DNA of 63,966 bases, filler included, from Atractiella rhizophila (Eukaryota): the NCBI GenBank assembly GCA_021432655.1. It is 4 parts of 4 records of this genome, joined end to end, with 100 filler letters (N's around TTAATTAATTAA, not from the genome) between each part and the next. Parts side by side here need not be neighbours in the genome. Positions count along the whole stretch, not along the records: positions 22,351 to 48,194 come from MU271764.1; 3 more parts are not named here. One strand, written 5' to 3'. The notes beneath the pieces were generated by a model. That model ran no database searches and had not been told where the DNA came from. It saw nothing but the letters and a program-made list of their open reading frames with translations. Position 1 is the first letter of the stretch, and the number at the start of each line of letters is the position of its first letter. A program made the position numbers and the translations under genes. Positions 1-63,966 of the stretch are shown piece by piece.

Positions 1-413
1 AGACACTGTCCTGGAGGGCGTGACGCGCGACTCAATACTCAGCCTGCTCCGTGAACACGCATCCGGGCAGATAAAGATCTCAGGGATCCCAGAGCGCATA
101 AGAGTGTCTGAGCGCAAGATCACAATGCCTGAAGTCGTGCGATTAAGCGAAGCTGGGAGGTTGCAGGAGATGTTCGGATGTGGAACGGCGGCCGTTGTAA
201 CGAGCGTGAGGAACATTGGGTGCGTTACTATCTATCTGCACTCCGATTTGAGCGTCCGGGCTAAATTGTTGCATGTGTAGGTACAAGAATCAGGATTATG
301 AAGTCCCTGTAGGACAGGATGGTCTAGGAGACTTCTCAAGAGCCATGTTGCGAGAAATTGTCGGTAGGCAGCTAGGACAGATCCCGAGTGATTGGAGCGT
401 CGTGGTTGCTTAA
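1..413 (+). CDS. BAT: Branched-chain amino acid aminotransferase (class IV PLP), 3' end only
   Basis: LEGVTRDSIL...ERKITMPE...LQEMFGCGTAAVVTSV are class IV aminotransferase motifs. GT-AG intron 220-280; last exon YKNQDYEVPVG...WSVVVA* with TAA at 411-413. Confidence 0.92.
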
Positions 414-1294
414 TTGCATTTGCAATGCATGCATGAACCATCACCTCACCTGCTCCATCACTGATGTCGGGCGGTTCTTCAGCGAATCAAAGCCGGATCA
501 TGGATATCTTTTCATGTTCTCCTCCCCACCAACGTCCTGACCATGCTCTTTGGCAATATCTTTTCAAAAGCAACCTGATTTCTTCTTGAGATCAAAATGC
601 GCTCCGGTATCCGGCAAACCTATCATCGGCAACTTCCCGTTCCCGCATTAACCTACTCAACAAGTTTACCGCAAGAACAACATAAAACGCACATTGAGGG
701 TTTCTACATGGTCTACATGGTGCTACTCGAAAGTAGGACCAAAACTACGACATGACAGCGCTTCGTGATAGTTTGCTACAACAACTGAGGGCAGAGAAGA
801 GGGACAGGACGTTGTCTTGGGCAGGGAAGTTGGACTTTTTCTGGCTCTTGATATTTGGATGTGAGCATTTCCCCATAAAAACTTCATATACCAATCCAAA
901 AAGAAGCTGCAAATCGCAATGTTGTCTTTCCCTTGAGCGTGATGGAGTTCGATCCATGCCTGGAAGCAGGTTCCAAGGCATGCTGCTTCTCAGAATCAGA
1001 GACGAACAGCTTTCTCCTTTCACCTTCTTGAATTCCCAAAGAGTCTGTATTGGATCAATTTATGTTCCTGCTTTGATCTTGACAAATAAAGAAACTGGGC
1101 AAGTGCTTTGGCTCTTAACACGAATTGAATTACCGTCAATACCAGGAATATTCGGGGCAAAATGCTCGCTTCTTCAGCAGGTCAGTGAGCATGCTAAATA
1201 TAATTAAACGGTGCTCCTTGTCTGACAGATAACCTGGTCTGGTGAAAGTGTATTCGTTTGCCCTTTCCTAATAAGGTGAACGAGGAGCGTGCAG

Positions 1295-2879
1295 ATGTCT
1301 TTGTCGTTAGCTTCTACCTCAGGAAATTCTATCATTCGGCATTCCTTCTGACTAACTGTGAACGCGTCCAGTTGCTTCTCTACCCCTTTCCGTCCTCAAA
1401 TTTCTCCTTCTCTACAAGTTTCCCCGCCCATGGTCCACACTCCCCATCTCCATACTCAATCGATGGATCATGTCCTACGGCACCATTGAGCAGGTTCGAG
1501 CCATCCACGGTCCTTTAGCGTACAAAATCAATGCGGCGAAGCCTGATCGAATCAATAAGGAGTATGGACAGTGGAGGAGGGAGGTGAAGGACGCACAGAC
1601 GGCAGTAGAAGGGACATGGATTGCACGACCTGGGACTGCGGAAACGGAGAGGAAAGGAGATGACATTGTCTTTTATTTCGTACATGGTGCGTTGTTTCAC
1701 TTCATGTGCGAATAAGAATAACTGATTTGGCTTGCAGGCGGCGGTTTTGTGTGTGACACCGGAGGGCCAGCTCAAACGTTCTTCCTTGAGTTGGTCAAGT
1801 ACATGAATGAAGTGAAAGGGGTGAAGTTTAGCGTTTTCCAGGTGCAGTATGGTAGGTTGTATACGATTCTCTTCTTCGTTCATCTAAAGCCTCGCAGTTC
1901 TCGCTCCGGAACACCCTTTTCCCGCTGCTCCTTTCGAAGCCTTGGAAGGCTATCGATACCTCCTCAAACTGGGCATTGAACCTTCTCGAATTTGCATCTC
2001 CGTACGTTTCTCCTCTCTTTCAAACGAGACATAATAAAGATTTTGCATTCAGGGCGATTCCGCAGGCGGAAACGCGGCCATTTCTGCCTTGATGATGAGA
2101 AGTCGCCCGTACATAGATGCAGAGAAGGGTCTGAACATAGGAGAACATATGGAGGATGTACCGAAACCAGGAAGCTCCATTCTTATTTCACCTTATTTAG
2201 GCTTTACGAGGGATAGCCCTTCACGGGTTGAAAACGAAAAATATGATTTTGTGGACGCTCAGTCTGTTTTCCTCTTTCAGACGACTGTAAAGATGAGACT
2301 GATGCGAACCCGTGATGACTGTAGCTGTCTCATTGCTGCTTCACTGGCTTACGTTGGTCATCCCGTCTCGCCTCATTCATCTGCTCTTTCTTTCCTCTTC
2401 ACCTCCCGCAAAACAAAACTCTCCGCCTTCCTCTCCTCTTCCCCTTACGACAAATCCACCCGAGCCATCCTCGCCAATCCATACGTTGATCCCTCCATGG
2501 TCCCAGAAACCGACTTGGATTGGATCAAGGACGCTATGCCAGAACGAGTAATGGTGTTATGGGGAGAAAAGGAGTGTTTGAGAGACGACATCGAGCGATG
2601 GATTGGCATGGCAGAGAGTGCTGGCGTAAAAGTGATAGGTCTGAAGAAGCCTGGAGCCGCGCACGACTGGTGTCTTTATGATTGGTTCGTTCCTCGCTGT
2701 CATTTCACGTATTTAACGAGGTATTGACGATGTTCTTTGTTTGAAGGGTCTTACCTAATGCTCACATTGTATTCCCGGATGGACCCTTTAACGATCCATA
2801 TTGGGCAATCAAAAATATGGCCAATTTTTTGGTTGAAGGTATGAACGGGAAGAAGGCAGACGTTGACACAAAGCTGTAG
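1295..2879 (+). CDS. HSL-like alpha/beta hydrolase (Say1/abhydrolase_3-like), multi-exon; start codon uncertain
   Basis: FYFVHG|GG oxyanion motif is split by an intron (~1688-1737). Also GDSAGGN nucleophile elbow (~2052), LISPY, WGEKECLRD, and AHDW (catalytic His). Stop TAG at 2877-2879. Confidence 0.85.
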
Positions 2880-3129
2880 TGAACTTGCCAATGTGCACTT
2901 GATGAAATGATGATTAGTAGTCGTGTTCGTAGCAAACAACTATAGACAGCAATATATTGCAACTCGAAAGGAGCAAATCAGAAATGAAGCGAATCCAAGA
3001 GTCCGTAGGTGTACAATTCGTGATAGTAAGAGACACGTTCCTCTTGCTCCATAATAATACTGGGATGAAAAAGGTCCTTGGATTGGAAATGGGGTACTAG
3101 ATCATGGGACCGCAGGGGAATATAAAAGA

Positions 3130-6100
3130 TCAACCGGGACGGGATTGACCACTCCTGCTCATGTCGATGAAGTCGAAGATTATGCTGCCGAACAGAGAGA
3201 CAGCGAGAAGGACACTAGACGCGCGTGCGAAGTTGTACCAATCGCACCTGATCGTCCCAACCATCAGAACCGGAGCGTCACCTGTTTAGGGGTGGGGAAC
3301 TTACCACCCCTCGAATGCTCCTGAAGGACAGCTCTGCCCAATGCCGATAGTCAAGATGGCGTCTCCAGCCGAAAGGAGGAAGAGGAGAATGTCCCAAATG
3401 ACTGCGATCTTCAGCTGACGCCTTCCGTGTTTCCAATACTCGATGAGAGTTGAGACCGAAATCTGGAGATCCTTGTTCGGGTCCTTCTTTTGCTCCTCTC
3501 TCGGTATTTGCCACGAATCTTCGCTGTCGGTTTCCTCCTCACTGTCCGTATCTGTGAGCCTCGAGCGCTTATCGAAACCGTACACATCTTCTTCCTCATC
3601 TGCGCTCTCCAGTCGCTCCCATATATCCCGATCATCTCTCTCCTTCTCCTTCTTCTTCCTCCATTCCCGTTCTTTCTCTTTCCGCCTCTTCTCCCTCTTC
3701 TCTTTCCTTTCCCGTTCCCCACTATCCCGCTTTGCACTGGTGAGCGCCTCTCCCTCCGCTCCTTCTGCCATTCCCGCACTTTTGATGGTGCTAGGTGTCC
3801 CAGGACCGTTCATAGTACCCCACATCCTCGGATCGACGATAAGATTGACATTGACCGGCTGTTGTTGCTGATGGGCCATTCGCTTCTTCTCCTTCTTCCG
3901 GCCACCGCCACAACAACTGCACCATCCTTCATCCATCTTCGGAGCCCCGACAACAGGAATGACCATTCCGCCCCAGACTGCGTTCGTGGAAGATAACTTG
4001 TCCTTAGTGCGACGGTTCCCGCAACAGAGTGGGGCGAGGAAGAATACGTAGAGAGTGATGAGGAGAGAGACTATGGAAAGGATGTAGAGGGAATATTGGG
4101 CGAAGGTGCCTTGAGCTGGCGGTTTCTCTTTGGGTTTGATCAGCTACACACTACATATCAGTTCTGCGGTTTCGATTTGGAAGAAGGGACGTGGAGGGAA
4201 GATCTGACTGACCATTGACCCTCCCACAGCTCCGACTAGCACGCCTAACTCCCATATGAGCTCGAACCACCGCAACGTCCACCTCTTCCATCCACCAGTG
4301 ACTACTAATCTCCCCCTTTTATCCGTCCCGCTTCTCCTTCGAATCTCTCTCCTCAACCTCTTCTCCTCACTCATCGGCTCATCACCATCTTCTTCATCCC
4401 CAAGACTATATCGTCCTCTCGGACTCGTCGTCGACGGACCCTTCGGTATCTTCTCCTTATCGTTCGAAGGCGTCGCTCGTTGAGAGGGAGAGCCGAACTC
4501 AGCTTCCAACATCTTTAGCCGCTTGGAATGTTTGCTACTCGAAGCGGCGTAAGGAGGTGGATAGACATCCTCTTCCCCTTCCACATCTCCTCGCCCATGG
4601 CCTTGACTCGAACTCGCAGGTGTTTCATGAAATGGATTGCCTCCAAATCCGACACCTGATTGCCAATTCGCCGGTTTTTCCTCCACCCCCAATTTCTTCT
4701 TCTCTTTCTTCCCTATGTCCTCCAATTCCTCTTCCCAAGGTGCCCTTCTCTCCTCAATCATCCGCTCCGCAACCTTCAACATCCCAATCTCTCCATAACC
4801 AGCTCGAAACGGATCCCCATCCTTCTTCTTCCCTCCTTTATCCCTCCCGCTCCTCTTAAACCGGGCATCGTCATCCGAATCGCTCCCCAAGCCTTCATCA
4901 ATCATGCTCTCCCCATCCTCTTCCCTCACATCCAGATACTGTTCAGGCCTCCGGAAGACTTCAAACTCGTTCGTCCGTCGCTTCTCTTTCTTCCTCCTCC
5001 TTCCAAAATCGGGACCAAATTGAGGTACGACGTCGAGGGTGACACGTCTGCCATGCTGTCTCTCCCTTCCACGCGCGAGAGCATGGGGAGGATGAAGAAC
5101 GGGAGTGGGAGCCGAATGTGCCTCTGAAGGTAGCGGGTTAGGTGTGCCGCTCGCACTTGGGATCGAGGGTGGGGGAGGGGATGCGTAGAGACGGAGTGGA
5201 GGGAGGGATGTGGCGGTGTGAGGGCGGGATGGAGGAGAGTGGATGTGTGGTGGAGGTGCGAAGGGGATGGGTCGATTGGGATCGAAGTGCCCTTCTTGTT
5301 CTTCTGCTTCCGAAGGTGAGAGTGGGGTATACGATCTTTCAAACCCATCCGGAGGTGAATACGGTCGAGCATCCATCTCGTATTCTTGTGGATGACGGTT
5401 GAGATGTGGGTGTTGGGAATACGAAGCGTATGGATCGGTACGAGGAGTTATACCACGGTGAGAGGGGATCGAAGGGTTCAATACGGAGTGCGGGAGGTTG
5501 GGGAGGGAATAGTTCGGTTGATGTGGAGGATGGAAGCGCGGATTGCTTTCTCGCTCACCGAACGGTCTTTGCTGATGATGACGAGAAGACGTAGGTTCGT
5601 AGGAGTATCTCGATCTCGTACGCTCTGACGAGGAAGGAGGAAGGTTGGACATCCGCCGTGATTGGGGCTGAGGAGGCGGTCGCCTTTCATCCTCCTCCGG
5701 CGATAGAGGATGTGATTGAAGCGGTAAATGAGAGGTGGATACGTAACCGAGGGGATAGGAGGTCGGATGATGCTGTTGAGAATGGGATGGGTATGGATAT
5801 GAACGTTGAGAATGTTGCGAGTGCGAGTATGATTGGGAGGGAGGAGAAGTGAACCCTCTGCTTGGGGGACCGCTTGTTCTGGTTTTGGAAGAAGGCTGCA
5901 AGGCTGCTCTCACGCGTGACTCTGACCGCGTCTGCGACTCTGCTGGGTAGCTCCTCCTTTCATTCTCAACGTAGTCATACGCCTCTCCAACCGTCCGACC
6001 GTATTCGACTTCCCTCGGTGAATCATACTCCCTCCTTTCGTCATCCGGCGGAAGCGGGATGGGATAGGAGTCTCGTCTCTCCCTCCGTCCTAAACGAGCT

Positions 6101-6327
6101 TGAGCGCTGTAAGAGTGTGCTGGTACATCGTCATAGAAGGAATCTTGAGGGTCATTATCCCACCGACGTGGAACATACGGCTCGCGTTGATTGTCGTGAT
6201 GGGATTGCGCAGACGTTTCTGGATGAGCTGGATAGGCTGAAGGGACAAGGTCATGCAGGTTCGCTTCATGGATTTCGGTCTCCGCCACTGATGGATCTTG
6301 TCTGGAATGATGGTAAGCATAATCCAT
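3130..6327 (-). CDS. Hypothetical membrane protein: long disordered Pro/Ser/Arg-rich N-terminus plus ~4 C-terminal TM helices
   Basis: A 727-aa ORF continues through GT-AG introns (~4145-4210, ~3249-3304) into hydrophobic segments (WELGVLVGAVGG, ILYILSIVSLLITLYVFF, IAVIWDILLFLL, SVLLAVSLFGSII). Stop at 3130-3132. Confidence 0.75.
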
Positions 6328-6946
6328 CGTTCCTTGCAGTAAGTCGGCAGGAGGAGTCGTTATTGTCGTGAGTCGTCTAAGGAGTCTTGTCTACAAACTA
6401 TGCCCACAGCCACTGATCAGGACATCAGCCGGACTGAGTACTAAGAGAGAACAGACAGTGTGTGCTAGCTGGATCTCATAACTGAAGCTGAGGAAACAAG
6501 TTGAGCTGAGTTGGAAAGTGAACGTTCGACTTACAAGAGCAAGAGAAGAAAGAAAGGGGTTAGTTTCCAAGTTTAGTGCTGAGGGGCCAGGATTACGTCA
6601 CGTGGTATGATTGCTCGCTTCAAGATTCAAGATTGGAGGATGTAATAATGCAGGCAATGATTAATGATGCATTCACGATGGGAGGACGTCAGGTCGCTTT
6701 ATTAAAATCCAAGATGGCATTAATCTCATTTCCTAAACGACAAGTGCTACTGCTAACGAATCAATATTGACACAAATATTCAATACATAAGAAGGTCGAA
6801 GCTAGTTGTGGCAGACAGCAGAAAGCTCAGATCAACAAATCCGTCAATTAGCAGAGTCCGAGTAGAGGTATACTCCCCCCAAGACAGCTTGCCTGAGGAA
6901 AGGGATAAACAAATGGTGGGACGGAAGAAGTGAATGACAGACTGGA

Positions 6947-7948
6947 TCATGAATCATCAGCCACGCTATTCCTAGGCGTCGTCTCTCTCTCATCTCTCTC
7001 CTTCTCTTTTTCCTTCTTCTCCTTCTCCAGCTTTTCAGACTCGTTCTCAAATGCATCTATTCCCAAAAAAGCACGTCATTCTCTCTTCTACTTCAGTTTG
7101 TTTCATTTAAAGGGCGCCATACCGTTCATCCGTGATGCCTCGTCGTTCATCCGCTCCAGCCAGCGCTTCAGTAAGGTCGCATTGTCCTCTTGTAGCGCCT
7201 CGTTACGCGCTTGCAGTTGGTCCACTTCGAGGTTGGCTGTTGTGAGGTCGTCTTGTTGCTTCTATTGAAGAAAGAGTTGTTAGATGTCATTTACGACGTA
7301 AGACAACGTCAAATTTTCAGCATTCGAGCTGAGAGAGGGGGAGAGAGGAAGTGGATGCTCATAATCGTCGGAATCAGCAACCGGACGTTCAATTTGCCTC
7401 CTTATGATTAATGAGCTACTTCCCAGCTCAGAAGCCACTTTTCTACCCCTCTCATCCCCCAAATCCAAGCGAAGCCAAGTACGTACCTGGATGTACCCAT
7501 CCTTCTCCCTCACCTTCCCCTCTAATCCGTCACACCTCGTCCTCAACCTCTCCAACTCGGCTCTAACCGCCCTCAACTCGTCCTCCTGCTCCCTACTCCT
7601 CTCCTCCGTCGTCCTCAAACTCTCATTCATGACAAGCAACCGTTGTGCATTCTGTCCCTGCACCTTATAACTCTCGCTCAGCTCGTCCCGCATCTTCTTC
7701 AACTGTGCCTCCAGGTCCACAATCAACGCGGAACGCGCTCCGTCGTCAGCCCCGCTTGAACCGCTGGTGACGGAGGATGGGTTGGCGCCGCTCGACTTGC
7801 CCACTCGGAGGAGAGATGCGTTCCGTTCTCGGAGTGTACCGAGTTTGAGCGAGAGCGCGCGGTAGTGGGAGATGATCTCGAAGAAGAGCTTTTCCCGTGT
7901 ATCTCGTGTCTGTAGACGGGTGAGGATGTCGTGTTGGAAGCTCGACAT
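6947..7948 (-). CDS. ATG16: Autophagy protein Atg16
   Basis: N-terminal helix FQHDILTRLQTRDTRE...IISHYRAL, a long coiled coil, then LQEDNATLLKRWLERMNDEASRMN, typical of the Atg16 C-terminus. Introns 7262-7486 and ~7057-7122. Confidence 0.88.
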
Positions 7949-8704
7949 GCTGCTGAGACTGTTCGCTTTGCATAATCAGCAACAGGTCCTGATGAATAGC
8001 TCTTGACACTAGCTTTATTGGAGACAAAACTGAGTTGGTCTTTGATTCCAGAATGCATCTGCAGAGCTCTGAGGCACTTCAAAATGCCGCCTCCCCTTGC
8101 TTGAAAGATATAGGTGAAAGCAATGCATCGTTGCATCGATAGTGACATCTTTACCAATTGGACAAATAATTGCAGGAGGGCTCACCTTCAGATGTAGATA
8201 CCTCTCTCAACGCCCCTAAATATTATATCGTTGCTCCAGAGAAGGCCACAACGCGGAAACTAGAGGTATATAACTTGGGTCTAATGTGAAGCTGTCTTGA
8301 TTTTGAGTGGTTGAAGTTGGTCTGGATCCCGTCCGGAAGGCCCCGGCACACCCGCTCCACAATTCGCGGGTCCTGTTGATGAAACTTTATTTTGACAACG
8401 ACGTGAACGTTGGGCAACCAGGTTCATCGCGACTTAGGTTAGATATCCTGCAAGAAGCGCTGAGAAAGTCCACCTACGCCGTGAATTGCTCGACTTTGCT
8501 CGGTCTACTGTGAGTGTTTCCCGCCACAAGGAGAGAATAGCTGTTCGATTCCCGAATTATCTAATTATCACGTATCGCTGAATTCTGTCAATTTATGAGA
8601 CTTTGCTGACTATGAAAAGTCGCTGCAATTATGCGAGGATGGCCATTCGTCCCAAAACTGATTCTGACTGCGAAATTTGAACAGCCAGCGCTCGAAACTC
8701 CAAA

Positions 8705-9126
8705 ATGACCGCAGGAACTCTCATCGGGGCACTGGCTCCCGAAACAACTGCAACAGCAATGGAGTTTCCCAAAGATGCTTCCGACGAAGACGAGGGATAT
8801 TCACACCATCACACTCCTCCAAAAGATTCAAAAGGTGTCGACACAACGGGAACGGAGCAAGACACCATCCGTGCGCTTTCATCGACCTACATTATTTCCA
8901 CTGAAGCTGACCTGAGCTGTGACATCTTCCCATTTCTCTAACGCAAGGCCACAAGCCCCGTATCTCGTTCTCAGACACCGTACGGATCACGGGGGGCGTT
9001 AACGTCCCTACGCGCAAGGGGAGGTCGACTCGTAGGAAGCCGATCCCATTCCCGATCGCTCTCCCTTCCAACGCCGTCATGCATTCACAGTCCCATTCTC
9101 AACCAAACTCGCGGCCGACGAGCGAA
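8705..9126 (+). CDS. Possible 5' end of a hypothetical gene running into the gap
   Basis: ATG in AAAATG context, acidic ORF, plausible GTGCGC...AG intron from ~8871. No recognisable domain. Confidence 0.35.
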
Positions 9127-10001
9127 NNNNNNNNNNNNNNNNNNNNNNNNNNNNNNNNNNNNNNNNNNNNNNNNNNNNNNNNNNNNNNNNNNNNNNNNNN
9201 NNNNNNNNNNNNNNNNNNNNNNNNNNNNNNNNNNNNNNNNNNNNNNNNNNNNNNNNNNNNNNNNNNNNNNNNNNNNNNNNNNNNNNNNNNNNNNNNNNNN
9301 NNNNNNNNNNNNNNNNNNNNNNNNNNNNNNNNNNNNNNNNNNNNNNNNNNNNNNNNNNNNNNNNNNNNNNNNNNNNNNNNNNNNNNNNNNNNNNNNNNNN
9401 NNNNNNNNNNNNNNNNNNNNNNNNNNNNNNNNNNNNNNNNNNNNNNNNNNNNNNNNNNNNNNNNNNNNNNNNNNNNNNNNNNNNNNNNNNNNNNNNNNNN
9501 NNNNNNNNNNNNNNNNNNNNNNNNNNNNNNNNNNNNNNNNNNNNNNNNNNNNNNNNNNNNNNNNNNNNNNNNNNNNNNNNNNNNNNNNNNNNNNNNNNNN
9601 NNNNNNNNNNNNNNNNNNNNNNNNNNNNNNNNNNNNNNNNNNNNNNNNNNNNNNNNNNNNNNNNNNNNNNNNNNNNNNNNNNNNNNNNNNNNNNNNNNNN
9701 NNNNNNNNNNNNNNNNNNNNNNNNNNNNNNNNNNNNNNNNNNNNNNNNNNNNNNNNNNNNNNNNNNNNNNNNNNNNNNNNNNNNNNNNNNNNNNNNNNNN
9801 NNNNNNNNNNNNNNNNNNNNNNNNNNNNNNNNNNNNNNNNNNNNNNNNNNNNNNNNNNNNNNNNNNNNNNNNNNNNNNNNNNNNNNNNNNNNNNNNNNNN
9901 NNNNNNNNNNNNNNNNNNNNNNNNNNNNNNNNNNNNNNNNNNNNNNNNNNNNNNNNNNNNNNNNNNNNNNNNNNNNNNNNNNNNNNNNNNNNNNNNNNNN
10001 N
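9127..10001. other. Assembly gap (N run)
   Basis: Continuous Ns. Confidence 1.
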
Positions 10002-12195
10002 ATCATTCGTGCTTGGGTTGTAATTGACTTTCAGGTTGAGCAGTATACTTGGGTACGTTGAGTGCTCAGCTTCTCTTTGGATTGGGCATTTCTTTGGATG
10101 ATGTGTGTCCGTTATTGACGTTTCAGTTGTTTATTCCCCATGCCACCCTGCCATCGCTTCAACATTACATTTCAAAAGCAGGCGTTCGTCCTTCCTTACT
10201 AGTGCTCGCTTTGTTGGATATACAATTACGATGTCAGGTTATGTTAAATGTTCAGCTTCGCTTTAACCGTACCTTCAAGTGCTGGCAGGGGCACTTTACT
10301 CTTCCGAGCACCTGCAGCTTCAGGTATCCCCATCCACCACTTACCCTCATGATGTGAGGAGAACCCACAGCGGCAATGTTTGCAAACAAAATAACGTTTT
10401 CATCAAGAAACTCTGTCCTTACATAACAAGTAATGGAGATCAAACACGGTGGCGACAATGTCATAGAAGGTTGTTGCAGCAACTGGAATGAAACACGATG
10501 ATTCTGCAAAGGAATCATTTTCAGGATCATTCCATCATCTTGTTGACTCCAAAGCTAGGCAAATGAGCGTTTGGGTGGGATGGTAATTGTGAGAAAATGC
10601 ATTTAGCACGATGACTGAGGGGCTGAGAGTAGATGTTGCCCAAATCACCTGCCCGTGCCCCTCTTTGACTGGCAATGATCTCCTCGTATTAATGTCCTAG
10701 CGATAAGGCCCTTATTAGTAGGACCGTGGCAGCATCTCGCCCATCTCAATGACGGTCTAGCGAAATCTCCATCGTCCACAATTCGAGAACGCTCATAAGC
10801 GGTCCCTGACCTTGTTCCCTCTTTGGAATTTTCCCCTCCCAATCGATGCTTCATGACCTGGCCCCCCTCCGCTTCGCTTCGAAGCTTTGAGTGTGAGACT
10901 AACCAGATGACGACCATCTGGCATGCCGAGCGGTTCAGATCCATTACGCATAAAAAAGATGACCTTTCTCGCCCTTTGCCACCCTTCTTTTCGACGCTTT
11001 AGCTTCACATTGCCACTGCAGCCAGAAAACACGCAAAAACGAGGATCGTACCCCGCAGTTGTCAGTGTTTGCACACTTCGATCACCATCACAAGACCACC
11101 ACCTGGACGTCTCCTCAAATCCCCCGCCTGCAACTGGCACTCCCTCCTTCAGGCGCACCATCTGCATATTGTCTAGCAGGTAGTCGAGCATTCGCCCCCG
11201 CTCCCAGAGGAAGAAAACCGTCCACCAATCACAACGACGAAATTTGTCAACGCGAAAACTTCCGAGTAGACGCTCAGAGGAAACTTGGAAAGGTCAAGTC
11301 GAAAGAGGCATAGGTGCGTCTTGCTCAGCGTGGAAGCATATGACCATTGCTGACTTCTTGCTCGACTGAACTCTGCCAACTTCCACCCTTCCCCACCGCG
11401 CGACGTTCTCGTACTCGTACTCGCTTGATGTGTCGGTCACGCCGCAAATTCATCAACTCTAACCCAATGAATACCAATAAATACTCGCTTTTCATTCTCT
11501 TCCGCTTTCATAATTGCCTGGGATCCTCCACAGATCCCTCGATCAGTCTGTTTGTCAATCCGCAGACTTAGAAGCCACGGGCAGCACCAGTCATCGAGGT
11601 CGAGCTCAAAAGTTCCGTGACTTGACCATTGCGAAACCGGAAGTGTGAGGGTGTCAGTCAGAAACCAGTGTTAAAAGATTGGAATGACCTGAGGCCCATG
11701 TTTGAGGTTTGCTTTCCTTACTGTGATGCTGAGAAAATGAGCTGACGAGTTACCCCTTTGCCCTGTGTTTTTTCCTCCCTTGATCTACCGCACTTCGCGC
11801 GCTTTTGGAACTTTGCGGATGACGATGGCATGTTCTCAGGAGATCAAATCAAACGAACACAACCTGTTTCATCTCTATAGAGTGCGCACCTTCTTCCCTT
11901 TCATTCAGGAACAGTCTGTTCATCGGATGATTGTTGGTAAAAGATTTCGTCGGATCATAAAAGAAACCTATCCCGACAATCCATAGATTCAGACGTCTCT
12001 TCCCTCGGTACAACCATCTCCATCTCAAAACCCCTTACACACTCCAATTCAACTTCCCATCCGTCAGAAGATATCAACAATCTCTCCTACCCGCCTGGTC
12101 TAGGTCCTGAAGACTCACCTTCTTTCTCCACATATTCGGTCTCTTCCCCCCCAAAAAATCCCAACTATCTACTTCGAAGGTCATCATATCCAAAC

Positions 12196-14408
12196 ATGAT
12201 ACAAGAAGAGGATCTGGACCTTCTCTCCTTCCCCAACTCCTCTTCCACCAAGCTTGACTCCACCAACCCCAACGCGAACACGATTGGTACTGAAACGACG
12301 AACGGACATAACGGCTCCATCGGTTCTGGCTCACCCTCTATGCCCATACCAACCACACGCGCCTCTCCCTCCTCCGGCCTGCCGATCCCCACCAAACAAT
12401 CCTCTTCTCCCTTCGCTCACACCTCCTCCCTCCCCTCCCACCACCCCTCCGATTGGCCCTCTTCCTTCCCTTCCTCCCGTCCCCAGCCCTCTCGCTCGAA
12501 CTCCACCTCCGCCTCTAACCCGACTTGGGAAACCCCAACCTCTGTTCAAGTCTCGCCCGCCAGATCAAGACTCCCACTCCCGACTTCGAGATCTGCCTTT
12601 GACGGTTTCGGCAGCACTCCGATGCCGAGCAGACCACTGTACACGGACGAGAGGGAGGGTAGGTGGGAGAGGGACGGACGGAGGGAGAGGGAAGGAAGTT
12701 TGGGAAGTACGAGCGGGAGAAGCAACAGTATGGGCGGTCCGGGGAATGCCGTGGGTGGGATCGGGTTGAGCAATATGTCACCTTTTGCGGGTAGCAAGTT
12801 GGCGCTGTTTGGAGATTTGGGGAATGCTGCTGGAGCGAGGAGGCCAAGGGAATACTCGCTCGGTGGGCTTGGGAGCGGGAGGAGGTGGGATGTGGGTGGG
12901 TACCCAAGGGCTTTGAGGGAGGAGGCGATCGAGGATGATGAGGAAGAGGATGATGGGAGGTTGGGTGGAAGGAGCGGTGCGACGAGTAGGAGACATTCTT
13001 TGGCAGCTTTCGAGGGGAGGAGGAACGCTCCAGGTGGGTTTGGGAAGAAACCTACGATCGGAGAGGAGGTCAGCGATGCGCTCGAGGAACAGTTCAATTC
13101 TCTTCAGCTCGACCTCGATCCGGGAACTCATGCCCAGTTGGACAATTCCCCTCCCATGCAGCGTCAGCAGTCCATCGGCTCGATTGGCAGTGGGGTTGGG
13201 GTTGGAACAGGGTATTACCCTACAAGGCAATCCAGGGCGGTATCTGTCGGTGCGTCGTTTGATCTCAACACTTTGATCCAGTGGTGACGATGGTGGAACG
13301 TAGGTTCCATGAGTCCTCGAAGCTATGGACACATTGGACAACCCTTAGCTCCTCCAGGTGCGATGGGCATGGGCGGTCCCTACGCTCCTCCCAACTTCAA
13401 CGGGTCCTTCCAAGGACAAGCGCGATATGGTGGTCCCCTGCCAATGACAGCTACACCGAGCTACTTTTCTCCCAACTTCCAAGCAGCGCCACACACAATG
13501 ATGATGCCTCCAACCTCTCCACCCTCCTTCTTTCCCAATCCCGTTCCTCCCAGTCCTGGTCAATCCGTCCCTCCGCCAGTCAATGCCACGTCGACGAATA
13601 ATGAAATGGCAGACCTTGGTAAAGGCGTCCCCCTCCATTCCGTGCCCGTCAATTCATCCCTCTTCATCGTCGAATTCAAGGCTGGGCGTACCGACCTGTT
13701 CTATTCCTCTGACCCCCACATCCAGGTCAAGAATGGCGATCTGGTGATCGTGGAAGCGGACAGAGGCAAGGATTTGGGCAAGGTCAGACATGATTCGGTG
13801 ACGTTGGACGAGGTCCAAGCGTTCCAACAGAGCCAGGTAGAGATGGCATTGGGCCAATTGGCCGCGGCGCCGCAGACGGGAAGTCATGTACCAAACCCAT
13901 CGCAGATCGCGAGGATGACGAAGGAGATTCATCCGAAGAAGTTGTACGGGAAGGCGAAGGCGGAAGATATGACCTTGCTCATTTCCAAGGCTCAGGATGA
14001 AGCTAAAGCCCTCGCCGTTTGTCGGCAGAAGGTAGCCCAGAAGAATTTGCCCATGGAGGTTACCGATGCTGAATGGCAGTTTGACAGGAGGAAATTGAGT
14101 GCGTTTGCCCTCCTGTTTCTCCTTTCATACCATGTGAAATGGCTCCTGATGGCCACTACAGCTTTCTTTTTCGTCGCGGATCGAAGAATCGATTTCAGGG
14201 AATGTAAGCTGACTGCCACTATTCGAAAAGGAGTGGCCATACTCATCGTTTTCTAACAGTGGTCCGAGAACTCTTCAGGACGTTCAAAACGAGAATCTGG
14301 ATGGTAACGGATTCCCGTCTTATAACCTTCGACCTTGAACTGATGTGGTAACAGTGTCTTTTGACCAACGAAGGAATTGCCCCGAACCAGAATGCTGGCG
14401 GAATGTGA
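12196..14408 (+). CDS. PSP1: PSP1 C-terminal domain protein
   Basis: LFIVEFKAGRTDLFY...GDLVIVEADRGKDLGKV...AEWQFDRRKL..FFFVADRRIDFRELVRELFRTFKTRIWM. The N-terminus is low complexity. A 54-nt intron 13250-13303 removes the in-frame TGA. Confidence 0.88.
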
Positions 14409-15396
14409 ACGATCTGCTCTTTTCATTCCAGAAATCGAAGCTTCTATACAACCACTTAACCCGATGGCGGACGAGCAGATCTTATACCTTTGAGAAACAC
14501 AAGAATTTAAAACTCGAAAAAGTCGAAAAGAAGGTCTTTATATAACGATTTTTCCAAACTAACTGCTCGCATATCCTAGACGGTTCAGCAAAGAAGTCAA
14601 CCCAAAACTCCATTCATCATTATCTGTCTGATCTATCTGGGATCTCGCATCTTTTCTTTGCTACTTCTCTTCAATCCAACCGACCAAATAAACAATCAGA
14701 CAACTAAATCTCCTTTTCAATGCTTCTAGGTAAAGAACAGTCTATGTTTCTTCTCCATCCTTTCTGGCTCTTTTTGGGTTCGAAGTTTAACAACGAACGA
14801 AACAACGAAGTGCTTCAATCTCTGAAAGATATCCCTTTCCGGCAACCGCCCAGTGTTTCGCTTCCCTTCTCTCAAAGATTTTTAAAATATATTGCCTTTC
14901 TCAAAGTGTTTGATTGATGAGTGCCTGTTGAATGGAAATGATTCTACTTATCCCTCGGCTTCTAACATTTGCATGTACTTTTCAGGAACTCCAAACCATG
15001 CCCCCATCTGTCTACTTGAGTGACGATCTTTCCTCCTTCAAATTCCTCTTTCAATCGAGACATTTTAAAAATGCACGTCGCGATTAACTTGTACAATAGC
15101 TGTGCGAAAAGGGAAATGAGAGTCGATTCATCGATCCTATTTGGCGAGCCATCACTGTTTTTCTTCAGGGCTGCCACTTCACTTGGAAGTTCAAACAGGG
15201 AGTTCAAGACGGAGCGCATATGAATCAAGATAGACGACTTCTATGAAGCATTAACCATCATCTCCTTGTAGTCATCTTAATAAGTACACAACTTCTCCCA
15301 CTCACTCAAAGAAAACAATCTTTCAACCTGAAAAACGGGCGATGAACGCAACGAAAAGACGAAGAAGCAGGCCATTTTCAGGGAGCAGAGTGCTGC

Positions 15397-17527
15397 TTAG
15401 AACTTAAAGCTGTCCAGCTGTTCGCTTCGGCGGGCGAGACGACGGGGAGTGGACCTGTCACGACAATTAAAGCCATTAGCCACTTGCAGGGATATCATGA
15501 GATGATACAAACCTAGGTGAGTCCCTCTTGACTTTTCCACCCCTTCCTCCACGGTTCTGTTGCGCTTGTTGCTGAGCCTGTTGCTGCTGTTGCTGTTTCT
15601 GCTGGGCCTGCTGTTGTTGCTGTTGGGCCGCCTGCTGCTGTTGCTGCTGCTGCTGTTGTTGTTGCTGCTGAGCCTGTTGCTGTTGCTGCTGAGCCTGTTG
15701 TTGCTGTTGCTGAGCCTGTTGTTGCTGTTGCTGAGCCTGTTGCTGCTGCTGCTGCTGTTGAGCCTGTTGTTGCTGCTGGGCTTGTTGCTGTTGCTGCTGG
15801 GCGTTATTTCCACCGTTCTGCTGCTGTTGGCCATTCTTCCCTTGACCGTTTCTGTTCTGACCGTTTTGTCCTTGAGCAGCAGCGGCTGCTGCAGCAGATT
15901 GGGAAGCGGCGGCGGCGGCGGCGGATTGAGAGGCAGCAGCTGCAGCCTGAGCGTTGCCATTGTTCGCTTGACCATTATTAGCTTGGCCGTTGTTGCCGTT
16001 GTTGCCAGCGGCAGCTGCAGCGGCCCCCTGGCCTTGATTACCACCTTGTTGGCCACTAAGACAGCAAGTCAGATCAGTCAAGTCGAGACAGAAGGGAGGA
16101 GAGACGTACTTGGTGACAGAGAAGTAAACAACATCCTCGAACAATCCCCTCTGGGCTTTAGGTCCGTTGATCATTTGATGGTTCATGCACGAAGTGATAG
16201 ATCCGAGACGGTAAGTTCCAACGTCGAGACCACCAGCGACGGCGGCGGAGACCTCGCCGCTTCCGTCTTGCGGATCATCGATACCAAGGAAGAAGTCGAA
16301 AGTGTTGGGATCGATGGGAGTCGTGGATTGGAGCGAGTCGAGCTTTTGGATGACGACGTGAACGTGTCCGATGATGTCTCCGTTTCCGTTCTGAACGCAT
16401 GGCGCAGAGTAGTAGGTGGATGTAGCTTCTGTGAAGGCACCAGCTTGAAGCTTTTTACAGTCATGTCAGTATCACGGTTAAGGGGAAAGTGCTAGAAGAC
16501 GAACGTTGCGGATTGCCATCTTGATCGTAAAGTCCTGGTTGGGGGTAGTGATCGTTCCCAAATTAGCTGGGAAAGTGAACTTTCCATGGGGAAGATTGTT
16601 GGTCGAGGGAATAACACCCATCGGGGTCGTGTTACAGGTCGCATCGGCAACTTGAATACCGTTCGTAATCGCCTATGCGACGAACACAAATCTCAGTCAG
16701 AAAGAAGACGGTAGAGGGAAGCAGACGAACAAGATTCGGGTTATCAGTCTTGCACGAGTTGATGAAGTTGTTCTTCGATGTCGCGGAAGCAACAGAGAAC
16801 TTGAGGGCAGGGTTAGAGGTTCCAGCGTTCTCCGAACCAGCTATCAAGTAGTAAATCGCACGAATCAGCGTCTCATTCCTCGAAGGGCACGACGGGAAAC
16901 GTACTGTTGATCTGACTGGGGTCCAAGCACAGACTGGTGCTCAGATCATTCGTCGCTCCGTTATTGTTGTTCGCCTGACCGTTGTTGTTGTTCTGACCAT
17001 TGTTATTATTCTGGCCATTCTGTCCTTGAGCAGCAGCGGCAGCGGCTGCAGCAGATTGGGAGGCAGCGGCGGCGGCGGCAGACTGAGAAGCGGCAGCTGC
17101 AGCCTGAGCGTTGCCATTGTTCTGACCCTGACCAGCATTCGCTTGGCCATTATTCGCTTGACCATTTTTTCCCTGCCATCACGAAGCTTTCAGTTGAGGA
17201 AGGATGAGGGATGGAAGAAGTTGAACGTACAGCATTGTTGCCACCACCAAATCCTCCGAATCCACCCCTGTTTCCTCCTCGTCCACCTCCACCGTTGCGT
17301 TGACGAGCGACAAGGTTGGAGTCGTTCGATGTCTGGGAGGATTTGGAAGAGACCTTGCGAGCGCTCAAGGCATGATCGAAGATGGTACCATCTTCATTTG
17401 CCACCCGAATGATATCATTAGAACACGAAAGAGATGGATAGGGTGGAAAAGACGTACGACCTGACGAGCTGGAAGCCGCGGAGGAGACGGCGGCGAGGGA
17501 GAACAAAGCAAGAATGGAAGCCTTCAT
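15397..17527 (-). CDS. Secreted protein with a conserved fungal domain of unknown function flanked by Q/N/A/G-rich tracts
   Basis: Signal peptide MKASILALFSLAAVSSA. Core SATSKNNFINSC...TNGIQ..ATCNTTPMGVIPS..P.GKF..P...YYSAP...GDIIGHVHVVI...FFLGI...GGL..GTYRL...NHQ...AQRG..EDVVYF resembles a widespread fungal secreted family. Several GT-AG introns. Confidence 0.8.
15559..15800 (-). repeat. Coding CAG/CAA microsatellite, (Q5-12 A)n polyglutamine tract
   Basis: Repeated CAACAGCAACAGCAGCAGGCT-type units, about 70 Gln residues. Confidence 0.95.
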
Positions 17528-18456
17528 GTCTCGAGAGTTCAGAAGAAAAGACTGAGGGGAGCGAACGTTTCCTCGTGAGAGTAGGTGAAGTGGAAAGATT
17601 GACTAGCGGTTTAATACGACTGGCGTAATAAAAGAGAAGAGGACAGAAGGAGAGTAGTGCTTTCAAAGCTACCTCCTGGGAACAGAATAAAAACGAAAGG
17701 GCTACTTCAAGTAGAGATCGCCTATCTTGAATGTCTTTTAGGAGGGAAGGAAAGAGGAGCCCTGCCCCGAGAAGGAGACTTTTACGAGTAGGAGGTTGGC
17801 GACGAAAGGGCTCAAATGAGTTCCAAGGAATCTAGAAGACTTCAGAGGGGTTTTATTCAGTCTTTGTATTGGGGGTCGGGTGGAGCCATGATACGATGTG
17901 CATAATTTTCCATTAGATAAAACCAAGCCTGCTCTCATGGCAACCGACTTCTTCCCCATTTTTGCATTGCATCTGGAAAAGACTCACGCTCACCTAATAA
18001 AAGCATTTCCATTGCACGACGAAATCCCGCTCCCTTCTACCCTTCCATGCTAATTCTGAGAGATCTTGTTTTAGCATGCAACAGCGAGGCAGCAGTGCGT
18101 TGCTTTTTTGGTCGGCTCACGTGACGAATTTAAAACGTGAGTCATAGCGATGAGAGAGCTGCGTCTTGGTAACTGCCGGCAACCCTGGTTTCCGGATGAC
18201 CCAGGTTGTTGGGCTTATTTTTAATCCATGTTGATCATCGGCCTTGACAGGGAGGTCCTAAAAAATGATCAGAGGTTGCAAGGCGAGTTGCGCGATGTCG
18301 TAATGAAAGAAGATCGTCTCTTGCCGCCCATTGTGGCAAAACTAAGTCAGGTGACAGCAGGAAGAATTGCACAGCTCGAACTTGACGACACAAGGTTTGC
18401 GAGACCTTCCGAAAGAGGAAAGTGTTCAGGTTCGCAAAGTGCCGAACACGCCAGTC

Positions 18457-21004
<2,548 letters not shown>

Positions 21005-21286
21005 TGGCCACCTGTTGATGTGATTTAATTTTGAGCTCAAAATTTCTGTGTGATTAATGTGATCCTTCTTACAAAATCTCCTGCCCTTGTCCATCCTCAA
21101 TATCATAGCACTTGCCGATTACTGACATATTTCGTGCTATGTCCTATTTCCTGTAAGCTATAAGTCGACCCGCGTTCCTAACTTCTACGGCCTTCTACAT
21201 GTGTCTTCTTCATTGTCACGTGCGCTATTTATGCCGCCTTTTACCACACCTACCTCTCATTTGACGTCACAATGCTTGGTGATGGG

Positions 21287-21293
21287 TATAAAG
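21287..21293 (+). promoter_or_regulatory. Putative TATA box of the dehydrogenase gene
   Basis: GTATAAAG about 140 bp upstream of ATG 21432. TGACGTCA (CRE-like) at ~21262 and GTCACGTG at 21215 lie nearby. Confidence 0.45.
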
Positions 21294-21431
21294 GCAGGTA
21301 TAAGCGTATGAGCTCCCTAAAACATAAAAGCTCCCCCAATCGAATCAGCTCAAAGTATCTCTCTTTCCAGCTCCTTTATCAGGAAACAACATTGCACAAG
21401 AACAACTCAAACATCTTGCAACACGACACAA

Positions 21432-22250
21432 ATGGCTAACATACTTGCAAACCTCGCCGCAGGAACACTCGGTCAAGACCCGAAAATTCTCACACAGAGC
21501 ACTTCAAACCCTTCCAAAAATGTAGAAGAATGGGCGGATACTTCGGAAAAAATGATTGCTCTTACATGGCAAGGGAAAGGGAAGGTTACGATATGTGAGC
21601 TCTTTCAGATAAATTTATTGATTTATCCCAGAATCAGTGGTTAACTGGGAGGAACAGCGGAGACTTACAAGCCGAAGATAATTGACGACAACGACGTCAT
21701 CCTGAAAGTCACTGGCTCGACGATATGCGGTTCTGACCTCCATCTTCTTCATGGCGGTTCGTCTTCATTCTGAGTTACCTTCTTGCTGTTGCTGAAGCCA
21801 AAATGGTGCAGCCATCATGCAAATGCAAAGCGGCGATATTTTAGGCCACGAGTTTATGGGTGTCGTGGACAAAGTTGGTTTCCTCCCCAATGTTGCCACA
21901 AATTGATCAATCGTCGAGCAAACAGATTGGATCGAATGTTACGAAAGTGAAGCCGGGACAGCGCGTTGTCGCCTCTTTTCAAATTGCCTGTGGAAACTGT
22001 CGGTTCTGCAAAGAGAACCTCTCGAGCACTTGCGAAAACACGAACGGATCGAAAGTTATGAGCACCATGTATGGGCAGCGTACAGCCGGTTCGTCCATTG
22101 CACACTTTTTCTGCATTTGGTTTTTGATAACTGAACTGACTTGTGACAAGGACTGTTTGGATATTCCCATTTGACTGGCGGGTTTGGAGGCGGACAAGCT
22201 GAATTCGTTCGCGTACCTTTAGGCGATGTCAATCTGTTGCCTATTCCAGA
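21432..22250 (+). CDS. Zn-dependent medium-chain dehydrogenase (formaldehyde dehydrogenase-like), truncated by gap
   Basis: [47 protein letters not shown]...[25 protein letters not shown]. Confidence 0.92.
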
Positions 22251-22350
22251 NNNNNNNNNNNNNNNNNNNNNNNNNNNNNNNNNNNNNNNNNNNNTTAATT
22301 AATTAANNNNNNNNNNNNNNNNNNNNNNNNNNNNNNNNNNNNNNNNNNNN
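22251..22350. other. Contig-join spacer N44-TTAATTAATTAA-N44 (artificial)
   Basis: Identical 100-nt structure at three places; stops in all six frames. Confidence 0.97.
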
Positions 22351-22477
22351 CAGACTGGAACACACCACACTAACTTATGCATGTTTTGTTTATTGCGGAT
22401 TTATCTTTGCATTTCACTCCTCCGCTCTGCAGCACTATTAAAGCTTCTCTTCCTTTCTTATTCGTTTCCTTTTCCCC

Positions 22478-22686
22478 AACCACTTTCCGTTTATCTTACT
22501 CGTATCGTTTTGTACGTGGCTGGGGAATTTAGGTACGCATATCTATTGTAATGAAACCACTTTCCGTTTATCTTACTCGTATCGTTTTGTACGTGGCTGG
22601 GGAATTTAGGTACGCATATCTATTGTAATGGAACCACTTTCCGTTTATCTTACTCGTATCGTTTTGTACGTGGCTGGGGAATTTAG
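22478..22686. repeat. 77-bp tandem repeat, ~2.7 copies
   Basis: AACCACTTTCCGTTTATC...GGCTGGGGAATTTAGGTACGCATATCTATTGTAATGR starts at 22478, 22555 and 22632. Confidence 0.95.
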
Positions 22687-22720
22687 CTCCCTCGATTAGC
22701 CAAATTCTCACTTACCTTGC

Positions 22721-23364
22721 ATGCCCAACCTCAAATTTCTCAAAGTCGAAACCACCGTGTATATTGACGAAGACGTCCATAGTTTAGTGGACTCCAGTCC
22801 TCAATTGGTGCACGTTCAGAAATTAAGCCTTGATCTCACTACGAAAGATTTTGATTTTGATTTTGATTTTGATACCACGGAACGTCCGCCCGCTCAATGT
22901 TTGCCAGTGCACGACCTTCTATCGTTATTTTCGAATTTACAAGCTCTCGATCTTCGTGGCTTGGGGTGGGATCAGAATATTTTCCACATTTTACCTACAT
23001 CTCTGAAGAAACTACAAATGCACCTAGACCTCAATAAAGTCGCGGTAACGCCCCAAACTATCAGACAAGTTTTCTTGCAACAGAACAAACTTTGTCATTG
23101 GAAATTTTCAAGTTTACTGTACAGGTGGATGATAATTACTTTGAGAACAGGCCCATACGAAAAGAGTGGAAGGCTTCCTTGGATGCTTTAGAGAAGGAGT
23201 GCAAGGAGTCAAGGCATTGGACTGTTTGTGACTTCACGTTGAGTAGAATTCCGAGTCGTTCCGAACAGGTGAAAAAGTTGAACCAGTATTTGGACCACGG
23301 AGGTCCAGTGAGTTCTATTCCGAATACCTTAGTAGTGAGGCGGATTCTGAGGGCCTCTTGGTGA
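22721..23364 (+). pseudogene. 5'-truncated, frameshifted leucine-rich (RNI/F-box-LRR-like) gene fragment
   Basis: LxxLxL patterns (PNLKFLKV, VQKLSLDL, SNLQALDLRG, TSLKKLQM). Coding continues in another frame from ~23090 with no obvious intron. Confidence 0.5.
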
Positions 23365-24765
23365 GGACGGCTGATGTTCTTGACCGTGGAATTTGGATGC
23401 AAGGAACTAACGTCTGTAACTACATATACATATTAGCATAGTTATATGCCACTGCTTTGCTGAAAATTTGACAAAGATGGCTGATAGCGCGACAGTTGTC
23501 AGTTCACGTGGTGAAATAAATTACAATAACAATGCCGTCCTCGTCAATATCTGGTTGCTGCTCCGGCCTCTGCTCCTTCCGCTTGCCTGTAGCCTTCCAA
23601 TGTTCTAACCAAACCCCTCACGGCGAAGTTGGGAGATTCCTTACGCTGTCGCACCTACCGCAACCTACAGCCTATTGGCAACTCTTTGTCTATTGGTCAA
23701 ACGACTAAACGCTGGAGGCATACAAGTTGCAATACCATTATCCAAGGAAGGGCTTCATACACACAAAGAAGTTTGCTCAGGACTGCACATGCACCTCCTG
23801 CTCGATTGTATCCTGCTTATCCGCGCGCGGATACCTTGCATCGAATTCGCGAATTTAGGGACTTGGCTAGCGAAATCGCCTCCTCATCGTCTGCTGGTGC
23901 TGCGAGGTTCACTTCCGGTTTGTGACTGAATTGATCAAGGAGTTGAGCGCTTCCTGCTCATTTCAGGCAGCCGCAGGGGACTGGAGATCTGCAAGGAGTT
24001 AACAAGCCCATACCTGGATATCCTGACATCGATGAGAATCCGCTTCATTCACCAGCTCTTCCTTCCTCATCTCAGCGCCGATAGTCCAATAAGTGTCATA
24101 TGCATCAATTCCCCAAGGCCATCCCAGAGTTCATCAGATTGGCCCGTCCGTGTTTATAAACGCGTTCTTTCGGCGTCGGACTTCCTGCAAAGTGTGTCAT
24201 GCTGACAATCTTCCACATCGGTCTTGTGAAAAGTTTGAGGCCGAACTGGATTGTTGGCCGCACTCTCCAGCTACACCAGCCGGCGTCTCCGAATATCCCT
24301 TCTCAGGTCCTGAGCAGGTTTCACAACTGCTGCATCATGATGACCCGCGGCATGTGTTTAGAGAACAGGACAACTTAGAGTGCTGTCGTGGAGAACTTGA
24401 CGTTGGTCCTTGGTCAAAGCATTTGCAAGTTGCAACCACCCTTTGTGAAGCTGGTGAAGCTGGAGAGCTAGAAGGTAGGCAATAGGTGAGGAAGCAACAG
24501 TGTAAGCCTTACGGCATATCGCTGTCATTGCCCGTTGACGCGTGTCTCTGCCGAGCTGAAACGGTTCGGGCGGTCCTTTCACACATCGGGAGGAAGCGGC
24601 CGGGGATCCTGGGTTGTTGTTCGAACGTTGTTCCGTTCCCTCCGGAGCGAGAACGATGTTTCCCAATAAAACCAACGCCATGTCGCTTCCTTTTTTCTTC
24701 GTTCTTCTTTATTATTCTTATCGTTCCCTTCCCAGCTCACCAACCAACTACTGTAGTCTATAGAC

Positions 24766-27341
24766 ATGTCGGCAGACCTCAAACGCAAGAACTCGCAGAA
24801 TTCACATGAGACTCTCGCGTCTCCAACAGATGGTGCATTGAAGGAGAAGACACTTGAGAGGGAGGAAACTATCGTTGGGTCCGACCCTGATGCTCTCGAC
24901 AGCAAGGAGAAGCAGATTTCGGAGAAGAAGAAGGGAGAGTTGGAAGCTTTCGCGAGGATTAAGGATGAGGACTTCAAAGTCAACGGGAAGGTCCGTCTCT
25001 TCTTCCAATTGAACAGTGGACTCGTTCTGACGAAGTGTCCTATCTGTGTGCAGTTTCTGATCACCTTCATGGGACTCGCTGCTTTTACTTTCCTTACTGG
25101 TCTTGATCAAACCATCATTGTGAGTTGCTCTCATCCAATTTCGACGTTCGCTGAATAACTGTAATTCTCCTAGGCACCTGCCATTCCTGTTATCTCAAAC
25201 GACTTCAAGACCATTTCTGATGTCGGATGGTGGATCTCAGCTTATTTCAGTGAGCTGGCCCTTCCCGAATTGGAGGTATCTGTGCTAACGGAGATTCGCC
25301 TAGTGACCTCAACATCCCTGCAACCGCTCTACGGTCGTCTCTACTCTTTCTTCTCCCTCAAATATGTCTTCCTGAGGTACTTGCCTGCCTTTTGAAAGTG
25401 GATGTTTCTCTAACATGATTCCCCAGTGCAATCACCATCTTCGAAGTCGGATCCCTCATCTGCGCGCTCTCAAACGACTCAAAGACCTTCATTGTCGGAC
25501 GAGCCATCGGTGCGTGTTTCTGTCTTTTCTGCCCGCGAGGGTTAACGATGACGGAACCGTTTTGCAGCCGGTGTTGGTGTCGCAGGTGGATACATTGGAG
25601 GCTTGACGATTCTTGCCGCCTCCCTTCCCGTCTCCCAACAAGCTCTGTACACTTCTTTAATCGGAGCTGCCTTCGGAGCTGGTGGCATTGCTGGACCGCT
25701 GCTCGGTGGTGTTTTCACCTCCTCCGTCACCTGGAGATGGTGTTTCTGGATCAAGTGAGTTTGCGAACCAAGACTCCACGCGTTTCCTGACTGTAAAATC
25801 GTAGCTTGCCTATTGGAATCCCGACCATCTTCGCCATTGCCTTCCTCTTCAGCCCCCCTGAGCGTACCAACACTCTCACGCTCAAGGAGAAGTTGTTCAG
25901 GATCGATTGGGTCGGAACTGGCCTCGTCCTCGCTTCCATCACTTGCATTCTGCTCGCGCTGCAGTGGGGTGGTCTTGAATATCCCTGGTCCAACTCTAAG
26001 ATCATTGGTCTCCTGATTGGTACGCTACTTCTTTCTCCGCCTACTTTGTTTCAGAACCATCATGGCTTATTTTCAAAAATAGGTTTTGGACTCATTGCCA
26101 TCACTTTCGTCGTATACCAATGGTTCATTGGAGACAATGCCACTATTCCTCTCCGTCTCTTGATGACTGTACGCTCTCTCATCTACTCCGTTGTCACCCT
26201 GCTGAATCTCCGGCCAGAGGACTGTCGGTTTCAGCTCGTTGGCTAATTTCTGCATTGGTGCTACTTACTTCACCCTTGCTTACTTTGTAAAGTCCTCTAA
26301 CCCTCGAATTGTCAAGGTGTTCACGCTCCTGCTCCAGGTCCCCATCTACTTCCAAACCATCAAGGGTAGCTCGTACGTTCTTTTCCATTCGTCACGATTT
26401 GGGATTGAGAAGTCGCTTGCAGTGCCATTCACAGCGGAATTCAATCGTGAGTTTCCATTCTGCACATTTCCTTGTCCTGTGCTCATCGATTGTGCTATAG
26501 ATTGCCTTTGATCCTTGGAGCTATTGTTGCCGTCATGTTCTCTGGTGGACTCATTCCCGCAATCGGTTGGTCTTGCTTATACTCTTTCCTCCAGAAGTAT
26601 TCTGAGAACTGGTTAAGGCTACTCAAACCCCTTCCTCATCTTGGGCAGCGTGCTTGCCGTTGTCGGAGCTGGGTTGATCTACACGTGGGAAGTCACAACA
26701 GGTGAGAGAGCCCTCGATGTTTCGAACGAAACTGAAGAAGTCGTGCAGCTTCGGATCACTGGATTGGATACCAAGTGCTTGCTGGTCTCGGAGTGGGAAT
26801 GGCATTTATGGCCCCCGTCAACATTGTTCAGGCAGCCTACACAGGTGAGTTACTATATGTAAACTTGGCATGCAGCATGCTGAGGCATCCACAGGTACAA
26901 CCGAAGTAGAGGTCGTCACAGCCATCACCATCTTCTTCCAAACCCTTGGAGGATGTTTCTTCAGCTCCATCAGTGCGTAGATTCCGCCTTGTTTTTTGGA
27001 ACCCATGCTGAACGAGAATACAGGTCAATCCATCTACCAAAACTTCCTCCTCAACAACCTGATCGCCCGCGTCCCTCCAGCTGAAGTCGGCCCAATCATC
27101 GCTAACGGACTCTCAGCTTTCCGCGAGTTCGTCTCTCCCGAGCTGCTGCCAACAGTCGTCCAAGCCGCCATGTACGTTTGCTTCTCTCATTTTCTTTGGT
27201 TGAGGTGTTAATGTTTTGCCCAGGGACGCATTGAAGAAGGCTTTCATACCTCCTGTGGCCCTTGCTGCATGCATGGCGCTCGCTGCACCTACTCTTCCTT
27301 GGAATAACGTCAAGGGTCAACAGATGACGATGGCGGCATAG
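24766..27341 (+). CDS. MFS drug:H+ antiporter, DHA2 (14-TM) efflux pump
   Basis: LDQTII|APAIPVISNDF..DVGWW.SAY, LQPLYGR, FEVGSLICA, GPLLGGVFT..VTWRWCFWINLPIG, IDWVG, LQWGG..YPWSN. More than 15 short introns; TAG at 27339-27341. Confidence 0.93.
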
Positions 27342-27702
27342 AGGATATTTACAATGATTATGAGACAAAAGATCGCATACCCACTGTCATAGACGATGTA
27401 ACATTAGTTGATCATTCGGTTGTAATGCACAAGGGAACTAATTCCTGCTAATACTCACTCCTTTTGTTGCTCGAGTGTTTCTTGAAATGTGTGGCATCAA
27501 AAGAGCAGCAACCTGAAAGGTAAACAATATTTTTCTCACGGACAATTGTGTAGCGAATCAGAATTCCCAGAAATCTCTTCCTATACATCACCTTGCTCAA
27601 GACTTCATGGGGAAGAAGAACATGTATAAGTGGACCCATGGCGGCGTCACGTTTAGTCGGAAGACTTCATTTCAATATTTTTTCTCTGCAGCAACTTTCC
27701 GA

Positions 27703-29514
27703 TCAAGCAGAAACCTCTTTTCCCATCGCAGCCTTGACGGCATACTCGCGTCCGATCAAATGCCCAACCTGCTCGATCTTGCCCAAACAACTCTTCGATG
27801 CCTCCTTTCCACACATTCAGCGTCTCCTCCGTTCTCCCTCCTCCAGGTTTCTTGAACACCACTATCCCTGCCGGTCGATCGATCTTCGCTGATACCATGC
27901 CATCGATTACGAGTCGGCTGAGGTGCTTTTCTGTGTCGGTGGGCGGGAGAGAAAGGAGTTGCGCGAGGCGGGGAGAGACGGATGCGGCTGTAGTAAGTAG
28001 AAATGACACGAATGTTCTATCTCCGCTGGATCAACACGAGCGTGAAGCAAATTGAAAAGAAAAGGCGGACATGTTCGATGACTCTTAGATGCAAGTCCTC
28101 CCATCTTCCCTTCTTCAGTTCGTCCGTATCCACCTCCGCAAGGCCAACAAAATCGTGATCCCGTACCATCCTCCCCTCCCTCCTCTCCGCCCAAAGTCGC
28201 TCCCTCCCCGCCTGGAAGTTGAGGAAGAGCTGGAGCGGGAAAGACCGCGGAGCGAGAGAGCATCGAACCGTAGAGGGCATACCGGGCCAACGCATCAGTT
28301 CGGGGGTTGTGAAACACTTGGCAAAGTTGCTGTTCCCACCATGTTCTAGATCAACTGCCTTGTCTCGAGGGTGTATGGATAAAGATGGCGTACATCCACT
28401 CTCCTCTTTCGACCACCTTCTCCTCCCGTGCCAGCCTCTCCAATAAATCCTTTTGTTCATTATCATACGGCGCGAGTGTGACAAAGTACAGTGCGTGTTT
28501 GAGGGCAGAGAGTTTGAGGATCTCAAATTGCTCTTCCGTCATAGTAGATTCGTTGGGTTCCGTTACTGTTGGTGGGCGGGAGGTGCGAAAAATGGAGAGA
28601 TAGTGTCGAGCAAGGGGTAAATAGGACTTTTTAAGAAGAGAAGAGAGGATTAGCAGGTAATGATATTTCAGTTTGAGGTCCTGGCCCAATCCTTGTTATT
28701 AACCGAACTGTGCAGGAAAAACAAGAGGCAAACCTCATTCCCCTCTCCAGCCAACCACCGTGCGTTAATTTTCCTCGCAATAATCTCGAGCTTCTCCCAT
28801 TCTCCGCGAAGCTTCAAAAATCTCATTTGCTCCAGAATGAACGATGTCTTTTCTCTTCTATCCACTGCGCCGAAAGTCTCAATCGCGATCTCTTGAATGA
28901 TCCGTGAAGCTTCTGCTACCTCTCCCTTTGCTTCAAGCATCGCGGAGAGTCTGCGAGTAAGACGCGCTCGTTCCAGCTCTAGAAAGATCTATTGAGCAAC
29001 ATCGCAAGCATCAGGAGATCAGTTCTCTTTGAGCGCGAAGAGATAAAGAAAACAAGGCAGAAACCAACCTTCCCTTCCGTTACATCCCTCAAACAGACCG
29101 TCACTCCCTCCCGCTCTCCTTCCTCCACCTTTCCCGCCTCTAAGAGCTCCATGACTGCTCCAACCATCTTCTTGGTGCTCTCCCTAAGCTGTCCATGCTT
29201 CTTACTCAGCGCCTGGACCTGCTCCTTGAGTTCTTTCCAATCCTTCCTCTCACTCAACAACTTCACGATCGCCAAAAGGATGCGGGTAGTTGAAGGCTGG
29301 TCAGATGCGGAACGGGTCTGTTTTTCGAGTGCCAGTAGGGCAGAGAGCGCTTCCTGCACCTAACATCGTTTGGGTTGAGCATTTTACAGTGATATCAAGG
29401 GAAAGGAAGAAGATTAGGACAAACGTTGCTGACTGCCAACGATTCAACGCGCGGTATCAGCTCGTCCACTTGGCTTGTGAAATCACCCTCTTGCTTGCGC
29501 TGGGGGAGAGACAT
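27703..29514 (-). CDS. RPN5: 26S proteasome lid subunit Rpn5 (PSMD12); 3' half has apparent frameshifts
   Basis: LLALEKQTR, LSKKHGQL, LRDVTEGKI, ERARLT, ETFG..DRREK..FILEQMR, ELMRWPG, RWEDLHLRVIEHNIRVI, AKIDRPAGIVVF (PCI domain). Confidence 0.93.
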
Positions 29515-30051
29515 GCTTCTGCCTTGGCTTTCGTTCTAAAGGGATTTGGCCTTGGTTTGAAAGTGTGAAGTGGTGAATGTTTGAACAGGTTTGAACATTG
29601 CGCGTCGGCGGGCGGGAAACGGATCCGAAATTTCAAGCGGAGCGAGATCTTGCAGGGATTGAGGCATTTCCACCGTCGTGAGTACTGTCTCACTTCCATC
29701 TACTTCAGAAGACTTCAGTGCGTTGAACGTGACAACGCCCTTTTACTGACAAACATTCTGAAATTCAACCCCTTCGAGCCCTGAAGCACACCTTCCCACA
29801 TCAGTTCATCACACGTTTATCACCAATTGAAGTGGGTATTATAGTACATTACATTAGATATAAGTAGACTGGTTCGAGCGAGAAAATTGGACGAGACCAG
29901 TGTAGTTACAGCAAATGATATCGAACAGAATTGACGAACGCTGCCACTTCCAATGATTGCAAACTGATGCTTACGAGAGATGAGATAGATGCCAGCATAC
30001 CTTTGATGCAGGTTTGTGGATTCCCCTCCTAAACTGTCTTTCGTTCTTCCT

Positions 30052-30560
30052 CTACTGTCTGATGACTTCCTCGAGTCGCCTCGTGATCTTCCCTAGAAAA
30101 TTCTCGATCCTCTTGCAACAAAGAGCCAACACCGCCAATGCCCATATGCCGATTACAAGCGGTAACAAGTGTAACACCCACTTGTGATGATCATCCAGGT
30201 GTTCCGAGGTGAACTGGTAGGCGATTATGAGGTGGAAACCCCAAAACAACAATAGAGGAACAATTTGGGCGAATGGTTCGCCAGTCTGATGTCGCTCTGC
30301 CGCTACATGTGCCTTCAGTTTCGGGCCAACGCAGTGGCGAAGAGCTTACCACTATAGGCATCACAGCGTGAACTGACGTCCACCCACATTACCCCGACGA
30401 TGAGGAGGAGGAAGGCGATCCAGAGCCAGAGAAATTGCCCATTCTCTCCTTTCTTTCCTGTCGCCATGAACATCCCAACGGCGGTAGCAATGACGGGAAG
30501 GTAGTCTGGGCTTTTGATCTTCGATGCCTCGTATTGCATCCTATTCTCCCATGCCTTCAT
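30052..30560 (-). CDS. Small orphan ~4-TM protein, paralog A (2 exons)
   Basis: Intron 30303-30349 (GTAAGC...TAG) joins two hydrophobic ORFs in frame. Clear similarity to the 33741-34275 copy (WI.FLLLI.G..WVD; AY.FTSEHL.D.HKW.LHLLPL). Confidence 0.75.
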
Positions 30561-31756
30561 TAAGAGGAGAACAACTCGATCTTCGAGGTGGTTTGGCTGT
30601 CAGACAAAGACAATAAGTAAGCAGGATACTTTGATAAGTTTCGCGCTCACCTCTGTTATAGAACCGTCTCCAATGCCAATGTCGACAGTAATATTTGAAG
30701 GAGGCGATCTGTGGAATATAACATTGTCGCGATGTCTGTCGCACAAGTGAATTGATGCTCCAAAACGACAATAGAAGAAGCACCTCTGTGGTGTCGGTTC
30801 AGCTGCAGACAGGATCAGTCATTTCACCACCGAAGTATGTCTTGACTCACGCTGGACATTTTGAGAAGGTGAAGATATACTTCGCTCATTTATGGCCTTA
30901 GGAACAATGTCCTCCTGCATTGCTCTTAACCCAGACTTTTGTCAGCGTCATCATATATTAAATGTAGGAATCGAAGAATTCACGAACCTTGGTCCCCAAG
31001 TCGCACTTTCATGCCCTGTCTCTTCCTGAGGCAGCGAAAGGGCAGTGGGATCTGAGGTGTTGGTATCCATGGATGGAGCAGAAACTTCGAAGGTATGCGA
31101 TACTGTTTGAACGCGTATGAGCCCTATTCGATACCAAACTAGCTTTCAAGCATGAGGTGCGTCCCAGCATGATGTGAAGGAGCATCCTTAAATATTCGCG
31201 AGTTGAGTTGATAATCAGTTGATAATCGTCTGTGATGGATGGTGGTGAAGAACAATCTCCAAATGAATTAGGCTCCCTTCGTCCAGTTTAACCCAATCTA
31301 ATTCACTGACCATGACACATTTCGAGCGCAGGCGCTCGGTGTCATCGATGTCATCCGTGGATCAACCTGAACTCTATCCTTCATCTTCCCAACGAACCAG
31401 ATCGTTCCGATCTGAAATATGAAGACCAAAGACCAGAACTCCCATAAGTCGGATATACTAGATGCGGCCGGAGGGATGCGCAAGTGGACGCATGTGCCTT
31501 AGGGGTGCGCAGGTAGAGTTGAGGTGCATCTGTCATTGATCAGTGACGAAAGGCGTTGAGGGTGGAGTGGGAAGCAGAATGCCAAAAGCGCCGAAGGATC
31601 CGCCTCAGCGAGAGAGCGAGAGAGTGCTTGGTGAGTCTGTTTCGAGTCTGCGCGCTGTTTTGTCAATCAAGCCGTCCGCTGGATTGGGAATGATCTCAAT
31701 GTGTTTACACTGTTCAGATCCAAAAAGATAGTCCAGAAGGCTTGTGATTCTTCTTC

Positions 31757-33241
31757 ATGGCCCTCACGCAAGCATCTCAGTGGCTGACTCTAACCTTCTA
31801 GACCTTTCGAACAAACAAGACATCGGTTCCCTGGGCTATTGGTCCGTCTCCTCCCACAAGCCAGGATATGGGGTTGAAAACGTACGCTTTTTTCTCCTCA
31901 TTTACATTTCTCACCACTCCGCATCTTCAGCTCGCCGATCCCTCTCTCGAAACGACATGGCAATCCGAAGGCCCACAACCTCACCTAATAAACGTCGTCT
32001 TCCCGCGCCGCGTATCGGTGATGCTCGTATCTTTATACACGGACGTGATTCGTGACGATTCCTATACGCCACACAAGATCAGCATACGATGCGGAACAAA
32101 CCTGGGCGACTTAAACGAGTGCGTCGTTGCCGAGTTGAATCAGCCGAAAGGCTGGCAGCATTTCAGTTTGGTCCATGGACAACTTGGGATGAGTGACTCG
32201 CCTGCGGGTATGTTGGATGACAAGTGCGTACTCTCTTCTTCCTTTCACCCTGCTTTGTTGAAAATGTTTCATGGCAGAGAGAAAGAGAAGGATGTAGCGC
32301 GAATCTCCATCTTACAAATCGCCGTCCTTTCCAATCACCTGAATGGCAAAGACACCCATATCCGCTCCATCCGCATCTTTTCCCCTCTTCCCTCTCCATC
32401 CTCCTCCTCAGATCCCTCTCTCGAAACGACATGGCAATCCGAAGGCCCACAACCTCACCTAATAAACGTCGTCTTCCCGCGCCGCGTATCGGTGATGCTC
32501 GTATCTTTATACACGGACGTGATTCGTGACGATTCCTATACGCCACACAAGATCAGCATACGATGCGGAACAAACCTGGGCGACTTAAACGAGTGCGTCG
32601 TTGCCGAGTTGAATCAGCCGAAAGGCTGGCAGCATTTCAGTTTGGTCCATGGACAACTTGGGATGAGTGACTCGCCTGCGGGTATGTTGGATGACAAGTG
32701 CGTACTCTCTTCTTCCTTTCACCCTGCTTTGTTGAAAATGTTTCATGGCAGAGAGAAAGAGAAGGATGTAGCGCGAATCTCCATCTTACAAATCGCCGTC
32801 CTTTCCAATCACCTGAATGGCAAAGACACCCATATCCGCTCCATCCGCATCTTTTCCCCTCTTCCCTCTCCATCCTCCTCCTCCACCTCCCTCACAACAT
32901 CCCTCTCCCCCAACCCGCCCGCATTCTCCGCTCTCCCATTCCCGGTACCCTCCACGCGAGTCGGTGGCTACGGCGGGGTTGAGGGTGGAAAGATGTACCT
33001 TCCACTGCCTATGTCCATGGGAGGGGCTCTTTTGGAGAAGACGGAGGATATGTTTGAGAGGAGAGACATTCTGAGATCTGCATATGAGGAGAGGAAGGGG
33101 GACATTGAGAAATTGTCAGGGAGAAGTTTGAGTGAGGAGGATCTGGGCTTCGATGACGAGAGCTTGGTGAGAGAATTTGTGAGGGAGATGCCGTTGTGGA
33201 CGAAGAGCTTGAGAGAGGGCAGGGGAGGCAGTATCAGATGA
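31757..33241 (+). CDS. APC10: Anaphase-promoting complex subunit 10 (DOC domain) with an internal in-frame tandem duplication; start uncertain
   Basis: WSVSSHKPGYGVE, TTWQSEGPQPHLIN, DDSYTP..ISIR.GT, LNQPKGW, LQIAVLSNHLNGKDTHIR, C-terminal IR tail. Confidence 0.92.
31937..32883 (+). repeat. Perfect tandem duplication, period 474 bp, inside APC10
   Basis: 31937-32409 matches 32411-32883 by inspection, including the 54-nt intron. Confidence 0.96.
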
Positions 33242-33740
33242 CTTTTTCTCCCTTTTTGTGTTTTGGGTGTGAATGCGCATAAACCATAACGTGTATACTT
33301 CTGGTAGCAAACAGAATACAGACTTATGTGCAATCTCAAGTGTTGTCACATCATGGACGCAAGGAAAATAGACTGAAGTAAGGTTTTCAGGGAGGAAGGT
33401 GGAAAGGCAAGGCGTGCACGCACTCAGGCTGGGGTCCCTTCTTACATGATTTGGCTGCACGCTTATACCTATGAGCTCAAACCTCGAAACCCAGTGCTGC
33501 CACTGGTTTCTGACAATCTTCTTTCGTTAAACGTAGCTGTATTTTCCTCCATCGTACACTACATGAGTTACAAGTAGACCGGTCCAAGCGAGACATCGCA
33601 AGAGAACGAGTGAATGGTTACTAACAAAGGTGAATATCAAGCGCATTGAATGAATGCTGCCACTGCCAACGACTGATACATGCGACAGATGAGCTATGTG
33701 TCCGTTTACCCTTTTATAGGCTTTTTGATACCTCTTAAAC

Positions 33741-34275
33741 TTACGGTAAGCGGCCCCTTGTCCGATGACCTCCCCAGTATGCTACAGCATTCTCCCACCA
33801 TTTCTTAATCCAGTTTCGACTCAGAGTCAGCTTGAAGGATGTCCAGATGACGATGATAAGAGGTAACAAGTGTAGCGTCCACTTGTGGTCATCATGGAGG
33901 TGTTCAGACGTGAAGTTGTAGGCTACAATGAGCTGAATGATCCAAAACACTGCCCAGGGAACGACTTGGCAGTCTGGTTCTCGAGTGTTATATCGTCCCT
34001 CCGCTATGTTTACTTTCAGCTTGGATGTAAGGGACAAATAACGATGAGGACCTACCGCTTTGAGAATAGGAGCGCGCAGTTATGTCCACCCAGGCGAGCC
34101 CAGCTATGAGGAGAAGAAAGCAGATCCAACGCCAGATGTACTGTCTATTGTCTGCACTGTCAGAAGGCATGAGCATTCCAACGGCAACGCCCATCATGAT
34201 GACGGCGAGGGAGTCGGCGATTTTAATCGTTGATGGAGATGCCTCGTGCTTTGTCATGTTCTGAATGGCATCCAT
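33741..34275 (-). CDS. Small orphan ~4-TM protein, paralog B (2 exons)
   Basis: Intron 34004-34055 (GTAGGT...TAG) has the same position and phase as in paralog A. Confidence 0.75.
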
Positions 34276-35178
34276 AACGAGGAGAAGGCGGTCCTCAATG
34301 CGGTTTTGCTGTCAGAAAATAAATAAACAGGACAGAGATGATTGAATTTCGTGTTCACCTCGATTAGAGTGCTGTTGGTAACAGCGATATTTGCTGAAGG
34401 CGAGCTCTCGAAAGGTACCGCAGTGGGATTCCTAGCTGCGAGTGAGATGCGGATTGAGAAGGCGTTACATATGAAGCACCTTTGTGGCACAGATTCAGCT
34501 GCATCCAGGTTCAGCCAATTGCATTGCAGATAAATGTAGACGCTCACATTGGATCACTTGAGAGGGTGGTATGTTTTGCCCAGCTTGAGCTTTAAGAATG
34601 GCGTCTGGCCCCAAGCTATGCTCTGTTAGCATCATCAGACACTTCGAGATCAAATTGAAGCACCATTTCTTGGACGTAGTAGGTGCAATGGTATTGAGTG
34701 ACATCGAGCCAGGCGAATTACGTAATGCTTAAACTTTGAAAGTTGAGACGATTTGGTTCAGCGTTGGACCAGGACCGGACGTTGGACGGTTAGTTGGGGC
34801 TGCAGTTGAACTAGATTGCTGAACTTTTGAGCTCCTGAGGCGCTGAGGTTGGAAACATTGGTGAGGTTCCACTCTCTTTTTGAAGAAGGAGTGCGAGTTG
34901 AATGGAGTGCTTGCTGCCAGTGAGCTTAAGCGCGACATATATGTCAGAGCTGTCAGAACTGTAATTCAAATGTGCCATTTCCGCCCGCTACAATCCAGGC
35001 GGGGGAAATTTGACGAAATGTTCCCTGGCGCCATCCCTTCTACTTCTGCATCACTGCCACCCTCGCCATACTATTCTACTCCCACTCCAGGACAACCCGA
35101 CGCCTCGTATCCGCCCTACCAGCTGATCTTTCCGTCGCAGTGAAAACGGTGGATACCTTGGATGGATTTGACCTAGAT

Positions 35179-35829
35179 TGTGAGGCTTGACCTTCTAACA
35201 ATGTAAGATAATATTAAGCTCAAGCGGTAAACGCGAGTTTAAGTAATTAATGTCTCTTCAAGCTAATAGCGAGATTAAGGCTCAACTTTAAGCAGGAGCT
35301 TAAGTGCATGCAACCTCACAGTTATAAGGTTCTGCAAGAACGTTGCGCGGTCTCGTAAACGCGTGTTTAACACGTGGCACAACTCTATTTTACAACAGTC
35401 TATTGAACTGAGGGAACTTACTGGTACTCCGGGCTTAAGTTTTGCGGTCAGGTGCAAAATCAAGCAGTGGAGAGGTGGAAAAAAGCTGAATTTCAATGAG
35501 GAGGAGAGAGGCCTTTTATAGGCTCTCAGGACTCACTTGGTTTGTATGTTACAAGAGGTAAACAAAGCAAACAAAGCGAAATATTAGCTAAAATAGGAAA
35601 AAAGCGAAAAATACATAGTAAGCCATAGAGAATCCCCCATTCCTATTGGAGGGATTCTCTGCCGTCCAAGGCACGGATTCAGATTAATGCTGACTCCTCA
35701 GAAAGGATTTAAGAGGAGGAAAGTGGAGGGGGCCGAAAAAGGCTTATTTCGATGTTTTTTGCTTTAAGGTTCCCGCTTCCAAAATAGGAAACGCTGCGGA
35801 ATCCTTTGTCTTAAGGTACGCATCTCACA
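35179..35829 (-). repeat. 3' LTR (651 bp)
   Basis: TG...CA termini; matches 45312-45963 except one G in a homopolymer. Confidence 0.97.
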
Positions 35830-37142
35830 TATGCCGCAGTGGGATTTCTAGCTGCGAGTGAGATGAGAATCGACAAGGAATTACATGTGAAGCACCTTTG
35901 AGGCACAGATTCAGCTGCATCCAGGTTCAGCCAATTGCATTTCAGATAAATGTTGACTGTTGACGCTCACGTTGGATCACCTGAGAGGATATGTTTTGCT
36001 CGGCTTGAGCTCCGAGAACGGTGTCTGGTCCCAAGCTATACTCTGTCAGTCTCATCAGACACGTTGAGATCAAATTGAAGCACCATTTCATGGACGTAGC
36101 AGATATAACGGTACTGGACGACATCGAGCCAGGCGAATTACGTAATACTTGAAACTTGGTGAGACCTTGATCTGACTATTTAGGCTCAGGTTAGTTGCGG
36201 CTGAGCAGCTGGACTAGATGGCTGAACTTCTGAGGCGCTGAGGTTAGAAACATTGCTGAGGTGCCACTCTCTTATTGATTGGAGAGGTCTCAGCGGAAGC
36301 GCTGAAGCGCAAGCGAAAAAGAGAAAGTTGTGTCAGAACTGTAATTCCAATGTTGCCTTTTCCGCCCGCTCCACTTCAAACAAGGAAGAACGATCAGGAA
36401 ATCCGTGGAAATCTGGCGAAATGTTCCCTGGCGCCTTCCCTTCCAATTCTGCACCACCGCCGCCTCTCACCATACTATACTACTCTCACTCCAGCACAAC
36501 CCGCCGCCTCGTGTCCGTCCTCACGAAAAACATACCTGCAGATCTTGCCGTGGAAGTGAAAACAGTGCATATCTTGGATGGATTTGACCTGGATGATCTG
36601 TTGGATGGCTCCACGCCGAGATGGATTGTGTGGATGATACTAGCTACAAGGCGGAGGAGGGCGGTGGAGTTGTAAAAGGCTGGGTGGTGGAAAGATGGCT
36701 TTCCTTTTGGAGTAAGAGGCTTCATTCTTGTTCTTCTGGTTCAAATGAAGACACGCTTGCATCTCTTTTAAGCGAGTTCTTTTTTCTTTGCATAGATGAA
36801 CGCATTGCACTTTAGTTGACATGATTATGCGTTCTCCCTACCTTCATCTAAGATACGCCACCTGCTTTCTAATCTGTGAGAGTTCAACAGCTTGTGCAGA
36901 ACGAAATCATGAAATCAACACTTTATCGTGGCAAAGAGCAAGATCATTTGGAGCGTTTACAGGAGCGTTAGCCTGCTGCCGGTCTGTGTAACGTTCTTAT
37001 TCTTGCAGTTTCGCAAGGGCAAGAACCTGAACACCAAACTAGAAAAATTCTTATGTACGCTGGAATGCGGCATTGCTCGTTTGGTACTGCTTTTCAACTT
37101 TTCTGGTATGGTAGTAACATTTTCTGCTATGTGCATCCTCGC
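35830..37142 (+). repeat. Diverged paralog of the element's own flanks (34420-35178 + 45969-46490), uninterrupted
   Basis: Collinear similarity, e.g. CCGCAGTGGGATT.CTAGCTGCGAGTGAGATG. The empty site TTGACCTGGATGATCTGTTGGATG at ~36584-36607 corresponds to the split site TTGACCTAGAT|GATCTGTTGGATG. Confidence 0.92.
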
Positions 37143-37943
37143 AGGACCCCGGCCTAACGCTAAGAGGTCAGATAAAAGCCATACAGGTTTAGACCCAGTT
37201 TGGACACGAGGGTTTTACCCCAAATTTGACACTTCTGCATCTAACCCAAATTTCGGATCGCATTTTGGACACAAACTAATCTAACCTGGAGAGACAAGTT
37301 TGATGGTTGATAGGGCATAAATTGCAATTCATATACATTTGTAAACCATTCTAGGTCGATTCTGAGCCAATAGAACAAAGGGTGTAAAGAGAAGTTCTCG
37401 CTGGAGGGGGACAACCTTACTTCTGCTGGCACATCTTTCCAACAATGTCTCTTCCCGACTCAATGAAGCGAACATTTGAAGAGTTAACTGGTTGTTCTAT
37501 ACGCACAAGAGCACGGACGGATCACTGCTTGAGACCTTCAAAACAAATCGGTGAACGAGAAGTGAAGACATACAGATCACAGTCACTGGGCTGACTGAGA
37601 GCACCTCCTCCGATCGCCCAGAGGTAACCTGGCCAAGGTCTTCTTCCACCTGCCGTTGCCTCAGCAGCTTCTTTCTTTCTATTCCCAGGGAAGGTAGGAT
37701 TCTTTGGGGCAGCTGAATACGCCAGTGTCGAGCAGATCACAGCTGGCGCACTCATTCGCATTAACTCATTCTCGTTACTGCCGCGTTGATCAGTCGGGTT
37801 AAGTGGAGGTCAATTTTCGACTCTTGATTATTCCATATTATTCTCAATCGCCATGGACGGAGGACTCGCACAAGGATAAGCTTGCAAGTATCATTGACCA
37901 TTCGAGGCTACACATATAATAAGTACTCGCAGGAAAGAAGAGG

Positions 37944-38845
37944 ATGCCAATGCCCACCATTCCACTCTATCTATCCTCCGCCTCCTCATCCAAGTCCAAC
38001 AATCGTCCTCCCCCGCCTCCTCCCAAGAATCCTTCTCACCATCTATCCGCATCCAGCCATCTATCCCCTACCACCCCCAACTCCCACGGATCGTCAAGTG
38101 GTCATTCCAATGAGCACTTGGATAGGAATAGGAGCCCAGTAAGGAGAAGGAGGGGAGAAGAGTTGAATGATTCCCTGTCGACGACGAGCGAAGAGCTGGA
38201 CTCTGACGAGAGCGCGGGGACACGGTTGCAGCATGTCGATACGACTACTTCTGCGCCACCTTTTCCGAATGGAAGTGGGAGTGAGGCTGGGGTGCGGGAA
38301 GCAAAGGTGCGCAATCTTCCGCCACGAGATAGAGGAAGTGGGAATGGACGGAGTGCTGTCACGCTTGAGCGGAGTGGCAATACACTGGGGATCATGAGCG
38401 GAGTGGCAATACACTGGGGATCATGAGCGGAGTGGCAATACACTGGGGATCATGAGCGGAAGTGGAAGTGGTAGTTGGAGCAAGAATGGAACTGGGAGTG
38501 GTCTAGGGATGGGCCGACGCATCCAGCGCCGCCAAAACGCAAATCCATCCGTCTACCCTCCTTCAAATCCACATTCAACCGCACGCTCCCTCTCCCTCCT
38601 CTCCTCCACTCCCCTCTCATCTTCATCCCCCTCTCCCTCCCCTAATTCTGCCTCTCATGCGTCCACCCCATTCACCTCCCGCTCTCCATACAGGATTCTC
38701 CCCGGCCTCTCCTTCTCCACAGACCACCTTCCCTCCCTCCGCTCCATCCGCAAAGTTCGTTCCTCATACACCACTCCCCACCCCTCCTCAACCACACCCT
38801 CAGACTTTCTTTCCGGGCTAAGCCAAGCATTCAACAAAGTATGGC
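37944..38845 (+). pseudogene. 5' fragment of a host gene (Ser/Pro/Gly-rich) inside the element; frameshifted and truncated
   Basis: ORFs 37944-38426 and 38452-38853 become one ORF if the 29-bp repeat is reduced to one copy. It ends where it meets the pol sequence. Confidence 0.7.
38366..38460 (+). repeat. 29-bp tandem repeat x3 plus 8 bp
   Basis: TGAGCGGAGTGGCAATACACTGGGGATCA at 38366, 38395 and 38424. Confidence 0.96.
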
Positions 38846-41800
38846 GCATGTAGTTGCACTCTGATCGCGTTTGGACCTATAAGTTCTGTTACAGGAAAGG
38901 GCCCTGCGAACTGATCATGTAGTTTTGGATGAGGATCCTTGAAATTAAAGTGTTTAGTGGAGATCATGACTTGGTCGCCGACTTGAATTGGGGAAGGCGT
39001 ATGATGCTTATCCCATCGATCCTTGGCTGCTACAAAAGCTTCATTGATACAGTCGACGGCTCGTTGATGAGCAAGGTCGAGCATGTTTGCAAAGTGGATT
39101 GCGCCTCTGTTTATATTCAGCGAAGACTGCTTAGATAACAAGAATGCCTGAGGAGCTAACGGTATATATCCTCTTTCTAATTCGAAAGGGCTCTTTCCCG
39201 TACTAGAGTGCTTTGAGGAATTGAAAGCGAATTCCAGAGCAGGCAGAAGAGATACCCAATCATGTGTAAATCCTAGGTCGTCAACCTGGTATAGACCAAA
39301 AGAACAATATCTTCGAATTGCATCCACTAGTGTTTGAATATGTCTTTCAGCTAATCCGTCAGTTTGAGCATGATATGCCGTAGACATAGCTAGACGTATT
39401 TTCAATATTTGCATCAGAGAGCTCCAGAAGGCAGCTGTGAACTTCGGGTCTCGATCGCTAACGATTGCTTTTTGTAATCCCGTATCTTTGAAGATATGAT
39501 TATAGTACAGCCATGCAGTATCTTTTCCATCTGCTGTGTCGTGAGTTGGGACCAGGCGCACTCGTTTGGTCAGTCTGTCAACAAACAAGATGATCGCGTT
39601 GTAGGATTCCTTTCCTGCAGGAGGTAATGCTGTTACAAAGTCCATGTTGGCTATTTCCCAAGGTCTGGAGGGTGTTTCTATCTTCTGCATCAACCCGTAT
39701 CTTTTACCCGTTTGCCTGTTTGCACGTTGGCAGACATCGCAAGAGCCACAGAATACATCAACGTCAGATGTCAGACTCGGCCACCAGGCTACTTGTCGAA
39801 CACGTTCGAGAGTTCTAGTATTGCCAAAGTGCCCTGATGTGTAGTCATCGTGGCAAGTAGTCAGGATAGAGGTTCGCGTGGGCTTGTCACCTATTACGAG
39901 GACTGAGTCAAGCCCATCACGTCGATACAGTAGGTTGTCCATAACAAAGAAACGTCCGTTTTCTACATCTCTTCGGAGTGCGGACGAGAGGGTAGACAGC
40001 AAGGCTGCCTTAGAAGCTTGTGGTCCAAGCTTAAGAGCTTCAAAAAGTGTGTTCAGCTGTTTGTCTTGTTGATATCCAAGACGTATCCCTTCGAATACTT
40101 CATCTTTCAGCTCAAGGACTGATATCGCGGCAATCTGAGGGATTGGTTCGTCATCCAAGTCAGCAGCTGGGTTAGTTGCGTCATTGGGTAGGGGATTTCG
40201 GGATAAGCTGTCGACATTGGAATGCTTCTTTCCTTCCCGATGTACAATTGTCATTCTTCCGCGATATTCCTGCACCGCTAATTGCCAGCGGAACATTTGT
40301 CGACTTGGAGTCTTTAATCCTAGGAGACTTTTCAGTGCCATGCAGTCTGTAACAACTTCAAATTCTGCGCCGTCAAGGTATTGATGGAGCTTTTCTAAAG
40401 ACCAAACCACAGCAAGGCATTCCAGTTGAGTGGCTGCATACCGTGTCTCTGCTGGTTTGAGCTGTCTTGAGATGTAGCAGATTACTTTTTCTAAGTTAGG
40501 ATTATCTTCCGATGGTTGCACTTGCTGAAGGACAGCGGCTATACCAATTCCACTAGCATCAGTATACAACTTAAAGGGTAGGTCGTATTTTGGCTGGCTT
40601 AGAAGTGGTGCGTTTATCAATGCTTCTTTCAAGTCCAGAAACGCTTTCTCGCTTTCTAAAGTCCAGTTCCATGCCACATCCTTTGACAGTAGTTTAGTCA
40701 GTGGTCTTGCACGGTCTGAGTACTTCTCAACGAACTTTCGATAGTAGCCTGCCAAGCCTAGAAAACTCTGAAGTTCTGCGACATTCTGAGGAGTAGGGAA
40801 TTGTTCTACTGCGGCTACTTTGTTGCTGTCGACCGCGATTTGCAGGCCACTGATCAGGTGTCCTAGATGAATTAAAGAGTCGAAAGAGAACTTGCACTTT
40901 TTGAGGGCAAGCGTAAAGTGTGCCTCTATCATGTGCCTGAACACTATTTTCAGATGCTCGAGATGTTCTACCCATGTACGAGAGAAGATTATGATATCAT
41001 CTATGTAGACGCGAACCCATCCTTCCTTGATATGATCTTTAAGAGATTCGTTCATGCATCGTTGGAAGACTGCTGGTGCGTTTTTTAAGCCGAACGGCAT
41101 TCTGATAAATTCATACAAGCCATCTGGTGTTACAAAGGCAGTCTTATGAACATCTTTTGGACGAATTCGGATCTGATGGAAGCCTTTATTTGCATCTAGT
41201 GCTGTGATGTACTTTGCTCCTTGTAGAGCAGATATTTGTTCGTCTACTAATGGCATTGGATATAAGTCACTCTTGGTTATAGCATTTAGCGCTCTGTAGT
41301 CTACGCACAATCTTGGATCCGACTTCTGACGATAGACCATGAGCGAAGGAGCTCTAAAGGTAGACGAGTTTGACTCTCTTATTACGCCAAGCTCCATGAG
41401 TTTGTCAACAGCTTCGCGGGTGTCTTTTCTTGCTGCTGGACTCATTGGGTATGGGCGCTTATTTACGCTTGGAGGGACTTTATCCTCGTCGACTGTTAAA
41501 TCAATATGCATTTCTATATCCTTGGCGGTTCCAAGTGGTTGATCGCCGTAGGCAAAGGCTTGGTGCATTTCGCAAAGGAGCTCTAACAATTGATCTCGTT
41601 GTGTTTGCGTTAGGTCTGGGCTAATCTGACAACCTTCCAGTGCTTCAAAGAAACTATGCCTTTGCTTGTCCGTCATTGGTGGACATAGCGGAGTAGCGGC
41701 TTTGTCGCTTTGAGCATGAGATTGCGCAGTTTGCAGATTTGATTGAGATTTAGGCGGAACTTGCATGTTCGTTTGTTTTCCGCTTCTCTCAGTTTTGTAT

Positions 41801-44800
41801 GCAAAGCTTTGCTTAAATCCTCCCACAGTAAAGAAAGGTCCCTTGTACGTGTGTATATCGATACCGTACAAGTTTATCATATCCAGACCTAGTATAAAAG
41901 GACTCGGGCAGGTGCCTGGACGGAGGACCAGAAATTCTACACCCAAGCGGATAGATCCTGCTGGATGAGGTAGAGTGATGGTGTCTACATATACTCCTAG
42001 TGGCCCTAAAGTAGTTCCAAAACTTTTCACTTCCTCTATTTGTGGTGGGAGAAGTTTCGATTCAAAGTTTGGGTCTAATTTTCTAAGCGCACCTGCATCA
42101 CAAGCTGTCATTGCTGCTCCAGAATCAATGCAGAGATTGATTGGTATGCCGCGCAATACTGCTGTGGCCATAACCGGAACATGTAAAGCATGAGCATGAC
42201 CTTTCTTTGGTCGCTTTATTATGGCAGGTGCGTCTTGCGTGCCAGAAGCAAGAATAATGTTGGTGGCTTGAGATATAGGAACCTGCACTGGAACTCCTGC
42301 ATCTGCTTGAGTCTGTTGTGTGGTTTTTTCGAGGGAGGCGCCTAAGTTGCCTATAGATGATTGAGGGGCTTCATTGCTGAAGCTAGGAGTTGATGCTTGT
42401 AATGATTGCAACTGGTAGTGATCTTCCAAAGAGTCTTTGAAAGAATCCCAAGTTGAATCAAGCGCTTGTAATCGTTCGGCTGCCTCAACTTCTTCTGCCC
42501 AGTCTATGTTTTCAACCGGGGGCAGTTCCACTATTTCAGCAGATGCAGATTCTTCGTGTTCAGTGCTTTGCTCAGTCGATGTGTTATCAAGAGCCTGTAG
42601 CTTTGCAGCAGGTGGTTTATTGAAGTTTGATGGTCTATTTTGAAAAGGGCACGTGTTAGACCGCTGAAAATTAGACCTGTCAACAGAGGGTTTCATTGCA
42701 GATACTGGGTCTGCTACTTTCGTATTAGATAACGTTTTTTGAGCGCTATTTGCTCCATTGAACAAGCGATTTGTTTGTTTTTTCGAGATCCCGACAACTT
42801 CCTCAAATGCTTTTACGAAATCAGAGATTCGTGGGTCTCTCCCGACCATTGGCCTAATTGCTAAGGCATATGATGGTTCAATATTACTATACATCATACC
42901 AATCACTTGTTGTGCTGAGATGCCAGGGTGTACAGTTCTCGCACGACGAATAAAGGCATTTGCCCATTGCGTAGGATCTTGGAAGCTATTTAGCGTATAA
43001 CGCATGCGCTCTAAGATTTCTCTTTGTCGCCTTAACCATGCATCGGTTTCAAAGCGATCAATGATTGCCTGTCTCCATTCCTCCCAGGAAGAGGGTCTTT
43101 CATCTTGTTCGAACTGTACTTCGACCGAAAACCAATCGTAAGCAGCATCTTTTAGTAGGATTGGCAATTTAGCCACAACTTGTTCGCCAGGCATGGCATA
43201 AGATGCAATCAGCTGATCTACTCTATTGATAAAGTCCCTATGATCGGATGTAGATAATCCATCGTAAGTTGGGAAGTCCGACGTCTTTGGCCAGAACTTA
43301 GGATCAGAGGTCACTACTTTTACTTCAGGAGTTTGTGACACAGAATTCGCAGTGCGTAAAGGGAAGCGAATGTTAGTTTTTTGCCTTTCTTCGAGCGAAG
43401 GTAGCTCTTGTTTAAAGCGCACAGAAGGCGTCTTAAACCCTGAAGCACCTGAAGCTCTTTCTTCATTAATGGTCACTTCCGAGCGTAATCCGTTGCTTCC
43501 CTGCGTCGCTTCTTTTCCTTGCACGCTCTTTTTCAAGTCAGCAAGTTCCATTAACACAACATCGAAGCGATAGTTCATAGCTCTAAGTACTTGTTGCGTT
43601 TCTTGTTGCAGATTGACAATGACCTCTGTTTGGTTCTTAGTCTTGTCGAATTTGTCCAACAGGACTTTTTGCATGTAATCTAGCTTGTCAAAAGCTTTAT
43701 CTTGATTTATTTCAACATGCGAGAAGAACATATCATTCTCCATGTTTTGTTCTTGGTGCAACGAGTAGTTTTGAAATTGCAAGTCCGAAGTTTCGGACTT
43801 AACTGCGCTGACAATGTCAGATTTCAAGTTTTCAAGCGTGTTTTGCCAGTCTTTAATGTTAAAAGAGTGATTAGCATTGCAATTCAATCTATTTGAATCC
43901 ATATTTATTGGGGAGCTTGCTTGTTGGCTTCCTGTTCCGCCTTGAAAGCCTTGAAGGCTTGAAACTCCGCCCAGGCTTGAGAGTCCCCGCCCGTGATTTG
44001 AACCGGTGCTACTCGGTTCCGAGGGCCGCGGGTTCTCTGTCTCTTGTACGTCCCCTCCCTCTCTCCGCCTTCCCAGTTCCTTTTCCTTTGCTGATAGGGC
44101 TGCTGTACGGGTTGCGCTCGTTGCTGCTGCAAGGGGGGAGGCAGTTGTTGCATGGAGGGGATTTGCTGAGCCATCTGGGGCTGCTGTGGGGCCACCTGTG
44201 GCTGAATGGGAGCGTGGGGCGCTCTGGCGGTGTTCGCGTTCGTTTGAAGCGTCTGCAATCAATTGATGAGTGGGGGGCCCATGTGGCAAAAGCATGGGAA
44301 GTGGGGGGGACGTACCGTACATACGGTCATCAAAGTTTCGACCGTCCCCTTGAGGGTGGCCACGGTTTGGGTTAAGGTTCGCACTTCCGTCAGCATAGTT
44401 TGCCGTCCCGTCGTTTCGGTTTGCAAGGCTTGTTCGATCTTTTGAATTGACGCTTGCAATTCCGCTGTTTTGGGCGCTGCGCGAGATCGAGTCGTCCCAG
44501 AAGAAGGGGTCGATTCGCTTGATTTCATCGTGGAGGCTTTCTTGCCCTTGCCCTGTAGCTTGCGCCGAATTAACAGGGTCCATTCTTTTCTCTTCTTGTA
44601 AAGAAGGTTTGAATACCGCACCTCTGGAGGCTCCGGGTCTGGATTCTGCTCCTTGGCCCAGAGGCCTATCAAGGCTGCAATTCTCTTCGTCTTCTCGACT
44701 TCGGGCACTTCGGTGAGTGGGGCTCCGACGTTCTTTGGCTTCGGAGGATTTATTGGGCCGGTGGGTCGTCCCATTGGAATCAACGGCGATTTGATCGGCT

Positions 44801-45246
44801 TGGCGCCCGCCGGCTATTTCGGGTAGGTTGTTTAGTTCAGTTCCACCTTCGTGAAGGCTGGAGAGAGGGGAGGACACACCTTCACTCTGGGGTCTCTCCT
44901 CGGGTCCCTGGTAGGCTCTGAGCCTCCTCCTCTGTCGGCTGTATCGGGTGTTGGCGGCTGGACCGTCTCTACTCCCTTCGAGGGAGTGGGATCCTCTGAA
45001 CCTGCCTCTGAGGGCACGATGGGGGGGGTTGGCGGGTCCAGATCCACGGTTTCGGGTCTCATTCCCGTCGTTCTGGGAAGCTCCGTGTGGAGGTCTTCCT
45101 TGATCGAGATCGGAGCCGAATCGGGATCTTCCTCCCATTCGGAATCGTCGATCGTTTGATCGGCTGTTTGACTGATCAATTGCTCGATCATCGGATCTTG
45201 GATTTGTCTGTCGGACATTTTCTAATCGCGAAAACATGTTAGACAT
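38818..45246 (-). CDS. Gag-Pol polyprotein, single ORF of 2142 aa, C-terminus truncated
   Basis: Capsid-like FPTYDG...LKDAAYDWF...SWEEWRQAIIDRF; protease CIDSGA; RT LCVDYRALN, MPFGLKNAP, VYIDDI; RNase H YTDASG, QLECLAVVW; integrase HHCC, MDFV, SDRDPKF, TDGLAER; GPFPV. Confidence 0.96.
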   Translation of the reverse strand: MSNMFSRLENVRQTNPRSDDRAIDQSNSRSNDRRFRMGGRSRFGSDLDQGRPPHGASQNDGNETRNRGSGPANPPHRALRGRFRGSHSLEGSRDGPAANTRYSRQRRRLRAYQGPEERPQSEGVSSPLSSLHEGGTELNNLPEIAGGRQADQIAVDSNGTTHRPNKSSEAKERRSPTHRSARSREDEENCSLDRPLGQGAESRPGASRGAVFKPSLQEEKRMDPVNSAQATGQGQESLHDEIKRIDPFFWDDSISRSAQNSGIASVNSKDRTSLANRNDGTANYADGSANLNPNRGHPQGDGRNFDDRMYGTSPPLPMLLPHGPPTHQLIADASNEREHRQSAPRSHSATGGPTAAPDGSANPLHATTASPLAAATSATRTAALSAKEKELGRRREGGDVQETENPRPSEPSSTGSNHGRGLSSLGGVSSLQGFQGGTGSQQASSPINMDSNRLNCNANHSFNIKDWQNTLENLKSDIVSAVKSETSDLQFQNYSLHQEQNMENDMFFSHVEINQDKAFDKLDYMQKVLLDKFDKTKNQTEVIVNLQQETQQVLRAMNYRFDVVLMELADLKKSVQGKEATQGSNGLRSEVTINEERASGASGFKTPSVRFKQELPSLEERQKTNIRFPLRTANSVSQTPEVKVVTSDPKFWPKTSDFPTYDGLSTSDHRDFINRVDQLIASYAMPGEQVVAKLPILLKDAAYDWFSVEVQFEQDERPSSWEEWRQAIIDRFETDAWLRRQREILERMRYTLNSFQDPTQWANAFIRRARTVHPGISAQQVIGMMYSNIEPSYALAIRPMVGRDPRISDFVKAFEEVVGISKKQTNRLFNGANSAQKTLSNTKVADPVSAMKPSVDRSNFQRSNTCPFQNRPSNFNKPPAAKLQALDNTSTEQSTEHEESASAEIVELPPVENIDWAEEVEAAERLQALDSTWDSFKDSLEDHYQLQSLQASTPSFSNEAPQSSIGNLGASLEKTTQQTQADAGVPVQVPISQATNIILASGTQDAPAIIKRPKKGHAHALHVPVMATAVLRGIPINLCIDSGAAMTACDAGALRKLDPNFESKLLPPQIEEVKSFGTTLGPLGVYVDTITLPHPAGSIRLGVEFLVLRPGTCPSPFILGLDMINLYGIDIHTYKGPFFTVGGFKQSFAYKTERSGKQTNMQVPPKSQSNLQTAQSHAQSDKAATPLCPPMTDKQRHSFFEALEGCQISPDLTQTQRDQLLELLCEMHQAFAYGDQPLGTAKDIEMHIDLTVDEDKVPPSVNKRPYPMSPAARKDTREAVDKLMELGVIRESNSSTFRAPSLMVYRQKSDPRLCVDYRALNAITKSDLYPMPLVDEQISALQGAKYITALDANKGFHQIRIRPKDVHKTAFVTPDGLYEFIRMPFGLKNAPAVFQRCMNESLKDHIKEGWVRVYIDDIIIFSRTWVEHLEHLKIVFRHMIEAHFTLALKKCKFSFDSLIHLGHLISGLQIAVDSNKVAAVEQFPTPQNVAELQSFLGLAGYYRKFVEKYSDRARPLTKLLSKDVAWNWTLESEKAFLDLKEALINAPLLSQPKYDLPFKLYTDASGIGIAAVLQQVQPSEDNPNLEKVICYISRQLKPAETRYAATQLECLAVVWSLEKLHQYLDGAEFEVVTDCMALKSLLGLKTPSRQMFRWQLAVQEYRGRMTIVHREGKKHSNVDSLSRNPLPNDATNPAADLDDEPIPQIAAISVLELKDEVFEGIRLGYQQDKQLNTLFEALKLGPQASKAALLSTLSSALRRDVENGRFFVMDNLLYRRDGLDSVLVIGDKPTRTSILTTCHDDYTSGHFGNTRTLERVRQVAWWPSLTSDVDVFCGSCDVCQRANRQTGKRYGLMQKIETPSRPWEIANMDFVTALPPAGKESYNAIILFVDRLTKRVRLVPTHDTADGKDTAWLYYNHIFKDTGLQKAIVSDRDPKFTAAFWSSLMQILKIRLAMSTAYHAQTDGLAERHIQTLVDAIRRYCSFGLYQVDDLGFTHDWVSLLPALEFAFNSSKHSSTGKSPFELERGYIPLAPQAFLLSKQSSLNINRGAIHFANMLDLAHQRAVDCINEAFVAAKDRWDKHHTPSPIQVGDQVMISTKHFNFKDPHPKLHDQFAGPFPVTELIGPNAIRVQLHAPYFVECLA
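43905..45218 (-). CDS. Predicted spliced accessory gene (ORF0) overprinted in the +1 frame on the gag N-terminal extension
   Basis: Exons 45218-44880, 44813-44325 and 44252-43905 give 391 aa. Introns GTGTGT...TAG (66 nt) and GTATGT...CAG (72 nt) contain all internal stops. Possible third intron 44621-44553 (69 nt). Confidence 0.72.
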
Positions 45247-45297
45247 GTGGTTTGAATTGGAGCTAAAATTAGCGTTGCGAATGCGCGCGACTTTTTT

Positions 45298-45309
45298 GCA
45301 AGGGTGCCA
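45298..45309 (-). promoter_or_regulatory. Putative tRNA primer-binding site
   Basis: TGGCACCCTTGC begins 2 nt after the 5' LTR on the minus strand; TGG is complementary to tRNA CCA. The cognate tRNA was not identified. Confidence 0.7.
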
Positions 45310-45311
45310 AT

Positions 45312-45963
45312 TGTGAGGCTTGACCTTCTAACAATGTAAGATAATATTAAGCTCAAGCGGTAAACGCGAGTTTAAGTAATTAATGTCTCTTCAAGCTAAT
45401 AGCGAGATTAAGGCTCAACTTTAAGCAGGAGCTTAAGTGCATGCAACCTCACAGTTATAAGGTTCTGCAAGAACGTTGCGCGGTCTCGTAAACGCGTGTT
45501 TAACACGTGGCACAACTCTATTTTACAACAGTCTATTGAACTGAGGGAACTTACTGGTACTCCGGGCTTAAGTTTTGCGGTCAGGTGCAAAATCAAGCAG
45601 TGGAGAGGTGGAAAAAAGCTGAATTTCAATGAGGAGGAGAGAGGCCTTTTATAGGCTCTCAGGACTCACTTGGTTTGTATGTTACAAGAGGTAAACAAAG
45701 CAAACAAAGCGAAATATTAGCTAAAATAGGAAAAAAGCGAAAAATACATAGTAAGCCATAGAGAATCCCCCATTCCTATTGGAGGGATTCTCTGCCGTCC
45801 AAGGCACGGATTCAGATTAATGCTGACTCCTCAGAAAGGATTTAAGAGGAGGAAAGTGGAGGGGGGCCGAAAAAGGCTTATTTCGATGTTTTTTGCTTTA
45901 AGGTTCCCGCTTCCAAAATAGGAAACGCTGCGGAATCCTTTGTCTTAAGGTACGCATCTCACA
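45312..45963 (-). repeat. 5' LTR (652 bp)
   Basis: Adjacent to the PBS and gag start. TATAAAA on the minus strand at 45647-45653; CArG box at 45913-45922. Confidence 0.97.
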
Positions 45964-46945
45964 TAGATGATCTGTTGGATGAGTTTACACCGAGATGGAT
46001 TGTATGGATGATACCCAGCTACAAGGCGGAGGTAGGTGGTAGAGGTGGGAAGAGCAGGGAGGTGGAGAGATGGGCAGAGGATAGGAAGTATGTAGTTTCC
46101 TTTTGGAGCAAGAGATTTCGTTCTCGTCCTTCTTGGTAAATGGAGACATGCTTTTCTTCTACTTAAGCAAGATCTTTTTTGCTCGCATATATGAACCGCC
46201 TTGCCCTTTAGTTGAAAGTGCTACAAGATACGCCCCATGTTTTCCAATATGTGTGAGTAGCAGCTTGTGCAGATCGAATGCCTGAAACACAACACTTTCC
46301 CACCTCGAGTGCAAAGTCATTTGGATGCGCTACGAGAAGGTGGACTGGATGCACATTGTTTCATGTAAATGCCATTTGTGTAACGTTCTTATTCTTGTTA
46401 ATGTAAACTGGAATGAGGACTTGCTCGTTTGGCACTGCTTTTGACGTCTCTGGTGTCCTAACACACATTCCCTACTGTGTGCATCCTCTCGCGTCTGTGT
46501 CAAACAGGGCAACGCTACATTTTTAAGTTTACTGTCGCACATAATGCTCTATCGACATGCAACGCAGGCAACGCATGACTAATCATTATTTGCACAGATA
46601 CGATCAACGACTGCACACCTTGATAGAACGATTGTCTCATACCATCTATACCCTTATCGCCATCGGCGACTCCGCCTACGGCCCGCTCTTCTGCAAGCAA
46701 CCACTCCATCTCGCTTCTCTCCTGAGCGAGATGGGTGCACGACAATTCCTCCGTTCGCAATGCCTCTCTTCTGTCTTAACAGGTCATGACTTGTGCCCCA
46801 CCGGCAGAGCAAGAAAGTGCGATGTAGCTGTCGATCCTGAAGAGACCATCCGCCAGTTCGCTTCCAGTCTATCAGACCGCGTCAACGAACTAGCGTCTCA
46901 ATATCACTCCAAAAACCTTGAAAGGTGGACAGAATTCCTCGACCT

Positions 46946-47654
46946 CCGCGCGACCTATGATCGTATCTTTGTACATGGAGGGGATACGTAACGACTCCTA
47001 TACGTTACACGAGATCAGCAAACCCTTTGGAACGAACCTGGGCGACTTGCACGAGTGCGTTGTTGCTGAGTTAAACAAGCTGAAGTGTTGCCAGCACACT
47101 TCAGTTCGGTCCATGGACAACATGGATGAGTGATTCGCCTGCGGGTGCGATGGATGACAAGTGCGTCCTTTCCACTTCCTTTCACCATGCTTTTGTGTGT
47201 TGAAATGTATAATGGACAGAGAGAAAGAGAAGGATGTAGCGCGTATCTCCATCTTACAAATCGCCGTCCTTTCCAACACCTGCACCCACATCTGTTCCAT
47301 CCGCATCTTTCCCCTCTTCCCTCTCCTCTAACCCGTCCGCTTTCTCCGCTCTCCCATTCCCGGTACCCTGCACCGCGAGTATGTGGCTCAGGAGGGGTTG
47401 AGGTGGAATGATATACCTTCCACGCCTATGTTCATGGCAGGGGCTCTTTTGGAGAAGACGGAAGATATATTTGAGAGCAGAGGCATTCTGAGATCTGCTA
47501 TGAGTAGGGGAAGGGGACATTGAGAAATTGTCAGCGATAAGTGGAGTGAGGAGGATCTAGGCTTTGATGATGAGAGCTTGGTGAGAGAATTTGTGAAGGA
47601 GATGCCGTTGTGAACGAAGAGCCTGAGAGAGGGCAGAGGAGGCAGTATCAGATG
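46946..47654 (+). pseudogene. APC10 pseudogene (5'-truncated, stops and frameshifts); shared 3' flank extends to ~47973
   Basis: Collinear with ~32477-33565 including the intron. Deletions and a premature TGA (CCGTTGTGA vs CCGTTGTGG). Confidence 0.9.
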
Positions 47655-48194
47655 ATGTTCTGTTCTCCGTTTTTGTCGTCTTTTCGATGTGAATGTGAAT
47701 AAAACTGCCTTGCGTGTGTAATTTCTGGTAGCAAACAGACCGCCATATGTGCAATCTCAAGTATTGTCACTCATGGAAGCAAGGAAAAGAGACCGAAGTA
47801 AGGTTTTCAAGGGAAGAAGGTGGAAAGGAAGGCAAAGTGTGCACCCTTTCCGCTTGATTTGGCTGCACGATTATTTCCTGTGAACTCAAACCTCGAAACC
47901 AAGTGCTGTACTGTTTACGACAAGCTTCTATGGTTGAACGTAGCTGTATTTCCTCCATCGTACACTATGTGAGAGAGGGACATACCACTTGACTCCGTTT
48001 TACTTCGTCACTTCCCTTCCCTTCGCTCGTTTCTCTCGCTTCGTCCATGTTCCTTCCATTCGCTCGTTTCCTCTCGCTTCACTTCCCTCTCTCTATCTTG
48101 TTCTCCACTCGTCGGCACGTGTACATAGGGTTAGGGCCATCGCCAACCTGATTCCCCAGCGTTTCCACCATCTCATTTCGCTGGGGATCAGGTA

Positions 48195-48294
48195 NNNNNN
48201 NNNNNNNNNNNNNNNNNNNNNNNNNNNNNNNNNNNNNNTTAATTAATTAANNNNNNNNNNNNNNNNNNNNNNNNNNNNNNNNNNNNNNNNNNNN
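48195..48294. other. Contig-join spacer (artificial)
   Basis: N44-TTAATTAATTAA-N44. Confidence 0.97.
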
Positions 48295-50584
48295 CATCAA
48301 AAACGTTTGGTCACATTCAATAAACGCACATGTCTCTCCCACACCTATGAGTCAACCATTCAATTTCCTTACTTCGCTACAGTTCTGATCATCCTTTCTA
48401 AGGGATTTCCTAGGGGTTTTATTTCACGCAGAACTGCCAGCCTTTGTAGTCAAGATTTTTGGCAACAGATTGCCTTTTTTCAAATCATCTACCTTAATAT
48501 GGCCACGAATTCCAACTCCTATGGCTTGACCTTGCCGTATATCTCAATCAGCATGTGGTCGACACCTTCCTTCATCCCTTTTCTGTCCGTCCGTCTAAAG
48601 GATTTGATGATATTGATTTTAGGTGTTTTGTACGCATGGCTCCAAGTTGGCTACGAACATTGTGCACAAATGTGACTTGTTCGACGCGCGGCGTGCTCAT
48701 GTAGTGCAACAATTCTAGTACCCCCATGGTTGACAGAACCATGAGTGCGCCGATTTCGTCAGTCGGAAGCTTGGGCACGCAAATAGCAGCGTGTGAATTT
48801 GTGGAAGGGAAGGAGAAGGACCATTAATTTATCATCTGCACATACACAGGGAAGGGTTGCATGCCTCTGTCCGTCCATGGTTTGCTTTCGCGACAGTCAA
48901 CGCCTTGGTCTGATAATCAATCCTCAAAGGCCAAGCGTCGCACGAGAGGCTTCTCCATATCGTGATTCCAGCCCTTATCTTGCTCCCTGTTATGAGATTC
49001 TTCGCATTGGCGAATTGCCTTTACCCTGAGAAGGCGGAATCTGACATTGTTGTGAGATACTGTGCTGTCTGCTTGTTGAGTCCACGAATGTCTAGATATG
49101 ATGTTTCTTGGATGCCTTTCCTTCCGCTCGAATGTTAATCATAAAGACGATTATATTTATTGTCAGACTGCATGCGTTCAACTTATTACCTCCTGCCTAT
49201 GTTCCCCGCTCTTGCTCTTAAGTCTCCTTCCACGCTTGCATCCAAAAATAGGATCAACACACTGAAACTGATAATATTTCTTTCAATTTACAGTGTCAAT
49301 CCCCAGTGGCAAAATTCACAGGTGCACGCGTAGCAAGCAGGAATAGGTATGACCGACGGTTGGTCGTCCTTATCCTCCTTTCCCTCTCCTCCTCACCTTG
49401 ATCCGCAACGAGACAGGCATCCTCTCTCTCCTCCATAATGCTACAGTTCTACATATCGGTCTGTTCAGGAATGAGAATACGCTTGATCCAGTGGAATATC
49501 ATAATAAACTCCCAAAGAAGGTGGTCGCAGATGAAGACTTTGTGCAACCCTCCCCTTTTCACTTCTTTACCCTTTATCTCTTATTCTTATTGACTTGGCG
49601 TGCGACGTAGATCCAAAGTCTGCCACTGCTAGTGGCACAGCATTCGCAGCCGTCCACATGTTTGTGCATTACCTTCCTATCTCAGGCTACACCTTGTCAT
49701 CAGGTGGTGCTTGGCATGCAATGCGAAACAGCAAGATTGGGGTATACCTGTAGAGAACATCCTCTGCCTCGTCGCCTCGTTCCCAGGCCTCCAAAAGATC
49801 ACGCGAGCCTTTCCCGACCTGGAGATCTGAACTGCAGCCATCGATCAAGAAGTGCGTCCCTCCCCTACCATGTCTCCATGCCATATCCCTGGAATACCTT
49901 TTATTGATGTTGAATTGGGGTGGTGCAGCTTACGAAGGAAGGTATGATCTCCCCTGGACTAGGTGTCGGTGGAGATCGCCTCTTTGGCACGGGCAGCTAT
50001 GCGCAGTCATGATTCTTCATCCTTCCTTTCGGCTTTCAGCTTTGTCTGAGAATGGAATGGGTAAAGCTGCCAGCAGAAGCACTGCCGAGGCAGATGGTGA
50101 AGCGGCTGTGTTCTTAGATTCCTTCAGTTGTAATCTGTTTCTCTCTTCGGCACGCCGTTTTTTTCATGACTGGAGACTTGCAACAATCCACGGCAAGTCT
50201 GGACAGAGGCATGTGCCCTGTTATCACCACCACTGGCAGTTCTCGTTCAAGTTGCCTCCAAGCTGTGCTATAGTACGTTGATGGGGTGGGGATGATCGAT
50301 CGTTCAACCAAACTTGATCTTCCTTCCCAGAGGTGACCGGTGAAGGCTGGTAAAAAGTGGATCGCGGGGTGGTGAAAACACTTAGCAGAGGTCCAGGAAA
50401 AAGCGCTAAAGCATGACAATTGAGAGGAGTGACATTTATCAGCAAAAAAAAGTCGTCATTGTGAGAATACTCCTACTTCTGAGACAGTTACACGATATCA
50501 ATACACCCAGTTAGAGAAATCATACAATCATATCGGTTCGTTACATTCGTTGAAGCATGGGCTCAATGAAACACAATCACAACA

Positions 50585-52830
50585 TCACAATCCTCGCTGC
50601 GTCGCAGTCGGCGGAGCTGTATAAATTTCGGGATATCTGGACGGGTACGGATTTCCCCCATAGCCCTCGCGGGACTGCTGGTATTCCAAGGCTGGCGTCA
50701 CGCTCAGCTGGTGCCTATTCGTCATATCGGTGACCTGCAAAGCGTTCACCTGTCCCATCGTGAAAGGTTGGAAGAATTGCTCCTGATCCCCTTTTTCGTA
50801 CGAATGCGAAACATCCGACGTTTGATAAAGTGTCGATGACCTATCGCTAATGGGTACACTTATGGGAGAAGAAATGGACTCTCTGTTTGGCGGTTCGCTC
50901 GGTGGCGTTCTAGCACGTCTGTAGCGACGGCGTAGGCAGAATGCGAGAAGGAGGATGAGGATGAGTGCCACAGCCCCACCAACCGCGCATCCCACGATCA
51001 AACCGAGATGTGAGACAGGGTGGGGGCAAGCTCCTTGACAAGGATAATCGGTGGCGGTGTAGCTTCCCCCACTGTTGGGGGCCGTTCCGTCCGTGCCAGG
51101 AAGGCCAGAACCGGCCAGAGAGCCAGAGTTGGGCTGGATAGCCTGAGCGAAACCGATATAGTGCTCATTGTTGGGGTTAAAAGAGTAGGCGGTGTACCAG
51201 TTCTTCAGGAAGCTGGCACCAAGAAGTGCGAAGGGAGTACCATCGGTGTCTTTAGCCTGTCACCCATCCAGAACAAAAAGGATTAGTGAATGAACTGGAC
51301 AACGACGGCGGGAGACATACGTCCATGCTGTAAAGGAAAAAGCTACACGAGTCGCTATTGTTTTTGTAGAAGATATCGAGAGGAGCTATGTCTACTTAAC
51401 CGTGTAAACATCGTTCCCCAAGAAACAATGGGATGGGGAAAACGTACCGTATACCTGACCGAAAATATCGAATCCCAGCCGCATCGTCGCCAAGTTTGCA
51501 CAGGTCGTCGTAATCTGGTATGCAGGTCCCCCATTTCCGACAGCCTGGATCTGGGCCCCAATCCCTTGTGCGTAGGCTTGGATGACAGACGGTGGGAGAG
51601 CCAGGTCATATCCCACGGCAAGGAGAGCCCTACACTTCGTTCCGTCAATCGTTCGACCTCTGTAGGTCAAACCAGAGGTATCCACAGCCCAGTACTTATC
51701 GCTCGTCACCGGTACCCACTTCAAATCTCCTCTGTAATGCTCAACGTTACTGCAACCGATACAGATTTCTCCACCATTTGAATTGCTATCATCGAAGGTA
51801 CCGCTCGAGTCGGTGTTGAGGATTGTGTTCTGGATCGTATAATCTCGTGCGAAGAAGATCGAAAAGTAGTTGTAATCGAGCGTCCCTCCGTTTCCAGCGA
51901 CGAGATTCTCCATGAACGTAGTTTGGTTGTTCCGTGCTTGCGCGAACCCAAGCCCAATGATTCCATCCCCCACCTGCCGCTCAAAAATTGGCGTCGTGTG
52001 GTTGGCAAGGCCGAAGCCACTATTAGGGATGGTGAATCCCGCGATGGTGAGTGTATCTTGGGCTACGAATCCGTCGGTTGTGTACCCTTTCAAGGTTCAG
52101 GACATGTGGCAGAAAGTGGAAAGATGGAAATGTAGCAGACACACCTTCACCATAGCTTATGTTCCTGAATGCAGAAGAATTAGGGTGACTGGATGAAGAT
52201 GAAGATTGAGCAGACGAACCAAGGGATTTGGGAACCGACAAAAGTGGAAGAAGCTGACGGTTGGAATTTACGATGGGCACTGGTCTATACAATATGCCAA
52301 ACTTGTGTGTCCTCCGCCATGGGAGCAAAAAGCAAACGCACGTTAGCAGTCGGGTCATCTAGGAATTCGTCAGCTCCTTAGAGAACCATGGGCGAACTGA
52401 ACTCACAAACCCACAGATCAGATGATATACCTTCCCGCACTTGAGTACGTGTTTTATCGCGTAAGAAGGCACGTACTGTCAAACTGTAGGCAAGGCATGG
52501 GATCAGCGCCTCTTCAAGGTCTCGCAAGATGCGGAGGAACTCAAACCTGGACAAGAAAACTTTGAGGTGGCGTACCAAGCTCCACCGTTCCAGCGTAAAT
52601 TCCGTCGAGTGGGGGGCCTGTTTGCAATCATTAGAGGCTGTGCTTGCATGAAAACCGATCTTTGACATACCATTGACCAAAGGCGCCGTCTCGGAAGCTC
52701 TCTTCCACGCTCTCTTCTCCTCCTGCCCAGCTTTAATTCTCGCCGAGTTCTTCAACTTTCTCGTTAACGAAATAGTATTGAGAGAAGCAGCCGCCTCCAA
52801 CCCTGCCAGTACGCACAACAAGTGCTTCAT
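50585..52830 (-). CDS. Pepsin-like (A1) aspartic protease homolog, type I membrane protein, probably inactive
   Basis: Signal peptide, GTPPQSFLVQ, SSDLW, ISYGEG, QDTLTIAG, FGLA, DGIIGLGF, GEICIG, YWAV, LLGASFLKNWYTAY, IGFA, then TM LIVGCAVGGAVALILILLLAFCL-RRRYRR and a cytoplasmic tail. Confidence 0.88.
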
Positions 52831-54195
52831 GACGAAAATTAATATCCAAGGAGTTGGTGATGTGCCGTTAACACGTTGCTGGTTGCCAGCGGCTTCAATT
52901 GTCGCACACAGCGCTTTTAAAGGTTTCTGTGATTCCACGAACAGAAAGACGATTATGCCAAGTTAGATATTGGATTGCTTGGCACCTGTAAGTTGAATGA
53001 ATGTGAAGTAGCTGAGGGTATGGATGTTTCCCTCTACCCACACATAACCCAAGTTCCCATCCTCCAAGAGAAGCTCTCGAAGCCTGCCATCGTAAAAACA
53101 ACAAACTCATCTCGAAGTTGGTTGGTATTGATCTCAGTGCTCTGCAATCATTTCACCCTGCAATTCAAATTAACATTCATCCCGTCAACGAAGGCGAAGA
53201 TCTTGCATAAACGCGGCCGATGGGTCTTGAACATCGAACGTTGAACATCCACAAGACCGATTCATTGATTTCATTGGTTCCCAAGCACGGATGAAAGGAA
53301 GAGGAGGCTAAAGGCGAACTTGAAATTGACGCTGTACTGCAAGGGATGCTAACGGCGATGCTTTGAACGCCTTGAACATGAGAAGGGAATATCGTAACGT
53401 CGCGCCTATAAATTAACATCGTTGCATGCTCCGAAGAACTGCTTCACATGCAGTTGTCTAGAGTCTCTAGCTTGGCATACCTCCAATTCCAAGTTTTCGA
53501 GAATCATGCACATAGATCAATATGAGGCTCGTACGTCTTCGTGCGGAGAGGGCTATTGACAAACCTGGGAGGTTTCAAAAGCGGGAGCGGGAATCTTCCT
53601 ATTTTGGAAATTGGAAACTGGTGTGGAAACTAATTTGAACCATACGCGCCAACAAACTGCAGTTCGTAACCAACTAAAGCCGCAAGCTGTTCCCTTTTGC
53701 CTCTCCTTTGTATAAAGGCGCATACGTTAAAGGTGCAAGGTAGCTTATTGACCTAATGGGAGGTGAAGTCTTTCAATGACGACCCATTCGAGATTGCTAT
53801 ATTCACAGTTATCACAGTACGGCGACGCATCGACGTTATGACCTGTGTTTAGCTCCTGGGCTTTTGGGCCTAAAGATAAAACAAGCACATTTGCTCAACG
53901 AGCCCGTGTGCTATCCAAAACGTGCTTGCTTCCTTGCACCATACTTTCGATGTGTTCTCGTGCCAGAAAGAGACAAACAACATACCTAAATTCTCAAATC
54001 CATTGCCAATTCTTTCCCCGATCTCTTGCATGGAATTTTCCGGCGCTCAAGCCTGGGCGATGTCCAACGCTTTTGCTTATGCGACTCAGTTCTCTAAAAA
54101 AAACAACGGGAGAGAATGTGATGAGAATTTCTTTGGTACTTAATATCTGTTCGAGAGGTGTTGCTATGGTTGTGCATAGGTCTATACAATCTATC

Positions 54196-55204
54196 TTAAT
54201 TTGCAGTTGGTTTTCTTCCAGTACAAATGACAGCAACAAAATCGAGCTCGAATGAGTCACTCCCGTACCTCTCGACTAGCACTTGCTCAAGGGTTTCCTT
54301 CAGCTTTTCTTTCAATTCTTTCTTCTGTTCTTCAGACCAAGCCATGGTCATCAAGTTGATGAGCATCGGTTGCCCATACGCAAATGTGCGAGCGCTATCC
54401 ACCTTGAACTTGCACGGGTAGAGTTCGACTTGGACGTCTTCGAGAGATAGAGGCGGCGACTGTACAACTTGGGATATATATTCGGATGAATACCAGTCCC
54501 CGGTTCTGACCGAAGGCCTGGTAGGGTCTTGCATTGCTGGCGGCCCTGGGAGACGAGATATTGCTTCGTTCGCTGGTGGAAACCTGTCAAGCCGTATAAT
54601 CCGGATAGGTTTAATTGAAAAGTAACGAAAACGCACCACCCAAGGCTATTCCAGGTTGTGAACCCAATGACTCCTCCTGGCTTTGTCACTCGTATTGCCT
54701 CTAAAACTCAAGTTAGGTGAGAGACATTGATTTGAGGTTGCGGACCTTGTATTGCTTTCACAGGTTCCGGAACCATCATGAAGCAGAAGTTGGTCAATGT
54801 GTGAGAAAAGGTGTTGGAAGGAAGTTTGAGATCCTGCCAGATTGTTAGAGAGGAAGAGTCAGAAGTACTAGGAGATGGCACACCATTGCGTCAGCAACCT
54901 TCGTCGATACATTGTTCCAGCCCTCCTCTTTGATTCTCCCGTCAAGGATGTGAAGCATTGCCTGGCTGATGTCGGTTGCAGTGATTTCGACATTTTCGAA
55001 GTGCTTTTCATTCTTGATTAGCGCAGTGATGACTCCAGTCCCACATGCATTGTCCAAAATGTTGAGCCCTTCGAAAGGCAGAGGCTGGGCGAAAACGCCG
55101 CTTTTCTCCAGAAGGCGCCTTCCGGGAATGGAAGTGCCTCGTTCGAACTCGCGATATTGCTGAGCAACTTCAGAATTATGAAACTGGTCTGAAAACTTTT
55201 GCAT
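54196..55204 (-). CDS. Class I SAM-dependent methyltransferase
   Basis: ILDNACGTGVI motif I, ATDISQAML, VADAM, FSHTLTNF, RVTKPGGVIGFTTW; three introns. Confidence 0.92.
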
Positions 55205-56316
55205 GATGGTACGCTTTCAACTGGAGTGGTTGAAATCTCACGCCGTGTCGTGGGAAGGACGACGGTTCTCCCCGTCCTTTTATTGGAAATGTCATGCACA
55301 GGCCGCATAACTCGGCTAGGACCAACACCAGATGGCATGTTCTTTCTGTTGTACAGTGTCACCATTGAACATTCATTCCCTGCCATCCTGAAGCTAGTGG
55401 CGACGAGCTGACTTGAATGTCCAGGATATCGAGAAGTCTATCCGTACAAATTGAGCTTATCCGTCAAGAGGCTCTGTCAATAAAGGGCTGGGATCAGTAG
55501 AAACGCAGCAAGGGACAGCGAAACTGCAGTGCTCGCGTCAACAAACTCTCATTTTAGGATGGCAGTCTGTTAATTTTCAACCTATTATCCCGAATGAACT
55601 CCTCATTGCAAGCTCAGATGATCGAACACAGCATAGAAGCCATATGCAGAAGCCACCTTATTGAGGCTGATGCTGATGATGAAGGTGTGAGTTGGGTTGG
55701 ATCCAACAGAGATATCGCAACTGATAAAAGATCTCAGAATAGAGATCCACTGACGGCCTGCTCCTCAAATTTGAGTACGCTTCATTGAGAGTTTTGTTGG
55801 ATGTTGACCATACTACGAAGGTAGTCGTAAGGAGAGAAAGGCATTTCGAGCTAGACGTTTTCCTAGAAGAAATATACAATGCGTTGCTCGAACCCCCATT
55901 ATTGTGAGTGACTATAGAGTTGGGCAACTGGTCTGAAAGCTGCTGGATACTTTCCAAAGAGAGCCGCTAACTTGGCTCAAACAGACCAGCAAGGAATTGC
56001 ACTTTTCAGGTTTGTTACCACCATCTTTGGTAACTTACAAGCTGAATATGAATGTAGGGCAGGTTGAGGGTCTAGATATGACCACTCTGGACGAGCATCA
56101 CATTATTCCCTAGTTCTGGCTGCGATTGAGTATGTAATCTTTGCACTTTGAAGCTTCTGCAAGCAGCTACTAAGAAACCTCCCTGTCAGAGTCAGAGGAT
56201 GCAGTGTATAGTTGATCCATGCCAGCCAGTTTTGACAATGGCGTGTTCGGGTACTATTCCGTTTCGTGACTGTTTTCTGGAAGAAATGAAGGCAGCATTC
56301 ATTGAAGCATTAGACG

Positions 56317-58003
56317 CTAGATGTTACGTGCTTCCTCAATTATCACTCCAAGGAGAGTGTGGTCTATGTTCACTGGCTGATCCGCAAAAGACTTCCAAAC
56401 TTCGGTATTTTTTACTTTCGACTTTGACGAAGGCAACACATCAACTTGTGGGCAGAAAAAAACGGGTCGGCGTACCCAATTTGTTGTTAAGTACTTCGCT
56501 ACTTCGCGATACACATCCGGATAAGTCTTTGAAAACTTGGAGTTTAGTTCATAGACGGCACTGTAATTGCCAAGCTCGGTTTTGATTCTTTCCAGTGCTT
56601 CTGACTTTAGTTTCTCCAGACGATAACCTGCTCATTCGTACACCACGTCAAGGGTCAATCTCATACGATGCGAAGGAAGATCTACGGTCAGCAAGTTTGT
56701 AAATGGATTTCGGTGAAGCGACATCCGTCTTTTCCAGTCGATAGACCCAAGGAGCGTCCGAACCGTCCCCTCCATGCGGAGGGTGGAGTCGCTCAGCCTT
56801 CAAATTTGAGGAGAGAGGGCCAAAATGAATTGTTCCCGAAAGTATATAACGTAGCATGGCTTTATACGTGGTATACGAAGCACCCCGCACGTTTACGACT
56901 GAGACTGGGCGTTCCGTCTTGCGTGGTTTCTCCGTAAATAGGTTAGCCGTCAAGAAGCCGCCAGTGATGCTTGAGAGTACTTACATAAAGCTTTCTGTAT
57001 AGTCGGTCTCGCTCCTCGTCCGAATCTGTCTCTTCCGAATCTGCATCTTCGGAAGGCTTCGTTTCCATATCCTTTATAGCGGATTTCGCTTCAGGTCCAG
57101 CATCCGTGATCACCTTTGAAGTTGAAGACTCCGCCATATCTGATTCAAACACTAGGTGCCCGTGATAAGTTGCTCAAACACAAGCCAAATTTGAACTCAC
57201 TTTCTTCAAAATAATCACAGAAGTGACTTAAGATCTTCTTCTGAGAATAAATCTCCAACACCGTTTCATTCTCTTTTGCAGGAAAGCGAAATACGACGTC
57301 TGCGAAGTCGGCATCATCAAACGAAAGCATCAACCACTTCACATGGGCAGATAGTTCGACATGCTGAGGGCTTGAAGTTGCCGGTTTCGTGTCATGGGTA
57401 ACATGGATTTCCAGAATAAGCAGATCCTGGTGTTTGAATTAGATCCTAAAGTTGTAATATTGAGGTTGCCACACACACTGTTTGCAGTATCTTCGTGATC
57501 GAACCATGTACGATCTGGCACAGTCTCTTTTCCCCATGAAAGGCATCCGGGTCTGAAATTTTGGTCCATTGAGTAAGTGTCCCAAGTTTCAGCCTTGGTG
57601 CTCGTGTGTACCTAGACATGAAGTTACTATTTGATGCTCCGTGGGCACGAAGGGAGATTGCCTTGATACTGAAGGTTGCATTTTTTGGAAGTCCTGTCTT
57701 TGCACTGTTCAAATAGACCTCGACAGCTCCATTCTTCTTGATCTGAAAGTCGACCTGTAGGTGAGGAATCAAAGGGGGATTCCGGTCAAAATGACTTCAC
57801 CACATACTTTCCATTGGCCATTACCAAACCAAGGTGAGGCTGTCTCCGTTGGACGATCTTTGAAGAGCTGTTTCACTCCAGTGAGCGTCCAGGTGAAGTT
57901 GAACTGAATCATCATTATTCAACAGCACCTGAAAGAGACAAGCGGCGATAGTGCGCACCGTCTGAGTCTCCTTATTCTCGCCGGTACTCACGTCCGATGA
58001 CAT
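56317..58003 (-). CDS. BTB/POZ domain protein
   Basis: FADVVFRF...IYSQKKILSHFCDYF..MFESDMAES; ASYTTYKAMLRYI..G.I.F.PLSS; SPKSIYKLADRY.L. Confidence 0.85.
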
Positions 58004-58415
58004 TCTTGACAGTCTTTCGATTGACAGTCAAGCGCTTTGCAACTGGCAACTGTGAGATTAATTGCTTCTGGTGGCGTTGGGATGGTAGATTAAACATGAA
58101 GCTCCAGCGGAGGCCGGAGATGATTAAATGACAGGATTTGGTGCAAGTCATAGAGCTTAAAACCTTGCAGTGAGCAACAGACATATGTGATAGGTGTCAG
58201 AACGTGAAGAAAGTCCGCCATCAGCCAAGTCACAGCACCGACAACACGACATTAAGACCGTCACGGTGACTGCCCCCACCCTCCGAAAGCTGGTGAAGAG
58301 GGGTTACCCAGGTGGAAAGTTAGGGTTATGGGGCACAAGGTCCTTCATTATGAGTGATAACATATTAAATACAAACTGGAAAGACAACACTGGAATATCT
58401 TCAGGACTCTCAAAT

Positions 58416-60869
58416 CTATTTTTTCTTCGGTGTTTCCTCCTCATAAGGAGTCTCATCCCACACTGGCTTTGGCTGCGTCTTCTCCCATGCTTTCGTCCAA
58501 TTGCTTGCATCGTCTTCTTTATCACCTTCCTTCCGTGCGTACTTGAGGAGTGCCTCCCTCGGGTCTTCATCACGCATCGAATCCCTCACCAAACCACGCA
58601 CAATATGCTGGGTCGCACTCGCTCCCACCCTTCCACCCTTTCCTGGCCCAACAACAGGTGGTTCAGGCCTCCTGGACTTGACAGGGTCCATACGCTCTTT
58701 CTCCCTCTTCCGCTTGCTGCTCCCACTAACAGTAACACGTCCTTCCCCGCTCTCTCTGAGTCCTCCATCGGGTGTCGGTCCATCTTCTCGGAAGTGAGGA
58801 GTGAAGATAGGAGCTGTGAGGTGTGCGTAAACGTCCTCGACTGCCTTTTGACGTGGCAGGCGGGAGAGGGAGAGTGTGGCGCCACGGAGGGAGATGGACG
58901 GAGAATAGAGGACGTGAATTGGGGTGGAGGAGAGGGAGACGAGGAGCTGGTTGATGCGCGGATGCCAGATAGTACGGATCGCAGAGCCTTTACCAACCGC
59001 TGTTCACAGAAGACCAAGTTAGATGTACGGTAAAAGTAGGATAGACTTGAAAGAGAATGGCCTACCAATACTGCGTTCATGCTCGAGTGAGCTTTTATTG
59101 AAGATCTCCACGCTCGCGCTCCCATCTTGACCTTCATCTCCGCCCCCAGTGCCAGTTCCAGTCAACAACCACTTCTCATCCGGCGAGAAGCAGAGGTTCG
59201 TTTCCTGATGCTCGTTCTTGATACCCTCCTTCACAACCACAGGTTTCTTGAACGAACGAGTATCCCAATCTGATCCAACGCCAACTAGTTAGTGCTTGAA
59301 CAAAGGTGCAGAGGAAACACACGTTTAATTGTATTATCTCCTCCACGTGTAAAGAGAGAACGTCCATCAACCGAAAACAGGATGGAAGAGGTGTGAGTAT
59401 TCTTCTCATGCGCTTTCTCGATCGTCTAGAATACCTCGTAATTAGAAAAAGGTTCCGTTTTGTCAGAGTCAAACATACATGATTTGGCCGTGCGAAGTTC
59501 GAACTGGCATTCCAAAGATGTAGGGTCCCATCCAATCCTGCAGCAGCGATAATCTTCCCATCAGAGGACCACGACGATCGCGTAATTCGGGTACGTGTGC
59601 CTCTTTCTTTCGACTTGACGACAATAACCTGCTTTGACTTTCGCTTTGACTCGATATCCCATATTCTAGCCACACAGCGCATCAGCAAGCTGAGTTGTAT
59701 CACAAATCTAGAGACGTACCGAACAGTCGAATCCTCGCTCGAGCTCATAAACCACGCTGTATCAATAGGATGCCATTGTATTCCGGTGACAGAAGCAACA
59801 TGTCCACTATAGCCAGCTATCCTCAATAAAGCACAATGCAAGCAAGGAAGGAAAGGTGAAAACAACTTACCTCGTATTGCGTAAATCACGGAGGTACATA
59901 TCCCCTTTCAAATATTCCGCAACCTCGTCGCCATCTCGATTGAAGAGTTTGGGACACCAGGTGCCGGAGCACGCGAGGAAGTGAGAGCCTGTGCTGTTCC
60001 ATGAGACGTCGTGGATCTGCAGAATTGCGTAAGTACTTGTCCACAGGCAGAGTGTCTAATATAGATGGGCGAGACGGGATACATTGTACCATGCGAAACT
60101 GATAAGTAGCATCGCTATTGAACTGAAGCCAAGAACCGCAATTCGAGGTTTGATATTTCAGGACAATGACTTCCAGGCAGCAGGAATTGCCCAGGACGTC
60201 ATGATTGCTCCAGCGACGCATAACTGACGACCACATAACAGATGTTGGCCTTATTCCGTGTGAGCAGAATGAGACTTATGAACTCCCTCTCATGGCTCGG
60301 GTGGCAGAGTTCTCTTCATGTCATCCACATATCGTCTGGCTCCACTTTTCACCTAACGAACCTACTTTAGAAAGACTTACGAAGTAGTTCCCAAACCCTT
60401 CCCAACTCCTGAACGGCCTGAAACTCCCGGAATCCATCCCTCCAAAATCCCACAACTTCAGCTCATAGTCATATCCTCCACTCACAATCCTTGCGCCGGA
60501 AGGGTCGATGGAAAGGGCGGAGACGGGCTTGGAGTGGTCCTTGAGGACTACTTCATGAGAAATCGGAAAGACTTCTCCCTCTTCTTCTTCCTCGGGTTCG
60601 TCATCGAGAGGGACTGGTTCCCGTGGGTCCTGTAGGTCGTCCTCCTGGACAGAAGGTGGCAGAGGAGGCCCTATGTCCCCTTCCTCTTCCTCTGTCGCTT
60701 GAGGAGGAGCAGGTGCAGGTTTTGGAGGCGACTTGGATGGTTTGGCTGGCTGAGGTTGAGCGCGTTTGGTTGACGCAAGCTTCTCCTTTGCGCTTTTCTG
60801 GATGGAGTGCTGCACTGCTTGAGAGGTCGTGCCAAAGCCAGTTGGCAGCCCAAAGGACGAGAGATCCAT
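58416..60869 (-). CDS. WDR70: WD-repeat protein 70 homolog
   Basis: LPTGFG N-terminus, FPISHEVVLKDHSKPVS, LWDFGGMD..FRPFR, KGDMYLRDLRNT.GHV, WHPRINQ, DPVKSRRPEPPV.GPG.GGRV, DEDPREALLKYA. Confidence 0.92.
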
Positions 60870-61408
60870 TTTGAACTCGATTGTCGTTTGCCACAATATA
60901 GCCGGAACCGACGGGCGGAAACCAATTTCAACTGCAATGTTCATATGTTGGGGGATCAAGGAGGCATTGCACAGTTGCACATCTGGATGGTTGAGGAGGG
61001 AAGGGCAGAATTGTAAAAGGTATCCACGGTGAGAAGTCAGAATTTGCGATTACCAGTATCATAATATCACAATGAAGATGTTTTCTTAGTTTTCTCAGTT
61101 TTCTTTATTACCCTTGTAACATTTGTGCAGAGCTTATCACCCATTTGATGGAGACTTTCGATAATTATGAAAAGGTGATGATTAAACGTAAAGTATGCAC
61201 TCATGCCCATTGTTCATTCTTCGGTTGTGTTGTGACTCTTCGGCTCAAGGAGTAGTAGTGGTAGTACACCTGCCAAATTCAATGAGTTAGCTGGGAGTGA
61301 CTGATCTTGTATTATATATTATACGGACAAACGTTTTTTCCTGCATAATACGCAAAAGCTTCAGAGGAAATGTCACACGACCATCAGTTACGTTATTCGC
61401 TATTCTTC

Positions 61409-61508
61409 NNNNNNNNNNNNNNNNNNNNNNNNNNNNNNNNNNNNNNNNNNNNTTAATTAATTAANNNNNNNNNNNNNNNNNNNNNNNNNNNNNNNNNNNN
61501 NNNNNNNN
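61409..61508. other. Contig-join spacer (artificial)
   Basis: N44-TTAATTAATTAA-N44. Confidence 0.97.
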
Positions 61509-61962
61509 GAGCGTATCCTGGACATCGTCCCCACAAACATTCATCAGAGGACACCTGTCTTCTTAGGGAGCAAAGAGGACGTCCAGGATTTATTGGGGTT
61601 CTATAAGGAGTGATGATGGAGTGTGTCTGCGTCCCTGTTCTTCCGGCGGAAGTTTCATGAACGGATGATGGTACTGAAATGGGACAAATAATGTATGCTA
61701 TGTATGTATACTGAACAATGTATTCGTTCAAGTGTACCACAGTCTTCATTGGTGACACCCATCCATACTCAGGCATTCCACTAATAGTGTTGATAAGTTT
61801 ATGTAATCGCAACTGGATCGCGGGAAGCAGAGCGGCCTTCCGCGACAGCCGTTATGATGACTGACTTCATCCAACGATCTCCACACATAAAAAGGAGCTC
61901 ATCTAACTCTTACAAATCATCGCCAGTTTCGCCTTCTCAGAGTTACCAAATTATTAAAAGAG

Positions 61963-62843
61963 ATGCCTGTTACTTTGCACGGATCATGTCATTGCGGTGG
62001 TCTGTCGACTCTCTCCTTCGATCGCAACGGTTTAGAGCGCTTATAATTCTACAGAGGTGAACTACACCGTCGAATCAAACACGCCTGTTCCGTATCAGAT
62101 GTGTTCCTGCTCCATTTGTCGAATGACTGGAGGGTTCATGGGCAACGTGAACATTATGGTCCGCCCCAATCTAGTTTACCATCTACAACATACATCTGAC
62201 CTCGATGTCCTCTACGAATGTGAAGGCTAACACCAATACTTTGAAGGTCACGAAAGGAGAAGACAAGATCAGGTTCGTCCTCTTCCATTCCCAGGTCATG
62301 TTTTGGCAAATGGTACCTTCAACTCTCTTGCTGATGATGTGTGTGTAGCAAATATGTTGCACACAAAGATGGCAAAAAGGTGAACAGCACGCGCAACTTC
62401 TGCTCCAACTGCTCTTCTATGCTTTGGCTGCATGATCCCAGCTGGGATGCATGGGGTAAGCACAATCTTCCTTCCTCTCGATACCTCCTCCAGAAATGTG
62501 ATCGACGTGCCTCCCAGTCTATCCTTTTGCAGCCTCGTGAGTTTCGCTCCATTCAGACAGCTCTATAACACCACTGATGCTGTCCATTCAACAGCATCGT
62601 CTCCCCCAAACTGCCAGAAGTGCCAGCGGGCGAATTCAAGGTGATCTTGAAATGCGAACCCCATTGTCCTACCTGTGTCCCTACAATTCCTAGTGAGTGT
62701 CCTTCCTTGGCTTCTTCTTCACTGCTGTTGGAAGTGGTTCAAATGCTCATATCGGTGGGATAGATTCGAAAACGTACGAAGATTACGGACCCGGCGCAGG
62801 CATCGAAGAATGGCACAAGAAGAATGGGCAGTGGGTGGAATGA
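61963..62843 (+). CDS. GFA/CENP-V family Zn-binding protein
   Basis: LHGSCHCG, TPVPYQMCSCSICR.TGG, RNFCSNCSSMLW, IEEWHKK; about six short introns. Confidence 0.88.
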
Positions 62844-63163
62844 GATGGCCGCACAGAAACAGAACCGAAGCGTTCGAGCTCGTCAAAACGGTGAATTAAT
62901 GTGGGAACTAGGAATAAGGAAGGGAACAAATTCCCTTTCAGAATGATGTTGATTTGCATTCCATTCCACCACAATATCGAATATTGAACCTTGAAATAAC
63001 GGACATGCAGACGTTCATAAAACAGCCAAATAGGGAGATGAGCAGATATCAATTGCGACTGATTACGAAATGCATTGTTCCTGAAACAAAACTTGACAGA
63101 AAAAGGATAGAACAAACCGAAAGTCGAAGACGACTAATGCGAGGCCGGTAAGGAGGAGGACGG

Positions 63164-63966
63164 CTAAGAAGATGCTACGGTGGTGGCATTGTTGCCATTC
63201 GAGTCGGAGAGTTGGCTCATGGCAGCCACCAGGATTGCCATCACTTGAATGCCACTTGTGTCCTTCGAATTCGTCACAGGAGCAGAAATATTGGAGACAT
63301 TTGTGCTTGTCGTAGGGGCAGCAAGTTGCGACGGTATGCACTTCGGTGTATCCATTGATGGGGTTGAGGATGAAGGCACTGGTTGGTCGGGAGGATTCGT
63401 GTCAACAGTCACGCCAACGGCGCTATGTGCGAAACAGTGAGCGAAATGGACTGAGAGAGAGAGGAAGTACGAACCTCTTTTCTTTGTGCAACGTCTTGAT
63501 ATGTCGTACAAGGGTAGAGTTCCTCGTGAACGTCTTTCCGCAATCGTCGATCTTGCACACATGTTTCTTCTCTCCCGAGTGCGTGTTCCGATGTCGGGCT
63601 AGGGACGAAGAGTCCGAAAAGCTACTCTTGCATCCTGGCCAGTCACATAAATGTGGTTTCTCCCCCGTATGCGTGCGATGGTGCACCGTGAGTGCCGACC
63701 GCTTTATCACAACATCGCATGGGTTACTTCGGTGGAAAGAAAGCGGAAATGAGATTGAGGGACTGACCTGCATGAACGCTTTGTCGCATCCTGTAACGGT
63801 ACACTTGAACGGCTTCTCGCCCGTATGCGACCTCATGTGCCGTTTCAGGTCTCCTGAGCGTGTGAAGACTTTGCTGCAACCCGCAAAAGTGCAGTGGAGC
63901 GGAGGATTAACCTTCTTCTTCTTCGCGCCTTTCGGTCCTCCATCCTCCACCTCTTCCTCCTCCTCC
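63164..63966 (-). CDS. C2H2 zinc-finger transcription factor (4 fingers); 5' end lies outside the window
   Basis: Four CxxxxC-x12-HxxxH fingers with TGEKP linkers; introns at ~63700-63768 and ~63423-63473. Confidence 0.93.

Follow-up and report, generated by a model that had tools for sequence, protein, structure and literature searches.

How can the 1.3 kb between the leader and the Gag domain of a fungal LTR retrotransposon hold both an intron-containing gene and an uninterrupted polyprotein frame, and which of the two is read? The locus lies in a window of 63,966 nt (the whole stretch of Atractiella rhizophila DNA analysed, filler included), in which a first-pass annotation had placed such a gene, here called ORF0, on the N-terminus of Gag. 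We consider it reasonably probable that this interval is read in two frames, with splicing choosing which, and that ORF0 is an accessory protein.

The element is a minus-strand Ty3/gypsy LTR retrotransposon that spans positions 35179-45963 in a gene-rich region and was inserted very recently. Its features are as follows:

45964..45968, no strand assigned: target-site duplication TAGAT, 5 bp, with its second copy at 35174-35178
45312..45963, minus strand: 5' LTR (TGTGAG...CTCACA), with 0 mismatches and one 1-nt indel against 35179-35829
45646..45653, minus strand: TATAAAAG box within the LTR, 48 nt 5' of the start of the spliced contig described below (45605)
45298..45309, minus strand: PBS-like TGGCACCCTTGC (TGG...), 2 nt past the 5' LTR, a putative primer-binding site judged from sequence
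38818..45246, minus strand: Gag-Pol ORF, 2142 codons from ATG 45246, with four Pfam domains
43903..45246, minus strand: N-terminal extension of Gag-Pol, 448 codons, S/R/G-rich, 0 stops
43900..43902, minus strand: in-frame Gag ATG (TAAatATGg), 2 nt past the ORF0 stop, with A at -3 and G at +4
35830..38837, minus strand: 3' module past a truncated integrase, without a long ORF
35179..35829, minus strand: 3' LTR, pairing with 45312..45963

An uninterrupted paralogous sequence (36540-36650) has a single TGGAT at the place that corresponds to the TAGAT duplication. From stop to stop the long frame (45327..38818) counts 2169 codons, and the Pfam domains of the Gag-Pol frame follow in the order RVT_1, RT_RNaseH, Integrase_H2C2 and rve; env is absent, and only one copy is on record. 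This copy may be defective, given that its integrase SH3-like domain ends early (profile position 44 of 64) and that no purine tract was found upstream of the 3' LTR in the module 35830..38837. The element also appears chimeric, with a foreign 3' module joined to the truncated integrase.

Splicing was assessed on contigs of two public runs, X3 and X4, whose kind is unrecorded (entered as '?' for X3 and guessed as 'RNA?' for X4). One X3 contig (1118 nt, depth 78, 0 mismatches) joins 45605-45555 to 45221-44880, 44813-44621, 44551-44316 and 44252-43957, and the X4 contigs, with 1-5 mismatches per piece, carry all three coding junctions (44813/44880, 44551/2 with 44621/2, and 44252/44316, each present in both runs). 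The four skipped segments all run CT..AC on the plus strand and so read GT..AG on the minus. Because the contigs join across them and their ends are GT..AG, the three candidate coding introns are real: those of 66 and 69 nt lie where the first-pass annotation had put them, and of its two donors for the third the GTACGT at 44315 (63 nt) is used in the contigs, whereas the GTATGT at 44324 (72 nt) is not. The three-intron model was incomplete, however, having missed a 333-nt leader intron (45554-45222) whose junction, 45221/45555, is seen in a single contig with a short side of 51 nt. The spliced gene thus has the following parts:

45555..45605, minus strand: exon 1, 5' UTR of the spliced ORF0 mRNA without ATG (X3 contig positions 1-51)
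45222..45554, minus strand: leader intron, 333 nt, GTAAGT...TTAG (junction in one X3 contig)
44880..45218, minus strand: coding exon for ORF0 residues 1-113, an acidic and Pro-rich stretch (X3/X4 junctions, translation)
44814..44879, minus strand: intron, 66 nt, GTGTGT...ATAG, with two ORF0-frame stops and zero Gag-Pol-frame stops (X3 and X4 junctions)
44622..44813, minus strand: ORF0 exon, residues 114-177 (junctions, translation)
44553..44621, minus strand: intron, 69 nt, GTGCGG...ACAG, with no stop in either frame (X3 and X4 junctions)
44316..44552, minus strand: ORF0 exon, residues 178-256 (junctions, translation)
44253..44315, minus strand: intron, 63 nt, GTACGT...GCAG, with one ORF0-frame stop (X3 and X4 junctions)
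43905..44252, minus strand: last ORF0 exon, residues 257-371 and TAA, Q/P-rich, with an NLS-like motif and a C-terminal helix
44226..44471, minus strand: predicted long helix or coiled coil of ORF0 (residues 205-265), its DNA split by the 63-nt intron (AF2, heptad score)

The joined contigs probably represent mRNA; the joined form could also be a processed copy in DNA, which would still imply splicing, though not present expression. Transcription probably starts near 45605, downstream of the TATAAAAG box, and the true 5' end of exon 1 may lie further upstream. The X3 contigs diverge from the window sequence at 38838, one low-depth X5 contig retains the intron 44553..44621, and between 43595 and 44969 the X4-X6 contigs differ from the window by 28 substitutions and 0 gaps in 1924 nt (12 of 66 pieces).

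Joining the coding exons yields a protein of 371 aa, not the 391 or 368 aa proposed earlier, and it is identical to hypothetical protein P0002 annotated in Atractiella rhizophila; this gene model and the contig junctions together bear out the claim of an intron-containing gene inside the element. The three minus-strand ORFs from which that claim started (45218-44832, 44783-44259 and 44258-43905) do share one frame, +1 to Gag-Pol, and the frame scan agrees that its three internal stops all fall inside introns, that is, in 66 of 437 codons (chance ~0.003). All coding introns are multiples of 3 in length, as had been noted (chance 1/27), and none has a Gag-Pol-frame stop, which is matched by 1505/20000 shuffles (0.075).

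Once the leader intron is removed, the start codon met first is no longer one of the Gag-Pol frame but that of ORF0. Its donor lies within the LTR and its acceptor 3 nt upstream of ATG 45218, and it spans U5, the PBS, an upstream ATG (45442) and two ATGs of the Gag-Pol frame (45246 and 45237). In the unspliced leader the ATGs come in the order 45442 (a 20-codon ORF), 45246, 45237 and then 45218; in the spliced mRNA the first is the ORF0 ATG 45218, in the context AAAATGT.

That the Gag-frame reading is R/S/G-rich and stop-free for 448 codons was already part of the first-pass annotation; how unusual this is can be judged by holding the ORF0 protein and codon set fixed. Against 11.0 expected stops 0 were observed, and a stop-free Gag-Pol frame arose in 0/20000 synonymous permutations and 0/20000 codon shuffles, the lowest count being 2. 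Within the exons, stop triplets number 0 in the Gag-Pol frame, 1 in the ORF0 frame (its terminator) and 15 in the third frame. The Gag-Pol frame is therefore held open through ORF0 exons and introns far above chance, which makes a splice-dependent accessory protein beside Gag-Pol made from unspliced RNA the best reading.

It is also conceivable that only ORF0 is translated here. In that case Gag-Pol would begin at ATG 43902, which is a strong start and could be reached through leaky scanning, through reinitiation past the ORF0 stop or on another transcript, and the open frame upstream would be a relic, inherited for instance from an ancestor that used it for coding. The sequence TAAatATG (43907-43900), which overlaps AATAAA as described earlier, sets this ATG 2 nt past the ORF0 TAA in a favourable context, whereas ATG 45246 is in a weak one (C at -3), and the change in base composition coincides exactly with ATG 43902, the T share climbing from 8-14% to 24-27% immediately beyond the ORF0 stop. 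Moreover, the 448-codon extension matched no Pfam family, and AF2 gave it a mean pLDDT of 42.6 with 0 residues at or above 70. A relic frame would decay, however, and here the introns are stop-free too; on unspliced RNA both Gag-Pol-frame ATGs come before that of ORF0; and reinitiation on the spliced mRNA could not yield Pol, since the spliced contigs extend little past 43595. We regard a start of Gag-Pol at 43902 as unlikely, and with two coding frames still preferred we turn to ORF0.

The openness of the ORF0 exons is weak evidence alone, because that frame is stop-poor anyway given the Gag-Pol-frame protein (mean 2.6 stops; 2226/20000 permutations have ≤1). One could thus hold that ORF0 is nonfunctional, that the stretch codes only for a Gag-Pol extension and that the 371-aa record came out of gene prediction, splicing being a by-product or a means of reducing full-length RNA. 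An open +1 frame is not rare on these terms (11% of permutations), splicing of 3n introns keeps the Gag-Pol frame as well, and ORF0 is an orphan that is mostly disordered in models (mean AF2 pLDDT 58.9; Atlas model pLDDT 0.48), its matches in a Pfam search all lying under the curated cut-off. Yet all three +1-frame stops are spliced out, the leader intron drops the Gag-Pol ATGs and leaves the ORF0 ATG first and in good context, and codon use, scored with a table from the window's host genes, is most gene-like in the ORF0 frame (0.026 versus -0.19 and -0.43). The claimed heptad coiled coil also has support: its heptad score of 10 is matched by 0/2000 shuffles, and AF2 predicts a helix at residues 205-265 (block pLDDT 91-95; 78 residues ≥70) that is confident in the ORF0 frame only. 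A nonfunctional ORF0 therefore seems to us quite unlikely.

As modelled, this helix forms a parallel dimeric coiled coil. The dimer model of residues 196-270 scored 0.41, the top of 3 controls reaching 0.01, with at least 93% contact agreement between runs and a partner pLDDT of at least 81. Among solved structures, the score mark was reached by 21/30 same-chain pairs and 0/23 single chains in a microbial benchmark and by 17/29 and 0/30 in a eukaryotic one; because coiled coils resemble many solved complexes, the pass of ORF0 may reflect such likeness. Most of the remaining protein is predicted to be disordered, and a bipartite NLS-like motif, RKRNWEGGEREGTYKRQRT, lies at residue 312.

As to the origin of ORF0, the first-pass annotation had taken it for a captured or domesticated host gene; its spliced gene inside a Ty3/gypsy element with Gag-Pol kept open stood, and the capture found no support. 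A captured gene, or an element-derived gene that now works for the host from within a dead copy, would suit the spliceosomal introns, the GC by codon position (0.60/0.51/0.63, like the window's host genes with GC3 about 0.6 and unlike the Gag-Pol body with 0.40) and the single, chimeric-looking copy with its truncated integrase and foreign 3' module. No relative besides ORF0 itself was found, however, among proteins of 204-650 aa or, for exon 4, among longer proteins, and phmmer with exons 2-3 against 1.84 billion representatives returned itself and one spurious repeat match; the annotated Atractiella rhizophila proteins in the searched database likewise held no homologue. As three large protein searches gave no relative, host-gene capture is unsupported. 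Introns, besides, are normally lost in capture via RNA, T is depleted at all three codon positions specifically in the overlap (0.10/0.17/0.11), as expected where two frames are coded at once, and an old dead copy would not be expected to have identical LTRs and an intact 2142-codon frame. We hold both capture from the host and service to it to be very unlikely. Birth of ORF0 by overprinting on the Gag-Pol extension, or divergence past recognition, fits better, and of capture and overprinting the latter is probably how it arose; for Gag and the extension, too, protein database searches found no relatives.

On the two-frame reading, unspliced RNA would retain the PBS and, past the 20-codon uORF, ATG 45246 would be reached, starting a 2142-codon frame of a 448-residue hydrophilic, predicted-disordered extension, Gag, protease, RT, RNase H and integrase; translation would run through the three small introns because these are stop-free in this frame. 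In spliced RNA, loss of the leader intron would take out the PBS and the uORF together with the two ATGs of Gag-Pol, and the three 3n introns would take out all +1-frame stops, so that the first AUG would start the 371-aa orphan protein, laid out as an acidic Pro-rich tail, a 60-residue helix, a Q/P-rich tract, the NLS-like motif and a C-terminal helix. Both frames are probably translated.

Parts of this arrangement are familiar. In complex retroviruses, the regulatory genes tat/rev and tax/rex are expressed from spliced subgenomic mRNAs in overlapping frames born by overprinting, and a retroviral leader splice donor decides which start codon is met. The present element resembles them in its spliced subgenomic mRNA, overlapping frames and leader donor choosing the start codon, but the retroviral genes share sequence with env or the 3' region, whereas ORF0 overlaps a Gag extension in an element without env. 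In MLV glyco-Gag an upstream start lengthens Gag N-terminally, as here, but without an overlapping gene. Splicing in copia-type elements sets Gag versus Pol by removing pol, which leaves an mRNA for Gag alone in the same frame; in the present element, too, splicing decides the protein made, but exposes a different one in another frame. Ogre/Tat plant elements have extra ORFs, and introns in some lineages. More generally, plant LTR retrotransposons share with this element additional ORFs besides gag-pol, but the account of them describes neither full overlap with the polyprotein frame nor a start switch by a leader intron, unlike ORF0 (PMC7264820).

The earlier view that nothing similar had been described was overstated, since CERV of the Ty3/gypsy element Cer1 of C. 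elegans is made from an mRNA spliced from five exons, of which one has its own frame (PMC10309623). CERV, as described there, and ORF0 are alike as LTR-retrotransposon accessory proteins from multiply spliced mRNAs overlapping the polyprotein, with a leucine-zipper-like helix, an NLS candidate and no homologues beyond the host group. They differ in that the whole 371-codon ORF0 lies upstream of Gag, out of frame throughout and in a fungal host, and in that the role of CERV in genomic RNA export has genetic evidence (PMC10309623), whereas ORF0 is likened to it by organisation and motifs.

By motif-level likeness, ORF0 may be a nuclear, oligomeric accessory factor for the element, and our best guess is that it would steer the fate of the element's own intron-containing RNA, like CERV and Rev. 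A dual-frame spliced accessory gene in a fungal element would recall the regulatory genes of complex retroviruses.

The gene that we call ORF0, encoding a predicted 371-aa coiled-coil protein, lies within an LTR retrotransposon in the MU271764.1 part of the window, in the +1 frame relative to Gag-Pol, and overlaps a 448-codon N-terminal part of the Gag-Pol frame, referred to here as the extension:

35179-45963, minus strand: LTR retrotransposon, recognized by its LTRs, target duplication and Pol domains
45246-43903, minus strand: extension of the Gag-Pol frame
45218-43905, minus strand: ORF0, from ATG to TAA
45554-45222, minus strand: leader intron
44879-44814, minus strand: intron 1
44621-44553, minus strand: intron 2
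44315-44253, minus strand: intron 3

The element is bounded by LTRs of 651 and 652 bp (TGTGAG...CTCACA, with TG...CA ends) that differ by no substitutions and a single 1-nt indel, and the 5-bp target-site duplication TAGAT is present on both sides, with a single TGGAT at the matching place of a paralogous uninterrupted sequence inside the element. One minus-strand frame is open from 45327 to 38818 (2142 codons counted from ATG 45246), and its Pfam matches follow in the order RVT_1 (residues 1338-1485), RT_RNaseH (1581-1688), Integrase_H2C2 (1815-1871) and rve (1887-1986), which, judged from these profiles, is the order of Ty3/gypsy elements. The protease region, with a DSG motif at residue 1068, had no Pfam match, and the Gag region (residues 476-1076) gave only weak chance matches at E up to 1; where this region lies, together with a W..F/W..W pattern near residues 720-760, suggests Gag. 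The neighbours of the element (APC10, PSP1, Myb/SWIRM and WD40) are unremarkable genes of the host. Elsewhere in the window, an 875-base N run at 9127-10001 may be a masked or withheld stretch or an assembly gap, and the same candidate causes apply to the pairs of N runs at 22251-22350, 48195-48294 and 61409-61508 (44 bases each, with 12 bases between).

The first-pass annotation had described three minus-strand ORFs that share the +1 frame, with their internal stops confined to intron-like segments. These ORFs run from ATG 45218 to TAA 43905 as described, all three internal stops (3/3) fall inside the predicted segments, and the ORF0 stop does overlap AATAAA, 2 nt ahead of the in-frame ATG at 43902; the reported rise in AT content past the stop is seen in coding-strand T, which goes from 8-14% per 100 nt (approximately 45150 to 43951) to 24-27% right after. 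Evidence for splicing came from assembled contigs of four public, non-source sequencing runs (X3-X6) aligned to 35840-45965, runs whose kinds are unrecorded or guessed, none being on record as RNA. An X3 contig (1118 nt, depth 78, 0 mismatches) aligns as 45605-45555, 45221-44880, 44813-44621, 44551-44316 and 44252-43957, and the three coding joints were also found, with a few mismatches, in X4, which carries a different organism code and belongs to a different study. The skipped parts all read CT..AC on the plus strand, that is, GT..AG on the gene strand. Intron 2, earlier proposed as a stop-free candidate, is real according to the joints in both runs; the segment for which two donors had been offered, at 44324 and 44315, is indeed spliced, using the GTACGT donor to give an intron of 63 nt, not 72 nt. 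The leader holds a fourth intron (333 nt, GTAAGT...TTAG), which had been missed and whose joint rests on one contig, and low-depth pieces of X5 and X6 retain introns 2 and 1. A joined form present in DNA would itself be a processed copy, which still implies splicing at these sites. With its start inside the 5′ LTR (45605) and its four GT..AG joints, the X3 contig, from a run of unrecorded kind, fits a spliced subgenomic ORF0 RNA from the element's own promoter. Conceptual translation of the joined exons yields 371 aa, the same in every residue as a hypothetical protein recorded under Atractiella rhizophila; the exon structure is therefore already a public gene model, one without recognition as part of a retrotransposon.

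At 85% likeness, X3-X6 gave no cover of 38882-43275 (the Gag-Pol body) or 45642-45965 (U3), and the cover by X3 and X4 ends near 43595-43614. This would fit an ORF0 mRNA of ~1.5 kb ending ~300 nt past the stop, with ATAAA motifs near 43700, a tentative reading of the coverage ends that was not used as evidence. Contigs of X4-X6 show substitutions within ORF0. Separately, intron 2 (44553-44621) is stop-free in both frames and is spanned unspliced by one low-depth X5 contig, so that ORF0 may also occur as a 394-aa isoform carrying 23 additional residues, KKRKEW among them.

Splicing of the leader also changes which start codon comes first. On the unspliced RNA the ATGs follow in the order 45442 (a 20-codon uORF), 45246 and 45237 (both in the Gag-Pol frame) and 45218 (ORF0). 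The leader intron takes out U5, the PBS, the uORF and both Gag-Pol ATGs and ends 3 nt before ATG 45218, and because exon 1 is without an ATG, that of ORF0 (context AAAATGT) is the first on the spliced RNA, whose contig has a TATAAAAG box 48 nt upstream of its 5′ end. At the other end of the gene, the arrangement TAAatATGg (43900-43908) brings the ORF0 stop next to a strong Gag ATG, a spacing that, from the sequence, could allow termination-reinitiation on a spliced RNA reaching further 3′.

The openness of both frames exceeds what composition would give. Stops in the 1342 nt number 0, 5 and 18 in the minus-strand frames and 10, 15 and 13 in the plus-strand frames, and within exons only they number 0 in the Gag-Pol frame, 1 in the ORF0 frame (its terminator) and 15 in the third, so that stop triplets are not rare but confined to the unused frame. 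When the ORF0 protein and codon set were held, 11.0 stops were expected in the Gag-Pol frame by synonymous permutation and 10.3 by codon shuffling, and a stop-free frame arose in 0 of 20000 trials under either null. The reverse test was weaker: with the Gag-Pol protein held, the ORF0 frame expects 2.6 stops, and one or none occurred in 2226 of 20000 permutations. By our own arithmetic, the removal of all three ORF0 stops with the introns, which comprise 66 codons of 437, has a chance of ~0.003. Scored with a codon table of the window's host genes, the ORF0 frame is the most gene-like of the three (0.026 vs −0.19 and −0.43). Translation of the unspliced RNA needs introns without stops in the Gag-Pol frame, as all three are, a state reached in 1505 of 20000 shuffles (0.075); furthermore, all three introns are multiples of three in length (chance 1/27), so the Gag-Pol frame is kept in any splice isoform. 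Two long frames are open on this DNA beyond what composition plus one coding frame would yield, as in an overprinted pair.

The two predicted products differ in character. ORF0 begins with an acidic, Pro-rich first exon (net charge −15) and has predicted helices at residues 151-169, 205-265 (long, block pLDDT 91-95) and 347-367 (C-terminal), a Q/P-rich tract, a bipartite NLS-like motif at residue 312 and one NES-like match at 244, the remainder being predicted as disordered. Its heptad pattern was matched by 0 of 2000 shuffles, and residues 196-270 were modelled as a parallel in-register dimer (score 0.41 vs 0.01 for the best of three controls; contact agreement between runs at least 93%, partner pLDDT at least 81). 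The mark used was reached by 21 of 30 solved one-chain pairs and none of 23 solved single chains (17 of 29 and 0 of 30, respectively, for eukaryotes), but coiled coils resemble many solved complexes, so the pass shows likeness, not binding. Pfam matches to ORF0 were nine, all to coiled-coil families and all below curated cut-offs (best TolA_bind_tri, 18.3 vs 30.1 bits). The 448-aa Gag-Pol reading of the same DNA is rich in S, R and G, 13% hydrophobic, without Pfam family, and none of its residues reaches a pLDDT of 70. At about 44479-44540 the protein-like reading is that of the Gag-Pol frame (DEIKRIDPFFWDD), ORF0 being an S/T-rich run there, and the coiled coil shows the opposite; constraint thus seems, from these readings, to alternate locally between the frames. 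The reality of ORF0 rests on its spliced-out stops, its ATG being first after splicing, its heptad pattern and its codon use. The spliced overlapping gene is a real feature, statistically supported and with splice evidence, in the single known copy of the element on which the frame and splice analysis rests; translation of both frames is putative.

Where ORF0 came from was addressed by homology. The earlier suggestion of a captured host gene found no support, since ORF0 is an orphan: no homologue appeared in any of the ORF0 protein searches, and a cellular homologue outside the element was seen neither there nor in the window, which holds no second copy. The recorded protein itself was the only match among proteins of 204-650 aa (full-length query) and among longer ones (exon 4 as query), and phmmer with exons 2-3 against 1.84 billion representatives returned itself and one 1108-aa repeat protein, whose 16 short stretches to query residues 22-67 were judged spurious. 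Metagenome scans gave 230 pattern matches by protein, none confirmed, and no match by exact 22-mer; the viral contig scan gave one match of 21 residues, judged chance. PDB sequences gave 0 matches, and the ESM Atlas no usable feature match and no structural neighbour above TM 0.29. Likewise, polyprotein residues 28-900 matched nothing among proteins of 1192-3796 aa, a search in which no long polyprotein on record was found. The GC profile of ORF0 is host-like; as the overlap forces T depletion at all codon positions, composition does not decide the origin. Another candidate, that ORF0 is the true Gag or a frameshifted part of it, was rejected because the sequence resembling Gag is found further downstream in the other frame and an open upstream Gag-Pol frame would then be unnecessary. 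A second frame opens readily on a disordered extension poor in stops, and overprinting of ORF0 on the extension is therefore the favoured origin as read from the sequence.

Further 3′, the polyprotein ends at 38818 inside the SH3-like domain, the full C-terminal domain of the integrase being absent (SH3_Tf2-1 matched at profile positions 1-44 of 64 only; 28.6 bits vs a cut-off of 30), and X3 contigs diverge from the window at 38838, at this truncation. These contigs are near-exact over 38545-38838 and then run on upstream with a different, G-rich sequence. The 3-kb module downstream of the polyprotein (35830-38838) has no long ORF, shows a G-rich minus strand near 38100-38830, contains a direct repeat (38366-38406 and 38424-38465, 41/42 nt, 97.6% identity) and is matched over 37868-38881 by ~90%-alike contigs at a depth near 1200. 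It has the look of a recombinant element, with a 3′ portion from a different, abundant sequence family. A PBS-like TGG... site (TGGCACCCTTGC) is located 2 nt past the 5′ LTR, and no purine tract was found directly upstream of the 3′ LTR, where the sequence is not purine-rich (the minus strand at 35832-35880 reads ...gcagctagaaatcccactgcggcaTA before TGTGAG), which is unusual for an element whose LTRs are identical. Given the truncated integrase domain, the ORF-less module and the missing purine tract, the element may be defective. The insertion flanks (34418-35178 and 45966-46488) are jointly a 75-80% paralogue of the element's own 35834-37140 (1.3 kb), with the insertion point at a contiguous position of that paralogue, so the element is inserted within a relative of sequence that it carries itself; this may reflect a preference for such targets, nesting in an older relative, or chance.

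In the mechanism that we propose, the unspliced RNA would serve as genome and Gag-Pol mRNA, its translation starting at 45246 and passing through the extension, and the spliced RNA would make ORF0 and, because the PBS is absent, would not be reverse-transcribable, the splice ratio setting ORF0 against Gag-Pol. ORF0 would be a nuclear, self-associating accessory factor, and from its motifs only we infer that its most attractive role may be handling the element's own intron-containing RNA. Rev handles intron-containing viral RNA. CERV, the accessory protein of the Ty3/gypsy retrotransposon Cer1 of C. elegans, was shown to handle that element's own intron-containing RNA and is the closest case in print to the ORF0 arrangement (PMC10309623). 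The additional ORFs of plant elements, most of which follow pol on its 3′ side, show no overlap with the polyprotein (PMC7264820). The literature searched, mostly without subscription journals, described neither this element nor any fungal LTR retrotransposon with a spliced ORF in an overlapping frame. By analogy, the element could run a complete programme like that of complex retroviruses, in which ORF0, born de novo by overprinting and made only from a multiply spliced mRNA through the leader-intron start switch, would be a nuclear oligomeric Rev/CERV-like factor that frees the genomic RNA from splicing and exports it; we consider this unlikely as a whole, and if true, fungi would have a first regulator of this kind, a third independent invention following those of retroviruses and of Cer1 in nematodes.

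Leaving viruses aside, eukaryotic DNA rarely has two protein-coding frames that overlap at length on the same strand. In this element some 1.1 kb would be read in both frames, with splicing picking the frame, a small and tractable case that lets one test how overprinting on a disordered region gives rise to a new protein and that bears on the balance of spliced and unspliced RNA in retroelements. It also raises the question of whether regulated export of intron-containing genomic RNA, as in complex retroviruses and Cer1, arose independently in fungi. In the public record ORF0 passes for an ordinary hypothetical protein of the host, and as our search found no long polyprotein on record, spliced accessory genes in fungal retrotransposons may be systematically overlooked.
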